Below are positions 1 through 64,000 of a DNA stretch of 64,000 nt, piece after piece; the stretch's first letter is position 1; every line of letters starts with the position of its first letter. This DNA comes from Alphaproteobacteria bacterium (GTDB lineage Bacteria > Pseudomonadota > Alphaproteobacteria > SP197), in NCBI GenBank assembly GCA_964291415.2, contig OZ219918.1, positions 704,001 through 768,000 of the forward strand. Direction: 5' to 3'. Made by a program: the position numbers and the translations under genes. A model generated the notes under the pieces. That model was not told the DNA's origin. It worked only from the letters and a program-made list of their open reading frames with translations, and made no database searches.

Positions 1-5
1 TCGCC

Positions 6-713
6 ATGGGGGCGGACCTCATCAAGGTGATGGCAACGGGCGCGCTCACCAGCACCGAGTACGAGGACGCCCGGGCAATCCAGTACCAGCTCGACGAGCT
101 GAAGGCCGCGGTGGCCATCGCCTCCGAGAACTTCAGGCACTGCGCCGCCCATGCGCACGCCTGCGAGGGCATCCGCAACGCCGCCCTTGCCGGCTGCCGC
201 AGCGTCGAGCACGGCAGTTTCGGCGACGAGGATGCCTACGCGCTGATGGCGGAGCGGGGCACGTTCCTCGTGCCGACGCTGTGCGTTCACTCGGCGCTCC
301 TTGCCGACAATCGCGCCTCGGGCAATCTCCTCCCCCATGTCCACAGGCGCTACGTCGAGACCGAGGAGATCCACCTTGCCAACACGAGGCTTGCCCATCG
401 CGTCGGCGTGAGGATCGCCATGGGCACCGATGCCGGCACCCCGGGCAACCACCACGGCGACAACACGCAGGAAATCGTGCGCATGGTGACGGGCGCCGGC
501 ATGTCGCCCGAGGAGTCGATCGCCGCCGCAACGCTCGGCGGGGCGAGTCTGCTCGGCCGGGAGGCCGATCTCGGCTCGCTCGAGGAGGGGAGGTTCGCCG
601 ATGTCACCGGCTTTGCCGACGATCCGGTCCGGGACATCCACGTCGTTCGCGACGTGCGCCTCGTCGTCAAGGAGGGCGAGGTGATGCGGAACGATCTGGG
701 CCGAGGTCAGTAG
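6..713 (+). CDS. Metal-dependent amidohydrolase (Xaa-Pro dipeptidase-like), 5'-truncated by window edge
   Basis: GADLIKVMATG, AAHAH, SVEHG, AMGTDAGT and GSLEEGRFAD motifs of the amidohydrolase_1 family; N-terminal HxH lies outside the window. Confidence 0.85.
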   Translation: MGADLIKVMATGALTSTEYEDARAIQYQLDELKAAVAIASENFRHCAAHAHACEGIRNAALAGCRSVEHGSFGDEDAYALMAERGTFLVPTLCVHSALLADNRASGNLLPHVHRRYVETEEIHLANTRLAHRVGVRIAMGTDAGTPGNHHGDNTQEIVRMVTGAGMSPEESIAAATLGGASLLGREADLGSLEEGRFADVTGFADDPVRDIHVVRDVRLVVKEGEVMRNDLGRGQ

Positions 714-2296
714 CCCAGGGCGATGCCGTCCTTGCGCGGCTCGCTGCCGCCGGCAAGCGTTCCCTTCTCCCAGTCGATCCAGATCGCCTGGCCCCCGCCG
801 AACGGTTCCGGCGTGATGCCGAGCGGGTGACCGCGGTTGGCGAGATCGTGCATGACGTGGCCGGGAATGGCCGGCTCCATCATCGCGACGCCGTCCTGAT
901 AGCAGAAACGCGGCAGATCGAGCGCCTCCTGGGGAGACATGCCGTAGTGCAGCATGTTCTGGAGAACGTGGGTGTGGCCCCAGGGCTGGTAGTCGCCGCC
1001 CATGACGCCGAAGGGCATGATGGCTCTTTCGTCCTTCGTCAGCATTGCCGGAATAATGGTGTGCATGGGACGCTTGCCCGGCGCAATGGCGTTGCGGTGA
1101 CCCGGTTCCAGCACGAACCCGCAGCCCCGGTTCTGCAGGGTCACACCGGACTTCGGTGCGACCCTGGACGAACCGAACGCGAAGTAGAGAGAGTTGATGA
1201 AACTTGCCGCGTTGCGGTCGCGGTCGACCACCGCAAGATACACCGTCGAGGGCGTTGCCGGCAGTTCCGCGGGCGGGAGGTCGACCATGGCCCGCGCGGG
1301 ATCGATCTGCGAGCGCAGCAGGTCGGTGTAGGAAGGCGAAAGAAGCGTGTCGACGGGAACGTCGGCCATGGCCGGGTCGGCGACATAGAGCGCCCGGTCG
1401 CGAAAGGCGAGACGCCCCGCCTCCAGGGCAAGGTGGATGCGGTCCGCCGAGAGCGGATCGCTGCCGGTGCCGTCGCAGCCCTCGAGGATGTTCATCATGA
1501 TGAGCGCCACGATTCCCTGGCCGTTGGGCGGGCATTCGTGAACCGTGTACCCGGCGATATCGCTGCAGATCGGCTCGACATATTCCCCGGCTGCACCGGT
1601 GAGGTCCTCGATTGAGTGCAGACCGCCCAGCTCCCCGAGGCGTCGGACGATGTCCTCGGCGACCCAGCCTTCGTAGAAGCCGGCGCGCCCGCAGGCGGCG
1701 ATTTCCCGCAGTGTGGCGGCGAGCAGGGGCTGGGTGTGGATGGCCCCCGGTTCGGGGGCGTCGCCGTCCACCAGGAGGACTCTGGCGGCATGGGCATCGG
1801 CGGCAAGGCGCGGGCGCGACGCGCGCCAGGCCTCGTGAATCACCGGCTGAATGACGTAGCCTTCCTCGGCAAGGCGGATCGCCGGCTGCAGGACCTCGCC
1901 GATTCCCATGGAACCGTGATCGTCGATCAGCCGGCACCAGGCATCGACGCAGCCGGGAACGGTGACGGCGTGCGCGCTGTCGGCGGCGATGCGGGAGATG
2001 TTCCGATCGAGGTACCAGGAAAGGTCCGCCTTCCGGGGAGCCCGGCCCGAACCGTTGTAGGCGACGATGCGTGACGACCCTTCAGGGGCGTAGAGGCAAA
2101 AGACGTCCCCGCCGATCCCGGTCGACATGGGCTCCACCACGGCCAGCACCGCTGCCGCCGCCACGGCGGCGTCCATCGCGTTGCCCCCGTTTTTCAGGAT
2201 ATCGACCGCCGCCCGGGTGGCATCCCTGTTCGACGTCGCCGCCATGCCGTGCTCGGCATGGGTGGTCGTGCGGGGTGGTGAGGCAAATCCGTGCAT
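707..2296 (-). CDS. ggt: Gamma-glutamyltransferase
   Basis: GGNAMDAAVA, GIGGD, PPNGQG, autoprocessing STVYLAVVD, PGKRPMHTIIP, GVMGG, EPRKDG. Confidence 0.92.
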   Translation of the reverse strand: MHGFASPPRTTTHAEHGMAATSNRDATRAAVDILKNGGNAMDAAVAAAAVLAVVEPMSTGIGGDVFCLYAPEGSSRIVAYNGSGRAPRKADLSWYLDRNISRIAADSAHAVTVPGCVDAWCRLIDDHGSMGIGEVLQPAIRLAEEGYVIQPVIHEAWRASRPRLAADAHAARVLLVDGDAPEPGAIHTQPLLAATLREIAACGRAGFYEGWVAEDIVRRLGELGGLHSIEDLTGAAGEYVEPICSDIAGYTVHECPPNGQGIVALIMMNILEGCDGTGSDPLSADRIHLALEAGRLAFRDRALYVADPAMADVPVDTLLSPSYTDLLRSQIDPARAMVDLPPAELPATPSTVYLAVVDRDRNAASFINSLYFAFGSSRVAPKSGVTLQNRGCGFVLEPGHRNAIAPGKRPMHTIIPAMLTKDERAIMPFGVMGGDYQPWGHTHVLQNMLHYGMSPQEALDLPRFCYQDGVAMMEPAIPGHVMHDLANRGHPLGITPEPFGGGQAIWIDWEKGTLAGGSEPRKDGIALGY

Positions 2297-2321
2297 CGTT
2301 CGTGCTGTCCTTCCCTTGGGC

Positions 2322-2807
2322 CTACCGCTTTCGCGGATGGCCGATGGCGCGGCCGGCGTTGACGTGACGGTCGATGGCGCCGTGCGCGAGCACCGTTTCC
2401 TGAAGCCGCGTGCGGGCCCGGGGGACGAACTCCATCATCGCACGGGTGTTGAGGTTGAAGCCGAGCGCCATCACCTCGTTGGTTGCCGCAAGATAGCCCT
2501 CTTCGGCGTGGCTGAGGCTGTGGAAGATGTGAAATCGCTTGGCATCGGCAGCCAGCGCCTGGGTGGTGACGACCACCGGGGCATGGACCCTGAGTTCGTC
2601 GAGGTAGTTCACATGGGTCTCGACCACGGCGTATTCGGCGCCGCCCCGTTCCTCGATGGTCACGGGCTCGTTCATCCGGTCCCAGAACGCCGCCGTCGCG
2701 TAGTCGCAGATCAGCACGTAGTAGGCCATGTTGAGGTGTCCGTACTCGTCGATCCACTCGGGCTTGACGACGGCGTTGAGACGGAATGGCCGCGAATCGC
2801 TGGTCAA
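2322..2807 (-). CDS. Hot-dog fold acyl-CoA thioesterase (4HBT-like)
   Basis: VKPEWIDEYGHLNMAYY and VVETHVNYLDEL motifs. Confidence 0.85.
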   Translation of the reverse strand: MTSDSRPFRLNAVVKPEWIDEYGHLNMAYYVLICDYATAAFWDRMNEPVTIEERGGAEYAVVETHVNYLDELRVHAPVVVTTQALAADAKRFHIFHSLSHAEEGYLAATNEVMALGFNLNTRAMMEFVPRARTRLQETVLAHGAIDRHVNAGRAIGHPRKR

Positions 2808-2907
2808 GAAACGTCACCCCTGCTTCGTTGCGATTGACGTTCTAGCTTTACGCCGGGGCTGCCGCAACGGCATGATCCACCCTGCGGCATGTCAGGGAGA
2901 GCGGCTG

Positions 2908-4062
2908 ATGCCCCGGCTTCACTTTGGCGAGGAGGAACTGGCCCGGCGCCGGCAAAAGACCTGCGAACGCCTGCAGGAACTCGGGCTCGACGCCCTGCTC
3001 ATGTTCCGCCAGGAGAGCATGTACTACCTGACCGGGTACGACACGGCCGGGTATGCCATGTTCCAGTGTCTGGTGTTGCGCGCCGACGGCGATCTCGTGC
3101 TCGTCACGAGATCGGCCGACCGGGAGCAGGCGGCCTTTACCTCGATGATCCCGGATGTGCGCATCTGGGTCGATCGCGGCGGCGCCAATCCGGCCGACGA
3201 CGTGCTGGCCGTGCTCGAGGAAAAGGGACTTCGCGGCGGCCGGTTCGGTGTCGAACTCAATGCCTGGGGTCTGACCGGCCAGCACTGGGTCATGATGGAG
3301 AAGGCGCTCGGCGGTTTCGGCGCCTGGGAGGATGCCAGCGATCTCGTTCAGGCCTTTCGCCTGATCAAGAGTCCGGCGGAGCAGGACCATGTCAGGAAGG
3401 CGGGCGTTCTTGCCGACGCCGGACTGGAGGCGCTGCACCGGACCATCGCCGCCGGAGTCGACGAGAGCGCGCTCTACGCCGCCCTGGAACGGGCCATCCT
3501 GGAGGGCGGAGGCGACTATGCGGCGGGCCGTCCGATCATCGCCTCGGGCGACGGCGCGCTGCTCGTGCGCTACTTCACCGGCCGGGACACCATCGGCGAT
3601 CAAGACCAGGTGCAGCTCGAGTTCGCTGCCGCCTGGAGGCACTACCACGTGGCCATCATGAGAACGGTCCTGACCGGGCGCGCCGGCGACCGTCACAGGA
3701 TGATGCACGATGCCTGCGTCGAGGCCCTTGCCGCCTGCCAGGCGACCGCGAGACCGGGCGCTGAGTTCGGCGACATCTACGATGCCCACGCCCGGGTCAT
3801 GGATTCGCACGGGCTGGAGGACTGCAGGCTGAATGCCTGCGGCTACTCGCTCTCCGCCAACTATCCCCCGTCCTGGATGGAGGAGCCGATGATCTACCAT
3901 GGCAATCGGGCTAGAGTGAGGCCGGGCATGGTCATCTTCATGCACATGATCGTCGTGGACAGCGCCCGCCACCTGACCATGAGTCTGGGCGAGACCGGCA
4001 TCGTTCATGACGACCGCTTCGAGCCGGTGTCCTCGATGCCCCATGACCTGGTCGTGAGATAG
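2908..4062 (+). CDS. M24-family hydrolase, creatinase/ectoine-hydrolase (DoeA/EutD)-like
   Basis: Creatinase_N (YYLTGYD), RLIKSPAE, QLEFAAAWRHYHVAIMRT, GYSL; ATG 2908 after GGAG. Confidence 0.85.
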   Translation: MPRLHFGEEELARRRQKTCERLQELGLDALLMFRQESMYYLTGYDTAGYAMFQCLVLRADGDLVLVTRSADREQAAFTSMIPDVRIWVDRGGANPADDVLAVLEEKGLRGGRFGVELNAWGLTGQHWVMMEKALGGFGAWEDASDLVQAFRLIKSPAEQDHVRKAGVLADAGLEALHRTIAAGVDESALYAALERAILEGGGDYAAGRPIIASGDGALLVRYFTGRDTIGDQDQVQLEFAAAWRHYHVAIMRTVLTGRAGDRHRMMHDACVEALAACQATARPGAEFGDIYDAHARVMDSHGLEDCRLNACGYSLSANYPPSWMEEPMIYHGNRARVRPGMVIFMHMIVVDSARHLTMSLGETGIVHDDRFEPVSSMPHDLVVR

Positions 4063-4074
4063 GAGAAAGCAACC

Positions 4075-4917
4075 ATGGCTGCCCATCCCCGGAGGTTGCC
4101 GACGGACGAGGAACGCGAGCGGTTTCGCACCGACGGCGCTGTGGCCCTGAAGGGCGTCTACCAGGAGGACTGGGTCGACCTGCTGCGCCAGGGCGTGGAG
4201 CGGGCCATGCAGACAAGGGGGCCCTACACCAGGCGCATCCAGGATGCAGGCGATCCCGCCTTCTTCACCGACTACGTGGCGTCGGACCGTGTGCCGGAGC
4301 TTCGCCGGTTCGCCCTCGAGGGGCCGGCCGCGGAACTCTCGGCCATCCTCATGAAGTCGCGGCGTGCCAACTTCCTGTTCGACGGGATCTTCGTCAAGGA
4401 GCCGGGCGCCACCAAGAAGAGCACCTGGCACCAGGACCAGCCCTACTACTGCGTGGCCGGCCGCCAGATCGTCGTCCTGTGGGCGCCGCTCGATCCGGTG
4501 CCGGCCGACGTGTGCCTGAACTGCGTGAAGGGATCGCACCTGTGGGGGACGGCCTTCCGTCCCGTGCGGTTTCGCGACGGCGCCGACTTCGGCCGTGGCC
4601 GGGATGATGGTTATCACGATCCTCCCGACGTCGACGGCCCCCATGCGGAGAGGATTCTCGCCTGGGATCTCGAACCCGGGGATGTCATCGCGTTCCACGG
4701 CATGACGATCCATGGCGCGCCAGGCAACGCACAGGCCTCGCGGCGCCGCCGGGCAACGAACTCGACGTGGGTCGGCGACGATGCGGTCTATGTCCGCCAT
4801 CCCGGAGTCATGGAGCCCGACTTTCCCGATTGCGGCCTTGCCCCCGGAGATCCGCTGGACTGCGCCCGGTTCCCCCGCGTCTTCGATGCCGGCCGGGAGC
4901 ACCCTTCGCCGGCCTGA
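4075..4917 (+). CDS. Phytanoyl-CoA dioxygenase (PhyH) family 2OG-Fe(II) oxygenase
   Basis: TWHQD (HxD), LEPGDVIAFHGMTIHGAPGN..RRR; AGGAG RBS. Confidence 0.9.
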   Translation: MAAHPRRLPTDEERERFRTDGAVALKGVYQEDWVDLLRQGVERAMQTRGPYTRRIQDAGDPAFFTDYVASDRVPELRRFALEGPAAELSAILMKSRRANFLFDGIFVKEPGATKKSTWHQDQPYYCVAGRQIVVLWAPLDPVPADVCLNCVKGSHLWGTAFRPVRFRDGADFGRGRDDGYHDPPDVDGPHAERILAWDLEPGDVIAFHGMTIHGAPGNAQASRRRRATNSTWVGDDAVYVRHPGVMEPDFPDCGLAPGDPLDCARFPRVFDAGREHPSPA

Positions 4918-4940
4918 GGGCCACGGCCCGCTTTCTCGCC

Positions 4941-5780
4941 ATGGGACATATCGTCTGGATTGCCAGCTACCCCAAGTCGGGCAACACGTGGGTGAGGGCC
5001 TTCCTGCACGAGATCCTGCGCCAGGACGGCGGCGCCTTCGATCTCGGCCGGATGGCGCAGACGGCGGGAAACGAGGCATCGATCGACAACTACCGCGCGA
5101 TCGATCCGAGGCCCTGGAGCCTCTGGACCCCAGGTGAGGTGGCGCGGGCCCGGCCGGCCGCGCAGGCCGCCTTCGCCCGGCGCCATCGCCGCGTGGTGTT
5201 CTGCAAGACCCACCTTGCGGTGCTGAGATCCCGGGGCCAAACCACCATCAACATGGATGTCACCGCCGCGGCGATCTACATCGTGCGCAACCCCCTCGAC
5301 ATCGCGCCTTCCTATGCCGATCACCAGGGCGTGCCGCTTGACGTTGCGATCGATCTCATGAACCTCGAGAACCACGAGACTCCCTCCACGTCGAGCCACG
5401 TCTCGGAATTGCTGGGCAGCTGGTCACAGAATGTGGAGACCTGGACACGGCGCTCGCTGCCGGGGCTTCACGTCATGCGCTACGAGGACATGCTGGCCAG
5501 TCCGGTGGCGTCGTTCTCGGACCTTGCGACATTCCTCAAGCTGAAAGTGCCCCGCAGGCGCATCAAGGAGGCGGTCAGGACCACCTCCTTCGGAAATCTG
5601 CGGCGCCAGGAGGACGAGAAGGGATTCGGTGAACGTTCCGCGCCGCAGAAGCGCTTTTTTCGCCAGGGCCGCGCCGGAACATGGCGCACAGCGCTTTCCG
5701 CGGGCCAGGTCAGGGAGATCGCGTCGCGCAACGAGGCGATGATGCGAAAGTTCGACTACTGGAGGGACGTCGGGTCATGA
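4941..5780 (+). CDS. PAPS-dependent sulfotransferase domain protein
   Basis: WIASYPKSGNTW (5'-PSB), KTH, RNPLDIAPS (3'-PB), RYEDM, FFRQGRAGTW. Confidence 0.9.
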   Translation: MGHIVWIASYPKSGNTWVRAFLHEILRQDGGAFDLGRMAQTAGNEASIDNYRAIDPRPWSLWTPGEVARARPAAQAAFARRHRRVVFCKTHLAVLRSRGQTTINMDVTAAAIYIVRNPLDIAPSYADHQGVPLDVAIDLMNLENHETPSTSSHVSELLGSWSQNVETWTRRSLPGLHVMRYEDMLASPVASFSDLATFLKLKVPRRRIKEAVRTTSFGNLRRQEDEKGFGERSAPQKRFFRQGRAGTWRTALSAGQVREIASRNEAMMRKFDYWRDVGS

Positions 5781-6454
5781 GCGCGGTTGACGTGACAGGC
5801 AACCTTGAGGCCGTGCGGGCGGAGATTGTCGCCGCCACCCGCGAGGCCCGCCGCCGGACCGGTTCCGTGACGCTCGTTGCCGTGACCAAGACCCATACCG
5901 CGGAGCGCATCCGCCCCGCCATCGAAGCCGGGCACCGCGTGTTCGGCGAGAACCGGGTTCAGGAGGCGGCAGCGAAGTGGCCGGCCCTGCGCCAGGAGTG
6001 GGACGGTCTCGAACTCCACCTTGTCGGCGCCCTGCAGACCAACAAGGCGGTCGATGCCGTCGCCCTCTTCGACGTGATCGAGAGCGTCGACCGCCCACGG
6101 CTGATCACCGCTCTCGTCAGGGCGATGGACAGAACCGGACGCCGCCCGCGGTGTTTCATCCAGATCAACACCGGCGAGGAGGAGCAGAAGGCCGGCTGCC
6201 TGCCTGGGGATGCCGACGGCCTGATTGCCGGTGCCCGGGAGGCGGGGCTCGATGTCGCCGGGCTGATGTGCATCCCGCCCTTCGACGAGGAGCCGTCGCC
6301 CCACTTTTCCCTGCTCGCCGACATCGCCCGCCGCAACGATCTCACACAACTGTCGATGGGCATGTCCGCGGACTACGTCACGGCGATTGCCCATGGCGCC
6401 ACCCATGTCCGTGTCGGCACGGCCATCTTCGGCAGCCGTGCCGGACGTCCTTGA
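5777..6454 (+). CDS. yggS: YggS/PLPBP pyridoxal phosphate homeostasis protein
   Basis: [42 protein letters not shown]; ATGA overlap with the sulfotransferase. Confidence 0.93.
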
Positions 6455-6509
6455 CCGCCGGCACCGGGCGCGCCATAAGCACGCGTTCCCCGATCTGGAG
6501 CCATCCCCG

Positions 6510-7502
6510 ATGAAACGGGTCTTTTCCGGCGTTCAGCCGACCGGCAACCTTCACCTTGGCAACTACCTCGGCGCTCTCAAGCGCTTCGTGGCCATGCAGG
6601 ACGACTACGAGTGCATCTACTGCATCGTCGACCTCCATGCCCTGACCATGCCCTGGGATCCCGATCAGCTGCGTGACGCGACGCGGGAGGTGGCGGCGGG
6701 CTTCATGGCCTCGGGGCTCGATCCGGAACGCTGCGTCGTCTTCAACCAGAGCCAGTGTCCGATGCACCTGCGCCTGCAGTGGATTCTCGCCTGCCTGACG
6801 CCGCTCGGGTGGCTCAACCGCATGACCCAGTTCAAGGAAAAGGCCGGCAAGCAGAGGGACAACGCGAGTCTCGGCCTCTACGGCTATCCGGTTCTCCAGG
6901 CTGCCGACATCATCGGTTACCACGCCACCCATGTGCCGGTCGGCGCCGACCAGAAGCAGCACCTCGAGTTGTCCCGCGACATTGCCGGTGCCTTCAACCA
7001 CACCTTCGGCGTCGATTTCTTCCCGCTTCCGGAGGCCGTCATCCTCGGCGAGGCCACGCGCGTCATGTCGCTGCGTGACGGCCGTTCCAAGATGTCGAAA
7101 TCCGATCAAAGCGACTACTCGCGCATCAATCTGACCGATGACAGGGACACCATCGCGCTCAAGATCCGCAAGGCGCGCACGGACAGCATCATGGGCGTCT
7201 CGTTCGACCCGGAGAACCGGCCCGAAGCCTCCAATCTCGTGACGATCTACGCGTCACTGGCCGGGGTGAGCCGGGACGCGGTGCTGGACGAGTTCCGGAG
7301 CGCCAGGTTCAGCGACTTCAAGGCCCGTCTCGCGGACCTCGCGGTGGAGACCCTGGGACCGGTCGGCGAGGAGATGAAGCGGCTGTCGGCGGACCCGGGC
7401 TATGTCGACAGCGTGTTGCGCGAGGGGGCGGACCGGGCCCGGGCCATCACCGAGCCGATCCAGAAGGAGGTCGAGGAGCTCACAGGCTTCCTGGTGCCGT
7501 GA
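6510..7502 (+). CDS. trpS: Tryptophan--tRNA ligase
   Basis: [45 protein letters not shown]. Confidence 0.97.
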
Positions 7503-8151
7503 TCGATCGCTGCCGGCGCCGGGCGGTGAGGAACACGGGCTCCCGGCCTTGCGCCCTGGCCTTGGCTTCGTAGCGTGTCGTCGGCCAGTCGGCCGGACGA
7601 TGATGAGACCACCGCAGGTCCTTCCTGCCTTCGAGCGCCTGCTTCATGTCGAGAGCGTACTCCTCGATGTCGGTCGCCAGGCGCAGTTCCCCGCCGTCGA
7701 CGAGGAGATCCGAGAGCCGCGCCATGCTCGCCTGGTTGATGAAGCGGCGCTTCCTGTGGCGCGCCTTGGGCCAGGGGTCGGGGAAAAGAACGAAGATGCG
7801 TTCGAGGCAGGCGGGCGCAAGGGCCGCGAGAAGCGCCGTGACGTCCGCGTCGAAAATCCTGACATTGGCAAGGCCGTGACGCTCGACAAGGTCCAGCAGG
7901 TTCGCCACGCCGTTCAGCCACACCTCGGCGCCGATCAGCGTGACCTCGGGATGGCGTTCCGCCTGCCAGGCCAGGTGCTCGCCGCCGCCAAACCCGATTT
8001 CCAGCCAGAGCCGTTCGCCGAACTCGTGATCGGGTCTGCCGTCCTCGCCGACGACAACCCGCAGTTCCGGCAACAACGTATCGACCAGGGCCTGGCGACG
8101 GGGTGAAAGCCTGCGCCCCCGGCGGCGTCCCCAGGTCTGCCCGCCGGTCAG
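7480..8151 (-). CDS. trmB: tRNA (guanine-N7)-methyltransferase
   Basis: [40 protein letters not shown]; follows metK; start uncertain (probable CTG at 8151). Confidence 0.9.
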
Positions 8152-9335
8152 GAGAAGGCGTTCCTCAGGTCGCCGGCAAGATCGGTCCTCTCCCAGGAGA
8201 ATCCGCCGTCGGCCTCCGCCTCGCGCCCGAAGTGACCATAGGCCGCCGTGCGCTCGTAGATCGGCCGGTCGAGACCGAGGTGATTGCGGATGCCGCGGGG
8301 GGTGAGGTCCATGACCTGCCGCAGCACCTCCTCGAGGCGCCGTTCGTCGACCTCGCCGGTGCCGGCGAGATCGACATAGAGCGACAACGGATCGGCGACG
8401 CCGATGGCGTAGGCCACCTGGATGGTGCAGGTGTCGGCCAGCCCCGCTGCGACAACGTTCTTTGCCAGGTAGCGGCAGGCGTAGGCGGCAGACCTGTCCA
8501 CCTTGCTCGGATCCTTGCCCGAGAAGGCGCCGCCGCCGTGGGGTGCGGCGCCGCCGTAGGTGTCGACGATGATCTTGCGGCCGGTCAGGCCGCAGTCGCC
8601 GTCGGGGCCGCCGGTGACGAACTTGCCGGTGGGATTGACGTAGAAGCTCTCGTCCGGACACATCCACCCCTCGGGAAGAACGCCGACGACATGGGGTCTG
8701 ACGATCTCGCGGACCGCATCCTGATCGAGCGCTTCGTCATGTTGGGTCGAAACGACAACGGAGGTGGCATGGACCGGACGGCCGTTCTCGTAGGCCAGCG
8801 TCACCTGGCTCTTTGAGTCGGGTCCCAATTCACGCGCGGCGCCGTTATGGCGCGCCTCGGCCAGAGATTTCAGAATACGGTGCGCATAGTGAAGGGGCGC
8901 CGGCATCAGCGATTCCGTCTCGTTGCAGGCGTAACCGAACATGATTCCCTGATCGCCCGCTCCTTCCGCCCGGTTGCCGGAGGCATCGACGCCCTGCGCG
9001 ATGTCGCCCGACTGGGCGTGGAGCTTCACGGTGACCGAAAGGTGACGCCAGTCGAACCCCGGCTGTTCGTAGCCGATGTCCCTCACGGCATTGCGCGCCA
9101 GCGCCTCGACCTTCTCCTGCAGGCGCTCCGGCTGCATGAGGTCTCCCGGTCCCCGGACCTCGCCGGCGACGACGACGGTTCCCGTGGTGGCAAGGGTTTC
9201 GCAGGCCACCCGCGCATGCACGGGGTCGGCGGCAAGGAAGGCATCGACAACGGCATCGGATATCCGGTCGCAGACCTTGTCCGGATGGCCTTCCGACACG
9301 GATTCGCTCGTAAACAGGTAATCGCTCCGGGGCAC
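8148..9335 (-). CDS. metK: Methionine adenosyltransferase
   Basis: [35 protein letters not shown]; GTG start after AAGGGGAGG. Confidence 0.97.
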
Positions 9336-9550
9336 GGCCGGCCTCCCCTTTGACATGAGAACAAGGGCGCATGCCCTCGTGGCCAAGACACTTACCAAAG
9401 GCTGATTGATAATCAAGGACGACGCCACGCCTGAGGAGTTTTGATCTGGATGACCTGGCGACCGGGATACGATTGGTCACCCGTGTCCCGGGATTCGTCC
9501 TTGTGCCGTATCGCGGCCAGCGTGACAGGAGCCTCGCTGCTTGACGCGCG

Positions 9551-9946
9551 TCAATGACCTGGCAGCAGGTCGATGTCACTGCACCGCAGCAACCGGGTGT
9601 CCGCCGTCACCAGTGTCAGGCTGCAAACCTTGGCAGTGGCGACAAGGAAACGATCCGCAGGATCCTGGTGCGCGTGGTCCACGTTGCGGCTGGCGGTCGC
9701 CACATCGATGGTGAGCGGAGCCTCGGTAACAGGGGAGACCGACATCGCCTTGCGAAGCCATCGTAGGGGATCGGTGTCGAGCACGACCCGGCCGCGTTCG
9801 GCAAGAAGCAGGGCTTCCCACACGCTGATGGGGGAGAGAAGGAGCTCGTTCTCACCGGATTGCAAGGCATGCCTGGCGGAATCGCCGAGCCGGTCCGGGT
9901 CGAGAAGACTCCACAACCAGATGTGTGTGTCGAGCAGCAGCCCCAT
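9551..9946 (-). CDS. vapC: PIN-domain VapC-family toxin
   Basis: LLLDTHIWLW, SPISVWE, HQDPADRFLVATA, LVTAD. Confidence 0.88.
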   Translation of the reverse strand: MGLLLDTHIWLWSLLDPDRLGDSARHALQSGENELLLSPISVWEALLLAERGRVVLDTDPLRWLRKAMSVSPVTEAPLTIDVATASRNVDHAHQDPADRFLVATAKVCSLTLVTADTRLLRCSDIDLLPGH

Positions 9947-10183
9947 CTACCTGAGAACATCCCATTCCGCGAGGTCTGCCGCCGGTGCGACGAGATCGTC
10001 GCGGATCTCGCCGTCGTCCCGCATCGCGCCGAGCCATTCTCCGGCCGGCGATGGCGGCGGCGGCACAATCTGGGCGACCGGCTTGCCGAAACGGGTGACC
10101 AGAACAGGTTTGCGAGACCTTCCCACCCGGTCGAGAACGGCCAGGCAGGTCGCCTTGAACTTCGAAATCTGAATCTCTTCCAT
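9947..10183 (-). CDS. Phd/YefM-family antitoxin
   Basis: ISKFKATCLAVLDRV..PVLVTRFGKPVA; stop abuts the toxin ATG (TAGATG); alternative start 10213. Confidence 0.87.
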   Translation of the reverse strand: MEEIQISKFKATCLAVLDRVGRSRKPVLVTRFGKPVAQIVPPPPSPAGEWLGAMRDDGEIRDDLVAPAADLAEWDVLR

Positions 10184-10390
10184 GGAACTGTTTGTACTAT
10201 GGTCTGAGTCCATGGTCGCAACAATACTGTCGGACGTGATGCGTGCCAGATCATCGGCAGACCGGCTCTCATCACTGCGTCGTGAACGAAGATGTGTCTG
10301 TCGCGCGATCCGGCTTGGAGGACGCCCGACTCCCGCTGTCCGTCAGGGCGCGGTGGCCGCTCTCCCCCTGCTATGCGGCCGGGTCGGTCG

Positions 10391-11944
10391 TCAACGCCGA
10401 ATCAGGGCGGCGGCGATGAAGGCGAGGCCGGGCAGCAGGATGACCAGCAGGGTCCAGTTGCCGTAGCGGGACCACGGCGTGGGGTGTTCGAGGGGGGCGG
10501 GCAGGGCGGCGTCGAGGATGCCGCTGTGGCCGAGCGGCATGCTCGCCACCACCCGGCCAAGGGGATCGATCACTCCGCTGATTCCCGTGTTGGCTACGCG
10601 GACGACGGGAAGCCCCTGTTCCACCGCGCGCAGTCGGGCTGCCTGGAAGTGCTGATAGGGGCCGCTCGATACGCCGAACCATGCGTCGTTGGTGATGTTG
10701 AGGAGCCACCGTGGCGGACGAGCCGGATCCGTGATACCCGTGGAAAAGATGATCTCGTAGCAGATCAGCACGCCGAAGTCCGGCAGGCTCGCCACCTGGA
10801 TCGTGGCCGGTCCCGGGCCCCGTCCCATATCGCGTCGGCCGGGAACGATAGTGTCGATGGGTAGGATTCCGCGCAACGGCACGTACTCCCCGAACGGCAC
10901 CAGGCGGTACTTGTCATGGAGGGTCACAGGTCCCTTGCCGGAGAAGACAAGGAGGCTGTTGCGCGCCTCGAGCGCGCCGTCGGCTCCAGGGACGGCGCGG
11001 ATGGCGCCCGCCATGATGACTCCTCCCGGCGGGGCCGCGGCGGCGAAGGCGGACATAACGGCAGGCTTGCCGAGGAGCGTGTGGGGAATGGCCGCCTCCG
11101 GCCAGATGATGGCAACGGGAGGCTCCCCGGCCGGCGCCAGGGAACTCAGCGCGACCTGGCGGGCAAAGTGGTCCTCGAGGAGCGCCCTCTCCCACTTCAG
11201 GTGCTGTTCGATGTGTGGCTGGACAAGGCGCAACATCGGACCCGGCGAGTTGTCCCTGTTCTGAAGGCGCAGTTCTCCGGCCGCCCAGGCCAGGGCGATG
11301 ACGGCGATGGATACCCCGAGCCCGCCTGCCGCACGTCGGGGAGTGAAGCGGCCGGCCGGCGCCACGGCGGCCGGCGCGAGGCTCGCGACGAGGACGATGG
11401 CGCCCAGCAGCCAGGGCCCGCCCAGGGCGCCCCCCTGGATGAGGCTGTCGGAGAGAGCCAGCGAGGAGCCCACGAGATTCCAAGGGAATCCCGTCAGTAA
11501 CCAGCTGCGAACCCATTCCAGGACCAGCCATGCGACGCCGAGAGCGACGATCCTTGCGCGTCGGCCCGGGATCATGCCGGCGAGGCCCGCCGCCGCCGCC
11601 GGAAAGAGACCGAATCCGGCAGCGATGGCGAGAAGGGCCAGGGGATAGAGCCAGGCGTGCCGCTCCGGATCCACCAGCAGGGCGTTGGCGATCCAGTAGA
11701 ACGCCGCAGCGGAAAATCCGCAGCCGAACCACCAGCCGTCCAGGAAGGCGCCGGCGCCGCGCCGGTGACCGGAGATGAGCCATGCGAGTCCGCTGAAGGC
11801 GACCACGGCGCCCGGCAACAGGTGAAAGGGAGGGAGCGCTGCCGCCAGCACGGCGCCCAGACCAAGGGCCGTCAGCCGGCGGCGCCAGCCGGTGAGGGCG
11901 GTCAGCCGCAGAATGCCATCGCTGTCAACCGCGCTGGCCGGCAC
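10391..11944 (-). CDS. lnt: Apolipoprotein N-acyltransferase
   Basis: LTGFPWN, WPEAA, KYRLVPFGEYVP, LICYE, NITNDAWFG, RVANTGIS. Confidence 0.95.
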   Translation of the reverse strand: MPASAVDSDGILRLTALTGWRRRLTALGLGAVLAAALPPFHLLPGAVVAFSGLAWLISGHRRGAGAFLDGWWFGCGFSAAAFYWIANALLVDPERHAWLYPLALLAIAAGFGLFPAAAAGLAGMIPGRRARIVALGVAWLVLEWVRSWLLTGFPWNLVGSSLALSDSLIQGGALGGPWLLGAIVLVASLAPAAVAPAGRFTPRRAAGGLGVSIAVIALAWAAGELRLQNRDNSPGPMLRLVQPHIEQHLKWERALLEDHFARQVALSSLAPAGEPPVAIIWPEAAIPHTLLGKPAVMSAFAAAAPPGGVIMAGAIRAVPGADGALEARNSLLVFSGKGPVTLHDKYRLVPFGEYVPLRGILPIDTIVPGRRDMGRGPGPATIQVASLPDFGVLICYEIIFSTGITDPARPPRWLLNITNDAWFGVSSGPYQHFQAARLRAVEQGLPVVRVANTGISGVIDPLGRVVASMPLGHSGILDAALPAPLEHPTPWSRYGNWTLLVILLPGLAFIAAALIRR

Positions 11945-12797
11945 GTCTCACGCGCAGACGCTTGATATGCCGTGGATCGGCATCGACGATTTCGAACTCG
12001 AGCCCTGACGCGTGAGCGATGATCTCGCCTCGCATCGGAATGCGGCCGGCCATCGTGTGGACGAGTCCGCCGACGGTGTCGATGTCCTCGTCTCTCGATT
12101 CGTCCTGGAGCGTCGAGCCTGTCATGGCCTCGAGTTCGCTGACCGGCGCGCGGGCATGGGCGTCGACGACGCCGCCGGGCTGCTCGACGAGAAGAACCCC
12201 GTCCTCGGCATCGTGCTCGTCCCAGATTTCGCCGACGATGGGTTCCACGAGGTCCTCGATGGTGGCGAGGCCGTCGATGCCCCCGAATTCGTCGACCACC
12301 AGCGCCAGATGCGTGCGGGCCGTGCGCATCTTGATGAGAAGATCGACCACCGGCATCGACGGGGGAACGAAGAGGACGTCGCGCACCAGGCTGGCAAGGC
12401 TGGGCACCTGCCTGTCCTCGGGCAGTCCCCAGTGATCGAGGAAGTCCCGGACATGGACCATGCCGATCGGGTCGTCGAGGGTCTCGCGGTAGACCGGCAA
12501 CCTGGAGTGTCCGGTATCGCGCATGATCTCGACGACCTCGGCGAGCGTCGTTGCCTCTTCGACGGCGACGATATCGGCATGGGGCACCATGACGTCGTCG
12601 ACCGTGAGCTCGCCGAATCGCAGAAGATTGGACAGCATCGAGCGCTCGGCATCGGAGAACTCCGTCTCGCTGCCGTCGCCGGCCTCGAGAAGCTCCTCGA
12701 CGGACTCCCTCAGGGTGTCGCCGTTGCGGCCGCTGACCAGGCGGCGCAACCAGCCGGCAAGGCCTGAAACCGGTGTCTGGGGCGATCGGTTGTTCAC
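11925..12797 (-). CDS. corC: CBS/CorC-domain hemolysin-family Mg/Co transport protein
   Basis: VMVP, HSRLPVY, VVDEFGGIDGLATIEDL, DTVGGLV; conserved position ybeY-corC-lnt. Confidence 0.9.
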   Translation of the reverse strand: MNNRSPQTPVSGLAGWLRRLVSGRNGDTLRESVEELLEAGDGSETEFSDAERSMLSNLLRFGELTVDDVMVPHADIVAVEEATTLAEVVEIMRDTGHSRLPVYRETLDDPIGMVHVRDFLDHWGLPEDRQVPSLASLVRDVLFVPPSMPVVDLLIKMRTARTHLALVVDEFGGIDGLATIEDLVEPIVGEIWDEHDAEDGVLLVEQPGGVVDAHARAPVSELEAMTGSTLQDESRDEDIDTVGGLVHTMAGRIPMRGEIIAHASGLEFEIVDADPRHIKRLRVRRAGQRG

Positions 12798-13339
12798 GGA
12801 GTGTCCAGGAGGTAGGGGTCGGGGATGCCGAGGGTCTCGAGCACGGCGCGCTCCAAGTCCTCCATCACGCCGGCTTCCACGTCCGTCTCGTGGTCGTAGC
12901 CAAGCAGATGAAGGGTCCCGTGAACGGCGATGTGGGACAGGTGATCGGTGAGTTCCAGGGCCCGGCGGCGCGCCTCGTCGACGACGGTTTCCCGGGCGAT
13001 GACGATGTCGCCCAGGAGAATGTCGCTGCCGGGCGGAGAACCGGCGGGACGCCGCAGCCGCGTCCCCGGGGAGCGGTTGTCGCTGGGGAACGACAGAACG
13101 TCCGTCGGCTGGTCGATGTGCCGCCAGCGGCCGTTGAGATCGGCCAGCATGCGGTCGTTTGCCATGACGACCGCCACGTTGACAGCCTCCCCGGAACAGG
13201 CGAACTGAAGCGCTCTCGTGCAGGCCCGCTCCACGACGTCGTCGGCCCCGGGCAGATCACTCAGCCAGGCCCCGTCCGCGACCGTGACGTCGACATGTGC
13301 CGTCCCGGATCGACTGCAGGCGCCGTCGTCTCCCGTCAT
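12794..13339 (-). CDS. ybeY: rRNA maturation endoribonuclease YbeY
   Basis: PTDVLSFP, LGDIVI, HGTLHLLGYDH. Confidence 0.95.
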   Translation of the reverse strand: MTGDDGACSRSGTAHVDVTVADGAWLSDLPGADDVVERACTRALQFACSGEAVNVAVVMANDRMLADLNGRWRHIDQPTDVLSFPSDNRSPGTRLRRPAGSPPGSDILLGDIVIARETVVDEARRRALELTDHLSHIAVHGTLHLLGYDHETDVEAGVMEDLERAVLETLGIPDPYLLDTP

Positions 13340-14304
13340 GGCGCCTCCCGGCGATCGTCCGCATCCCAGGCGCGGACGATCTTCGCCACGAGCGGGTGCC
13401 GGACGACGTCGACATCGGTGAACCTGACGACCTCGATGTCTTCGACGGATTCGAGGATGCGCACCGCATCCGCCAGTCCGGAAACCTGGCCTCGAGGCAG
13501 GTCGACCTGCGTGAGGTCGCCGGTGACCACCATGCGCGCGTTCTCGCCAAGGCGGGTCAGGAACATCTTCATCTGCATCCGCGAGGTGTTCTGGGCTTCG
13601 TCGAGTATGACAAAGGCGTTGGACAGCGTCCGCCCGCGCATGAAGGCCAGCGGCGCCACCTCGATGTCGTCGGACGCCAAGCGACGATTGGCCTTGTCGG
13701 CCGGCATGGTGTCGTAGAGCGCGTCATAGAGAGGGCGAAGGTACGGGTCGACCTTTTCGCGCAGGTCGCCCGGCAGGAACCCGAGCCGTTCACCGGCTTC
13801 CACCGCCGGACGCGACAACACGATGCGATCCACGTCGCCCGACTCCAGCATGGCGACAGCGACGGCGACGGCAAGATAGGTCTTGCCCGTTCCGGCCGGG
13901 CCAAGCGCGAACACCATGGACGATGACGACAGGGTCTTGAGGTAGCGCGCCTGGTTGAGGGTACGCGGCGTGATGCGCCGCCGCGAGGTTTTCACCACGG
14001 TATTCGAGATCGACGGATCGCCCGCCATGCGGAGCATGGCCTCGACTTCGGCGGGCCCGACCGTGAGACCGTCCTTGAGGCGCCCGTAGAGACCGTTGAG
14101 AACCAGGACGGCCGTTCCGGCCGGTTCCGAAGGCCCGGCAATGCTGACCTGATTGCCGCGGCAGGTCAGCGAGACGCCGAGTTCCTGTTCGATGCGTACG
14201 AGGTGGCAGTCATGCCAGCCGTAGAGGGAGGCCAGCAGGTCGTTGTCCTCGAAGGCCAGAACGCGTGGCGCCGGGGCCTCGTCGCGGACCGGAGGAGACG
14301 TCAT
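13336..14304 (-). CDS. phoH: PhoH-family ATPase (YbeZ)
   Basis: GPAGTGKTYLA, RPAVEAGERLGFLPGD, PLAFMRGRT, DEAQN. Confidence 0.95.
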   Translation of the reverse strand: MTSPPVRDEAPAPRVLAFEDNDLLASLYGWHDCHLVRIEQELGVSLTCRGNQVSIAGPSEPAGTAVLVLNGLYGRLKDGLTVGPAEVEAMLRMAGDPSISNTVVKTSRRRITPRTLNQARYLKTLSSSSMVFALGPAGTGKTYLAVAVAVAMLESGDVDRIVLSRPAVEAGERLGFLPGDLREKVDPYLRPLYDALYDTMPADKANRRLASDDIEVAPLAFMRGRTLSNAFVILDEAQNTSRMQMKMFLTRLGENARMVVTGDLTQVDLPRGQVSGLADAVRILESVEDIEVVRFTDVDVVRHPLVAKIVRAWDADDRREAP

Positions 14305-15638
14305 CAGGCTGCCAGCATCCCGGCCATGCTGTTGGGCCGGGCCTCGGTGAGGGTGACATCCATCAGCGATCCGAGGTGGCGTTCACCGGCATCGACGTGT
14401 ACGGCCTGGAGCCAGGGGCTGCGGCCCACCAGCTGGTGGGAATGCCGCCCCCTTCGCTCGAGAAGCACCGGAACCGTATGGCCGACGGTGGCGCGATTGA
14501 ACGTGTCCTGCTGGTCTCTCAGCAGGCGCTGCAGAATTCCGAGCCTCTCTGCCTTGACGTCGTCGGGCACCTGTCCGTCTGCCGCCGCCGCCGGGGTTCC
14601 GGGGCGCGGGCTGTACTTGAAGGAGAAGGCCGAGGCATAGGCGACATCGCGCACCAGCGAGAGCGTGGCGGCAAAGTCGGCATCGCTTTCGCCGGGGAAG
14701 CCCACGATGAAATCCCCCGATATGGCAATGTCGGGCCGCGCCTCGCGAACGGCCGCGATCACCGCGAGGTAGTCGGCCGTGGTGTGACGCCGGTTCATCG
14801 CCTTCAGAATCCGGTCGCTGCCCGACTGTACAGGCAGGTGGAGGTACGGCATCAGGCTGTCGATCTCGCCATGGGCGCGGATGAGGTCGCCGGACATGTC
14901 CAACGGGTGGGATGTCGTGTACCGGATGCGCCTGAGGCGATCGAGCGATGCCAGTTCGCCGATCAGACGCGCCAGGGTCCATGGTCTGCCGTCGGTGCCC
15001 TCGCCGTGCCACGCATTGACGTTCTGTCCGAGGAGGACGACTTCCACCACGCCCGTTGCCAGCAGTACCCTCGCCTCGTCGAGAATGTCACGGGCCGGCC
15101 GCGAAAACTCCGCACCGCGGGTGTAGGGAACCACGCAGAAGGTGCAGAACTTGTCGCATCCCTCCTGGATCGACAGGAAGGCGACACGACCGGCACCCGG
15201 GCGCCGTGACGGCAGGTCGGTGAAGCGGTCCCGAGCCGGAAAGTCGGTGTCGATCACCGTGCCGCCTTCGTTGGCGTGGCGCGTGATCAGGTCGGGCAGG
15301 CGATGATAGGTCTGGGGTCCGACGATGACATCGACTACGGGTGCCCGCCGGGCCATTTCCTCGCCTTCGGCCTGGGCGACACAACCGGCCACCGCGATCA
15401 TGAGATCGCCGCCGGCCTCGCGTTTGCGCTCCTTGAGCGCGCGCAACCGTCCCAGTTCCGAATAGACCTTCTCGGCGGCCTTTTCACGGATGTGGCAGGT
15501 GTTGAGGACGATCATGTCGGCGTCCTCGGCCGATTCCGTTTCCCGGTAGTCCAGGCGTGCCAGGACATCCGTCATGCGACCGGAGTCGTAGACGTTCATC
15601 TGGCAGCCGTAGGTCTTGACGAAGAGTTTCTTGGACAA
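14304..15638 (-). CDS. miaB: tRNA-2-methylthio-N6-dimethylallyladenosine synthase
   Basis: [27 protein letters not shown] radical-SAM motif, C-terminal TRAM; probable TTG start. Confidence 0.95.
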
Positions 15639-15732
15639 GCGCGTCCGGATGTTCCGCTGACTGTCGAAAGGGCGCGGGGGCCCCTGGCAGTTGTGCAACC
15701 TTGTCCAATTTTCCCTGGAACCCCGATCGCTG

Positions 15733-16590
15733 TCAATGACTTCGTGCGCCGCCCTCGGGTCGGCTCTCGCCGGAGCGCCTGGCGAGCTTGCGCAGACGCC
15801 GCCTCCGGCGCGGCGGCAGCCGGCCGGCAAGAGCCAGCGAGTGGCCCTCGCGGACGGCCGCCTCGCAGTGACGCGCCAGGGAGCGCCGGTGACCGCCGGT
15901 TTCGGTGATGGTCGTCGCCGGATGGAACTGGACGATGACCGTCACGACTCCCGCCTTCAGCATCTCCCACATGTGAGGAAGAAGATCCATGTCCCCGTAC
16001 CAGGCATAGAGCGGACGCATTTCACGGTCCATCGGCAGGTTGGAAAAGCGGGTGTAGGAAATGGACACGGGCTGGACGGTCACTTCCCTTCCCCTCACCT
16101 GATTCTGGGCCGAGGCGAAGAGCGCGCTCTTGAAAGGGAGAATCCTGTTGCCGTCGCCGGTGGTGCCTTCCGGAAACAGGATCAACTGCTCGCCCGCTTG
16201 CAGGCGCTCGCTGACGGCATCCATGTGCTGGCCGATGCGGGTCCGGCGCCGGTCGACGAAGACGGTGCGCTGCAGCTTGGCGAGCAGACCGAAAAACGGC
16301 CAGGTGCCGACCTCCGCCTTGGCGACGAAGCTGCCCCGGATGAGGGCGCCGAGAATGGGAATGTCGAGATAGGATGTGTGGTTGCACACATAGAGACAGG
16401 GACGATGACGGCAGGGGCCACCCCTGACGTCGAGGTTGAGGCCGATCAGCCGCAGGCAAATGCGGTGATAGAACTGCGGGAAGGCGTGGCGGGCCCGGCG
16501 TCCCGCTGCCAGCAGCACGAACTGCACCGGTATGCAGATCAGAGTCCAGCCGACATAGAGCACCGCGCGCGCAAGACCGACGGAGATCAT
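15733..16590 (-). CDS. olsA: Lyso-ornithine-lipid / 1-acyl-glycerol-3-phosphate acyltransferase
   Basis: NHTSYLD (HX4D), FVAKAEV, LFPEGTT, WYGDM; directly downstream of the olsB-like gene. Confidence 0.8.
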
Positions 16591-17411
16591 GCGCCGCCAG
16601 GTCCGGTCTCGTCATCGCCACGGTAGCGGCGGCCGTACCGGTCCTCCACCACCGACACGTCGAGAAGGACGCAGACATCCGTGGTGTTGAACTGGTGATC
16701 GATGACCGCGCCGTCGCCAAACCGGCAGCCGGCCCGTGCGTAGCCCTTGATGAGCGGCGGCAGACTGGCCAGGCCCTCGGCAGCATCGAATGTGCCGGGG
16801 TCCAGCCGTTTCATGTCGACGTAGAGATGATCGAGCGCGCGGGGGCGAAGAGCGGCAGGGGCGGCGAGATGGTAGGCCATGTGGGAAAGCGGCAGGGCGA
16901 GACTGTCGGGGTCAGTGCCGTGGAGGCTGGCGCAACCGAACATGTACGAGATTCCATGCTGCACCACGTAGGCGCCGAGGCCCCGGAACAGGGCCTGGAT
17001 GGCGGCCCCGGCCCGGTAGTTCATGTCGACGCAACTGCGTCCGAGCTCCACCAGCTCACCATCGATGGCAAGCAGGCGCGAGATGTCGAACTCGCCCGCC
17101 GTGTAGAACGTGCACGTGTGCCCCAGGGTCGATCGACGCAACAGTCTCATGGTGGCGACAACGGCGGCGTCACCACCTCGCGTCGTGTCGCGCACGATGA
17201 GGTGTTCGCAGATGTCGTCGAATGTGTCGAAGTCCCGTTCCAGCTCGCTCATTCGGGGTGTGGGGCGGGCCTTCATTTCCTTGTAGAACACGCGGAAGCG
17301 CAGCCGCTGCACGGCCTGGAGTTCCGCCTCGCTGTCGACGAGGCGCAGTTCCAGAGGCCCGAGCCTGAGCCCTTTCGACAGTGCGCCCTGGTCGCGGGAC
17401 CCGGAAATCAT
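16587..17411 (-). CDS. olsB: L-ornithine N-acyltransferase (GNAT_5)
   Basis: QRLRFRVF, DFDTFD, ELGRSCV, FGCAS, LPPLIKGY, DHQFNTTDV. Confidence 0.88.
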   Translation of the reverse strand: MISGSRDQGALSKGLRLGPLELRLVDSEAELQAVQRLRFRVFYKEMKARPTPRMSELERDFDTFDDICEHLIVRDTTRGGDAAVVATMRLLRRSTLGHTCTFYTAGEFDISRLLAIDGELVELGRSCVDMNYRAGAAIQALFRGLGAYVVQHGISYMFGCASLHGTDPDSLALPLSHMAYHLAAPAALRPRALDHLYVDMKRLDPGTFDAAEGLASLPPLIKGYARAGCRFGDGAVIDHQFNTTDVCVLLDVSVVEDRYGRRYRGDDETGPGGA

Positions 17412-17432
17412 GGCTGAAGCGAGTTGCCGCAG

Positions 17433-17858
17433 TCAGGTGTCGGAACCGGACTTCAGCGCCCGTCCGTAGAGCTCCATGCGATGATCGATCAGATCGTAGC
17501 CCAATCGTTTCGCTATCTTGACCTGGAGCTCCTCGAGTTCGGGGTCCAGGAATTCGACGACCGCGCCGGTGTCGATATCGATCAGGTGATCGTGGTGCTC
17601 ATCCTGGTCGGCAGGTTCGTAGCGGGCCCGCCGGCCCCCGAAGTCATGGCTCTGGATGATTTCCGATTCCTCGAAGAGGCGAAGCGTGCGGTAGACTGTC
17701 GAAATGCTGATGCGATCGTCGATTGCCGATGCGCGGCGATAGACTTCCTCGACATCCGGATGGTCGTCCGAATCCGAAAGCACCCTGGCGATGACACGGC
17801 GCTGCTCGGTCATCTTGAGGCCCTTGTCGAGACATGCGTGTTCGATCTGTGAAGTCAT
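17433..17858 (-). CDS. fur: Fur/Mur-family transcriptional regulator
   Basis: GLKMTEQRRVI, HPDVEE, STVYRTL, HHDHLID. Confidence 0.92.
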   Translation of the reverse strand: MTSQIEHACLDKGLKMTEQRRVIARVLSDSDDHPDVEEVYRRASAIDDRISISTVYRTLRLFEESEIIQSHDFGGRRARYEPADQDEHHDHLIDIDTGAVVEFLDPELEELQVKIAKRLGYDLIDHRMELYGRALKSGSDT

Positions 17859-18150
17859 GGTGCGGGCGCGAACCGGAACAGCATGACACCGGTCCGCATG
17901 TGTCCTTCATCGTGTGTGGTTGCGGAACAGTCTAGACCAAAGGACGCGGCAGCGCCATGGCTTGACAGCCTGACTGTCGGCGTGAAGCGTGCCCGACGCG
18001 CAGGATCAGGACGACGGCCAGCAGTCATTGCCCGATCATTCTTGAGACCCGGACCATCGTGAAGAACCCGCCGAGGCGCTGACCAGGCACTCTCCGCCCG
18101 ACGACGTACACCCGCGCAGGCCAACGGTTTACACGAAGGACGGTCCCCAG

Positions 18151-18310
18151 GTGATCCCGACGACCCGCGAGACCACGGCCCTTCTCACGCTCTCGCCCAG
18201 CATGCAGCGACTTCGGGTGAAAAGCGGAGGGCCTCGCTACCTCCGGGTCGGGGGAGGGTTCGATACGCCGGGCCGACCTGCTGGAGCGGGTGCTGACGAT
18301 GCGCCGGGAT
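18151..18310 (+). pseudogene. Frameshifted excisionase-like HTH (AlpA/HTH_17) remnant
   Basis: TTRETTALLTLSP..RLRVKSGGPRYLRVG, continuing in shifted frames as GRVRYA and RADLLERV. Confidence 0.6.
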
Positions 18311-18419
18311 GCTGCGGCCTTGGGGTAGGCTGGCGCCGCAGCACCCTATCGGGTGTACCGGCCCGGTAACCGGTGTCGTCGGTGAGGCGCTGCATGGTCT
18401 GGGCGGACGGCGCCGCCAT

Positions 18420-19238
18420 CTACAGTCCCTCGAAGCAGCGTTCGAGGACGTCGACGGGGAGTATGACGTTCCAGTCCCTGATGGTCTTGCCCTCGCCCGA
18501 TTTGGCACCCAGAACATATCGGGGCTGAGCCGGCATGAGCGCGCGAAGCTCCTCGAACGCAGCATCCGGGATGCCCAGCCGCTCCTGCTCGCGCGGGGAG
18601 TCCAGCCAGAAACCTGCGGCACCGGCTGCGGTGGCCTTGCCAAGGGCGCGCGTGTAGCGGATCAGCGCGGGAGCGTCGATCCGCACCACCAGGTCCAGGG
18701 AGTTGAAGAGTTCCTCCGCGCCGCCGGCCAGATCGTAGCGGTCGAACAGATCGGCAATCGTCCGCTCGATCGTCGTGACCCTGATCTCCTGCCCCAGGCG
18801 GTCGACCGCCGTGACGCCATCCGGAGGCGCGAAGCCGCGCGGCGGCCTGATGAACCGGCAGGCGAAACCGGCTGCCCCGAACATGCCGGGCTCGCCCTCC
18901 GCGATGACCTGCACGTCATGTCCCTCCGTGTAGGCGTAGCCGTGCAGTTCAAGGGCCGAGTGATAGGCGATCGTGCCGCCAAGGCGCAGACGGGAGGCGG
19001 CGAGCAAGCGGTCGACCGACCATGTCGCGGCGTCGGCATGCTTGGGCACCGAGGCGAAGACTCCACGGGCGATGCGCCGGATGTTGCCGGCCTGGAGATG
19101 CTGGGCGAGCATCGCCGTGACGACCTGGGCGAGCATGTGACGACCTTGTCCAGGCTGGCGTCCGACGGCCGCGGCGTACTCCGGCCGCCGGAAGACGGGG
19201 TTGGCGCTGAAGAAGGGCGCGGAGACGAGTCGAGGCAT
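18420..19238 (-). CDS. AbiEi-like (type IV toxin-antitoxin) antitoxin/transcriptional regulator
   Basis: N-terminal wHTH (GNIRRIARGVF), IAYHSALELHG, VTTIERTIAD..AGGAEE, C-terminal WNVI. Confidence 0.8.
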   Translation of the reverse strand: MPRLVSAPFFSANPVFRRPEYAAAVGRQPGQGRHMLAQVVTAMLAQHLQAGNIRRIARGVFASVPKHADAATWSVDRLLAASRLRLGGTIAYHSALELHGYAYTEGHDVQVIAEGEPGMFGAAGFACRFIRPPRGFAPPDGVTAVDRLGQEIRVTTIERTIADLFDRYDLAGGAEELFNSLDLVVRIDAPALIRYTRALGKATAAGAAGFWLDSPREQERLGIPDAAFEELRALMPAQPRYVLGAKSGEGKTIRDWNVILPVDVLERCFEGL

Positions 19239-19264
19239 GGCAGCTCGGGAGAGTCATTCAATAG

Positions 19265-19281
19265 TATTGCTTAAAGCAATA
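19265..19281. promoter_or_regulatory. Perfect 17-bp palindrome upstream of the AbiEi gene (putative autorepression operator)
   Basis: TATTGCTT-A-AAGCAATA in an AT-rich patch, overlapping a minus-strand TACTAT -10-like hexamer. Confidence 0.6.
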
Positions 19282-19515
19282 TAAGAAATATAGTTTACTC
19301 CGTCATTAACGAAGTCCCATGCATCGACCATATTCTTGGCTGAGCGGGTTTCATCTGCCGAGCCGGACCGCAAGGCGGGTGTCGGCAGTGAGGTGGCGCA
19401 TGCGCCGCCTCCAGACGCCCCATTGATGAATTCACAATGCTGTTGATTCGCTCCATTGTCATACTGCAGGCGTCGTCAGCTTGCCTGAGACGCCGCATGT
19501 CGCATCGACCGTGAC

Positions 19516-19560
19516 CTCATAACCTGAAGGTCGCAGGTTCAAATCCTGCTCCTGCAACCA
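19516..19560 (+). repeat. 3' fragment of initiator tRNA-Met(CAT), probable att-site scar; not an intact tRNA
   Basis: CTCATAACCTGAAGGTCGCAGGTTCAAATCCTGCTCCTGCAACCA runs from the anticodon loop to CCA; no 5' acceptor strand or D-arm upstream. Confidence 0.85.
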
Positions 19561-19751
19561 GCGTCGGCCCGAGAAAAAACTGATGTTTACACGGCCTTTT
19601 CCTTTGCGGGATGGGCGACTTGAAGGCGCTGATGGACGAAGTCTGGCGCTGCATGGAGGCCTGCCAACCTTGGCCCGGAAGCGCTGACGCGCTTGCCAAG
19701 GCATCGGCGGAGCGCATTCGCAATCGCTCATCCAGAGATCGACCACCCAGT

Positions 19752-20738
19752 TTACAAGCACGGGTCGCCGGGACAGCGGTGCACCTCGATCGTGAGGTGC
19801 GCCAGCCCCAGGTTGGAAAGCTGCTTCTTGTACACGGACGGTTCCCTGGGATGGTGCGATACGACCGCGATTTCGGCCGCAAGCAGACCGGGGCCAATCG
19901 ACCAAACGTGCAGGTCGACGACGCGCGTGTCGTGAAGTCTCTCGAGCGATCCGCGAACGTCATCCCGGACCGTAGCAGGCGCCTGCCGATCAAGGAGCGT
20001 CCGGCCGCTGTCACGCAGGAGTCCGTAGGCCCAGTGGGAGACCAGGCAGGCACCGACAATTCCCATGAGGGGATCCATCCAGACCGCCCCGAAGTACTTT
20101 CCGGAGACCAACGCAACGATCGCGAGCAGCGAGGTCAGGGCGTCGGCGAGGACATGGAGATAGGCGCCGCGCAGATTGTGGTCGTGGTGAGCGTGTCCGT
20201 GCCCATGATGGTGGCCATGGTGGTGTCCGTGTCGTTCCGGTCCGTCCTGGTGCGCCTCGGTGCCGTGAGGGGGCGAATCGCGCCTGGTATGGAGAATGAG
20301 TACCGATACTCCGTTCACGATGAGGCCAATGAAGGCAACGGCAATCGCCCCGTCGAACGCGATCGGAACCGGCGCCATCAGGCGCGAAACGCTTTCGACG
20401 GCCATGTACAAGGCGAAACCGACCAGCAGCAGTGCGCTCGTGTAGCCGCCAAGCGAATTGACCTTGCCGGTGCCGAATGCGAAGCCGGGATCGCCGGCGC
20501 GGCGTCGGCAGTAGACATAGGCAAAGACGGCCAGGCCCAGGGCGGCCGCATGGGAGGCCATGTGAAGGCCGTCCGCGAGCAACGCCATCGATCCGAAGCT
20601 GAGGCCGGCCACGACCTCGACCACCATGGTCACGGCGGTCAGAAGGGCGACGATCAGGGTGCGCCTTTCTCCCGGCTGCGGCCGATCAAGGCCGAACGAG
20701 TGGCCGTGCTCCCAGGTTGCGCGTTTCGTCTCATGCAT
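19752..20738 (-). CDS. dmeF: CDF-family Co(II)/Ni(II) efflux transporter
   Basis: GSMALLADGLHMASH, His-rich loop HGHHHGHHHGHGHAHHDH, NLRGAYLHVLADALTS, DLHVWSIGPG. Confidence 0.88.
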   Translation of the reverse strand: MHETKRATWEHGHSFGLDRPQPGERRTLIVALLTAVTMVVEVVAGLSFGSMALLADGLHMASHAAALGLAVFAYVYCRRRAGDPGFAFGTGKVNSLGGYTSALLLVGFALYMAVESVSRLMAPVPIAFDGAIAVAFIGLIVNGVSVLILHTRRDSPPHGTEAHQDGPERHGHHHGHHHGHGHAHHDHNLRGAYLHVLADALTSLLAIVALVSGKYFGAVWMDPLMGIVGACLVSHWAYGLLRDSGRTLLDRQAPATVRDDVRGSLERLHDTRVVDLHVWSIGPGLLAAEIAVVSHHPREPSVYKKQLSNLGLAHLTIEVHRCPGDPCL

Positions 20739-20799
20739 CGCAATGAGCCATGGTGCAGTCCGTCCTATCGTCTCTTGTGTCAAGTACCCCACGCGCATG

Positions 20800-20930
20800 A
20801 CAGGTTGACGAGGGGTTGAAGGCCCGGGGCATGAGGTCGTCAATGCAGGTCTTGGGATATCCGGCGATGATAGCCGCGAGGGTAGCATTGAGCCAGGCGA
20901 AGGGCTCGACGCCGTTCACCTAGGCAATTT
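20800..20930 (-). pseudogene. IS66 transposase C-terminal remnant
   Basis: NGVEPFAWLNATLAAIIAGYPKTCIDDLMP matches the IS66 TnpC tail pattern NGVEP.AYL..L..I..GHP..RID.L.PW. Confidence 0.75.
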
Positions 20931-21002
20931 GGCTGGGCGAAGCAATGCGGCCCCGGGCGGAGCCGCCCTCGTCATGGCTGGCGATGAGTGCGCTCTTCTT
21001 CG

Positions 21003-21257
21003 TCAGGGCCGCAGGCGTGAAGCGATTCTCGACACAGTTGCTGTCCCTCTCAACGCGACCGTGGCCTCCTGCGGCTTGATGCGGACGCGCTGGCCGATGG
21101 TGAACCAGCGCAGCTTGCCGCGCACACGGGGCTGGCGGACGTGATTCGTCCGGACACGGGCGCTGAAGCCGATCAGCTCCTCATCCCGGTCGACGATATC
21201 AGCGCCGTTGGCATCGAGAGGCTCGATACACGCTTGAGCGAGCGGTGCAGCAGCCAT
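21003..21257 (-). pseudogene. Tyrosine integrase N-terminal arm-DNA-binding domain fragment
   Basis: DEELIGFSARVR...RVRGKLRWFTIG...PQEA; no catalytic domain follows. Confidence 0.65.
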
Positions 21258-21399
21258 AGATTCACTCTGGCCCTGAGTTGCAGGTGTGGAATCTCCCCGC
21301 GATTGTATGGGAGAGAGGGAAAACAGGTCGTTGTTTCGCCAGTTTGGCGGCGCGGGTGTGCTTTGTTGGAGTGCGATGGCAACGCAAGGAAAGCAGACT

Positions 21400-21642
21400 A
21401 TGGAACTGGCCGTCGACATGCGCCTTGACATCACCGGTGATGTCTGTCCGATCACGTTCGTCAGGACGAAACTCATGATCGAGGGCATGGAATCCGGCAT
21501 GGTTGCAGAGGTCCGCCTGAACGAAGGCGAGCCGTTGCAAAACGTGCCGCGCTCGGTCAGGGAACACGGCCATTCCATCCTGTCGCTGGAACCGGAAGAC
21601 GGAACGGCCGGCGTGTGGCGGCTTCTTCTGAGGAAGGAGTAA
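21400..21642 (+). CDS. tusA: TusA/SirA-family sulfur carrier
   Basis: LDITGDVCPITFVRTKL, EPLQNVPRSV; AAGGA RBS. Confidence 0.85.
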   Translation: MELAVDMRLDITGDVCPITFVRTKLMIEGMESGMVAEVRLNEGEPLQNVPRSVREHGHSILSLEPEDGTAGVWRLLLRKE

Positions 21643-21652
21643 GGACCTGGTT

Positions 21653-22075
21653 TCAGGTGCAGTCGCCCCGGATCTCGCACAGACAGGATTCCTCCTTGCC
21701 GCCGAGTGCCTCCGCGTGGCGTACGCCATCCGGGTAGACAAAGACGAGCAGGCTGCAGGACGCGCCGTCGTAGCGCCACATCCTGGCGCTGCCCTCGGTC
21801 CATACGAAGGCCGGATCGCCGAGCATGTCGACCACCTCGCTTTCCTGCAGGCCGGCGAGGTCCCTGGCAGCCGTGGCTTCCTCGATTGCCAGTGACGCGT
21901 CGTCAGGACCGGCGACCCCGGCGGCGGTCTCACTGACGGCCGCCGTCGAGCCGGTCCCGGCAAAGGGATTGCAGGCCGCCAGCGCCAGGACGCATGCCAG
22001 AAACAGGGCAGATGACGGAGTGGGACATCGCCGGTCAGGCCGTGTCATCCCGGCCTCCGTCAAGGGACCGGACAT
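21653..22075 (-). CDS. Hypothetical lipoprotein
   Basis: Hydrophobic stretch ending in the lipobox LALAAC; LGDP..EGSARMWRY..CSL; start uncertain. Confidence 0.6.
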   Translation of the reverse strand: MSGPLTEAGMTRPDRRCPTPSSALFLACVLALAACNPFAGTGSTAAVSETAAGVAGPDDASLAIEEATAARDLAGLQESEVVDMLGDPAFVWTEGSARMWRYDGASCSLLVFVYPDGVRHAEALGGKEESCLCEIRGDCT

Positions 22076-22111
22076 GGTGAAGGGTGGTCGGCCACATCGC
22101 CGGAGAGGGGG

Positions 22112-22837
22112 CTAGCCGGTGGATGGAGTCCAGGCCGTCGCATCGGAGTTCCTGTGAAACATATGGGTCATGGCGATCGCGGCAATGACGGGCATGGCGA
22201 GATTGAGAAGGGGAACGCTCATGCCGGCGGTGATGACGGCGCCCGAGGCGAGCAGGCGCCAGCGGTGCCGCTTGCGCCAGGCGTCCGAGTCGCGGCGGGC
22301 GAGGCGCCGCAGCAACACGATCTCGGCGTACTCCCGGGCGAAGAGAACGCTGTTGACGATCCAGAAGACGACGATCGACAGGCCGGGGATGAGAATTGCG
22401 GCAAGATAGAGCGGTACGGCGGCGAGATTGACGAGCAGCAGCCAGCCGACAAAGCGAAGGGACGCGACGATGTCTGCCGCCACCGTCGTTCCCCGCGCAC
22501 GAGGCAGATGCGGGTAGTCGGTTTCCTCGACGCGCGAGACGATGCCATCGAGAAAGAGCGATGCCACGGTCTGCACGACGACGACGAACGTGAACCAGAC
22601 GAGGGCCACGGCGCCCAGCGTGGCCACGACGAAGACGACGCCATCGGCCAGCCAGCCGGGCATCCAGGTGACTTGGGATTCGACCCAGGAGCCGGGGTCT
22701 GAAGCCATCGCGCCGCCGATGACCAGAGCGACGAGAACCGAAGACGCAACGGCACTGGTCAGCGCAATGAGAACCAGGCTGCGGCGGATCCTGCCGTCAC
22801 GCAGGTTGACGGCAATCCTGCCTGGAATGTCAAGCAC
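22112..22837 (-). CDS. EI24/CysZ-like membrane protein
   Basis: Multiple TM helices, SLFLDGIVSRVE..YP, NSVLFAREY, VPLLNL..PV; GTG overlapping the amidase stop. Confidence 0.75.
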   Translation of the reverse strand: MLDIPGRIAVNLRDGRIRRSLVLIALTSAVASSVLVALVIGGAMASDPGSWVESQVTWMPGWLADGVVFVVATLGAVALVWFTFVVVVQTVASLFLDGIVSRVEETDYPHLPRARGTTVAADIVASLRFVGWLLLVNLAAVPLYLAAILIPGLSIVVFWIVNSVLFAREYAEIVLLRRLARRDSDAWRKRHRWRLLASGAVITAGMSVPLLNLAMPVIAAIAMTHMFHRNSDATAWTPSTG

Positions 22838-24296
22838 GGTGGCGGCCGTCGGCCGGCTCCGGATCGGGGTAACGACCGGGTGTGCCGCGGGGATCGATGG
22901 GCAGGTGAACGGCAATGTCCAGGGCGCGTTCGGCGACGGCGGCCCAGCCCAGAACACGTCCGTCGCTGTGTGAGGGACCGACCAGCTGCAATCCGACAGG
23001 CAGCCCGCCATCGGTGAATCCGCAGGGAATCGAGATAGCGGGGGACGATGTCAGCGTGATCACGGAGGTGATCATGATCCAGTCCACATAGTTGTCGAAC
23101 CGGTGGCCGTCGAGCTCGCTGAGGTAGCGTTCGTGGGTGGCGATGGCCGGGACGATGGTCGAGGGCAGCGCGAGGAGGTCGAAGGTCTCGAAGAATGCCG
23201 TCATCCTCTGGTACAGCGCGCCCCGGATGCGGGTCGCCCGCATGATCTCGGCGATGCCGAGTTCAAGTCCCTTCTGGATGTTCCAGACATTCTCCGGCTT
23301 CAGCTTGTCACGGTGGTGGAGGAGATCATCTTCGTGGCCGGTGGCGAAGCCGATGGCCCGCAGGGTATGGAACGCTTCCGGCGCATCGGAAAAGTCAATT
23401 GCCGCTGGTGCGATGTCGCTTCCCAATTCTGCAAGGCGATCCAGGGCTTCCCGGCACAACCGGTCGACGTCCCGCGCCACCGGCGTGATGCCGAGATCCG
23501 GCGAGTAGCCGATGCGCCGCGGCACATCTCCCCGGTCGAGGGCTCCGCGGACCTGGTCCAGCCAGGAGACCGGCGGCGCCGGGCGCGCCAGGGGATCGCG
23601 CTCGTCGACTCCCGACATCGCGTCGAGCAGGAGCGCCGTGTCGGCGACGTTGCGCGCCAGAGGGCCGGTGACCGAAAGATCCTGGAAGGCGTCCGGTACG
23701 GGCCCGCGGGTGACGACGCCGGGGCTCGGCCGAAATCCCGTCACGCCGCAGAAGCTCGCCGGAATGCGCAGACTGCCGCCGAGATCGGAACCGGTCGCCA
23801 GAGGCACCTGTCCGCTGGCCAGCGCGGCCGCCGATCCGCCGGAGGATCCGCCAGCCGAGGCCGCCATGTCCCAGGGGTTTCTCGTCACCCCGAGAACCTC
23901 GTTGAAACTGTTGCCGCCGGCGCCGAACTCCGGAACGTTGGACTTGCCGACGACGATGGCGCCGCGGCTTTCCAGGCGCGTCACCATGAGATCCGAGGCC
24001 GCCGGCACGTGGTCTGCCCAGATCGGGGACCCGTAGGTGGTCCGCACGCCGGCGACATCCTCGAGATCCTTGATGGCGACCGGAAGACCGTGGAGCGGAC
24101 CCGGGGCACCGCCGGGCTCGAGGCTCCGTGCATGGTCCCGGGCTCGGTCGAAACAGCGGGTCGGCATGGCGTTGAGACCACCGTCAGTCGCCTCGATGCG
24201 GGCGATGCAATCCTCGACGAGTTCGAGCGGGGTTACTTCCCTGCGGCGCAGCAGACCGGCGGCTTCCGTCGCCGTCATTCTCCAGAGATCTGCCAT
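22830..24296 (-). CDS. Amidase-signature family protein
   Basis: GLPVAIKD, GGSSGGSAAA, GSDLGGSLRIPAS. Confidence 0.92.
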   Translation of the reverse strand: MADLWRMTATEAAGLLRRREVTPLELVEDCIARIEATDGGLNAMPTRCFDRARDHARSLEPGGAPGPLHGLPVAIKDLEDVAGVRTTYGSPIWADHVPAASDLMVTRLESRGAIVVGKSNVPEFGAGGNSFNEVLGVTRNPWDMAASAGGSSGGSAAALASGQVPLATGSDLGGSLRIPASFCGVTGFRPSPGVVTRGPVPDAFQDLSVTGPLARNVADTALLLDAMSGVDERDPLARPAPPVSWLDQVRGALDRGDVPRRIGYSPDLGITPVARDVDRLCREALDRLAELGSDIAPAAIDFSDAPEAFHTLRAIGFATGHEDDLLHHRDKLKPENVWNIQKGLELGIAEIMRATRIRGALYQRMTAFFETFDLLALPSTIVPAIATHERYLSELDGHRFDNYVDWIMITSVITLTSSPAISIPCGFTDGGLPVGLQLVGPSHSDGRVLGWAAVAERALDIAVHLPIDPRGTPGRYPDPEPADGRHRA

Positions 24297-24425
24297 CGGT
24301 GCCTTCCGCGCGTAGAGGCCATGCCGGAGCGAGTATGGTGCCGGCGCGTGTTCCCCGGCAAGGCTTGCCAGAAAGTGCTCCACATCTATACTCGCCGCCG
24401 CCGGCAACAGGTGCCTTCAACTCGC

Positions 24426-25412
24426 ATGAATCAGCCACGCATCGATGTTCTTGGCATCGGCAACGCCATCGTCGACATCGTTGCTGAGGTCGATGAGTCC
24501 TTTCTGGCGGATTTCGACCTCGCCAAGGACACCATGCACCTTGTCGATCACGGCACGGCGACGAGGCTTCTCGACGCCTGTGAGCCCGTCACGATGATGT
24601 CAGGCGGCTCCGTGGCCAACACGATTGCCGGCCTCGCCGCGATCGGCGGCAGCGGCGGATTTGTCGGCAGGGTGAAGGATGACGCGCTCGGGCGGCGCTT
24701 CGCCGGGGATCTCAATTCCCAGGGCGTCGTCTTCGCCGCCCGTGCGGCGGCCGACGGGCCGGAAACCGGACGATCCCTCGTTCTCGTGACGCCGGACAGC
24801 CATCGCACCATGTGCACATGGCTCGGTGCGTCGCTTGATCTCGGCGTCGCCGACCTCCGGTCGGACACCATGGCCGCACGGGTCGTTCTGCTCGAGGGCT
24901 ATCTCCTGGATGCGCCCGAAGGGCAGGAGGTGTTCGCCAGGGCGGCCTCGATGGCCGCTGCAGCCGGGGCCAAGGTCGCGATGTCACTCTCCGATGCGGC
25001 ATGCGTGGATCGCCACCGGGACAATCTGCGCCCGTTCCTGCACGATCATGTCGATATCGTCTTCGCCAACGAGGCCGAAACGCTCTCGCTTTTTCCCGGC
25101 GAGACCTTTGCGGCAGCGTCCGGCTGTCTCGCGCAAGAGGTTTCCATCGCCGTCATCACGCGCAGCGAGAAGGGCTCCATGGTCTTCTCGCCCGGGTCGG
25201 TCTTCGAAATCGAATCCGTCACCACCAAGGTGATCGACGCCACGGGTGCCGGTGATCTCTATGCCGCGGGTTTCCTCTACGGTTACACCCAGGATCTCAG
25301 TCTCGACCGGGCGGCACGCATCGCCAGTGTCTGCGCCAGCGAGGTGATCGGCCAGTTTGGCGCCCGTGTCACGAACGACCTGCGTGCCTCCATTGCCAGG
25401 ACACTGGGATAG
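24426..25412 (+). CDS. Adenosine kinase / PfkB-family kinase
   Basis: GIGNAIVD, SGGSVANT, FANEAE, DATGAGDLYAAGFL. Confidence 0.9.
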   Translation: MNQPRIDVLGIGNAIVDIVAEVDESFLADFDLAKDTMHLVDHGTATRLLDACEPVTMMSGGSVANTIAGLAAIGGSGGFVGRVKDDALGRRFAGDLNSQGVVFAARAAADGPETGRSLVLVTPDSHRTMCTWLGASLDLGVADLRSDTMAARVVLLEGYLLDAPEGQEVFARAASMAAAAGAKVAMSLSDAACVDRHRDNLRPFLHDHVDIVFANEAETLSLFPGETFAAASGCLAQEVSIAVITRSEKGSMVFSPGSVFEIESVTTKVIDATGAGDLYAAGFLYGYTQDLSLDRAARIASVCASEVIGQFGARVTNDLRASIARTLG

Positions 25413-25439
25413 ACAACGCACCAGAAAGGGAGCGTCTCC

Positions 25440-26090
25440 ATGACCGCCATTGAACTCATCACGTCCCACGTCTGTCCGTTCGCCCAGCGAACCCACATGG
25501 CGCTCATCGAAAAGGGGCTGGAATTCTCGGTTCGCGAGGTGGATCTCTCCAACAAGCCCGCCTGGTTCGAGGAGGTCTCGCCGACGTCAAAGGTGCCGGT
25601 GGTCAAGATCGCCGACGAGATCGTCTGGGAATCCGCGATCGCCAACGAATACATCGAGGACAAGTTCCCGGATGTGCCCCTGTTGCCCGACGATCCCTGG
25701 TTGCGGGCCCAGGCGCGCATCTGGATCGATTACTGCAACACCCGCTGGATCGAGGACTTCTACGCGCTGCTGGGAGCGAAGGACGCGGAGAGTCAGAAGG
25801 ATCTCGGTGACCGGGTGAGACAGGATCTCCGCGACATGGAATCGAAGGGCATGGCGGCCCTGTCCTCAGGGCCCTTCTGGCTGGGCTCGTCGGTCAGCCT
25901 CGTCGATCTCGCCTTCTGGCCGTTCTTCGAGCGGTTTCCACTGCTCTCCCACTACCGCCAGGTCACCATTCCGGAAGACTGCCGGCGTCTTCTGCGCTGG
26001 TGTGATGACATGGCGGCACGTCCCTCGGCACGCCAGACCATGCACGACGCCTCCTGGTACATCGAGCGCTACAAGTCCCGGGCTGCCTGA
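25440..26090 (+). CDS. Glutathione S-transferase (omega-like)
   Basis: CPFAQR, KVPV, ESAIANEYIED, SLVDLAFWPFFER. Confidence 0.9.
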   Translation: MTAIELITSHVCPFAQRTHMALIEKGLEFSVREVDLSNKPAWFEEVSPTSKVPVVKIADEIVWESAIANEYIEDKFPDVPLLPDDPWLRAQARIWIDYCNTRWIEDFYALLGAKDAESQKDLGDRVRQDLRDMESKGMAALSSGPFWLGSSVSLVDLAFWPFFERFPLLSHYRQVTIPEDCRRLLRWCDDMAARPSARQTMHDASWYIERYKSRAA

Positions 26091-26107
26091 CGGCGGGCGA
26101 GGGCACC

Positions 26108-26707
26108 ATGTTCTATGAACCCGCCAAGGGGCACGGGCTCGACCGTGATCCGTTCAAGGCACTCGTGGCGCCACGTCCCATCGGCTGGTTCACCACGCTC
26201 AATGGCGATGGGTCGGTCAACCTGGCGCCCTACAGCTACTTCAATGCCATGGCAGATGACCCTCCTGTGGTCTGTTTCTCGTCCGGCGGTTCGGAACGCA
26301 ACAAGGACACCGCCCGCAATGCGGCCGAAACCGGAGAGTTCGTGCACAACCTGGTGACCCGGTCGTTGCGCGACGCCATGAACATCTCGGCGCGAGAGGT
26401 GCCTGCGGGCGTCGACGAGACGAGGCTCGCCGGACTGGAACTGGCGCCCTCGGTGGTGGTGTCGACGCCTCGTGTGGCTGCAAGTCCGGTTGCTTTCGAG
26501 TGCCGTTATCTGAAGACACTGGAGATTCCGCAGAACGGCACCCCGAGCCTGGTGGTGTTCGGCGAGGTGGTCGGCATTCACATCGACGACGACGCCATCG
26601 CCTCAGGCCGCTTCGATCCCGAGGCCCTGGGGGTCATCGCCCGCCTCGGCTACGCCAACTACGCCATCGTCGGTGGTACGTTCCGTATGGAACGGCTGGA
26701 CCCTTGA
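26108..26707 (+). CDS. Flavin reductase-like protein
   Basis: APRPIGW, NLAPYSYFN, KDTARN, IARLGY. Confidence 0.88.
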   Translation: MFYEPAKGHGLDRDPFKALVAPRPIGWFTTLNGDGSVNLAPYSYFNAMADDPPVVCFSSGGSERNKDTARNAAETGEFVHNLVTRSLRDAMNISAREVPAGVDETRLAGLELAPSVVVSTPRVAASPVAFECRYLKTLEIPQNGTPSLVVFGEVVGIHIDDDAIASGRFDPEALGVIARLGYANYAIVGGTFRMERLDP

Positions 26708-26775
26708 GAACCGTGCGCGGGGGATTGATCGCGACCCGGCCGCATGATCTTCTTGCCTCAAGACGGAGTTGATCG

Positions 26776-27888
26776 ATGCTTCTTGGAGTACCCAGAGAGA
26801 TCAAGAATCACGAGTACCGCGTTGGCATGACGCCGGCTTCGGTGAGGGAGCTCACCGGACGTGATCACGCCGTGCTCGTCGAGAAGGGCGCCGGCCGCGG
26901 CATCGGGCTGACCGACAGCATGTACGTGCGCGCCGGTGCAGAGATTGTGGATACCCCGGAAGAGATCTTCGCCCGGGCGGAGATGATCGTGAAGGTGAAG
27001 GAGCCGCAACCCGACGAATGCCGCATGCTGCGCCGGGGCCAGATTCTCTTCACCTACCTTCACCTTGCGCCGGACCCGCTGCAGACGCAGTTGCTCGTCG
27101 AATCGGGCTGCACCGCCATTGCCTACGAGACGGTCTCCGACATGAATGGTGGATTGCCGCTCCTGGCGCCGATGAGCGAGGTCGCCGGGCGCATGTCCAT
27201 CCAGGCCGCCTGTCACTGCCTCGAGAAGGCCCAGCATGGCGCCGGCGTCCTCCTGGGGGGAGTTCCCGGCGTGGCGCCGGGGAAGGTGGTCGTCATTGGT
27301 GGTGGTGTGGTGGGCACCCACGCGGCGCGCATGGCAATTGGCCTCGGTGCGGATGTGACGGTCTTCGACCGTTCGATTGCCCGGTTGCGGCAACTCGATG
27401 AACTGCTGGGAGCACGAGCCAGGATCCTCTATTCGACGACCGATGCCCTCGAGGAGCATGTCCTTGCCGCAGACGCTGTCATCGGCGCTGTTCTCATTCC
27501 CGGCGCCGCAGCACCGAAGCTCGTGACCGAACGCCACATTCGCCGGATGCGCCGCGGTTCGGTGGTGGTCGACGTCGCCATCGACCAGGGAGGCTGTTTC
27601 GAGACAAGCCGGCCGACGACCCATGCCAAGCCCACCTACCGGGTCCATGGCGTCGTCCACTACTGTGTCGCCAACATGCCAGGCGGCGTGGCCCGGACAT
27701 CGACCTTCGCCCTCAACAACGCGACCCTGCCCTATATCATCCAGCTTGCGGACAGGGGCTGGCAGCGCGCCTGCCGGGTCGATCCCTTCCTGTGCGATGG
27801 CCTCAATGTCCACGACGGAAAGATCGTCTACAAGGCGGTGGCCGACGCCCTCGACTACCCGTTCGTCGATCCTGCGGACATTCTCTGA
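26776..27888 (+). CDS. ald: Alanine dehydrogenase
   Basis: [59 protein letters not shown]. Confidence 0.96.
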
Positions 27889-27925
27889 CGCCGGGTTGCC
27901 AACGACACTCCTGTGAATTCGCGGA

Positions 27926-28843
27926 TCAGTCGCGCCGTGGCGGCTGCTTGAGCCCCTCGAGCATCACCATCAGGTTCTCATCGCGCCAGCGTTCGAGATC
28001 GTCGATGTCGAGATGGCCGTACATGGCGTCGACGGCGCCGACGAGTTCTTCTCTCGCCTTGTCGCCGCGCTTCCAGCCGAAGTGGTCGATCATGTGACGA
28101 ACGCCGCCCTTGCCGCCACCGAGGTGGTAGCACGTCGCCGGTCCGGCAAAGGCCCATCTCAGTCCCGGGCCTGCCGTCATCGCCGTGTCGATGTCCCGGT
28201 AGGTGCAGATCCCCTCATCCACAAGGGCCGCTGCTTCCTCGAAGACGACATGCTGCAGGCGGTTGGCGATGTAGGCTTCGATCTCCCGGCGGAGTGTGAG
28301 AGTCGTCTTGCCGACGGATTCGTAGAAGGCCGAAGCCCACGACACGACATCCCCGGCTGTTCGGCTGCCCGCGACCACCTCCACCAGGGGTATGAGATAG
28401 CTGGGTGCGAAGGGATGGCCGATGATGACCCTTTCGGGGTGCTGGCAACGCGACTGGAGACGTGTCGGCAGGAAGGCCGATGACGAACTCGCCAGTACCG
28501 TTTCGGCCGGGGCGGCGGCATCCATGGCCTCGAACAGCGCAATCTTGAGATCTTCCCGGTCGGGCGCGCTCTCCTGGACGAAGTCCGCGTCCTTCACCGC
28601 TTCCTCCATCGACTCAACGAAGCGGAATCGGTCCCTGGAGGCACCCTTGGCCAGTCCGAGGCGTTCAAGAAAAGGCCAGGCCTGGTCGATGATGCGACGG
28701 GCGCTGGTCTCGCCATCGGGCGCCGGATCGCTCATCACCACGTCGCGGCCGGCGCCGAGAAAGACGGCGGCCCATCCGGCGCCGATGTAGCCGCCGCCGA
28801 CGCAGGCGATGTTCATGGCGCGTGCCGGTGCTGGTCGTGTCAT
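27926..28843 (-). CDS. L-carnitine dehydrogenase-like 3-hydroxyacyl-CoA dehydrogenase family protein
   Basis: [41 protein letters not shown]. Confidence 0.82.
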
Positions 28844-29823
28844 TGCTGTCCTCCGTGGCCGCCGGCCAGGCCGATTGAGACATGATCGGCGATGCCGTCT
28901 TCGAGAGAGGTGAAGGGTCTCGTGTACCCGGCCTCGCGGAGCCGGTCCATGCGGGCCCTCGTGTAGTACTGATAGCGCCCCTCGAGTGCCGCGGGCATGT
29001 CGATGAACGTGATTCTGGCCGGCCGCGACAGTGCTTTGAACATGGCATGGCCAAGGTCCAGCCACGTCCTTGCCTCGCCGGTTCCTAGGTTGAAGATACC
29101 GCTGACGGCCGGGTTGTCGAGCAGCCACCTGACCACATCGACGCAGTCCCTGACGTAGATGAAGTCGCGTTTCTGGCCGCCATCGGCATAGTCGGGGTGA
29201 CCCGAGCGAAACAGTCTGAGCGGCCTGCCAGCCACGATGTCGGGCAGGGTCCTGGAGACGACGCTGGCCATGGCGCCCTTGTGACCCTCGCCGGGGCCAT
29301 AGACGTTGAAGAAGCGCAGACCGGCCCATTGCGGTGGCATGGTGCGCCCGGCATCGCGCTCACGGATCACGAGCCGGTCGAACAGCAGCTTGCTGGCCCC
29401 GTAGGGGGTGATGGCGGTGAGGGCGTCCATGGCGGCCGCACTCTCGTCGTCGTCGAATCCCAGCGAGCCGTCGCCGTACACCTGAGCCGAGGACGCGTAG
29501 ATGAACGGCACCCGACGCGCGGTGCACCAGTCCATGAGCTGGAGCGTCAGCACGACATTCGTCTTCATGACGAGATCGACATCCGTTTCCGTGGTGGACG
29601 AAATCGCTCCCATGTGGATGACGGCATCCAGGGGGCGCCTGCCATCGAGCCAGGCGGCCAGCGAGTCGGGGCCGAACATCTCCTGGACTTGGACGTCGGC
29701 GATGTTGCTCAGCCTCAAGTCGTCGACGTGGCGGTCACACACGGCGACCGGCATACCTGCCGCAGCCAGGGCGCGGACAATGTTGGAGCCGATGAAGCCG
29801 GTGCCTCCGGTGACAAGGATCAA
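28840..29823 (-). CDS. hldD: ADP-L-glycero-D-manno-heptose 6-epimerase
   Basis: LVTGGTGFIGSN, HMGAISSTTE, YASSA, YGASK, FFNVYGPGEGHKG, RDFIYV, YQYYT; TTG start overlapping the gmhA stop. Confidence 0.92.
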   Translation of the reverse strand: MILVTGGTGFIGSNIVRALAAAGMPVAVCDRHVDDLRLSNIADVQVQEMFGPDSLAAWLDGRRPLDAVIHMGAISSTTETDVDLVMKTNVVLTLQLMDWCTARRVPFIYASSAQVYGDGSLGFDDDESAAAMDALTAITPYGASKLLFDRLVIRERDAGRTMPPQWAGLRFFNVYGPGEGHKGAMASVVSRTLPDIVAGRPLRLFRSGHPDYADGGQKRDFIYVRDCVDVVRWLLDNPAVSGIFNLGTGEARTWLDLGHAMFKALSRPARITFIDMPAALEGRYQYYTRARMDRLREAGYTRPFTSLEDGIADHVSIGLAGGHGGQQ

Positions 29824-30413
29824 GACGATGGCTCCCGGGCATGGCCGAGCTCGATTTCGATGGCGCCGCACAGCATCTGTCCCAGCATGAGGTGGACCTC
29901 CTGGATGCGTGCGGTGACAGTGCCGGGCACCAGAAGAAGCGGGTCGGCAAGGTGCGGCAGGTCGCCTCCGTCGCCACCTCCAAGCGCCGCGGCGACGAGT
30001 CCCCGGGCGCTGGCCTGTTCGAGGCCTCGCAGGACATTGACGCTTCTGCCAGAGGTCGAGAGCGCGATCGCCACATCTCCCGGCCGGCCCAGGGCCTCGA
30101 TCTGGCGTGAAAAGATTCTCTCGAAGCCCATGTCGTTTCCCGTGGCCGTGATGGCCGACGCGTCGGTGGTAAGGGCCAGGGCAGCAATGGCCGGCCGGTC
30201 GCCGACGTAGCGCACGGTGAGTTCCGTGGCCAGGTGCTGGGCGTCCGCCGCGCTGCCGCCGTTGCCGAAGAACAGGATCTTGCCGCCGCCCTCCAGGCTC
30301 GCGACACAGGCTTCCGCCAGCCGTGCAAAGGGTGCGGCGAGCGACGCACGGGCCTGCTCCACCACCGCCAGGTGCTGGTCGATCTCGCGCTCGAAGTAGT
30401 GCCGGAGGTTCAT
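29820..30413 (-). CDS. gmhA: D-sedoheptulose 7-phosphate isomerase
   Basis: GNGGSAADAQH, GND, FSRQ, STSGRS, ARIQEVH; alternative TTG start 30443. Confidence 0.93.
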   Translation of the reverse strand: MNLRHYFEREIDQHLAVVEQARASLAAPFARLAEACVASLEGGGKILFFGNGGSAADAQHLATELTVRYVGDRPAIAALALTTDASAITATGNDMGFERIFSRQIEALGRPGDVAIALSTSGRSVNVLRGLEQASARGLVAAALGGGDGGDLPHLADPLLLVPGTVTARIQEVHLMLGQMLCGAIEIELGHAREPSS

Positions 30414-30439
30414 GGGCCAGAGATGTCCGGGTGACGCAT

Positions 30440-31060
30440 TCAAGGATTGACGAGAAACGGCAGGTGGGCAACCGCATCGGCGGGTGTGCTGACCGTGTGG
30501 ACCACATAGCGGCCGGGCTCGTCAAACGCGAGCGCGCGTTGCCGCTCTCCGCTGCTGTAGCCGTCGCCCACCAGAACGCCGCCGGCCAGGCCGGCGGCGC
30601 GCCCGGCCTCGATGTCGGTTTCCCGGTCGCCGATGATCCGGCTTCCGGAACGATCGATGCCCAGTGTCGCGGCCGCCGCCAGAAGCATGCCGGGTCGTGG
30701 CTTGCGCATGGGCGAGTTCCCGGGCCCGAAGGGCGACGCCAGCACGCCGTCCCAGTGGACGCCGGCACGGTTCAGGTGCCGCACGATCTCCTCCTGGACC
30801 GCGGCGAAATCCTCCCAGCGGAAGAGTCCGCGGCCGATGCCTCCCTGGTTGGTGACCACGATGATGGGGATTCCGCAGGCGTTGGCGCGGCCCATGACGT
30901 CGGTGATCCCGGGCACCAGGCGCACCTTTTCAGGTTCGTGGAGGTAGCCCGTCTCCTCGACGATGACGCCGTCGCGGTCAAGGAAGAGAGCGGGTCCCGA
31001 ACACTGGTGCCGGGTGTACTCGCGCCAGGTTCCGTCCTCGTGAAGGGGCCAGGGACTCAT
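30440..31060 (-). CDS. gmhB: D-glycero-D-manno-heptose 1,7-bisphosphate phosphatase (HAD)
   Basis: LFLDRDGVI, VTNQGGI, RKPRPGML, IGDRETDIEAG. Confidence 0.9.
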   Translation of the reverse strand: MSPWPLHEDGTWREYTRHQCSGPALFLDRDGVIVEETGYLHEPEKVRLVPGITDVMGRANACGIPIIVVTNQGGIGRGLFRWEDFAAVQEEIVRHLNRAGVHWDGVLASPFGPGNSPMRKPRPGMLLAAAATLGIDRSGSRIIGDRETDIEAGRAAGLAGGVLVGDGYSSGERQRALAFDEPGRYVVHTVSTPADAVAHLPFLVNP

Positions 31061-31776
31061 GGCGTTTGGAGGAATCCCGCATCTCCTTCGCAGAGGACAA
31101 GGGCCGTCAGCACATCGGTGACGACGGCGCCCGTATCGATGCCGATCCGGTTGACCCGAATGTCGGGTCCGTCCCAGGAGATGGTGTGGCCATGGACGAC
31201 GAGCCACCCGTGATCCACGGGCGAATCGAGAAACTCCTCGCGGATCCACAGGAGGTCCTCGGGGTCCTGGTCTTGAAGCGCGACGCCGGGACGGATGCCC
31301 GCGTGCACGAACAGCAGTCCGTCGATGATGTGGTGGAGCTTCAGCGAATGAAGGAAGGCGCGGTGGTGTTCCGGCATGGCGTGCCGCAGCTGGCGTCCGC
31401 TGCCCGTTCCGGGCGCCACCTCGTAGGAGAGCATGGTCTGGGCGCCACCCAGGCGGTTGATCCACCACAGGCCGTCGTCCCTGCCTTCCATGAAGTCGAT
31501 CGCACAGGCGTCGTGGTTGCCCTTGAGGAAAACCCGTTCGAAACCGTCATCGGCCCCGGCTGCCCGGGTGAGGAAGTCGATCACGCCGGCCGAGTCGGGA
31601 CCACGGTCCACATAGTCGCCGAGAAAGACGATGTACCGCCGCCGCTGCGGCCTTGTCGCGGCGTCCTCGAGAATCATCCGGTGAAGGCGGCGAAGAAGGT
31701 CCAGCCGTCCGTGCACATCGCCCACGGCGTAGACGAGCGTCTCCGGATCCATGTGCGCGGCAGGGGGCCAGGTCAT
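31057..31776 (-). CDS. PPP-type Ser/Thr protein phosphatase (metallophosphoesterase)
   Basis: GDVHG, GDYVDRG, GNHD, FVHAG, VVHGHT, IDTG. Confidence 0.92.
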
Positions 31777-33644
31777 CGGCCCGGCCCGCCGGTCTCGTCG
31801 AGGTGCCCGTGATCGACGAGCCAGGACATCACCATTCCGGCGAGTTCGTCGGGCTGGTGTTCCGCTGCCTTCAGCACGATGTCGGGGTCTTCCGGAGGCT
31901 CGTAGGCGGATTCGATGCCGGTAAAGTTCCTGAGCTCTCCGGCACGGGCCTTGCGGTAGAGTCCCTTGGGATCGCGCGCCTCGCATACCTCGAGGGGCGT
32001 GTCGACGAACACCTCGACGAATTCCCCCTCGTCGACGAGTTCCCGCGCCATCTGCCGTTCGGCCCTGAATGGCGAGATGAAGGAGACGAGGACGATGAGT
32101 CCGGCATCGGCAAAGAGCCTGGCGACCTCGGCGATGCGGCGAATGTTCTCCACCCGGTCGGCATCGGTGAACCCGAGGTCCCGGTTCAGCCCGAAGCGGA
32201 TGTTGTCGCCGTCGAGCAGGTAGCTGTGGCGTCCCATGGCGGCGAGCCGGCGTTCGACATGATTGGCGGTGGTCGACTTGCCGGAACCCGACAGCCCGGT
32301 GAACCACAGGATGCAGGGTTTCTGGTGTTTCTGGGCAGCGCGCAGATCCCTGCCGACATCGATGGCCTGGCGCTCCAGGTTCGTGGCCCGCCGCAGGCCG
32401 AAATCGATCATGCCGGCCGCCACGGTGCGGTTGGTGAACCGGTCGATGAGGATGAAGCTTCCCGTGCCGTTCACCTCGTCATAGGGATCGCAGGCGATCG
32501 TCTGGTCCAGTGCCAGGTTGCAGTAGCCGATCTCGTTGAGAGAGAGCGTCCTCGCCGCCACATGTTCGAGGGTGTCGACATGGAGGCGGTGGCGCAGGTC
32601 GGTGACTCTCGCCATCGTCGTTCGGGTGCCCGATTTCATGAGGTAGAGCCGTTCCGGCAGCAGGTCATCCTCGTCCATCCAGATGATGTGGGCAGCGAAC
32701 TGGTCGGTCGTCTGCGGCGGCTGGTCCGACGCGGCCAGCACATGCCCCCTCGCGATGACGATGTCGTCGGTGAGTTCCAGGGTGACTGACTCGCCGGCGC
32801 CGGCCTCCTCGAGATCGCCGTCGAAGGCGATGATGCGGGAGACGGTCGACGACCTGAGGGAGGGAGCCGCCACCACCTCCATACCCGGCCTTACCGTTCC
32901 CGAGACTATGAGGCCACTGTAGCCCGGACGGTCCTGATCCGGACGGCTGACCCTCTGGACCGGCATGCGGAAGGGGCCGGCTGCCGCACTTCTGCCGGCA
33001 TGCGCCGATTCCAGGATTGCGAGCAGCGTCTCGCCGCGATACCAGGGCATCTCGTCCGAGCGTTCGAGCACGTTGGCGCCGGTGACGGCCGAGACCGGCA
33101 CGGCATCCACGTACGAAAACCCGAGCTGCGCGGCGTGGTGACGGAACGTCTCCTCGATCACCTGGAACACCCCCTCGTCCCAGTCAACGAGATCCATCTT
33201 GTTGACCGCCAGGATGACGTGGGGGATGCCGAGCAGGCTGGCAATGGCGGCATGGCGGAAGCCTTGTGTGAGGACGCCCTTCTTCGCGTCGATGAGGATG
33301 AGGGCGAGATCCGCGGTCGAGGCGCCGATCGCCATGTTGCGGGTGTACCGGACGTGCCCTGGTGTGTCGGCAACGATGAAGCGGCGCCTTGATGTCTGGA
33401 AGCAGCGGTAGGCGACATCGACGGTGATGTCCTGTTCGCGTTCCCCCTCGAGACCGTCGACGAGGAGCGCCAGGTCGATCCCGTCTCCCCGGGTTCCCCA
33501 GATGCGTCTTGCCGCGGCGATGTCGGCGAATTCATCCTCGAAGATGGGCGCAGCGTCGTGGAACAGGCGTGCGATGAGTGTCGACTTTCCGTCATCGACA
33601 CTGCCGCATGTCACGAAGCGCAGAAGATCGGCCGTATCGCTCAT
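31773..33644 (-). CDS. cysNC: Fused sulfate adenylyltransferase subunit 1 / adenylylsulfate kinase (CysNC/NodQ-like)
   Basis: [18 protein letters not shown], then APS kinase [31 protein letters not shown]. Confidence 0.92.
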
Positions 33645-34070
33645 CTAGACGCAGCCCTCTCGCGTCTTCCTCTCCATCGAACCCGGCTGGTCGCGGTCGA
33701 TCAGCCGTCCAGTTCTCTCCGACGTCTTGAGGGCCCGCATTTCGTCGATGTCGGTCGGCGACTCGATGGCGCCGGTGAGAGGCCGGCGGCCCAGAGTGCG
33801 GAATCTTGCGCGGCGCATGCGGACGGTCTGGCCCTCCTTCAGCGCCATCCGGTCGCGAAAGGCATAGGTCTCCGGGAACTTCCCGGTGGTGCCGACATGG
33901 AGCAGGGGAAAGGGTGGCCCCGATGGACGGAAGGCCTTGCGCGCCAGGTCCAGCATCACCGAGGAGTCCTTGCCGATCGAATAGAGCGTGACTGGGCGGC
34001 GGAACTCGCTCACCGCCTCGCGCGTGATATGGATGGATTGCGCCTCGAGCCGGTGCAGATATGAAACCAT
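33645..34070 (-). pseudogene. cysD: Internally deleted sulfate adenylyltransferase subunit 2
   Basis: N-terminus ([24 protein letters not shown]) joined directly to the C-terminus ([20 protein letters not shown]); 141 aa versus ~300 typical. Confidence 0.85.
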
Positions 34071-34232
34071 GCTGCAAACCCTTCCCTGCAGTCACGTCCC
34101 GGGGCAGGGATGAGGACCATCATGTTATCCCGCGCGGGCTATCAATCCAATCGTGCGACCTGCCGCCTGCCTTCATGTTTCAGCGTGCGTGATGTAGGGT
34201 GAGAGCGTGTATCGCAGCCAGGCAGCAGTCCG

Positions 34233-35168
34233 ATGACGACACGTTTCTACACGCACGAAGCGTGCCTTGCCCACGATACCGGCCCTCATCATCCCGAGAG
34301 GGCGTCCCGACTGCAGACGATCCTCCATACCTTCGATGACCAGAGGTTTGCGACGCTCGAGCGCTGCGTTCCACAGCCCGCGACACCCGGCCACGTCGCT
34401 CTCATGCACCCGGCGCCATGGGTCGACGCGGTGCTGGACGCCATTCCTGCGACCGGTCACGGCCATCTCGATGCGGACACTGTGGTCTCGAGCGGTTCGG
34501 GGGAGGCGGCCCTCGTCGCTGCCGGCGCCCTCGTCGAGGCGGTCGATGCGGTGGTGAACGGCGAGGCTCGCAACGCCTTCTGCGCCGTTCGTCCTCCAGG
34601 CCACCACGCGGAACAGACACGCGCCATGGGCTTCTGCCTCTTCAATTCCGTCGCTGTCGGCGCCGCTCACGCCCGTGCCGCCCACGGTCTCCACAGGGTC
34701 GCGGTCGTCGACTTCGACGTCCATCACGGCAACGGCACACAGGCGATGTTCTGGGACGAGGAGGGAATGTTCTACGCCTCGACCCACCAGTATCCCCACT
34801 ACCCGGGAACCGGCAGCGAAGACGAGACCGGACGCTGGAACAACATCGTGAACGCCCCGCTTCGCCCGGGCGTGGGGAGCGCCGACTTCCGGGCCGCCAT
34901 CGATGATCGCGTCATTCCGGCGCTCGATGCGTTCCGTCCCGAGATGCTGTTCATGTCTGCAGGCTTCGATGCCCACGAGCGTGATCCGCTGGCCAGCATC
35001 AATCTGGTGGAAGACGACTTTGCCTGGGTGACTGAGCGTCTGCTCGACGTCGCCCGACTTCACTCGGGCGGGCGTGTTGTGTCGGTCCTGGAAGGCGGTT
35101 ATGACCTCGATGCCCTGGCGGCGAGCGCCGCCCGGCACGTCGGCGAACTCATGGAGGCAGGGGAATGA
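34233..35168 (+). CDS. Histone deacetylase-family protein
   Basis: HPE, RPPGHHA, GFCLFN, DFDVHHGNGTQ, SAGFDAH..DPL, LEGGY. Confidence 0.93.
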   Translation: MTTRFYTHEACLAHDTGPHHPERASRLQTILHTFDDQRFATLERCVPQPATPGHVALMHPAPWVDAVLDAIPATGHGHLDADTVVSSGSGEAALVAAGALVEAVDAVVNGEARNAFCAVRPPGHHAEQTRAMGFCLFNSVAVGAAHARAAHGLHRVAVVDFDVHHGNGTQAMFWDEEGMFYASTHQYPHYPGTGSEDETGRWNNIVNAPLRPGVGSADFRAAIDDRVIPALDAFRPEMLFMSAGFDAHERDPLASINLVEDDFAWVTERLLDVARLHSGGRVVSVLEGGYDLDALAASAARHVGELMEAGE

Positions 35169-35422
35169 CAGGCGTGGACACCGAAGAGGACATTGCCTCG
35201 ATGAGTTTCGAGGCCGCCATGGAGGAACTCGAGACCATTGTCGCGCGCCTCGAGAAGGGCGAGGCGAAACTCGACGAGGCGATCAGCGACTACGAACGGG
35301 GCGCCCTCCTGCGGCGACACTGCGAAGCCAGATTGCGGGAGGCCCGCGAGAAGGTCGAGAAGATCCGCCTCGGCGCCGACGGAAGCCTCGAGGCCGAACC
35401 GGAGCCTGCCGGGCAGGAATGA
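35165..35422 (+). CDS. xseB: Exodeoxyribonuclease VII small subunit
   Basis: SFEAAMEELETIV..LE.G...LDEAI..YERG. Confidence 0.93.
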   Translation: MTGVDTEEDIASMSFEAAMEELETIVARLEKGEAKLDEAISDYERGALLRRHCEARLREAREKVEKIRLGADGSLEAEPEPAGQE

Positions 35423-35426
35423 GGCA

Positions 35427-36305
35427 ATGGCAAGCCTGCCGGACATACTGGGAAGCGGCGCCCGGAGCGTCGAAGAGACGCTCGAGCGGCTCTTGCCGCA
35501 GGCATCCGGACCGGAGAGCAGATTCCACGAAGCCATGCGCTATGCCGTCTTCAACGGTGGCAAGCGCCTGCGTCCGGTGCTCGTGCTGCTGTCTGCCGCG
35601 GTGTACGGAATTACCGGAATCCGCGCCCTGAGGACGGCAGCCGCTGTCGAGATGATCCACTGCTATTCGCTGATTCACGACGACCTGCCCGCACTCGACA
35701 ACGATGATCTGCGACGCGGCCAGCCGACCTGTCACCGGGCCTTTGACGAGGCGACGGCGATCCTCGCCGGAGACGGCCTGCAGTCGCTGGCCTTCGAGGT
35801 TCTGGCCGATCCGGCCACTCACGAGGATGCCGACGTGCGCATCGGCCTCGTCAGCGCCCTTGCCAGCGCGTCGGGGTGCACGGGCATGATTGCCGGTCAG
35901 GCGATCGACATGGCGGCGGAACGCATGGCCATCGATCCCCCCGGGATCAGGCGCCTGCAGGCCCTCAAGACCGGAGGTCTCTTTGTCTTCAGCACCCGGG
36001 CTGGCGCCATTCTCGCGAAGGCGGACGAAGCGGCGATGATCGCTTTTGGCAGGGATCTGGGAACGGCTTTCCAGATCACCGACGACATTCTCGACGTCAT
36101 AGGCAGCAGGGACGTTCTGGGCAAGGCGACCGGCAAGGATGCCGCTGCCGGCAAGGCGACGCTGGTTCAGACTCTCGGGCTGGAAGCGGCCCGGCGCAAG
36201 GCGGTCGAGCTTTCCGAGCGGGCAATCGATGCTCTCGAGGCGTTCGGGGAGGCAGCCGACGGTCTGCGTGACCTGGCGCGGTTTGCCGTCCATCGCCAGG
36301 TCTGA
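35427..36305 (+). CDS. ispA: Farnesyl diphosphate synthase
   Basis: GGKRLRP, HDDLPALDNDDLRRG, GQAID, KT, FQITDDILD. Confidence 0.93.
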   Translation: MASLPDILGSGARSVEETLERLLPQASGPESRFHEAMRYAVFNGGKRLRPVLVLLSAAVYGITGIRALRTAAAVEMIHCYSLIHDDLPALDNDDLRRGQPTCHRAFDEATAILAGDGLQSLAFEVLADPATHEDADVRIGLVSALASASGCTGMIAGQAIDMAAERMAIDPPGIRRLQALKTGGLFVFSTRAGAILAKADEAAMIAFGRDLGTAFQITDDILDVIGSRDVLGKATGKDAAAGKATLVQTLGLEAARRKAVELSERAIDALEAFGEAADGLRDLARFAVHRQV

Positions 36306-36313
36306 AGTCCTTC

Positions 36314-37063
36314 GTGGCACGACCCTGCCGGCAGCGTGTTGATCAACTGCTGGTTCGGCGTCAGTTGGCGCCAAGCCGAACACGGGCGCAGTCGCTGGTC
36401 ATGGCGGGCGCCGTGTTCAGCGGCTCGAGGCGGATCGACAAGCCCGGTGAACTGATGGCCGTCGACAGCGCCATCGAGGTTCGCAGGCCGGATCATCCCT
36501 GGGTGTCGCGGGGAGGCCTCAAGCTTGAGCACGCCCTGGATCACTTCGCCATCGATGTCCGGGACGCCCCGGCCCTCGACCTTGGAGCGTCCACCGGCGG
36601 ATTCGTGGACGTTCTCGTCGCCCGGGGTGCGGCTCATGTCTGGGCCGTCGATGTCGGCAGGGGACAGCTTGCATGGAGGTTGCGCCAGTCTCCCCGCGTC
36701 ACCGTTCTGGAGGGGGTCAACGCACGCGCCCTCGATGCGGAGCTCATTCCCGAATCGCCGGACATCGTCGTCGCCGATCTTTCCTTCATATCGCTGATGA
36801 CCGCATTGCCGGCGGCACTGTCGCTGGCGGCCCCGGCCTCGCACCTGGTTGCGCTCATCAAACCCCAGTTTGAAGCCGGACGGGAACGTGTCGGCAAGGG
36901 CGGCATCGTCCGTGATCCGGCGGTGCACCAGGACGTCTGTGCCGGCATCCGCACCTGGCTTGCCGACACCATGGGCTGGCACCCCCTCGGCATTGTCGAC
37001 AGTCCGATCACGGGCCGCACCGGCAACCGCGAGTTTCTCATCGCCGCCCGCAAGCCCGGCTGA
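36314..37063 (+). CDS. tlyA: TlyA-family rRNA methyltransferase
   Basis: RVDQLLV S4 domain, WVSRGGLKL, DLGASTGGF, DLSFISL, LIKPQFE, SPITG..GNREF. Confidence 0.93.
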   Translation: MARPCRQRVDQLLVRRQLAPSRTRAQSLVMAGAVFSGSRRIDKPGELMAVDSAIEVRRPDHPWVSRGGLKLEHALDHFAIDVRDAPALDLGASTGGFVDVLVARGAAHVWAVDVGRGQLAWRLRQSPRVTVLEGVNARALDAELIPESPDIVVADLSFISLMTALPAALSLAAPASHLVALIKPQFEAGRERVGKGGIVRDPAVHQDVCAGIRTWLADTMGWHPLGIVDSPITGRTGNREFLIAARKPG

Positions 37064-37161
37064 CAGCGCACCACTTGACCCGGGGCGTTGCCGTTCGTCC
37101 CGTCGCTCCGTAGTCTCGTCGTCGATGCTTCCTTGTGCCGGAACGCGACCAGGAGGGCAGC

Positions 37162-37980
37162 ATGGCCGATCCAATCGTCAACACCCGCATCTCCTGGCCC
37201 CGTGGCGCGAAGTGCGCGGTTCTGCTGAGTTTCGATTTCGATGCCGAGACGCTCTGGATCGGCCGAGACAAGATCAACTGGAAACGACCGGGCGTGCTGT
37301 CTCAGGGCAGGTACGGCGCCAACCTTGGCGTGCCAAAGATTCTCGAGACCCTGGAGGATGCCGGCGTTCCGGCGACGTTCTTCGTTCCCGGCTGGACCGC
37401 CGAGAACCACACGGCACGCGTGGAGCAGATCCTGGAACGTGGACACGAGGTTGGTCACCACAGCTATCTGCACGAATGGATCGACCCGGAAGACCCGGCC
37501 GCCGAGGAGGCGGAGCTCGACCGCGGCCTGGAAGCCCTCCAGAACACGGTGGGCATCGTTCCCTCGGGCTACCGTTCACCAGCGGGTGAAACCAGCGACA
37601 ACATGGTCCGCCTGCTGACGGAACGCGGCTTCGTCTACGACAGCTCCATGATGGATCACATCAATCCCTACAGGCACCCGTCGGGACTGATCGAGCTGCC
37701 CTGGCACTGGAGTCTCGACGATGCGATCTACGCGCTGTTTTCGGTCAGGAATCCGAGGCCGGTGTTCACCAACAGCCATATCCTGGAGATCTGGCAGGAG
37801 GAGTTCCGGGAGATCCACGCGTGGGGAGGGCTCTTCGATCTCGTCATGCACCCTCAGATCACGGGCCGCCCCTCGAGAATCAGGCTGCTGCGCGAGATGA
37901 TCGCGTGGATGCAGTCCTTCCCGGACGTCTGGTTCGCCACCGCCCGCGAAATCGCCGACGCCTGGGCGGCCCAGGAGTGA
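37162..37980 (+). CDS. Polysaccharide deacetylase family protein (PuuE/PgdA-like)
   Basis: SFDFDAE, ATFFVPG, HEVGHHSYLH, YRSP, YDSS, MHPQITG. Confidence 0.88.
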   Translation: MADPIVNTRISWPRGAKCAVLLSFDFDAETLWIGRDKINWKRPGVLSQGRYGANLGVPKILETLEDAGVPATFFVPGWTAENHTARVEQILERGHEVGHHSYLHEWIDPEDPAAEEAELDRGLEALQNTVGIVPSGYRSPAGETSDNMVRLLTERGFVYDSSMMDHINPYRHPSGLIELPWHWSLDDAIYALFSVRNPRPVFTNSHILEIWQEEFREIHAWGGLFDLVMHPQITGRPSRIRLLREMIAWMQSFPDVWFATAREIADAWAAQE

Positions 37981-38176
37981 CACCTGTGGGGAGTCGCCGG
38001 AACCAGGCGGGGAGGAGCCGGTGCCGGAGCCTGACTGGTTGGACAGGTTGACGAACCGGGCGCCGTGTTCCCGGAGCGCTCCGCAACCGCAGTCGTCGCC
38101 GAACGGGAGTCCCGGAGGCGAGCGACCTCGCCAGGTCGCCATGCGTCTCTCATAATCGCAGGATCCGGATGTTACG

Positions 38177-38677
38177 ATGACCTTGTCCGAAGAGATCGCC
38201 TCCTGGGACGGCAAGTCCGCTGCCGCTCTGCAATCGACCTATGAGCGCCACTGCGCCGAAGAGGGCTTTGTCGCGACGATCCTAGGCCATTTCGCGGATG
38301 TCGAATTGCAACGGGCGGCAACCTGGCTGCTGAAGAAACATCTTGAGTCCGGCAACTCCCTGACCGCCGCCGATGGCCGCGCCGTCTTCGACATGCTGTC
38401 CGTTCAGGGTCATTGGGAATGCAAGTTGCATGTCCTCCAATGCCTTCCCTACCTGGAGATTCCCGAGAGCGAGAGCGCCAGTCTGGAACGGTTTCTGGAT
38501 GCCTGTCTCGAGAGCGACAACAAGTTCGTGAGGGCGTGGGCCTATAACGGGTTCAGCGAACTGTCGCTGCGCTTTCCGAGATACCGGGAGAGGGTGGACG
38601 GCCTGCTCGCCCGGGCCGCCACATCGGAAGCGGCGTCGGTTCGGGCAAGAATTCGCAATATCCTTAAACGGCGCTGA
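38177..38677 (+). CDS. Conserved-looking hypothetical protein, probably helical HEAT/ARM-like
   Basis: Clean 166-aa ORF with amphipathic helices; DNKFVRAWAY and ASVRARIRN HEAT-like ends. Confidence 0.65.
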   Translation: MTLSEEIASWDGKSAAALQSTYERHCAEEGFVATILGHFADVELQRAATWLLKKHLESGNSLTAADGRAVFDMLSVQGHWECKLHVLQCLPYLEIPESESASLERFLDACLESDNKFVRAWAYNGFSELSLRFPRYRERVDGLLARAATSEAASVRARIRNILKRR

Positions 38678-38700
38678 GATACCGACTACCGCTCGTCCGC

Positions 38701-39162
38701 ATGCGGCATGCGGTATCCGACGCCGCGGTGGTTGTAGAACCAGGCCGGGCGGGCGGCGGGCTCGCCTGGACCGACCCCAAGAGCGGGATCACGGTCGAGA
38801 TCAAGGCGCGCGGCCTGCCGGCCCACGATGCGCACGGGTTCCGCGAGCTCGGCCTCTTGGGCTCATTCGGCTGGGACCCGAGACCGGGCTCCGGCTGTGG
38901 TCCGTCGCTGACGCTGACCATGAGCGCGTCGGCCTCGGGCGGCGTGGCCCCGCTGTTCGGCAAAGCCGCGCCGTCGGCACTCTCGGCCAACGACACCGCT
39001 GCCGGGCTCGACTCGCGGCGCTTCGAAGCGAAGCTGGGCTACGGCATCGGCGCGTTCGGCGACCGGTCCTTCGAGCTCAGGCTCGACGCGACCCGAACGG
39101 AGCCCTCCAACGACAACGCGCCGGAGCACAGCGTCGGACTGACGATGACGGCTCGTTGGTAG
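38701..39162 (+). pseudogene. C-terminal remnant of an autotransporter-like beta-barrel
   Basis: GGGLAWTDP.SG..V..KARGL.AH, GPSLTL, EAKLGYG, terminal VGLTMTARW; no signal peptide or passenger. Confidence 0.6.
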
Positions 39163-39336
39163 CACTGTGGAGGCCCAGGCGGCGCGCGCTCTGGAGTCCG
39201 GAATGTGACGCAGGTCCAATCAGGAAGATCCGGTCCATTTGCTGGCACGTGGAGATGACGTGCGGAATGAGGCTCTCATTCTGCCGAGGATCGATCTTTC
39301 GGACTCCGGGCCGAACCGGAAGAATCTCTCCGGATC

Positions 39337-40551
39337 TTACACGGTGGTGATGGTCCGTGGCAGTGAGGAGAGAACCTCGAGGCCGGAGTCGGTGACGAGG
39401 AAGCTGTCGATCCAGGCGGCGCCGGATCCGCCTGGCCAGTCCTCCCAGACGTCGAACTGGTTCTCGAGGTTGAACACCTGGCCTGGCTCCAGGGTGCGGT
39501 CTCCCAGGTTGTTGCGGGGGCTGATCCAGTGGCTGCCGCACCAGTCCGGGGGCACGGCGATGCCGAGAGAGTAGCCGCCGACAAACCAGACCCACTGCCT
39601 CAGTCCGGCGCGGTCGATGTAGTCGTCCGCCACCTCCTGGACCTTCGAGACCGGATCGCCGGGCCGGCATGCTTGCGTGACGGCATCCATGCAGCCGGCG
39701 GATGTTGTCATGAGCCTGGTCCAGCGCTCGTCGGGCTGGCCTAAGGAAAACGTGCGGTTGAGGTTGACGTGGTAGCGGTGGAGGCAGCCGCAGAAATCGA
39801 GAAACACCAGGTCTCCCTGCCTGATGCGGCGGTGCTGCGGGGGACTGTGGTGGGTGCCGGCGCGAGGGCCTGTGCCCACCATGGTGCGGATTCCGGGATA
39901 GCCGCCGCCCGCCTTCATCATGGTCGAGGCGACGACGGCTTCGAGGTGTGTCTCCATCACGCCCTCGGCAATGGCGTCACGGGCCGCCAGCATGGCCTCG
40001 TCGGCGATGGCGGCCGCCCGCTTCATCACGGCAACCTCCGCCGGCGACTTCACGAAGCGCAGTTCCTCGACGAGGAACGAGGCGTCGTCCACCGTCGCTC
40101 CACCGGCCTCGAGGACCGCCTTGAGCGTGTCGCTGGTCCGCCCGTGGGGGGCGTAGGCCCAGGGCTGTATTCCGACCCTTGCCGAAGCGAGGCCGAAGTC
40201 TCCAAGGGCTCCGGCGACCTGGCGGCACTCGCTCTCCACGGATTCGTGATTGAGCCAGCACACGTCGCGAATCTCCGGCGTGGTGGAAATGATCGTCGTG
40301 TGGCCGCGACCGTCGAAGAACAGCGTGTCGTCGCTGCCGGCGCGTACCAGGAGCCCTGTCAGGTTCTCGAGGTGATACCAGATCATGTCATAGCCGGTGA
40401 GCCACGTGAGATCGGCCGGGTTGGTGACGAAGAGAGCCTCGAGACCGGCACGGGTCATCGCCTGCCTCGTGCGTTCCCGGCGCCGGGCATACTCCTCGGC
40501 TGTGAAAGGCTGGTCCCAGTCAATCTGTTGGCGCAGGTAGGTCTGGATCAT
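39337..40551 (-). CDS. M24-family hydrolase, creatinase/ectoine-hydrolase-like
   Basis: FTAEEYARR, WLTGYD, RFVKSPAE, LDFCGCLHRYHVNLNRT, GYSLG. Confidence 0.85.
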   Translation of the reverse strand: MIQTYLRQQIDWDQPFTAEEYARRRERTRQAMTRAGLEALFVTNPADLTWLTGYDMIWYHLENLTGLLVRAGSDDTLFFDGRGHTTIISTTPEIRDVCWLNHESVESECRQVAGALGDFGLASARVGIQPWAYAPHGRTSDTLKAVLEAGGATVDDASFLVEELRFVKSPAEVAVMKRAAAIADEAMLAARDAIAEGVMETHLEAVVASTMMKAGGGYPGIRTMVGTGPRAGTHHSPPQHRRIRQGDLVFLDFCGCLHRYHVNLNRTFSLGQPDERWTRLMTTSAGCMDAVTQACRPGDPVSKVQEVADDYIDRAGLRQWVWFVGGYSLGIAVPPDWCGSHWISPRNNLGDRTLEPGQVFNLENQFDVWEDWPGGSGAAWIDSFLVTDSGLEVLSSLPRTITTV

Positions 40552-40591
40552 GGCGTTCTCCGGGGGCCGGTGGTTGATGACAATCGGCGGG

Positions 40592-41428
40592 TCAGTCGGA
40601 CTGCCAGCCCCACATCTCGCCGCCCTTGAGGTCCCCGAGAGGCACACGGCCGCGATCGGTGGGATAGTAGCCGAGCATGCCGCCGTGCAGACTGTAGCCC
40701 ATGAGGCGCTGCAGGTGTTCCGGCAAGGCGGCGGCGGTGGCGCGGGGGACCGCAAGAACGTGGTTCACCTCCTGGCGCAGCCAGCCGAGGCAGTAGGTGT
40801 TGATGAGGCCGGCACGGGGCCGACGGTCGTGGTTCGCGCCGCCGCCGTGCCATACGGATCCGAGATAGAAGAGGGCCGATCCCTTCGGCATCTCGGCAGA
40901 CACCACGGGGTCGTCGGGCCCGGGAGAGCGCCACGGTGGCCAGCGGTGGCTCTCCGGCACGAGCCGGGTTGCTCCGTTGAGTTCGGTGAAGGTCTCAAGG
41001 GCCCACATGACCGAGACCTGCAACTCGATGCCGGGGATCTGGACGGGATAGATCGTGTCGTCGCGATGGAGAACCTGCGTGGTCTCGCCGGGGTGGATCT
41101 CGATGGCCGTGCAGCTGCCGATGAGATAGGACGTGCAGTGGTCGAGGAGAATGGCGTCGAGTACACGCATCATGCCACGGTGACCGACAATACCGGCGGA
41201 TGCCGGCGAGATGTCGAGGACCGAGTTGACCCGCAGGGTAGTGTAGCCGTTGAAGTCGCTCTCGGTGGATCGTCCCACCTGGTCGAAGGGTTCCCTGAGG
41301 TCGTCCCTTACCTCATCGGCGACAGCATCATCGATGTAGTTCTCGACGATGGCCGCGCCGTCGCGCCGGATCGCTTCGACGATGTCGGAGACCGGTGCGT
41401 CGTCGTCGAACCGTTCGAGCCCGGACAT
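40592..41428 (-). CDS. PhyH-family 2OG-Fe(II) dioxygenase
   Basis: QVLHRDD, NGATRLVPESH, GSVWHGGGAN..R, GWLRQE. Confidence 0.9.
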   Translation of the reverse strand: MSGLERFDDDAPVSDIVEAIRRDGAAIVENYIDDAVADEVRDDLREPFDQVGRSTESDFNGYTTLRVNSVLDISPASAGIVGHRGMMRVLDAILLDHCTSYLIGSCTAIEIHPGETTQVLHRDDTIYPVQIPGIELQVSVMWALETFTELNGATRLVPESHRWPPWRSPGPDDPVVSAEMPKGSALFYLGSVWHGGGANHDRRPRAGLINTYCLGWLRQEVNHVLAVPRATAAALPEHLQRLMGYSLHGGMLGYYPTDRGRVPLGDLKGGEMWGWQSD

Positions 41429-41438
41429 GCGCCTCCCG

Positions 41439-42074
41439 TCACTTCCCTGGCCGGGGATAGACAATGACGGAAAGAAACCTGATCGGCAACCGAATCAGTG
41501 TCTCGGGCCCGTGCGGGGCGTCGGCGTCAAAGAACAGGGAATCGCCGACCTCCATCCGGTAGCTGGTTCCGGCATGGCGGTAGACCATGGCCCCCTCGAC
41601 GACATAGAGGAACTCCTGGCCGTCGTGCTGGAACACGGGAAAGACCTCGGACTCGTGGGTCAGAGTGATCATGTAGGGTTCGACGGCAACCTCCTTGTGG
41701 ACGCTGTGGCCGAGCAGGGCGTACTGGTGACCGGCGCGGGTTCCGCGGCGTTCGATCTTGAGGCCCTCTCCCGCCTTGACGTGACTGGCGTCGCGCTGTT
41801 CCTCGAATCTCTGGAAGAGTGCGGTAAACGGAACGTTGAGAGCACCGACAAGCCGCTGCAGGGTCCCCAGGGATGGCGATGTGTGGCCGTTCTCGATCTT
41901 CGAGAGCATGCCCCGCGACACCCCGGCCTGAGCCGCAAGTTCCGTCACGGTCATGCCGAGTTGCCGCCGGTGGTGGCGGATCTGATTGCCGATGGAGGCC
42001 TCGAGATCGCGGTCCCCCCGGGTGACGGCGTGGGGATCCTGATCAAGGACCGCAGCAGGCTCATTGTCCCGCAT
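41439..42074 (-). CDS. XRE-family HTH + cupin transcriptional regulator
   Basis: LSKIENG.TSPSL HTH; FQHDGQEF and GDSLFFDADAPHGP cupin. Confidence 0.9.
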   Translation of the reverse strand: MRDNEPAAVLDQDPHAVTRGDRDLEASIGNQIRHHRRQLGMTVTELAAQAGVSRGMLSKIENGHTSPSLGTLQRLVGALNVPFTALFQRFEEQRDASHVKAGEGLKIERRGTRAGHQYALLGHSVHKEVAVEPYMITLTHESEVFPVFQHDGQEFLYVVEGAMVYRHAGTSYRMEVGDSLFFDADAPHGPETLIRLPIRFLSVIVYPRPGK

Positions 42075-42085
42075 GGGATCGCATC

Positions 42086-42307
42086 CTACAGTGTGTCGTC
42101 ATCGAGATGCCCGGCCCCCAGGATCACCGCCACCGGCCCCTTGCCGTCATGGCGCACCATGAAGTGGACGGCCATGCCGGGAGCAATGGCGCCCAGTCTG
42201 GCGCGGGTCGTACGATCGACATCGAACACCATGTCGCCACCGCCGTCGACCGGACGCACGAAGCCGTAGGACCGTTCTGGCCTCAACCAGACGATGTGAC
42301 CATTCAT
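42086..42307 (-). CDS. Divergent cold-shock domain protein
   Basis: G.IVW...SYGFV.P.DGGGD...G..V.F...GKGPVA pattern. Confidence 0.65.
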   Translation of the reverse strand: MNGHIVWLRPERSYGFVRPVDGGGDMVFDVDRTTRARLGAIAPGMAVHFMVRHDGKGPVAVILGAGHLDDDTL

Positions 42308-42368
42308 GAACGAGACACATGCGGGGGCGGCGTGTCGGGTGTCAAGAGGCAGGATGTGCGGAAATCGC

Positions 42369-42396
42369 TTGCCCTCGGCGGCATCCTCGCTACACT
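42369..42396 (+). promoter_or_regulatory. Putative sigma70 promoter of the rimP-nusA-infB operon
   Basis: TTGCCC-N16-TACACT about 120 bp upstream of rimP. Confidence 0.45.
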
Positions 42397-42516
42397 CGGC
42401 GCGCTTCGGGGGATGTGGTTCTCAGGAGTGGCCGGGCCGTGGGCCAGGGTGTCCACGCGTATACTCAAACCAAAGGATGGAGCGGCGTCGAGGCGCCCCC
42501 GGCGCGTCCCTGACGT

Positions 42517-43050
42517 GTGGCAGTTGTGGAGGACACGACACTGGAGGACAGGCTCGAAAGTCTGATCGCACCGAGCGTGGCGAGCGTCGGTTTCAGCCTT
42601 GTGCGGGTGAAGATGTTCAACCGCCAGGGCAGGATTCTGCAGGTCATGATCGAGCGCGCCGACGGCGACAGCGCGACGATTGACGACTGCGCCATGGTGA
42701 GCCGCCTTGTGAGTGCCCATCTCGATGCCGAGGATCCGGTTTCGGGAGCTTACGACCTTGAGGTGAGCTCCACCGGAATCGACCGTCCTCTGGTGCGCCG
42801 GGAGGATTTCAGCCGGTTCGCCGGTTTCGAGGCGACGGCGTCCATCGATCCGCCGCTCGACGGCAGAAGGCGATTCCAGGGCCGCCTCGCCGGCATGGCC
42901 GACGACAACGTGCAGATGGAACAGTCTCCCGGCTCGATCGTCTGCCTGCCGTTTGCCCGCATTGTCGAAGCGAAACTTGTCCTCAATGACGAACTGATCA
43001 GGGAAACGGCGCAGCCGGCCGGCGAACCGGCCGTGGCCGAGGCGGGATAG
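42517..43050 (+). CDS. rimP: Ribosome maturation factor RimP
   Basis: LQVMIER, IDDCAMVSR, YDLEVSSTGIDRPL. Confidence 0.95.
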   Translation: MAVVEDTTLEDRLESLIAPSVASVGFSLVRVKMFNRQGRILQVMIERADGDSATIDDCAMVSRLVSAHLDAEDPVSGAYDLEVSSTGIDRPLVRREDFSRFAGFEATASIDPPLDGRRRFQGRLAGMADDNVQMEQSPGSIVCLPFARIVEAKLVLNDELIRETAQPAGEPAVAEAG

Positions 43051-43054
43051 GATC

Positions 43055-44632
43055 ATGGCGGCTGTGACGAACGTGGCGCACAGGGATCTGCTGCAGATCG
43101 CGGCGACCGTGGCGACAGAGAAAGGCATCGAGCGCGAGACCGTGATCGAGGCACTCGAACAGGCGATCCAGAGTGCCGCGATGAAGAAGTACGGTGAACT
43201 CGATATCAGGGTCGAGATCGACCGCACGTCCGGTGCGGTGACGCTGTTGCTCTACCGCGAGGTCGTCGGGGATGACGTCGAGCTGCAGCCGGGTCTGCAC
43301 ATCACTCTCGATGAGGCACGCCGGAAGAATCCCGTCGCCGAGGTCGGGGACTTCATCACCGAGGATCTGCCGCCGGTCGAATTCGGACGCATCTCCGCCC
43401 AGGGCGCCAAGCAGACCATCATGCAGAAGGTTCGCGAGGCCGAGCGCGCCCGCCAGTACAACGAATTCAAGGACCGCGTCGGGGAGATTATCAATGGAGT
43501 CGTCAAGCGCGACGAGCGCGGCAACCAGATCGTCGATCTGGGACGTGCCGAGGCGATGTTGCGGCGCGATGACTGCCTGCCGCGCGAGCCGTTGCGCCGC
43601 GGAGACCGGGTGAGGGCCTATGTCTACGACGTGCGCCAGGAGTCCCGTGGCCCGCAGGTCTTCATCTCGCGCGTGCACCCCGATTTCATGCGCAAGCTCT
43701 TCGAAATGGAGGTCCCGGAGATCTATGACGGGATCATCGAGATCCGCGCGGTCGCCCGCGACGCCGGGAGCCGGGCAAAGATCGCCGTCAGGACCAACGA
43801 CGACTCCATTGATCCCGTTGGCGCCTGCGTCGGCATGCGGGGCAGCCGTGTTCAGGCCGTCGTCAACGAGCTGGGCGGCGAGAAGATCGACATCATTCCC
43901 TGGTCGCCGGACACCGCCACCTTCGTCGTAAACGCCCTGCAGCCGGCGGAGGTCGCCAAGGTTGTCATGGACGAAGCGGAGCGGCGCATGGAAGTCGTGG
44001 TTCCGGATGACCAGTTGTCCCTGGCGATTGGCAGGCGCGGCCAGAATGTGCGCCTCGCCTCGCAACTCGTAGGCTGGGACATCGATATCATGACGGAAAG
44101 CGGCGAATCGGAGCGCCGCACCAATGAAATGCGCGTGCAGTCCGAGCACTTCATGGAAGCGCTCGACGTCGATGACGTGCTTGCCAGACTCCTCGTGACC
44201 GAGGGATTCTCGGAGGTCGAGGAGATTGCCTTCGAGTCCACCGAGGAACTGCTTTCCATCGAGGGACTCGACGAGGGAATCGCCCAGGAACTGCAGAACC
44301 GGGCCATCGCGTTTGTTCAGGAGCGCGATCTTCAGTTCGATGCCAGGCGCCAGGAACTTGGCGTCGAGGACGACGTTGCCGCCGTTGACGGACTGACGCC
44401 GGCCTTCCTTGTCGAGCTGGGCGAGAAGGGAATCAGGACTCTCGACGATCTGGCCGACCTGGCGGCTGACGAGTTGCTGCAGGACTATCTGCCCGGCACG
44501 TACCTGACGCCGGATGACGCCAACGCCATCATCATGGCGGCACGTGCCCACTGGTTCGAGGGTGAGGAAGACGGCCACGCGACCGGGCCGTCCGCGCAAG
44601 GTGACAACGCTGATGCCCGGTCCGAACACTAA
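43055..44632 (+). CDS. nusA: Transcription termination factor NusA
   Basis: [44 protein letters not shown]. Confidence 0.97.
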
Positions 44633-45209
44633 TGTCCAGCGGCGCTGCATAGCGACCGGCAGGTCCGTCGACAAGTCGGAGCTGGTGCGCTTCGTACTGG
44701 CACCGTCAGGGGACATTGTGCCGGATGTGGCGGAACGCCTGCCCGGACGCGGCGTCTGGGTATCCGCCCGGCGCGACGCCATCGACCGCGCGGTTGCCAG
44801 AAAGCAGTTCAGCCGTGGTCTGCGCCGGCCGGTGGCCGCTGGCTCAGATCTCGCCGACTCCGTGGAGAGCCTGCTCGTCCGGCGGATTGTCGAGCTCCTG
44901 GGATTCGCCCGCCGGGCGGGCGAGGCCGTATGTGGATTCGAGAAGTGCCGCGCATTTCTCTCAAGGGAGGGAAGCCTCCTGCTGCACGCCCGTGACGGCT
45001 CGGCCGCCGGCCTCGACAAGCTCGCCGGACGATCGTCCGTCACGGTGTTGCGGGTCCTGGATCGCGTCGAACTCGGCGAAGCGTTTGGCCGGATCGACGC
45101 GGTTCACGTGGCTCTTCATTCCGGTGGCCTGGCCACCAGGATCGCGCGGGAATGTGCCCGCCTCGCGGGATTTCGAGGACTCGCCGAACAAGGCATGGAA
45201 GGAACCTGA
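44613..45209 (+). CDS. YlxR/DUF448 + L7Ae-like RNA-binding protein
   Basis: RRCIATG, LVRFV, LPGRGVWV, LLGFARRAG; lies between nusA and infB. Confidence 0.88.
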   Translation: MPGPNTNVQRRCIATGRSVDKSELVRFVLAPSGDIVPDVAERLPGRGVWVSARRDAIDRAVARKQFSRGLRRPVAAGSDLADSVESLLVRRIVELLGFARRAGEAVCGFEKCRAFLSREGSLLLHARDGSAAGLDKLAGRSSVTVLRVLDRVELGEAFGRIDAVHVALHSGGLATRIARECARLAGFRGLAEQGMEGT

Positions 45210-45212
45210 AGG

Positions 45213-47807
45213 ATGGCAACCACGGACGAAGGCCCACGCAAGCCGACGCTGAGTCTCGGCGGGCGCAGGCAGGTCGAGCGCAAGACGACCGAGGTCAGCG
45301 GCTCCGTACAGCAGAGCTTCAGCCATGGCCGCAAGAAGAATGTCGCCGTCGTGGTCAAGAAGCGGCGCACCCTGCGCGCCGGCCGCCAGGACAGCGCCGA
45401 GTCCCGGAGCGCCACTCCGGCGCCGGAGGCCAGCGAGCCCGTCGCGGAGCAGGAAACCGCGACTCCGGTGAAGGAAGAGGCCAACCGGCGCTCATCCCTG
45501 GTTCTGCGGCATCTCAGTCCCGAAGAGCGCGAGAGCCGTCTGCGTGCCCTTGAACAGGCGCAGAAGGCTGACGAGGAAGCCCGCGTTCTGGCGGGCGAGC
45601 AGGCGCGTCTGAGGGCCGAGGAGGAGGCGAGGCTCAAGGCTGAACGCGAGGAGGCCGAGCGCCGGGCCCGCGAGGAAGCCGAACGGCGCGAACGGGAGGA
45701 AGAGGCCCGTCGGCGGGCTGAAGAACAGGCCAGGCGGCAACTCGACAGACAGCGCGATTCCGCCGAGAAACGCGATGAGGCTCCGGCGACCGAGGCGCCC
45801 TCTCCCGCGGCCGATCCCGAGGATGAGCCCAAGCGGGGCAAGCGCGACCAGAAACGTTCCGCCCTGGCCCCGGGCAAGCGTGCCGCCGGCCGACGCCGGA
45901 GCGGCAAGCTCACCGTTGCCCAGGCCCTGAACGAGGAGGACCGCGAGGAGCGGGCACGCAGCCTCGCTGCGGCAAGACGGGCCCGCGAGAAGCTGCGCCA
46001 GCAGCAGCTCGAGCGTAAGGCGGTCACGGGATCGACGAAGAAGATGGTGCGCGATGTCGTCGTGCCGGAGGTCATTCTCGTGAGCGAACTGGCCAACCGC
46101 ATGGCGGTGCGCGGCAGCGAGATCGTCAAGAAGATGATGGAAATGGGCCAGATGGTGACCATCAACCAGACCATCGACGCCGATACGGCCGAGGTCGTCG
46201 TGGCGGAGTTCGGGCATCGGGCGCGACGCGTCTCGGAGGCCGATATCGAGGTCGGGCTGAAACAGGATGATGATCCCGAGGACATGAAGCAGGCGCGTGC
46301 GCCGGTGGTCACGGTCATGGGCCACGTGGATCACGGCAAGACGTCCCTGCTCGATGCCCTGCGTCGTACTGACGTGGTGTCCGGCGAGGCCGGAGGCATC
46401 ACGCAGCACATCGGTGCCTACCAGGTCCGTCTCGATGGCGGCGAACGGATCACGTTCCTGGACACGCCCGGCCATGCCGCCTTCACGTCCATGCGTGCCC
46501 GCGGCGCCAGTGTCACGGACATCGTGGTGCTGGTGGTGGCGGCCGACGATTCGGTGATGCCCCAGACGAGGGAAGCGATCGACCACGCCAGGGCGGCCGA
46601 GGTGCCGATCATCGTGGCCATCAACAAGTGCGACCTTCCCGGCGCCGAGCCCGACAGGGTGCGTCAGGATCTGCTGCGCAACAGCCTGGTGGTCGAATCG
46701 CTGGGAGGCGACATTCTCGATGTCGAGATCTCGGCTCTCAAGGGTGATGGTCTCGACCGTCTCGAGGAGGCCATCCTGCTGCAGGCCGAGGTTCTCGAAC
46801 TCAAGGCGAATCCGGATCGCGAAGCCGAAGGCGTCGTTGTCGAGGCCAAACTCGACAAGGGCCGTGGTCCCGTTTCCACGGTGCTGGTGCAGCGTGGAAC
46901 GCTGGAAGTCGGAGACACGGTGGTGGTCGGCAATGCCTGGGGCAGGGTCCGCGCCCTGATCGATGACCGGGGCAGCAACGTCAAGACTGCCGGTCCCGCC
47001 CTGCCGGTCGAGATTCTCGGACTATCCGGGGCGCCGCTGGCGGGTGACGAGTTCTTTGTCGTGGAGAACGAACGGCGGGCGAGGGAAGTGGCCGCCTACC
47101 GCGCAGCGCAGGAGCGCCAGAAGAAGATCACCGCCACGGGCCGGGGTTCGTTCGACCAGATTCTCGCCGGCATCAAGGCGGGCAAGGCGACGGAACTTCC
47201 CATCGTCGTCAAGACGGATGTCCAGGGTTCGGCGGAAGCCATCGCCGACAGTCTCCTGGCCTTCGGCACCGAGGAAGTCAAACCCCGCATCCTGTTGTCC
47301 GCCGTCGGTGGTGTGACCGAAAGCGATGTGACGCTGGCGAGCGCCTCCAATGCGGTCATCCTGGGATTCAATGTGCGGGCCAACAGTCTGGCCCGCCGTC
47401 TCGCTGCCCGTGAGGGCGTGGAGATCCTCTATTTCCGGGTGATCTACGAACTTCTCGACCAGGTGAAGGACATGCTGGCGGGTCTGCTCAAGCCGGCAAC
47501 GGAGGAACAGGTCCTCGGGGCTGCCCAGGTTCTGGAGACATTCGATATCTCGGGCGCCGGGACGATTGCCGGTTGCCGCGTGATGGACGGCTACATTCGC
47601 GCCAGTGCACGGGTCAGGTTGCTGCGAGGCGGACGTACCATGTTCGACGGTTCGATCCGGTCGTTGCGTCATCACAAGGACCAGGTCCGCGAGGTCCGTC
47701 AGGGCAGCGAATGCGGCATTCAGCTTGCCGATCACCAGGACATCGAGATCGGTGACGAGATCGAGGCCTATGAACTGAAACAGGTCGCCCGAACGCTGGA
47801 TGCCTGA
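45213..47807 (+). CDS. infB: Translation initiation factor IF-2
   Basis: [35 protein letters not shown]. Confidence 0.97.
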
Positions 47808-48171
47808 TGTGAGGCAGCGCAACAACCAGCGTCGATTGAGGGTGGGCGAGGAGATCCGCCATGTGCTGTCGGACATGTTTGCCCGGGACGAAGTTCACGA
47901 TCCGGCGCTCTTCGGCCGGGCGATCACCGTCTCCGAAGTCCGCATGAGCGTCGATCTCAGGCACGCCGCCTGCTACATCATGCCGCTCGGCGGGGAGAAT
48001 GTCGGCGACGTGCTGGAAGGGTTGGAGCGGGCGACGCCATGGTTGCGTGGCGAGGTCTCGCGCCGGGTGCGTCTGCGGGTGGCGCCTGAGCTTGTCTTCC
48101 ACGCGGATCGCGGATTCGACCATGCCCAGCGCATCCGCGACCTGCTCGAGACGTCAGGCCGCCCCTCGTAA
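47800..48171 (+). CDS. rbfA: Ribosome-binding factor A
   Basis: QRRLRVGEEIRH, VSEVRMSVDLRHA, LRVAPELVF. Confidence 0.95.
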   Translation: MPDVRQRNNQRRLRVGEEIRHVLSDMFARDEVHDPALFGRAITVSEVRMSVDLRHAACYIMPLGGENVGDVLEGLERATPWLRGEVSRRVRLRVAPELVFHADRGFDHAQRIRDLLETSGRPS

Positions 48172-48177
48172 GCCCGC

Positions 48178-49098
48178 ATGAGGCGAGGGAGCCGCATTCA
48201 TGGCTGGCTTGTCTGTGACAAGCCGGCTGGTGTGACATCGAGTCAGCTGGTAGGGCGGGCGCGCCGACTCACCGGTGCTGCCCGCCTCGGGCATGGCGGC
48301 ACGCTCGATCCCCTGGCCACCGGCGTTCTTCCGGTAGCCCTGGGCGAGGCGACGAAAACCATCGCCTGGTGCCAGGACGCTCTCAAGACCTACCGTGTCA
48401 CGGCACGCTGGGGAGTCTCGACGTCCACCGACGATACCGAAGGCGATGTCACCGGAACATCCGAGGTGCGGCCATCGGCGGACAGGATCGGGGCCGTCCT
48501 TGCGTCCTTTACCGGCGATGTCAGCCAGACGCCTCCTGCCTTTTCGGCCGTCAAGGTGGCTGGCCGGCGCGCCTACGCACTCGCACGAAAGGACATCATG
48601 CCTGACCTCAAGCCCCGCCTTGTGAGGATTGAGCGGATCACGCTGCTCGCCATCGAGGATGGAGACCACGCATCGTTCGAGGTGGTGTGCGGCAAGGGGA
48701 CCTACATGCGCGCCCTTGTTCGCGACATGGGGTTGCGTCTTGGCACATTGGGTCATGTTCATGCCCTGCGTCGCACCCGGGTGGGACCGTTTTCGCTGTC
48801 CATGGCGATTTCTGTGGATTCCTGGCTGGAACGTGGTAGGAATGCGCGCGCTTGCGGGGTGATCCATCCCGTGGAGACGGCGCTGGTCGACATCCCGGCG
48901 CTTGTAGTCACGGAATTGCAGGCACGTCAGCTCAGACACGGGCAGGCGGTCCGGATCGGCCAGACCTGCAAGGGTACCGTTCGCCTCCAGGACGACCACG
49001 GGCTTGTCGCGATAGCGAAATCCGATGGTGATCTGGTTCGACCGGTTCGCGTTTTCAACCATGACGGAACACGAGGTCACGATGTCGATCACAGCTGA
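48178..49098 (+). CDS. truB: tRNA pseudouridine(55) synthase
   Basis: [37 protein letters not shown]. Confidence 0.96.
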
Positions 49099-49351
49099 AC
49101 GCAAGGGCGAATTGATTCGCCAGCATGGCCGCACCGACGGTGATACCGGATCACCCGAGGTGCAGATCGCCATCCTGACGGAACGCATCACCAATCTCAC
49201 CGAACACTTCAAGTTCCACCGCAAGGACAAGCACTCCAGGCGGGGTCTGCTCATGCTGGTCAGCAGGCGCCGGGCTCTGCTGGACTACCTGCGTGGCCGG
49301 GACGAGAGTCGCTATCGTTCGATTGTCGGTAGCCTGGGTCTGCGCCGCTGA
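49082..49351 (+). CDS. rpsO: 30S ribosomal protein S15
   Basis: [23 protein letters not shown]. Confidence 0.97.
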
Positions 49352-49384
49352 CACCTGCGGCGAGGCATGGCGGAAGCGCACGTC

Positions 49385-49503
49385 GTCAGGCGGGCCTCCT
49401 CTGGAGGGCGCCTGGCTGGGACTGTCATGGCCGGTTCATCGTTGATACCGGATCATGTCAGGGAATCTTCACATCACAATGGGCGGAGTGCGCTGATTCC
49501 GCC
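49385..49503 (+). promoter_or_regulatory. Structured pnp leader (three hairpins)
   Basis: GTCAGGCG/CGCCTGGC (49385-49416), CATGGCCGGT/ACCGGATCATG (49426-49457), GGCGGAGT/ATTCCGCC (49482-49503). Confidence 0.45.
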
Positions 49504-49523
49504 AATGTCAGGGAACAACACGC

Positions 49524-51707
49524 ATGTTTGATATTCATAAGAAGGAACTAGTCTGGGGTGGCCGCACGCTGACGCTGGAAACCGGGCGCGTCGCCCGTCA
49601 GGCGGACGGAGCGGTGCTCGCGACCTACGGTGCGACCACCGTATTGTGCACGGCCGTGGCCCAGAAACAGCCACGCGAGGGCGTGGACTTTTTTCCGCTC
49701 ACCGTGAACTACCAGGAAAAGGCCTTCGCGGCCGGCAAGATTCCCGGAGGATTCTTCAAGCGGGAAGGGCGCCCGAGCGAAAAGGAAACCCTGTCGTCGC
49801 GTATTATCGACCGGTCGATCCGGCCGCTCTTCGCCTCCGGATTCCGCAACGAGACACAGGTCATCTGTACCGTGCTCGCCCACGACCTCGAGAATGATCC
49901 GGATGTCGTCGCCCTGGTCGGATCCTCCGCCGCGCTGGCCATATCGGGTATCCCGTTCAACGGTCCCGTCGGCTGCGCCAGGGTCGGCTTCATCGATGGC
50001 GAGTATGTCCTCAACCCGTTGCTGAGACAGATGAGCGAATCCCGCCTCGATCTCGTGGTCGCCGGACGTTCTGATGCCGTCATGATGGTGGAGTCCGAGG
50101 CGCAGGAGCTGAGCGAGGACGAGATGCTCGGTGCCGTGATGTTTGCCCAGCAGGAGTTCCAGCCGGTGATCGCCGCCATCAGCGACCTTGCCGCAGCCTG
50201 CGGCCGGGATCCCTGGCGCGTGCCGGAGCCCGAAGACACGGGCGATCTCGAGAGCGCGGTACGCGACATCATCGGTGAAGAACTCGCCGATGCGTACCGG
50301 GAGGCCGACAAGCAGACCCGCCAGGAGAGACTGCAGGCAGCCAGAAGCACGGTGAGGGAGCGCTTTGCCAAGGACGAATCGGTGACGAGCGACACCCTGG
50401 CGGGAGTTCTCAAGTCCCTCGAAAAGGCGACCATGCGCGATGCCACCCTGAGCTCGGGCGTGCGCGTCGACGGTCGGCAGACCAACGCCGTCCGTCAGAT
50501 TTCATCGCAAGTCGGCGTTCTCGAACGCTCCCATGGTTCGTCACTTTTCACCAGGGGGGAGACCCAGGCGCTCGTGACCGTGACGCTGGGAACCGGGCAG
50601 GACGAGCAGGTGATGGATGCCCTTGCGGGTGAGTACCGTGAGCACTTCATGCTGCACTACAACTTTCCGCCCTACTCGGTGGGCGAGGCGAGTTTCCTGC
50701 GCTCTCCTGGCCGCCGCGAGATCGGTCACGGCAAGCTGGCCTGGCGCGCCATCCACCCGCTGCTGCCGGAAAAGGAGAAGTTCCCCTACACCATCAGGGT
50801 GGTCTCGGAGATCACCGAATCAAACGGTTCCTCGTCGATGGCGACGGTATGCGGCAGTTCGCTCGCGCTGATGGATGCCGGCGTGCCGCTGACACGGCCC
50901 TGCGCCGGCATTGCCATGGGTCTCATCAAGGAAGGCGACCGGTTCGTCGTTCTCTCCGACATCCTTGGAGACGAGGACCACCTGGGTGACATGGACTTCA
51001 AGGTAGCGGGCACCGGGAACGGCGTCACGAGCCTGCAGATGGACATCAAGATCGCCGGCATCACCCGGGAGATCATGTCCGTCGCTCTCGAACAGGCACG
51101 TGAAGGCCGACTTCACATTCTGGAGGAAATGGCGCGCGCGATCGGCTCGACGCGAGACACGCTGTCGGACTTCGCGCCGCGCATCACCACGATCAAGGTT
51201 CCTTCCGACAGGATTCGCGACATCATCGGACCGGGCGGCAAGGTCATCCGCGAGATGACGGAGGTCAGCGGAACCAAGATCGATGTCGAGGATGATGGAA
51301 CCGTCAAGATCGCGTCCTCGGATCCCTCGGCAACCGACACGGCCCTGACGATGATCAGGGACATCGTCGCCGAACCGGAGGTCGGTGTGATCTATGATGG
51401 AACCGTGGTCAAGTGCCTCGATTTCGGCGCGTTTGTCAACTTCATCGGCAAGCGGGACGGCCTCGTGCACATTTCCGAACTGGCGCAGGGTCGTGTGGCC
51501 ACCGTCGGCGACGTGGTCAAGGAAGGAGACCGCGTGAAGGTCAAAGTCCTGGGGATCGATGATCGCGGCAAGGTGAAGCTCTCCATGAGGGTGGTCGATC
51601 AGGAGACTGGCGAGGACATCACGGAACAGGTCGGTGAACGCGAACAGCCAAAGCGCCGTGAACGCAGGGATGACGGCCGCAAACCCCGCCGGCCGCATCA
51701 CAATTGA
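49524..51707 (+). CDS. pnp: Polyribonucleotide nucleotidyltransferase
   Basis: [44 protein letters not shown] and S1 domains. Confidence 0.97.
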
Positions 51708-51779
51708 ACGCATCACTGGATGATGGGACACGATGTAACGTGTCATAATGGCGTACCGTAGCCAGGGGAGACCGGGTGG

Positions 51780-53177
51780 GTGAAGCCGCTGAACTCCATA
51801 CGCATCTCGGGACGCGACGTTCTGCCCCTTGTCGAAGGCGGCAAGGGGATCTCGATTTCGAATGGCGAGAGTTCAGGCGCCTGGGCGAACTGTGGCGGCG
51901 TCGGCACGTTTTCCGGCGTCAACGCTGATCATCGTGACGAGAGCGGGGAACTGATCCCCCAGGTCTACACGGGGCGCAGCCGCAAGGAGCGGCATGAGGA
52001 GCTGGTGGAGTTCGGAATCAAGGGTGGCATTCACCAGGCACAGGTGGCCCACGAACTTGCCGCCGGCGAGGGCGTCATTCATGTGAACGTCCTGTGGGAG
52101 ATGGGGGGATGCGAGAGAGTGCTGCACGGCGTTCTCGAGGGAGCCAAGGGACTGGTCCATGGCGTCACGTGCGGCGCCGGCATGCCCTACAAGATGGCCC
52201 AGATCTGTTCGGAGTACGGTGTCTACTACTACCCGATCACCAGTTCCGCCCGGGCCTTCAACATCCTGTGGAAACGCGCCTATCATCGATTTCCCGAGCT
52301 GCTGGGAGGTGTCGTCTACGAAGATCCGTGGCGCGCCGGCGGACACAATGGTCTCTCCAATGTCGAGGATCCGGAGGTTCCCGAAGACCCCTATCCCAGG
52401 GTCGTCGCATTGCGCAAGGTGATGCAGAGTGTCGGTCTTGATGACACTCCCATCTTCATGGCCGGAGGTGTGTGGCGCGTCGACGAGTGGCTTGACTGGC
52501 TTGACAATCCCGAGGTCGGCCCCGTGGCCTTCCAGTTCGGAACACGTCCTCTGCTGACCGAGGAAAGCCCGATCTCGGATACATGGAAGCGGCGATTGCT
52601 CACGCTGCGCGAGGGCGAGATCAGTCTCAACCGGTTCAGTCCGACCGGGTTCTATTCATCGGCGGTGGAGAACAGCTTCCTTCTCGAACTCAAGACACGC
52701 AATCGCCGCCAGGTCGCGTATGCGACCGAACCTGTCGGCGATCATGTGGTCGAGTTCGCCTTTGGTCCCCGGGGGCGCCTCGTCTACCTCACGGAGCACG
52801 ATCTCGACGAGGTCCGTCAATGGGTCGCGGCAGGGTTCAGCGACCCCCTGAAGACGCCCGATTCCACTCTGGTTTTCGTCACGCCCGAGAAATCCCGGCA
52901 GATCCGTACCGATCAGATCGAGTGCATGGGCTGTCTCAGCCAGTGCCGGTTCTCGAACTGGAAGTGCAGCGAAACGGGGACCACCGGCCGCAAACCGGAT
53001 CCTCGCAGCTATTGCATCCAGAAGACCCTGCAGGTCATCAGCCATTCCGACGACATTGAAACCCAGCTCATGTTCGCCGGTCACAACGCTTACCGATTTG
53101 CCAACGACCCCTGGTACGCCAACGGCTTCATTCCGAGCGTGGCACAACTGATGGACCGCCTTCAGACCGGTCAGTAG
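51780..53177 (+). CDS. Nitronate-monooxygenase-family flavoprotein, FabX-like with Fe-S Cys motif
   Basis: PLVEGGKG.SIS, GAGMP, AGGHNG, AGG, FQFGT, C-terminal CMGCLSQC...YCI..LMFAGHNAY. Confidence 0.8.
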   Translation: MKPLNSIRISGRDVLPLVEGGKGISISNGESSGAWANCGGVGTFSGVNADHRDESGELIPQVYTGRSRKERHEELVEFGIKGGIHQAQVAHELAAGEGVIHVNVLWEMGGCERVLHGVLEGAKGLVHGVTCGAGMPYKMAQICSEYGVYYYPITSSARAFNILWKRAYHRFPELLGGVVYEDPWRAGGHNGLSNVEDPEVPEDPYPRVVALRKVMQSVGLDDTPIFMAGGVWRVDEWLDWLDNPEVGPVAFQFGTRPLLTEESPISDTWKRRLLTLREGEISLNRFSPTGFYSSAVENSFLLELKTRNRRQVAYATEPVGDHVVEFAFGPRGRLVYLTEHDLDEVRQWVAAGFSDPLKTPDSTLVFVTPEKSRQIRTDQIECMGCLSQCRFSNWKCSETGTTGRKPDPRSYCIQKTLQVISHSDDIETQLMFAGHNAYRFANDPWYANGFIPSVAQLMDRLQTGQ

Positions 53178-53235
53178 GATGTCGCGATCGGTCGGACGTG
53201 GAATCTTGCCGTGGCCGGCGCTATAGAGAACTCCC

Positions 53236-53646
53236 ATGCGACACGACAATGACGATATCGATGAACTGCTCGCCTCCAGGGGATTGCGGCTGACGCGTCA
53301 GAGACGTCAGCTCGCCGGCCTCCTCTTCAGGGGCGGCGACCGCCACGTGACAGCGGAAATGCTCGCGCGGGAAGCGAAGCTGGGCGGTATCAGAGTGTCT
53401 CTCGCAACGGTCTACAACACGCTGCACCAGTTCACCCGGGCGGGTCTGCTGCGCCGGATCAGTGTTGACTCCGCCAGGACCTGGTTCGATACGAATACGA
53501 CCGTCCATCACCATTTCTTCAATACCAGTAGTCTGGAGCTCACCGACATTCCGCAGGACCGTGTCAGCGTCAACGTGCAGCCGGCACCACCGGACGGCAC
53601 CGCCATCGATCACGTCGACGTGGTGATCCGGGTGACGCCACAGTGA
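53236..53646 (+). CDS. irr: Iron response regulator Irr (Fur family)
   Basis: GLRLTRQR, RHVTAE, SLATVYNTLHQFT, FDTN..HHHFF. Confidence 0.9.
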   Translation: MRHDNDDIDELLASRGLRLTRQRRQLAGLLFRGGDRHVTAEMLAREAKLGGIRVSLATVYNTLHQFTRAGLLRRISVDSARTWFDTNTTVHHHFFNTSSLELTDIPQDRVSVNVQPAPPDGTAIDHVDVVIRVTPQ

Positions 53647-53653
53647 CTGCCGC

Positions 53654-53682
53654 TTGACAGATTGGAATGATTCCAGATAACG
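53654..53682 (+). promoter_or_regulatory. Promoter with ICE-like (Irr) box upstream of rubrerythrin
   Basis: TTGACA at 53654 followed by ATTGGAATGATTCCAGA (53661-53677), 15/17 match to TTTRGAAYNRTTCYAAA. Confidence 0.75.
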
Positions 53683-53762
53683 TCCAGCCGGAGCGGTCGG
53701 ACCGCTCCTTTCACCAGCACCCCGAGGGCCCCTGAGGGCCGCATAATCCTGAGGAGAAGAGC

Positions 53763-54182
53763 ATGTCACTTGGTGGCACCAGGACCGAACAGAATCTGAA
53801 AGACGCCTTTGCCGGCGAGAGCCAGGCGAACCGCCGCTACCTCTACTTTGCCCAGAAGGCAGATATCGAGGGCTACAACGACGTAGCTGCCGTTTTCCGT
53901 TCGACGGCGGAAGGCGAGACCGGACACGCCCATGGCCATCTCGAGTTCCTCGAGGAGACCGGTGATCCGGCAACCGGCGAGCCGATCGGGTCCACGGACC
54001 GGAATCTCAAGGCAGCGATTGCCGGAGAGACCCACGAGTACACGGACATGTATCCAGGCATGGCCAGGGCAGCCCGCGACGAAGGATTTGACGAGATTGC
54101 GGACTGGTTCGAGACCCTCGCCAAGGCCGAGAAGAGTCACGCCGGGCGTTTCCAGAAGGCGCTTGATACGCTCGACGACTGA
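53763..54182 (+). CDS. rbr: Short (aerobic-type) rubrerythrin lacking a rubredoxin domain
   Basis: [34 protein letters not shown]. Confidence 0.92.
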
Positions 54183-54199
54183 TCCGGAGCCGGGACGGG

Positions 54200-54248
54200 G
54201 GCTTGCCTGCGGCAGCCGCCGTCCCTGTCTTCCCGCCGCAGGCAAGCC
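54200..54248 (+). terminator. 14-bp perfect stem-loop after rubrerythrin (partial terminator or mRNA-stabilising element)
   Basis: GGCTTGCCTGCGGC ... GCCGCAGGCAAGCC followed by TTT. Confidence 0.6.
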
Positions 54249-54269
54249 TTTCCTGTGCGGATTGTGACC

Positions 54270-55634
54270 ATGCGAGAAGGCAGTCTCGACGCCCCGACAC
54301 GCCATGTCGTCGACTGGCGCAATCCCGAATTCGTCGATGCCGGGAAGATTGATGCCGAGTTGCGGCGCGTCTTCGACATCTGTCACGGATGTCGGCGGTG
54401 CTTCAACCTGTGCGATACCTTTCCCCGCCTGTTCGATCTCATCGACGACTCGGCAACCGGCGAACTCGATTCCGTCGACAGCGCGGATTTCCGATCTGTT
54501 ACCGATGCCTGCACGTTCTGCGACATGTGCTTCATGACCAAGTGTCCCTACGTGCCGCCCCACGAATTCGATCTCGACTTTCCCCACCTCATGCTTCGCG
54601 TCAGGGCGGCCGAGTTTCGCCGTAGCGAACGCAGCTTCATGGATCGACGGATCGCCGATACCGACACCAACGGCCGGTTGGGAACGACGTTCTCGCCCCT
54701 GGCCAACTGGGCGCTCGACAGGAAGAACCGTCTGACCCGCCCCCTGATGCAGGCGGCCTGCGGGATCCACGCCGAGGCCGAACTCCCCCGATTCAATGCG
54801 GCAAGCCTGGTGTCCGTTGCCGCCCGGGAGCCCCTCGACGTCAACCGCGAAGCCCCGGCCTATCCCCGCAAGGCGGTCATCTACGCCACCTGTTTCTCGA
54901 ACTGGAACGATGCCGGGATCGGGGACGCATTCCGGCGTATCCTGGCCCACAACGGCATCGAGACAAGGGTGGTGCATCCGGGCTGTTGCGGCATGCCGAA
55001 GCTGGAACTCGGTGATTTGGCGGATGTGGCACAGCGCGCCCGGACGGTGTCCGGGGAACTGCTGCGCTGGCACGACGACGGCTGGGACATCGTGTCCCTC
55101 GTGCCGTCGTGTTCACTGATGATGAAGTTCGAATGGCCGTTGATCGTTCCCGACGACGGTTCGGTCACGCGCCTGGCATCCGTGGTTCACGATGCCAGCG
55201 AGTACGTTGTCCAGATTGCCCGCTCGGAGGGCCTCGCCGGCGACCTCGAACCGATCGACGGACCCGTGACCCTGCATGTCGCCTGTCACGCGCGGGCCCA
55301 GAACATGGGAGCGAAGGCGGCTGAGATGCTGCGTCTGATTCCCGATACGAAGGTCAACGTCATCGAGAGGTGTTCCGGGCACGGCGGATCCTGGGGGGTG
55401 CGGACTGCCACCTTCGAAACAGGCATGAAGGTCGGCAAGGCCGTCATGCGCAACGTTGCCAGGCACGATCCCGAGGGCGCCGGCGTCGTCGCTTCGGAAT
55501 GCCCGTTGGCAGGCCTCCACATTGGCCAGGGAGTCGCGCGCTTGGAAGGACGCGAGACGCCGGCTCTGAAGGCATGTCATCCGATCCAGCTGATGGCTCG
55601 TTCCTGGGGCCTTGAAGAGAGGGGTCCGGGATGA
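54270..55634 (+). CDS. Rubrerythrin-associated Fe-S oxidoreductase (GlpC/CCG-domain)
   Basis: CHGCRRCFNLC, CTFCDMC..KCP, CCGMP, CSGHGG, SECP. Confidence 0.9.
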   Translation: MREGSLDAPTRHVVDWRNPEFVDAGKIDAELRRVFDICHGCRRCFNLCDTFPRLFDLIDDSATGELDSVDSADFRSVTDACTFCDMCFMTKCPYVPPHEFDLDFPHLMLRVRAAEFRRSERSFMDRRIADTDTNGRLGTTFSPLANWALDRKNRLTRPLMQAACGIHAEAELPRFNAASLVSVAAREPLDVNREAPAYPRKAVIYATCFSNWNDAGIGDAFRRILAHNGIETRVVHPGCCGMPKLELGDLADVAQRARTVSGELLRWHDDGWDIVSLVPSCSLMMKFEWPLIVPDDGSVTRLASVVHDASEYVVQIARSEGLAGDLEPIDGPVTLHVACHARAQNMGAKAAEMLRLIPDTKVNVIERCSGHGGSWGVRTATFETGMKVGKAVMRNVARHDPEGAGVVASECPLAGLHIGQGVARLEGRETPALKACHPIQLMARSWGLEERGPG

Positions 55635-56209
55635 AGATTCACCGTGATGACATCATCGCGCCTGAAGAGTACGCACGGATGCGTGGGGAACACCGTGCCC
55701 GCATCCGCGAAGTCAAGCGGCACCGGCGCGTCGAAGTCGGTCCCTTCATCACCTTCTTTTTCGAGAACCGCCAGACGATGTGGCACCAGATCCATGAGAT
55801 GCTGCACATCGAGAAGGGTGGTGAAGAACAGATCGCCGACGAACTCGACGCCTACAACCCCCTGGTTCCCGAAGGCCGCGATCTGCGCGTGACGATGATG
55901 ATCGAGATCGACGACCCGATACGGCGCAATACAATGCTGCGCCGTCTGGGATGGATCGACGAAACAGTGTCCTTCCTGGTCGGTGACCGGTCGATTGTCG
56001 CAGAACCGCTTCAGGACACCGAACGCAACACGTCTGACGGCAAGACGAGCAGCATCCACTTCCTGGTGTTCCGCTTCGATGACGAAACCGTCGCCATGTT
56101 CCGTGATCCCGGGGTGCGCGTGGCCCTGGAGGTCGGCCACGAGAACTATGGCCACCAGGCAGTCCTGACGCCGCAGACGCGCGAATCCCTTGCCGGCGAC
56201 TTTTCCTGA
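55631..56209 (+). CDS. DUF3501 family protein
   Basis: FENRQT...QIHEML.IE, ELDAYNPLVP, SSIHFL.F; third gene of the rbr cluster. Confidence 0.87.
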   Translation: MKIHRDDIIAPEEYARMRGEHRARIREVKRHRRVEVGPFITFFFENRQTMWHQIHEMLHIEKGGEEQIADELDAYNPLVPEGRDLRVTMMIEIDDPIRRNTMLRRLGWIDETVSFLVGDRSIVAEPLQDTERNTSDGKTSSIHFLVFRFDDETVAMFRDPGVRVALEVGHENYGHQAVLTPQTRESLAGDFS

Positions 56210-56224
56210 ATTGGCCGGGGGCGT

Positions 56225-57016
56225 TCAGCGAGTCCGCTTGAGCGCCGTCTGGGTGAAGTCGTTGAGATCGAGGTCGGTTCCGAACGTGTAGTCCGTCCAG
56301 TTGAGATCGGTACTCTTCCCGGTGAGATGATTCGTCATCGACAGTTGTCTGGCACGCCAGAAGCGGTCGAGGTAGAGGTTGTAGTCATCGACCACCAGAG
56401 TCTTGAGAAGGGATTCCCTGCGGTCGTAGTACTCGATCCTGACGGTGAGCAGTTCGACCGTGTCGATCCACATCACCTGGCGCGAGTAACCGGAGTCCTC
56501 GAGGGTCGGGAAGCGTTCAATCATGTGGCATGTCAGATCGCCACAGGGTTCCTCACCGAGATGCCGGTAGGTGTATCGTTCGATCTCCGAGGCCCCCATG
56601 TCCTCGTATGAGAATTCGCTTCCCATGAATGAACCCGACTGGTTCGACGAACTGATGCGCTTGACCCTCTCGAGGGCCGGGAGATAGAGCCACTGGTCGT
56701 CCGCCTCGTCCTTGTGGGCGTGGACGAGGAAGGCTGTTCCCTTGACATCGCGCGGCCGGTCGAAAACGAAAATGGTGCGGTCTCCATCGTTCTCGACCTC
56801 GATGACCTTGATGCGGACCTCCCGCGTACTTTCCTCCCCGCGCTTGTTGCGCAGGATCATGCCCATGTTCGCCGTGAAGTTTCCGAATCCCTTCTGGCGT
56901 TCGCGGGCCTCCGTGGCAATACGCAACCCGGCTTCCTCGGGCGTTTCGGCATCGACACGGGACAGTCCCGGAATCCAGGCGGCGGCAAAGGCAACGAGGA
57001 CGAGAATCATGCGCAT
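56225..57016 (-). CDS. Outer-membrane lipoprotein-sorting (LolA-like) protein
   Basis: Signal peptide; PRDVKGTAFL, DDQWLYLPAL.RVKRI, FMGSEFSYED. Confidence 0.85.
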   Translation of the reverse strand: MRMILVLVAFAAAWIPGLSRVDAETPEEAGLRIATEARERQKGFGNFTANMGMILRNKRGEESTREVRIKVIEVENDGDRTIFVFDRPRDVKGTAFLVHAHKDEADDQWLYLPALERVKRISSSNQSGSFMGSEFSYEDMGASEIERYTYRHLGEEPCGDLTCHMIERFPTLEDSGYSRQVMWIDTVELLTVRIEYYDRRESLLKTLVVDDYNLYLDRFWRARQLSMTNHLTGKSTDLNWTDYTFGTDLDLNDFTQTALKRTR

Positions 57017-57430
57017 GGTGGGTTCCTCACTTTCCGTTTCCGGAGCCTGCAGTCCAGGTCGAGTCCGACGAGACGGGAAGGCCGGCGGTCCGTGCATGCG
57101 CGACAACGCTGCCGGACGGCGTCAGGAACCCCTCACTGCCATCGCACAAGCCTGAGGCCATCGAACGCTCCATTCCGTAGAACCATGCCGATCATAGCCC
57201 CAAGACAGTCAAACAAACAGGTGAACGAGAGCCAGACGGGCTTGACCCCTTGACATGACATGCGTTGCCAAACGACCGCATGGCGCCGGCAGCCCAGGCT
57301 CAACAGCCGGCACAGATCCGCACGGATTCGCAGCGCAAGGCACCGTTTGGCACGACACCAGGCTGTTCGGAGCCCGGATCCACAGCGCGCACAGACCGAA
57401 TTCGCGGCCTCCGGATCAACGTCCTCCAGT

Positions 57431-57454
57431 CGGACCGTTCCATCGAGCGGTCCG
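57431..57454. terminator. GC hairpin just downstream of the WYL gene
   Basis: CGGACCGTTC-CATC-GAGCGGTCCG; no clear U-tract. Confidence 0.3.
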
Positions 57455-57462
57455 CAACCCGA

Positions 57463-58491
57463 TCACAGTCGCTGACTGTCCTGGGTTTCGCGTCCGACAG
57501 GGTTGGCTGGTTCGTGATGGAGGGCGAGACGTTGGCACATTGTTGCCAACCTCTTGCGGAGGCGGACGGGCTTCTCGACGATGACGCTGTCGCCCCAGGT
57601 GACGAGGTGCCAGCACATCTCGTCGATGCCGCCCGCCTTGAACTGCACCGTGACCGAACCATCGCCGTTCTCCTCGACCGCCTGGTCCGGGTGAAACAGG
57701 AAGGCTGCAGCATCCCGCGCCGCCCGGGGCAGGAAGCGCAGGACGACCTTGACGGGCCTTTCCTGGAACGTGCCAAAGGAACGCCTGGCGTAGGCCCTCA
57801 AGTCGAACGCCGGATCGCGCTCGAACCGCTCGTCGGCGAGCCGGGCGTCGCTCACGTTCGTGAGACGCCACAGACGCAACTCGCCGGCCCAGTCGGTACG
57901 TCCTACCAGGAAGGCCCGATTGCCGTGGAGCAGGCCATAGGGCTGCACACGTTGGCGGCTTTGCCGTCCCGTCGACTGGGCGATGTAGTGGAATTCCACC
58001 ACACGGCTGGTCACGACGGCCTCGCGCAGGAGCGAGAGAAGGCCGGCGTCGAGGCGTGGTCGGGGCCCAGGACGCATGGCCAGCCCTTCGGCGAGGACCA
58101 GCGCCTCGACGTCCGCCTCAATTCTGTCAAGCGTATGCTGTTGCATCGCGGCACGCAGCTTGCAGGCGATCTCCCGCATCGTCTCAGCCCTTCCGTCGAG
58201 GCCAGCGCGCTCCAGGGCGTCGGCGGCTCCTGCCAGTTCCGCCAGCTCCTCTGCCGAGATGGAGACGAGGCGGCGCAGGGCATCCGAGCGCAATCGCCAG
58301 TGTTTCCTCTTGTCGTCCCGTGGCACGGTTTCCAGAGCTCCGAAGGCCGCTTCGACAGCATCCCGCATGCGCTCTGCCGTCTTCCGGCTGACTTTGAAGT
58401 CATCCTGGATGCCGTCCAGCGTCATGCCGCTGCGCGAGCCCTGCATGCGTATTGCCAGATCGATGATGTCCGTCAGTCGTTCATACCGCAT
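57463..58491 (-). CDS. DriD-like HTH-WYL-WCX transcriptional regulator
   Basis: N-terminal wHTH GMTLD....VSRKTAERMRDAV.AAF, WYL VQPYGLL....FLV...LRLWRL, WCX FLFHPDQ, EMCWHLVTWG. Confidence 0.88.
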   Translation of the reverse strand: MRYERLTDIIDLAIRMQGSRSGMTLDGIQDDFKVSRKTAERMRDAVEAAFGALETVPRDDKRKHWRLRSDALRRLVSISAEELAELAGAADALERAGLDGRAETMREIACKLRAAMQQHTLDRIEADVEALVLAEGLAMRPGPRPRLDAGLLSLLREAVVTSRVVEFHYIAQSTGRQSRQRVQPYGLLHGNRAFLVGRTDWAGELRLWRLTNVSDARLADERFERDPAFDLRAYARRSFGTFQERPVKVVLRFLPRAARDAAAFLFHPDQAVEENGDGSVTVQFKAGGIDEMCWHLVTWGDSVIVEKPVRLRKRLATMCQRLALHHEPANPVGRETQDSQRL

Positions 58492-58563
58492 CGGGATGTT
58501 CCTCGCTGTCCCCGGAGGTTCACTGGCCGGCCACCATGGCGCGACCGATGGGGCGCGACAACC

Positions 58564-60633
58564 TCATCTCAGGAAGCCGATGGTCCGGGGGCGGTGGGGC
58601 TTGGCGGCACACTCGGCACGGAGCATCGCGGCGAGTGCATCCGGTTCCGTGAGGCGTCCCAGAAGGCCAGCCTTACGGCGAACCACCGCAAAGTCGCCAG
58701 GAGTGAGGGCTGTCAGGTCCGAAAAATTCTCCGGCGGAGCGAGTCCGAACAAGGTGTGGAACGCCATGCAAACCTGGGCGGGCGTGAGATAGTCGAGGGA
58801 GACCTTGAAGACGAAACGCCGCAGGGTCGCCGGGTCGAGGTGTTCGCCGAAGTTGGTCGTGCAGGCGAAGGGCAGGGGATGGCTCTCCATCCAGGTCAGC
58901 ATCTCGTTGACCTGGCTGACTTCCCAGTTCCTGTTGGCGAAACGCCGGTCGGCGAGCAGCGAGTCGGCCTCGTCGAACACCAGGAACGCCCCGTCGTCGC
59001 GCGCCTCCGCAAATGCGTCGGCGATCTGCTGCTCCGTCTCTCCGACCCACATCGACATCAGGTCCGAGGCCCGCTTCTGCATCACCTCGAGGCCGAGGCG
59101 TTCGGCAAGGTAGCGGACAAATGCGCTCTTGCCCGTGCCCGGCGGTCCCTGAAGACACAGCGAGAACCGTCGTTCTCCGGACTTGACGAGACGGTCGGCG
59201 AGTTCGCGGGGGTCGGTGTCGGCCTTCAACAGCGCCAGGTCGAAGCGTTCCGGCGTCACCGGAGGGGGAGCATGGCGCCCCATGACGCGGGACAGGCTGC
59301 GTACGCCCAGGCGCACCGTGGCGAGATCGCCGGCACCGAGACGCGCCGCGGCGACGGCACCGGCTGCGACGCCGGGCGTGGCGTCGAACTCACATGCCAG
59401 AGCGCGAGCGTCCCCGGGGCCCGCCGGGATGCGGTAACGCTCGAGTTGACGGGTCCAGATCCTCGTGCGCACCCGGACCGTCGGCGCGCGCATCTCGAAG
59501 GCAAACATCATGCGCCGGAGAACGGCGGGGCTGACGTGTTCCGTGTCGTTCGTGGTCCACAGCGTCGGCGTCGGAGCCTGTTCAAGCAGCCGATGCATGA
59601 ACACCCTTGAGGCCGCTCCGCGCGAACCCGCACGCCGGCGCGGGAGGAAGCCGAGGTCCGGAGCGGCGTTGCCAAGCAGATCCTCCATCTCGTCGAACAT
59701 GAGAAGTGCGCGGTGCTCGCCGGCGAGCAGGCGCTGGACGAGGCGCAACTCCTGGAGCCTCTCGCTCCGGGAGGGTTCGTCGCCACTCTCATCCGATTCC
59801 CCGACGCCGTAGAGCTTTACGCCGAGCCGCTCGGCCAGAACCTTGCAGAACTCGGTCTTGCCGGTTCCCGGCGGTCCGTACAAGAGGATGTTGACGCCCG
59901 GCGCGCGGGTATCGAGCGCGCCCTTGATCAGCGTCTCGACGTGGTCTCGGTCGCCGGCGACATGGTCGAAGTCGGTCCAGTCGAGATCGCTCGCGAGCGC
60001 AGGATCGAGCAGCAGGCTGGCGACATCGCGATCCGAATCGCCCTGCGCGTAGACGAGTTGTCTCAGCCGTTTCAGCATCATCACTTCGCCGTCGTCGCGG
60101 TCGATGGAGACGAGTCCCGACCGGACGAGAGGGGCGTCGGCCTCGAGCCGTCTCGCGATCGCGTTGGGCGAGCGGCCGAGAAGCACTGGCAGGATCCGCC
60201 CTCCGAGGGAGAAGACGGGTCCGCTGTCCAAGGAACCCTCGAAGATGTCGTCGATCATCGACTCGAACACCGGCCGGGTCCAGTAACGCAACAGGACTTC
60301 CAGGATGGCGACGTCGGTGGGCGAAAGGCCGGCCGAGTGCCCGAGACGCCGGAGGCGTCGCGCGACCCGGTCCGGTCTCACCCTGCGGTTCGCGCATTCC
60401 TCGCGCAGGGTGGCGCCGAGATTGCGGAATCGCCGGGCGGTCAACTCGTCGTCACAGTCGAACTCCCGGCGGCGTCTGCGTGAGCGCCGGCTCTCGCGTC
60501 CACGCGCGATAAGGCTCTCCCTGTCGGTCACCCACATGGCCAGCGCCGTCGCCTCTGGATCCCGATGGGAGAGACGCGATGCGGCGTTCGCCAGGTAAAG
60601 CGCCAGCAGGCGATGTTCGTAAGCGGTCAGCAT
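58564..60633 (-). CDS. Tandem (D1-D2) AAA+ ATPase with uncharacterised N-terminal domain
   Basis: GPPGTGKT/LLMFDE/TTN..LRR and GPPGTGKS/LVFDEAD/TTN..DPATLRRF; C-terminal IGF; GGAGG RBS. Confidence 0.9.
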   Translation of the reverse strand: MLTAYEHRLLALYLANAASRLSHRDPEATALAMWVTDRESLIARGRESRRSRRRRREFDCDDELTARRFRNLGATLREECANRRVRPDRVARRLRRLGHSAGLSPTDVAILEVLLRYWTRPVFESMIDDIFEGSLDSGPVFSLGGRILPVLLGRSPNAIARRLEADAPLVRSGLVSIDRDDGEVMMLKRLRQLVYAQGDSDRDVASLLLDPALASDLDWTDFDHVAGDRDHVETLIKGALDTRAPGVNILLYGPPGTGKTEFCKVLAERLGVKLYGVGESDESGDEPSRSERLQELRLVQRLLAGEHRALLMFDEMEDLLGNAAPDLGFLPRRRAGSRGAASRVFMHRLLEQAPTPTLWTTNDTEHVSPAVLRRMMFAFEMRAPTVRVRTRIWTRQLERYRIPAGPGDARALACEFDATPGVAAGAVAAARLGAGDLATVRLGVRSLSRVMGRHAPPPVTPERFDLALLKADTDPRELADRLVKSGERRFSLCLQGPPGTGKSAFVRYLAERLGLEVMQKRASDLMSMWVGETEQQIADAFAEARDDGAFLVFDEADSLLADRRFANRNWEVSQVNEMLTWMESHPLPFACTTNFGEHLDPATLRRFVFKVSLDYLTPAQVCMAFHTLFGLAPPENFSDLTALTPGDFAVVRRKAGLLGRLTEPDALAAMLRAECAAKPHRPRTIGFLR

Positions 60634-60664
60634 GGCGTTCCCTCCGTTCCGTCAAGTCGGAGGA

Positions 60665-60699
60665 AATGTAACCGGCCACGACGTCATATCCGGTCGTAT
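60665..60699 (-). promoter_or_regulatory. Putative WYL-activator (DriD/PafBC-type) operator plus -10 box
   Basis: Minus strand reads ATACGAC-CGGATAT-GACGTCG then TACATT; TGACGT-N10-TACATT spacing. Confidence 0.6.
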
Positions 60700-61092
60700 T
60701 GGGGGAGTCTTTCTTCGACGTGGACGAGACCGGTCCGCTCTGTGCGGCAAGCGGTCAGGGGCAGTCACTCGCTTGATCGACGAACCTCTCCAGAATGTCG
60801 AGAAACTCCGGATCATCATGAACATCGCGGGCAACAACACCGACGTGCCGCCCAGCCCTCAAGCTCCCGTCGCGTCATCGCAGCTTCATCCTGGCAGGAT
60901 CCGGTTCAGTATCCCCGGACCGGTTTGGTGACATTGACACGTGGCTCGCCACGCATGAATCGGCCGGGATTGTCCAGAAAGACCCTGACGGCGGCGGTCG
61001 GACGTCTACGCAAGCATGGAATGACATCTGGAATCCGGTCTTCGGTTGTCCCAATCTTCAGGACAGCCGTTGTTCCATTGGGAGAATCGATC

Positions 61093-61518
61093 ATGGACGG
61101 GTCAGCCTACGCCGGTGACGTCATGCCTGCTGATGCCTTCGCCGCCCTCGAAAATGACGAGGACGCCGTTCTCATTGACGTGCGCACGGAAGCTGAATGG
61201 CGCTTTGTCGGGGTGCCGGACCTCTCGGGCCTGGGCAAGAGAACGAGATTCGTCGAGTGGCAGCTCTATCCCGACGGCCGGCCCAATCCGGCGTTCGCGA
61301 GACAGTGCGGGGAACAGGGTCTCGAGAAGGGGAGGGCGGTCTACTTCCTGTGCCGCTCCGGCGTACGCTCCATGCATGCAGCGATCGCCATGACATCGCT
61401 GGGCTACGGTCCCTGCTACAACGTGGCGGAGGGATTCGAAGGCGACAAGGATGCATCGATGCAGCGGGGCCGGCTTGGCGGCTGGAAGGTCCGCGGTTTG
61501 CCCTGGCGTCAGGAATAG
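61093..61518 (+). CDS. Rhodanese-like domain protein
   Basis: LIDVRTEAEW.FVGVP, FLCRSGVRS, YNVAEGFEG, GWKVRGLPW. Confidence 0.9.
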   Translation: MDGSAYAGDVMPADAFAALENDEDAVLIDVRTEAEWRFVGVPDLSGLGKRTRFVEWQLYPDGRPNPAFARQCGEQGLEKGRAVYFLCRSGVRSMHAAIAMTSLGYGPCYNVAEGFEGDKDASMQRGRLGGWKVRGLPWRQE

Positions 61519-61919
61519 GCCGGAAATCGGGACAATCCTGACCAATTCGGTGCGTGCAACCCTCGCTCGCCTCGTATGGAAGGCAAGACGGGCTCCGCCT
61601 TCGGGGTAACCACATCACCCACATGTCGCTCAGACATGTTCGATGACCCGGTTCCGTTCAACTGTCGGTTTCGACTGCATGATGAGCGCACACGAAGCCA
61701 GCGCCCGCTCCCGTGAGAGGAACTGACCGCCCTGCAACATCGAGAAGAAGGGCGGCAACGGTCACTGCGTCACGATGGCCGTCGCCTGCTTCGGTGACAG
61801 CGATCTTGAGATCGTCCACCGTCACGGAGTCCGGACCGACATCCGGGGAAGGCGACAAGGCGCGCACCCGCCTGCATCGCGCATCGAAGCCCCAGGCGCG
61901 CCTTCCGGCCCATGGTTCC

Positions 61920-62000
61920 AGAGCCAGCCCGGAGAACGGTCTGCGTCACATCGACTTCGTGCCCGATGCGCTGAAGCCGCGAGCGATCAAGATCTCTACG
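61920..62000 (+). pseudogene. Possible IS3-family integrase-core scrap
   Basis: PENGLRHIDFVPDAL..RAIKIST resembles PN..W..DFV.D.L..GR.I..LT. Confidence 0.35.
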
Positions 62001-62312
62001 GGCCAGAGCCCGCGCCAGTTCAGGGTTTCCAGCAAAGCGGCAGGCTTGAATCAGGGAGGGTGCCGGACCTCTCTTCGATTCTGCCTGTTGGCGGAGCGCC
62101 AGTCGGGCGAGAGTGTCCTGGCGGCTCCGGCGGCGGTTGGCCGATGACCAGGGCACAAATCGCGTGCGCGTCAAGACGGCACCATCATCCTCTTCGTCGG
62201 TGCCGGCGGCACCCGACATCGGAGTATGGAAACGACCGCGTCGGGACCGGTCCCGGAGGGCGGCGGCAAGTCCGGATCCTGCCGCCACCCTCCGTGGATC
62301 GCTGATCGCGTG

Positions 62313-63842
62313 CTACTCGCTCTTCGTGATCAACTCCCAGCGCAAACTGGCTTCCTCGATCGGCTGGAAGCCATCGACGTTTGCCGAATACGCCCGGGTG
62401 ATGTTGAAGTGGAAGGGGATGAGCGAACCTCCCTCTTCGTACAATTGCCGCTGAAGTTCGCCGTAAAGCGCCTTGCGCTTCTCGAAATCGGGTTCTCCGG
62501 CAGCTGCGTCGAGATTGGCGTCGAACTCTTCATCCCTCCAGAAGTTCTCGTTCCATGAGGAATCGCTGCGCCACCCGAGGTTCAGGATCACTCCGGCTGA
62601 CCTTTGCCACCACCAGGTCTGGAAGACCGTTTCAACCTGATAGACATCGTTCCAGTAGCCGTCAGCCGGCGCCACGACGATATTGACCCTGATGCCGGCG
62701 TCCGCCACCTGCTCCTGGTAAACCTCCGCCATCGTCAGCCAGTGCGGGTCCTTGTCGCTGGTGTAGAGATCGAATTCGATCCCGTCAGCGAATCCGGCTT
62801 CCGCCAGCAGACGCCTGGCCTCGGCAATATCCTGCGGACAGTCGATATCGGCCTGGTAGGCATCGCCCGCCCATACCGGATGATCGCATACGACCGTACC
62901 ACCGCCGGGGCCGGCAACCAGATTGGTCATCTCCTGGCGATCGACGGCGATCCGGACGGCCTTGCGAACCCTCGGATCGTCGAACGGCTCCCTGTCGACC
63001 AGGAAGATGATGCCCTTCCATTCACCGGTCGGGATGGTCTGCGTCTTGAACTTGGAGTTGTTCACGAACAGCGGCTTTTGCTGGGCTGTCAACGCCTCGA
63101 TGTAGTCGATCTGTCCGGTCAGCAGCGCCTGTATCCGTGCCTCGCTGTCCGGAATCGCGATTACCTCGACACGATCGACGCCGGCCCTTTGACCCCAGTA
63201 GTCCTCGTTGACGACCACTTCGGAGGTCCCTTCAGGATCCAGTCTGGTCATCCGGAAGGGGCCGGTGCCGATACCGGTCGTGGCCATGGTGTCACCCGAG
63301 TCTTCCGGGATCATGATCATCTTCCATTCGGTCAAGGCAATGGGCAGATCCGCATCCGGCTGGTTCAGGTTGAAACGTACCGTGTGGCTGCCGAGAGCCT
63401 CGATACTGTCCACTGACTTGATGGTCGAACGGTTTGGCGAATCGACTTCAGGATCCAGGATGCGGCTGATGCTGTAGACGACATCGGCGGCATCGAAGTC
63501 CGAGCCGTCATGGAAACGGACCCCTTCACGCAGTTGCATGGTCAGGGAAAGACCATCGTCGGCAATGCTCCACGACGTCGCAAGGTAGGGTGATGCAGCG
63601 CCGGTCTCGTCGGTTCGGGTCAACCGCTCGTGCACCAGCTGGTTCATGATGTAGAACGCGTCGACGGTGTGCGCGTCCATGGTCTCGGCGCCCCCTCTGC
63701 CAAGGCCGTGGGAAAGCCGAAGAACGGTTTCCGCCATGGCGGTGCCGACGAACATCGTCGCACAGAGAACGACCATTGCCGCGACGCGACCGACGCCCAC
63801 GGCTGATTGTCGTACGATTGAATCAACGTTGTTTTTTCGCAT
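62313..63842 (-). CDS. Family-5 (peptide/nickel) ABC transporter substrate-binding protein
   Basis: Signal peptide, LATSW, LREGVRFHDGSDFDAADV, GTGPF, PFDDPRVRKA. Confidence 0.9.
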   Translation of the reverse strand: MRKNNVDSIVRQSAVGVGRVAAMVVLCATMFVGTAMAETVLRLSHGLGRGGAETMDAHTVDAFYIMNQLVHERLTRTDETGAASPYLATSWSIADDGLSLTMQLREGVRFHDGSDFDAADVVYSISRILDPEVDSPNRSTIKSVDSIEALGSHTVRFNLNQPDADLPIALTEWKMIMIPEDSGDTMATTGIGTGPFRMTRLDPEGTSEVVVNEDYWGQRAGVDRVEVIAIPDSEARIQALLTGQIDYIEALTAQQKPLFVNNSKFKTQTIPTGEWKGIIFLVDREPFDDPRVRKAVRIAVDRQEMTNLVAGPGGGTVVCDHPVWAGDAYQADIDCPQDIAEARRLLAEAGFADGIEFDLYTSDKDPHWLTMAEVYQEQVADAGIRVNIVVAPADGYWNDVYQVETVFQTWWWQRSAGVILNLGWRSDSSWNENFWRDEEFDANLDAAAGEPDFEKRKALYGELQRQLYEEGGSLIPFHFNITRAYSANVDGFQPIEEASLRWELITKSE

Positions 63843-64000
63843 GATGTTCTCCTCTCCTCGGTATCGGATGAATAGTTCTGAGAGCCCGGAAGGGCTCCTC
63901 GTTCCGCCGGTTGATGGCGCAGCGATGTCAATCCGATTGGAGGGCCAGTCTAGAGCTTCCGCGCCAGGAGGTCCATTGGACCGGCCGTGGAGCCGGAACC

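Follow-up and report, generated by a model that had tools for sequence, protein, structure and literature searches.

A mobile two-gene cassette of a DriD-like WYL regulator and a predicted double-module AAA+ unfoldase in Alphaproteobacteria

A gene for a tandem classical AAA+ ATPase and a gene for a DriD-like WYL regulator lie next to each other in a 64,000-nucleotide stretch of alphaproteobacterial DNA (hereafter the window) and together make up a self-contained, horizontally mobile cassette of 3.4 kb. The best explanation of the whole, held with somewhat better than even confidence, is a mobile operon in which an ssDNA-activated regulator of the DriD type would switch on a protein unfoldase. 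WYL regulators of the DriD, DdaA and PafBC types are emerging as the main non-SOS DNA-damage route in bacteria, and they are known to control repair enzymes, division inhibitors, nucleases and defence systems. If the explanation is true, an unfoldase as a conserved output would add a proteostasis arm to the WYL pathway in Proteobacteria and beyond, with parallels in the PafBC-proteasome link of actinobacteria and in what eukaryotic p97 does at damaged chromatin. Because the cassette is small and self-contained and carries a predicted operator, the idea is directly testable. An earlier reading of the same DNA, made from its letters only (the sequence-only reading), had proposed that ssDNA switches on a Cdc48-like remodelling or abortive effector through an autoregulated operon; that interpretation is supported, and all its computationally testable parts held.

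Table 1. Features of the cassette, in window coordinates.
Feature	Position	Strand	Details
Tandem classical AAA+ ATPase gene	58564..60633	-	689 aa (P0001), coordinates including stop
DriD-like wHTH-3HB-WYL-WCX regulator gene	57463..58491	-	342 aa (P0002), coordinates including stop
Intergenic spacer ATPase/regulator	58492..58563	-	72 bp; the ATPase gene is the upstream one
N-domain, helical part and winged helix	59989..60633	-	Residues 1-215; model pLDDT 88.9
Winged-helix fold within N-domain	60040..60372	-	Residues 88-198; VIA-align
Arg-rich tract RRSRRRRR	60466..60489	-	Residues 49-56, low-confidence loop
D1 AAA module	59269..59901	-	About residues 245-455: Walker A 253-260, Walker B D314-E315, N362, R373/R374
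D2 AAA module	58567..59172	-	About residues 488-689: Walker A 496-503, SMWVGE 527-532, D554-E555, N594, R605/R606
Candidate DriD-type box ATACGAC-cggatat-GACGTCG	60679..60699	-	Core CGAC-N7-GACG; 66 nt upstream of the ATPase ATG
-10-like octamer GTTACATT	60665..60672	-	Hexamer TACATT 60665-60670; 6 nt past the box
Inverted repeat UCCUCCG ... CGGAGGGA	60639..60664	-	3' arm contains the Shine-Dalgarno sequence

The open reading frame coordinates confirmed the co-oriented pair and the 72-bp gap described by the sequence-only reading. The 81-89% relatives share a conserved spacer, and a scan of it found no terminator-like site; the two genes are probably co-transcribed. A search of sequencing runs returned unstranded contigs of relatives only, from DNA runs and from one metatranscriptome that shared few of the words. 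The flanking genes are unrelated to the pair, as had been stated, and comprise a LolA-like lipoprotein gene (56225-57106, minus strand) and a rhodanese-domain ORF on the plus strand. Within the window, no protease or nuclease gene adjoins the pair. The claim that no nuclease partner adjoins the pair stands for the window; at other loci, MBL-fold or PD-(D/E)XK nucleases recur as neighbours.

The regulator, the only DriD-like gene in the genome, has the DriD-type architecture (wHTH, three-helix bundle, WYL and WCX) over its full length. Its residues 1-315 align with residues 1-313 of Caulobacter DriD (chains 8tp8 and 9pfq) at E 1.8e-59, and Pfam places the WYL domain at 151-217 and the WCX domain at 246-323; the HTH-WYL-WCX protein that had been said to resemble DriD is therefore a full-length homologue of it. 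The base-reading residues of the DriD recognition helix are R37, E40 and R41 (partial text of PMC10853764). The regulator has K37, E40 and R41 at these positions, one conservative change; in 30 relatives R41 never varies, and most of them have R37. As read from the alignment, 6 of the 11 residues through which DriD contacts ssDNA are identical (Y168, S172, R178, R204, W206 and R207), two are Tyr replaced by Phe, and three are changed, namely R176Q, R189N (with an Arg next door) and R288D. DriD touches RNA polymerase with four residues, R121, R122, P125 and E128 (partial text of PMC13004042), and of these the same alignment retains only R122 and E128. The three changed pocket residues and the two lost polymerase contacts count against a regulator that would sense ssDNA and activate.

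A candidate DriD-type box stands at the expected -35 position of the ATPase promoter, with two mismatches to ATACGWC-N7-GWCGTAT and an imperfect downstream half-site (GACGTCG). The 81-89% relatives carry the perfect palindrome CTACGWC-N7-GACGTAG at exactly -66. Among the loci of the first set, 7 of 29 have a box with at most two mismatches no farther than 100 nt ahead of the ATPase start, and in two further loci the box precedes an intervening small ORF. In addition, 10 of 17 new loci, scored once the pattern was fixed, have the box. The 27 box-bearing loci are not independent and represent roughly eight ATPase lineages, in which the box keeps an equal distance from the ATPase start; many ATPase loci have no box. 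Genome-wide, the relaxed pattern (at most two mismatches) gave 12 sites in 4.44 Mb versus 9 in the control, and the Caulobacter pattern (at most three mismatches) gave 55 versus 48. Scored with a matrix derived from other loci, the box ranks first in the genome (19.6 versus 13.1 for the next site), and scores of 18.2-18.9 are reached in the reversed-genome control. The matrix score alone is therefore not unique, and the case for the box rests on its position and conservation. Seven of the other 11 relaxed-pattern sites lie inside ORFs, and the two intergenic sites that were checked are upstream of a homocysteine S-methyltransferase gene and of an ORF without a family. With no DNA-repair target among these other sites, a wider regulon is not claimed, and with no second strong site in the genome the regulator looks local rather than global.

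Further elements in front of the ATPase gene would complete a predicted promoter of the DriD-activated kind. The octamer GTTACATT fits six of the eight positions of the Caulobacter -10 consensus GCtANAWC, and its spacing from the box matches that in the oligonucleotide of the DriD-activated CCNA_03891 promoter (both from the partial text of PMC13004042). A TAnnnT-like element recurs in the relatives at an unchanged offset, and a sigma-70 consensus scan found neither a -35 consensus nor a sigma-70 promoter ahead of the ATPase gene. Transcription is predicted to start at about 60658, where the 5' arm of a putative inverted repeat ends; the z-score of this repeat is -1.5 here and -1.4 to -6.1 in seven relatives. 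Control of the operon by its own WYL protein had been proposed, and its computable part, a DriD-type box where the ATPase promoter would have its -35 element, was found both here and in relatives.

The ATPase has the hallmarks of a type II classical AAA+ unfoldase. The two complete AAA modules claimed for it appear as two PF00004 stretches in Pfam, each with Walker A (GPPGTGKT in D1, GPPGTGKS in D2), Walker B, sensor-1 Asn and an Arg-finger pair. Among 57 relatives of 37-87% identity, K259, K502, N362, N594, R374, R605, R606, D554 and E555 are invariant. The aromatic D2 loop SMWVGE is present as described; its MWVG (528-531) is a pore loop of the aromatic-hydrophobic-Gly type in which G531 is invariant. 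The D1 loop, LYGVGESDESGDEP at 274-287, is acidic as the sequence-only reading had it, but it is not non-aromatic: the pore loop reads YGVG, with the aromatic residue Y275 shifted by one position from the canonical place and occupied by Y, F or H in relatives. The full-length model (pLDDT 86.1) gave NVL, Rix7, Cdc48/p97 and Afg2 as its best Foldseek matches, over 500-580 columns at E about 1e-16, and the label Cdc48-like is thus borne out by a double-module fold of the Cdc48/NVL kind. The PDB profile matches to Cdc48, VCP and NVL cover residues 493-614. The ATPase is predicted to form a hexamer with unfoldase activity on a protein client. An orthologue of Cdc48/p97 was ruled out, as the NCBIfam CDC48 model TIGR01243 scored 58.9 versus a cut-off of 802.65 and the N-domain is not of the Cdc48 type. 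In PADLOC-DB 2.0 (2023) the ATPase has no full-length match to an anti-phage system component, only partial P-loop or D2 matches, and NCBIfam holds no system that fits it. The searchable literature yielded no paper on the ATPase or on an AAA-WYL pair, in agreement with the earlier statement that no characterised system of this layout is known.

The N-domain of the ATPase combines a helical part with a winged helix. VIA-align related the latter to MarR, Fur/PerR, TFE, RuvB and BrxC with Z 4.3-6.1, weak scores that are consistent as to fold class. A Pfam search of the domain gave no family and nothing below E 0.09, and Foldseek gave no match at E <= 0.001. PF22977 WHD, suggested by the Atlas for 11% of one cluster, was rejected as its identity when Pfam on the ATPase did not confirm it. 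The Arg-rich tract noted earlier is indeed present; it lies in a region of low model confidence (blocks 41-60, pLDDT 54-66), and only close relatives retain a basic tract. A complex prediction of the N-domain (225 aa) with the regulator scored 0.00, which gives no verdict and counts neither way.

The linkage of the two genes extends well beyond this genome. In a class sample of 301 genomes, the ATPase was found in 14 and a DriD-like gene in 30; both occurred in 10 genomes versus about 1.4 expected, and in 9 of these they were no more than 4 kb apart. Four of the 14 ATPase-positive genomes had no DriD-like gene by this query. A WYL gene was present within the fetched flanks at 16 of 31 loci of the first set and at 13 of 17 loci of the new set, and at about half of the ATPase loci no WYL gene is close by. 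A scan of contigs for the Walker A peptide pattern returned at least 80 loci, of which about 18 belong to the family; the others were removed before counting. The neighbourhood check that the sequence-only reading had suggested thus found AAA-WYL linkage conserved in distant lineages. Of 22 genomes in the genus, 11 carry the cassette, some of them in two divergent copies. One relative (G324) has an empty site and another (G317) carries the cassette (57465-60815) in a different context; no convincing terminal repeat was found at the cassette ends. Plasmid-borne copies adjoin HEPN, ParDE, PD-(D/E)XK, AddAB-like, SbcCD and ADP-ribosylglycohydrolase genes, and MBL-fold nucleases neighbour the ATPase at 5 of 31 loci. 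Ten small ORFs beside the ATPase elsewhere were scanned; eight had no Pfam family, one was GGACT-like and one had a UDG match that stayed below the Pfam cut-off. Several ATPase loci without a WYL gene have housekeeping genes as neighbours.

By analogy with DriD, ssDNA from damage or from replicating foreign DNA would enter the WYL/WCX pocket of a homodimeric regulator and free its winged-helix heads to bind the CGAC-N7-GACG box. The box would then substitute for a -35 element, RNA polymerase would be recruited, and both genes would be transcribed, with positive feedback on the regulator. As a double-ring AAA+ hexamer in which both ATPase sites are competent and the D2 loop is aromatic, the ATPase would thread and unfold a protein client, and its helical and winged-helix N-domain may select that client or position the machine on DNA. 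Its function may be that of a remodelling factor or of an abortive effector, and it may serve tolerance of DNA damage or protection from mobile DNA; most likely it clears or remodels DNA-bound proteins under ssDNA stress. A broader and more tentative proposal, to which we give clearly less than even weight, is that this widespread mobile cassette of an ssDNA alarm and a p97-like unfoldase is a new bacterial stress or conflict effector. In it, ssDNA would directly license the removal of DNA-bound proteins of host or invader, MBL-fold and PD-(D/E)XK nucleases would be optional additions under the same box, and the leader inverted repeat would block translation of transcripts that do not start at the sensor-controlled promoter.

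Other explanations have to be weighed against the ssDNA-activated unfoldase operon. The regulator may be a CapW/BrxR-like repressor released by ssDNA of phage or plasmid replication, with the ATPase as a protective or abortive effector against phage that would unfold a protein of the phage or of the host; this is unlikely, though with an appreciable chance of being right. It would suit the movement of the genes as a cassette, their patchiness and double copies in the genus, the neighbours of the plasmid copies and the MBL-fold nucleases. IetA is the PADLOC model closest to D2, but the PADLOC models reach the generic D2 module only, the window and several WYL-less loci show housekeeping neighbours and no defence island, and phage records contain no relative at E <= 1e-30. 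WYL regulators of defence systems are established (partial texts of PMC9122601 and PMC11662680), and the DriD relative DdaA controls repair and defence genes (partial text of PMC12392091). A repressor would occupy the same site as the box, and the loss of two of the four polymerase contacts also agrees with repression. However, among solved WYL proteins the activator DriD is by far the nearest to the regulator, and the promoter is without a -35 element, like activator-dependent DriD promoters.

The remaining alternatives concern the client of the ATPase and the meaning of the linkage. It is quite improbable that the ATPase strips or unfolds the ssDNA-bound WYL dimer and so resets the switch, the pair then forming a closed loop that needs no external client. 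In its favour, the two genes move as a pair and the genome seems to offer the regulator no further strong site (13.1 versus 19.6), but no computation favours contact between the two proteins and the WYL gene is not nearby at about half of the ATPase loci. Furthermore, 20 of the 30 genomes positive for a DriD-like gene have no ATPase, so that such regulators work without it, which argues against a reset loop. A nucleic-acid motor acting on damaged DNA instead of protein (a RuvB-, MCM- or Orc-like AAA+ plus winged helix) could account for the N-domain, with RuvB and BrxC among its matches, for the Arg-rich tract and for the frequent nuclease neighbours. It is nevertheless very improbable: sequence and fold place both modules with the classical clade of Cdc48, NVL, Rix7, Afg2 and Vps4, whose characterised members are generally known to thread polypeptides, and the MWVG loop of D2 is typical of protein translocases. 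The view that the linkage is functionally meaningless, with a general proteostasis chaperone beside a DNA-damage regulator, draws on ATPases found alone amid housekeeping genes. It is already disfavoured, and we give it hardly any probability, given the box in the ATPase promoter in about eight lineages, the excess of co-occurring genomes and the transfer of both genes as one cassette.

Several known systems share parts of this design. For D2, both PADLOC and NCBIfam give IetA, from the IetAS defence system, as the best model, with a match to about 130 D2 residues; the ATPase was ruled out as an IetA equivalog (NF042959, 91 bits versus a cut-off of 510, D2 only). IetA models are single-module, with about 260-395 positions, and no IetS-type protease gene adjoins the ATPase. 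CapW of CBASS and BrxR of BREX are likewise wHTH-WYL-WCX proteins that sense ssDNA beside a mobile accessory gene (partial text of PMC11662680). They differ in being repressors, and the ATPase here is in no listed defence system; none of their chains is among the eight PDB matches of the regulator at E <= 1. Cdc48/p97, NVL/Rix7, Afg2/Drg1 and VAT have the same two stacked classical AAA modules with catalytic residues in both, but the ATPase is only about 18-20% identical to them, has its own helical and winged-helix N-domain in place of that of Cdc48, and has an acidic D1 loop.

Among the regulators, DdaA of Moraxellaceae is a DriD-related WYL activator with a similar palindromic box that drives repair and defence genes; it differs in the box itself (CGWCA-N5-TGWCG) and in a regulon that is global, with as many as 20 genes, according to partial source texts. 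The main texts of PMC12392091 and PMC13010146 on DdaA do not mention an AAA ATPase. DriD, of the SOS-independent DNA-damage response of Caulobacter crescentus (PDB 8TP8, 7TZV and 9PFQ), is homologous to the regulator over its full length and shares the CGNC-N7-GNCG box with an A/T-leaning spacer over the -35 position of a promoter without a -35 consensus. Its named targets are didA, recA, recJ, bapE, dnaG, CCNA_02375 and CCNA_03891/01149, of which CCNA_02375 is not described in the source paper; the words ATPase and AAA do not occur in PMC9186387 and PMC13004042. The Caulobacter driD gene faces a TonB-transporter operon in the source extract. Of 69 homologues, 68 have the box about 17 nt ahead of the start of the regulator gene itself, whereas here the ATPase gene intervenes. 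PafBC matches the regulator weakly (E 1.8e-4) and is a heterodimer or fusion. Its partner Mpa/ARC is a single-module ATPase feeding a proteasome, and the ATPase locus differs in having no proteasome or protease gene. What the Pup-proteasome locus of actinobacteria has in common with the present pair is a WYL-type damage activator genetically tied to an ATP-dependent unfolding machine (partial texts of PMC9186387 and PMC8223512).

Reading of the open reading frames together with Pfam domains bore out the earlier description of two co-oriented genes 72 bp apart, namely P0001, a tandem AAA+ ATPase with two AAA (PF00004) stretches, and P0002, a DriD-like regulator with WYL and WCX domains. The flanking genes, which encode a LolA-like lipoprotein and a rhodanese-domain protein, are unrelated to the pair, as had been noted from the sequence alone. 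The G+C content is 0.66–0.69 over the pair vs. 0.60–0.62 alongside. The rhodanese-domain ORF (60565-61518, plus strand, 317 aa) shares 69 nt with the start of the ATPase gene, and its rhodanese domain is confined to residues 190–293. The true start of this gene is probably later than 60565, because homology to relatives lacking the cassette (the ATPase and WYL gene pair) resumes only at 61021. The spacer between the two genes (58492-58563) is kept in close relatives, and the same spacer occurs at the relatives' loci L122-L126, L128, L104, and L117. It holds a short G+C-rich hairpin (e.g., GCCA-tgg-TGGC) without a U-tract, which could serve in processing or attenuation.

Features of the ATPase-WYL cassette and its upstream region (window positions)
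Feature	Position	Strand	Description
P0002 ORF	57463-58491	minus	342 aa
P0001 ORF	58564-60633	minus	689 aa
Inverted repeat	60639-60664	minus	directly after -10 element; 3' arm contains the Shine-Dalgarno sequence
DriD-type box (predicted operator)	60699-60679	minus	ATACGAC-cggatat-GACGTCG; 66 nt upstream of ATPase ATG

Residues 1–315 of P0002 align with Caulobacter crescentus DriD (PDB 8tp8, 9pfq) at an E-value of 1.8e-59, the second-best family being PafBC at 1.8e-4, and P0002 is the sole protein of its kind in the 4.44-Mb genome. PMC13004042 and PMC10853764 give the DriD site as ATACGAC-N7-GTCGTAT, with the core CGNC-N7-GNCG, and place it over the -35 position of promoters without a -35 consensus. 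Ahead of the ATPase gene, a -10-like element, GTTACATT, begins six nt beyond the predicted box; no -35 match is present and a generic sigma-70 scan detects no promoter. When the search pattern was widened to ATACGWC-N7-GWCGTAT, which was done only after the first matches were known, 12 sites with two or fewer mismatches were found in the genome vs. 9 in the reversed control. With a matrix built from other loci only, the window site was the top site of the genome (19.6 vs. 13.1 for the next) and the reversed control reached 18.9. Since the reversed control is close in both counts and matrix score, the case for the box rests on its position and conservation, not on its score.

The box recurs among relatives of the ATPase. 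The first set comprised 31 family loci, 29 of them with upstream sequence. In 7 of the 29, a box with two or fewer mismatches lies 34–72 nt ahead of the ATPase start, and two further loci have it in front of a small ORF located between box and ATPase. Counted over all 402,875 nt of the set, there are 16 sites of this kind. With the pattern already fixed, a second set was assembled from 12 loci of the genus and five on plasmids, all 17 of them new; 10 have a box no more than 100 nt ahead of the ATPase. In the four closest relatives (ATPase 81–89% identical) the box, at exactly -66, is perfectly palindromic (CTACGWC-N7-GACGTAG); the 63–64% identity group carries ATGCGAC-N7-GACGTAy at -64, and the 54–57% group ATGCGTC-N7-GACGCAT at -68 to -70. 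The ATPase is also preceded by a box in a relative at 47–50% identity, on plasmids of Rhodobacterales, in one AT-rich genome, and in Duodenibacillus and Polaromonas, both of them betaproteobacterial MAGs. Some eight lineages are represented among the box-bearing loci, and their independence is incomplete. Overall, the wiring of a DriD-type sensor, through the predicted box, to the ATPase is well supported.

Linkage of the two genes was examined with WYL and MBL profiles derived from these same loci, with a Pfam check on seven WYL and three MBL examples. A WYL gene was found inside the fetched flanks at 16 of 31 first-set and 13 of 17 second-set loci, lying downstream and co-directional, upstream, or divergent, and up to 5.7 kb off. 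In a class census of an even sample of 301 genomes (ATPase E ≤ 1e-30, DriD-like E ≤ 1e-25), the ATPase occurred in 14 genomes and the DriD-like gene in 30. Both were present in 10 genomes vs. about 1.4 expected, leaving 20 with the regulator and no ATPase and four with the ATPase and no regulator detectable by the DriD-like query. The AAA-WYL linkage for which a neighborhood search had been proposed was recovered, the genes being no more than 4 kb apart in nine of the 10 co-occurring genomes. At two loci, L100 (G243:C37) and L044, the WYL gene beside the ATPase runs across two reading frames and is probably frameshifted; at L100, no box with two or fewer mismatches is left upstream of the ATPase.

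In the leader of the ATPase gene, the arms of an inverted repeat pair 60664-60658 with 60646-60639. Equivalent repeats of differing sequence occupy the matching position at L099, L101, L104, L118, L122-L125, L128, L131, and L013. Single-sequence z-scores range from -1.4 to -6.1. From an alignment that is itself imperfect, RNAalifold kept six pairs, of which four show compensatory changes. The predicted transcript start (~60658) is the end of the 5' arm. Because the expected start falls there, transcripts from the sensor promoter may escape the anti-Shine-Dalgarno arm, whereas read-through transcripts would carry it and may be masked. The repeat could possibly provide fold-back insulation of the cassette. 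Such an effect would resemble the fold-back inhibition of the IS10 transposase mRNA.

Both modules of P0001 (D1 and D2) have Walker A, Walker B, a sensor-1 Asn, and an Arg pair, and these residues are invariant or nearly so among 57 relatives (37–87% identical). The motifs SMWVGE and RRSRRRRR quoted in the sequence-only reading are both found in the protein. The D1 loop is acidic as described there; it had also been called non-aromatic, which did not hold, as an aromatic residue is kept one position off. P0001 belongs to a large family (3380 cluster representatives at E ≤ 1e-30) of even length, and its members are annotated at source as 'AAA family ATPase' and nothing more. Searches of NCBIfam and PADLOC gave no fitting model except a generic D2 match. 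The predicted full-length structure (pLDDT 86.1) matches NVL, Rix7, Cdc48/p97, and Afg2 over both modules (E ~1e-16, 500–580 columns). The N-domain (residues 1–215) is modeled as helical (pLDDT 88.9) with a winged helix at residues 88–198, for which matches are weak (Z 4.3–6.1) and consistent in fold class; Foldseek gave no significant match and Pfam no family for this domain. Family and modeled fold together argue strongly that P0001 would work like a type II classical AAA+ protein unfoldase. Given the model scores, fold matches, and N-domain results, it was filed as unfoldase-type and neither as a Cdc48 orthologue (58.9 vs. a cut-off of 802.65 for the CDC48 model) nor as IetA (91 bits vs. 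a cut-off of 510 for the IetA/IteA model).

The ATPase is present in 11 of 22 other genomes of the genus, some with two divergent copies, and in none of 10 genomes from other genera of the order. Two such genomes, G313 and G323, have copies that are, e.g., 89% and 64% identical to P0001, and one copy in G323 is broken in pieces. In three relatives the pair occupies the same site as in the window. In genome G317 the shared stretch is limited to 57465-60815 and lies in a different context, and in G324 the flanks are adjacent, with 283 unrelated bases in place of 57018-61020. Neither terminal repeats nor an integrase were found. Relatives of the ATPase were found in nine plasmid records and in no phage records. 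Plasmids of Fuscovulum blasticum (pRsa, L117) and Leisingera thetidis (L118) carry, in order, the ATPase, WYL, ADP-ribosylglycohydrolase, (HEPN), PD-(D/E)XK nuclease, and UvrD-type helicase genes. A second DriD-type box immediately ahead of the glycohydrolase gene or operon suggests that these plasmids hold a larger regulon. Plasmids of Croceicoccus and Sphingobium have a PD-(D/E)XK nuclease gene after the ATPase, amid SbcCD, HEPN, ParDE, and RecB-like genes. An MBL-fold nuclease (RNase J or beta-CASP-like; PF12706, PF07521, PF22505) lies near the ATPase at five of 31 loci (L017, L100, L105, L107, and L109), and at L105 a DriD-type box stands in front of its gene. At other loci and in the window, the neighbors are housekeeping genes. 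This mixture fits either a DNA-damage or a defense role. At L099, in genome G210 of the same genus, a 1569-aa ORF (10145-14854, plus strand) comes after the ATPase and combines PKD and Ig repeats with a subtilase (S8) domain; it probably encodes an unrelated secreted protein and is mentioned because IetS is likewise a subtilase.

The earlier proposal, that single-stranded DNA from damage or invading DNA would switch on a protein-remodeling or abortive effector, is supported as far as computation reaches. The impression that no characterized system has this layout also stood, none being found in main texts on DriD-type regulators or in the keyword literature. The words 'ATPase' and 'AAA' are absent from the main text of PMC9186387, PMC13004042, PMC12340889, PMC12392091, and PMC13010146; regulon members or neighborhoods of homologues may appear in supplementary tables. 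Searches combining WYL domain, AAA ATPase, and DNA damage returned a proteasome review and a pipolin preprint only, those with WYL, AAA+ ATPase, and Cdc48 gave different, CoCoNuT-linked ATPases as the sole microbial match, and DriD with AAA gave nothing relevant among the matches listed. Caulobacter driD adjoins a TonB-transporter operon, according to PMC12340889. With residue roles taken from PMC10853764, P0002 differs from DriD at one position of the recognition helix (K37 in place of R37) and shares E40 and R41 with it, and by alignment six of 11 contacts to single-stranded DNA are identical, two are changed from Tyr to Phe, and three differ. Two of the four RNA-polymerase-contact residues of DriD that were mutated in PMC13004042 are retained in P0002. 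Box and -10 element are arranged in the window as in the oligo that PMC13004042 gives for the CCNA_03891 promoter, which DriD activates.
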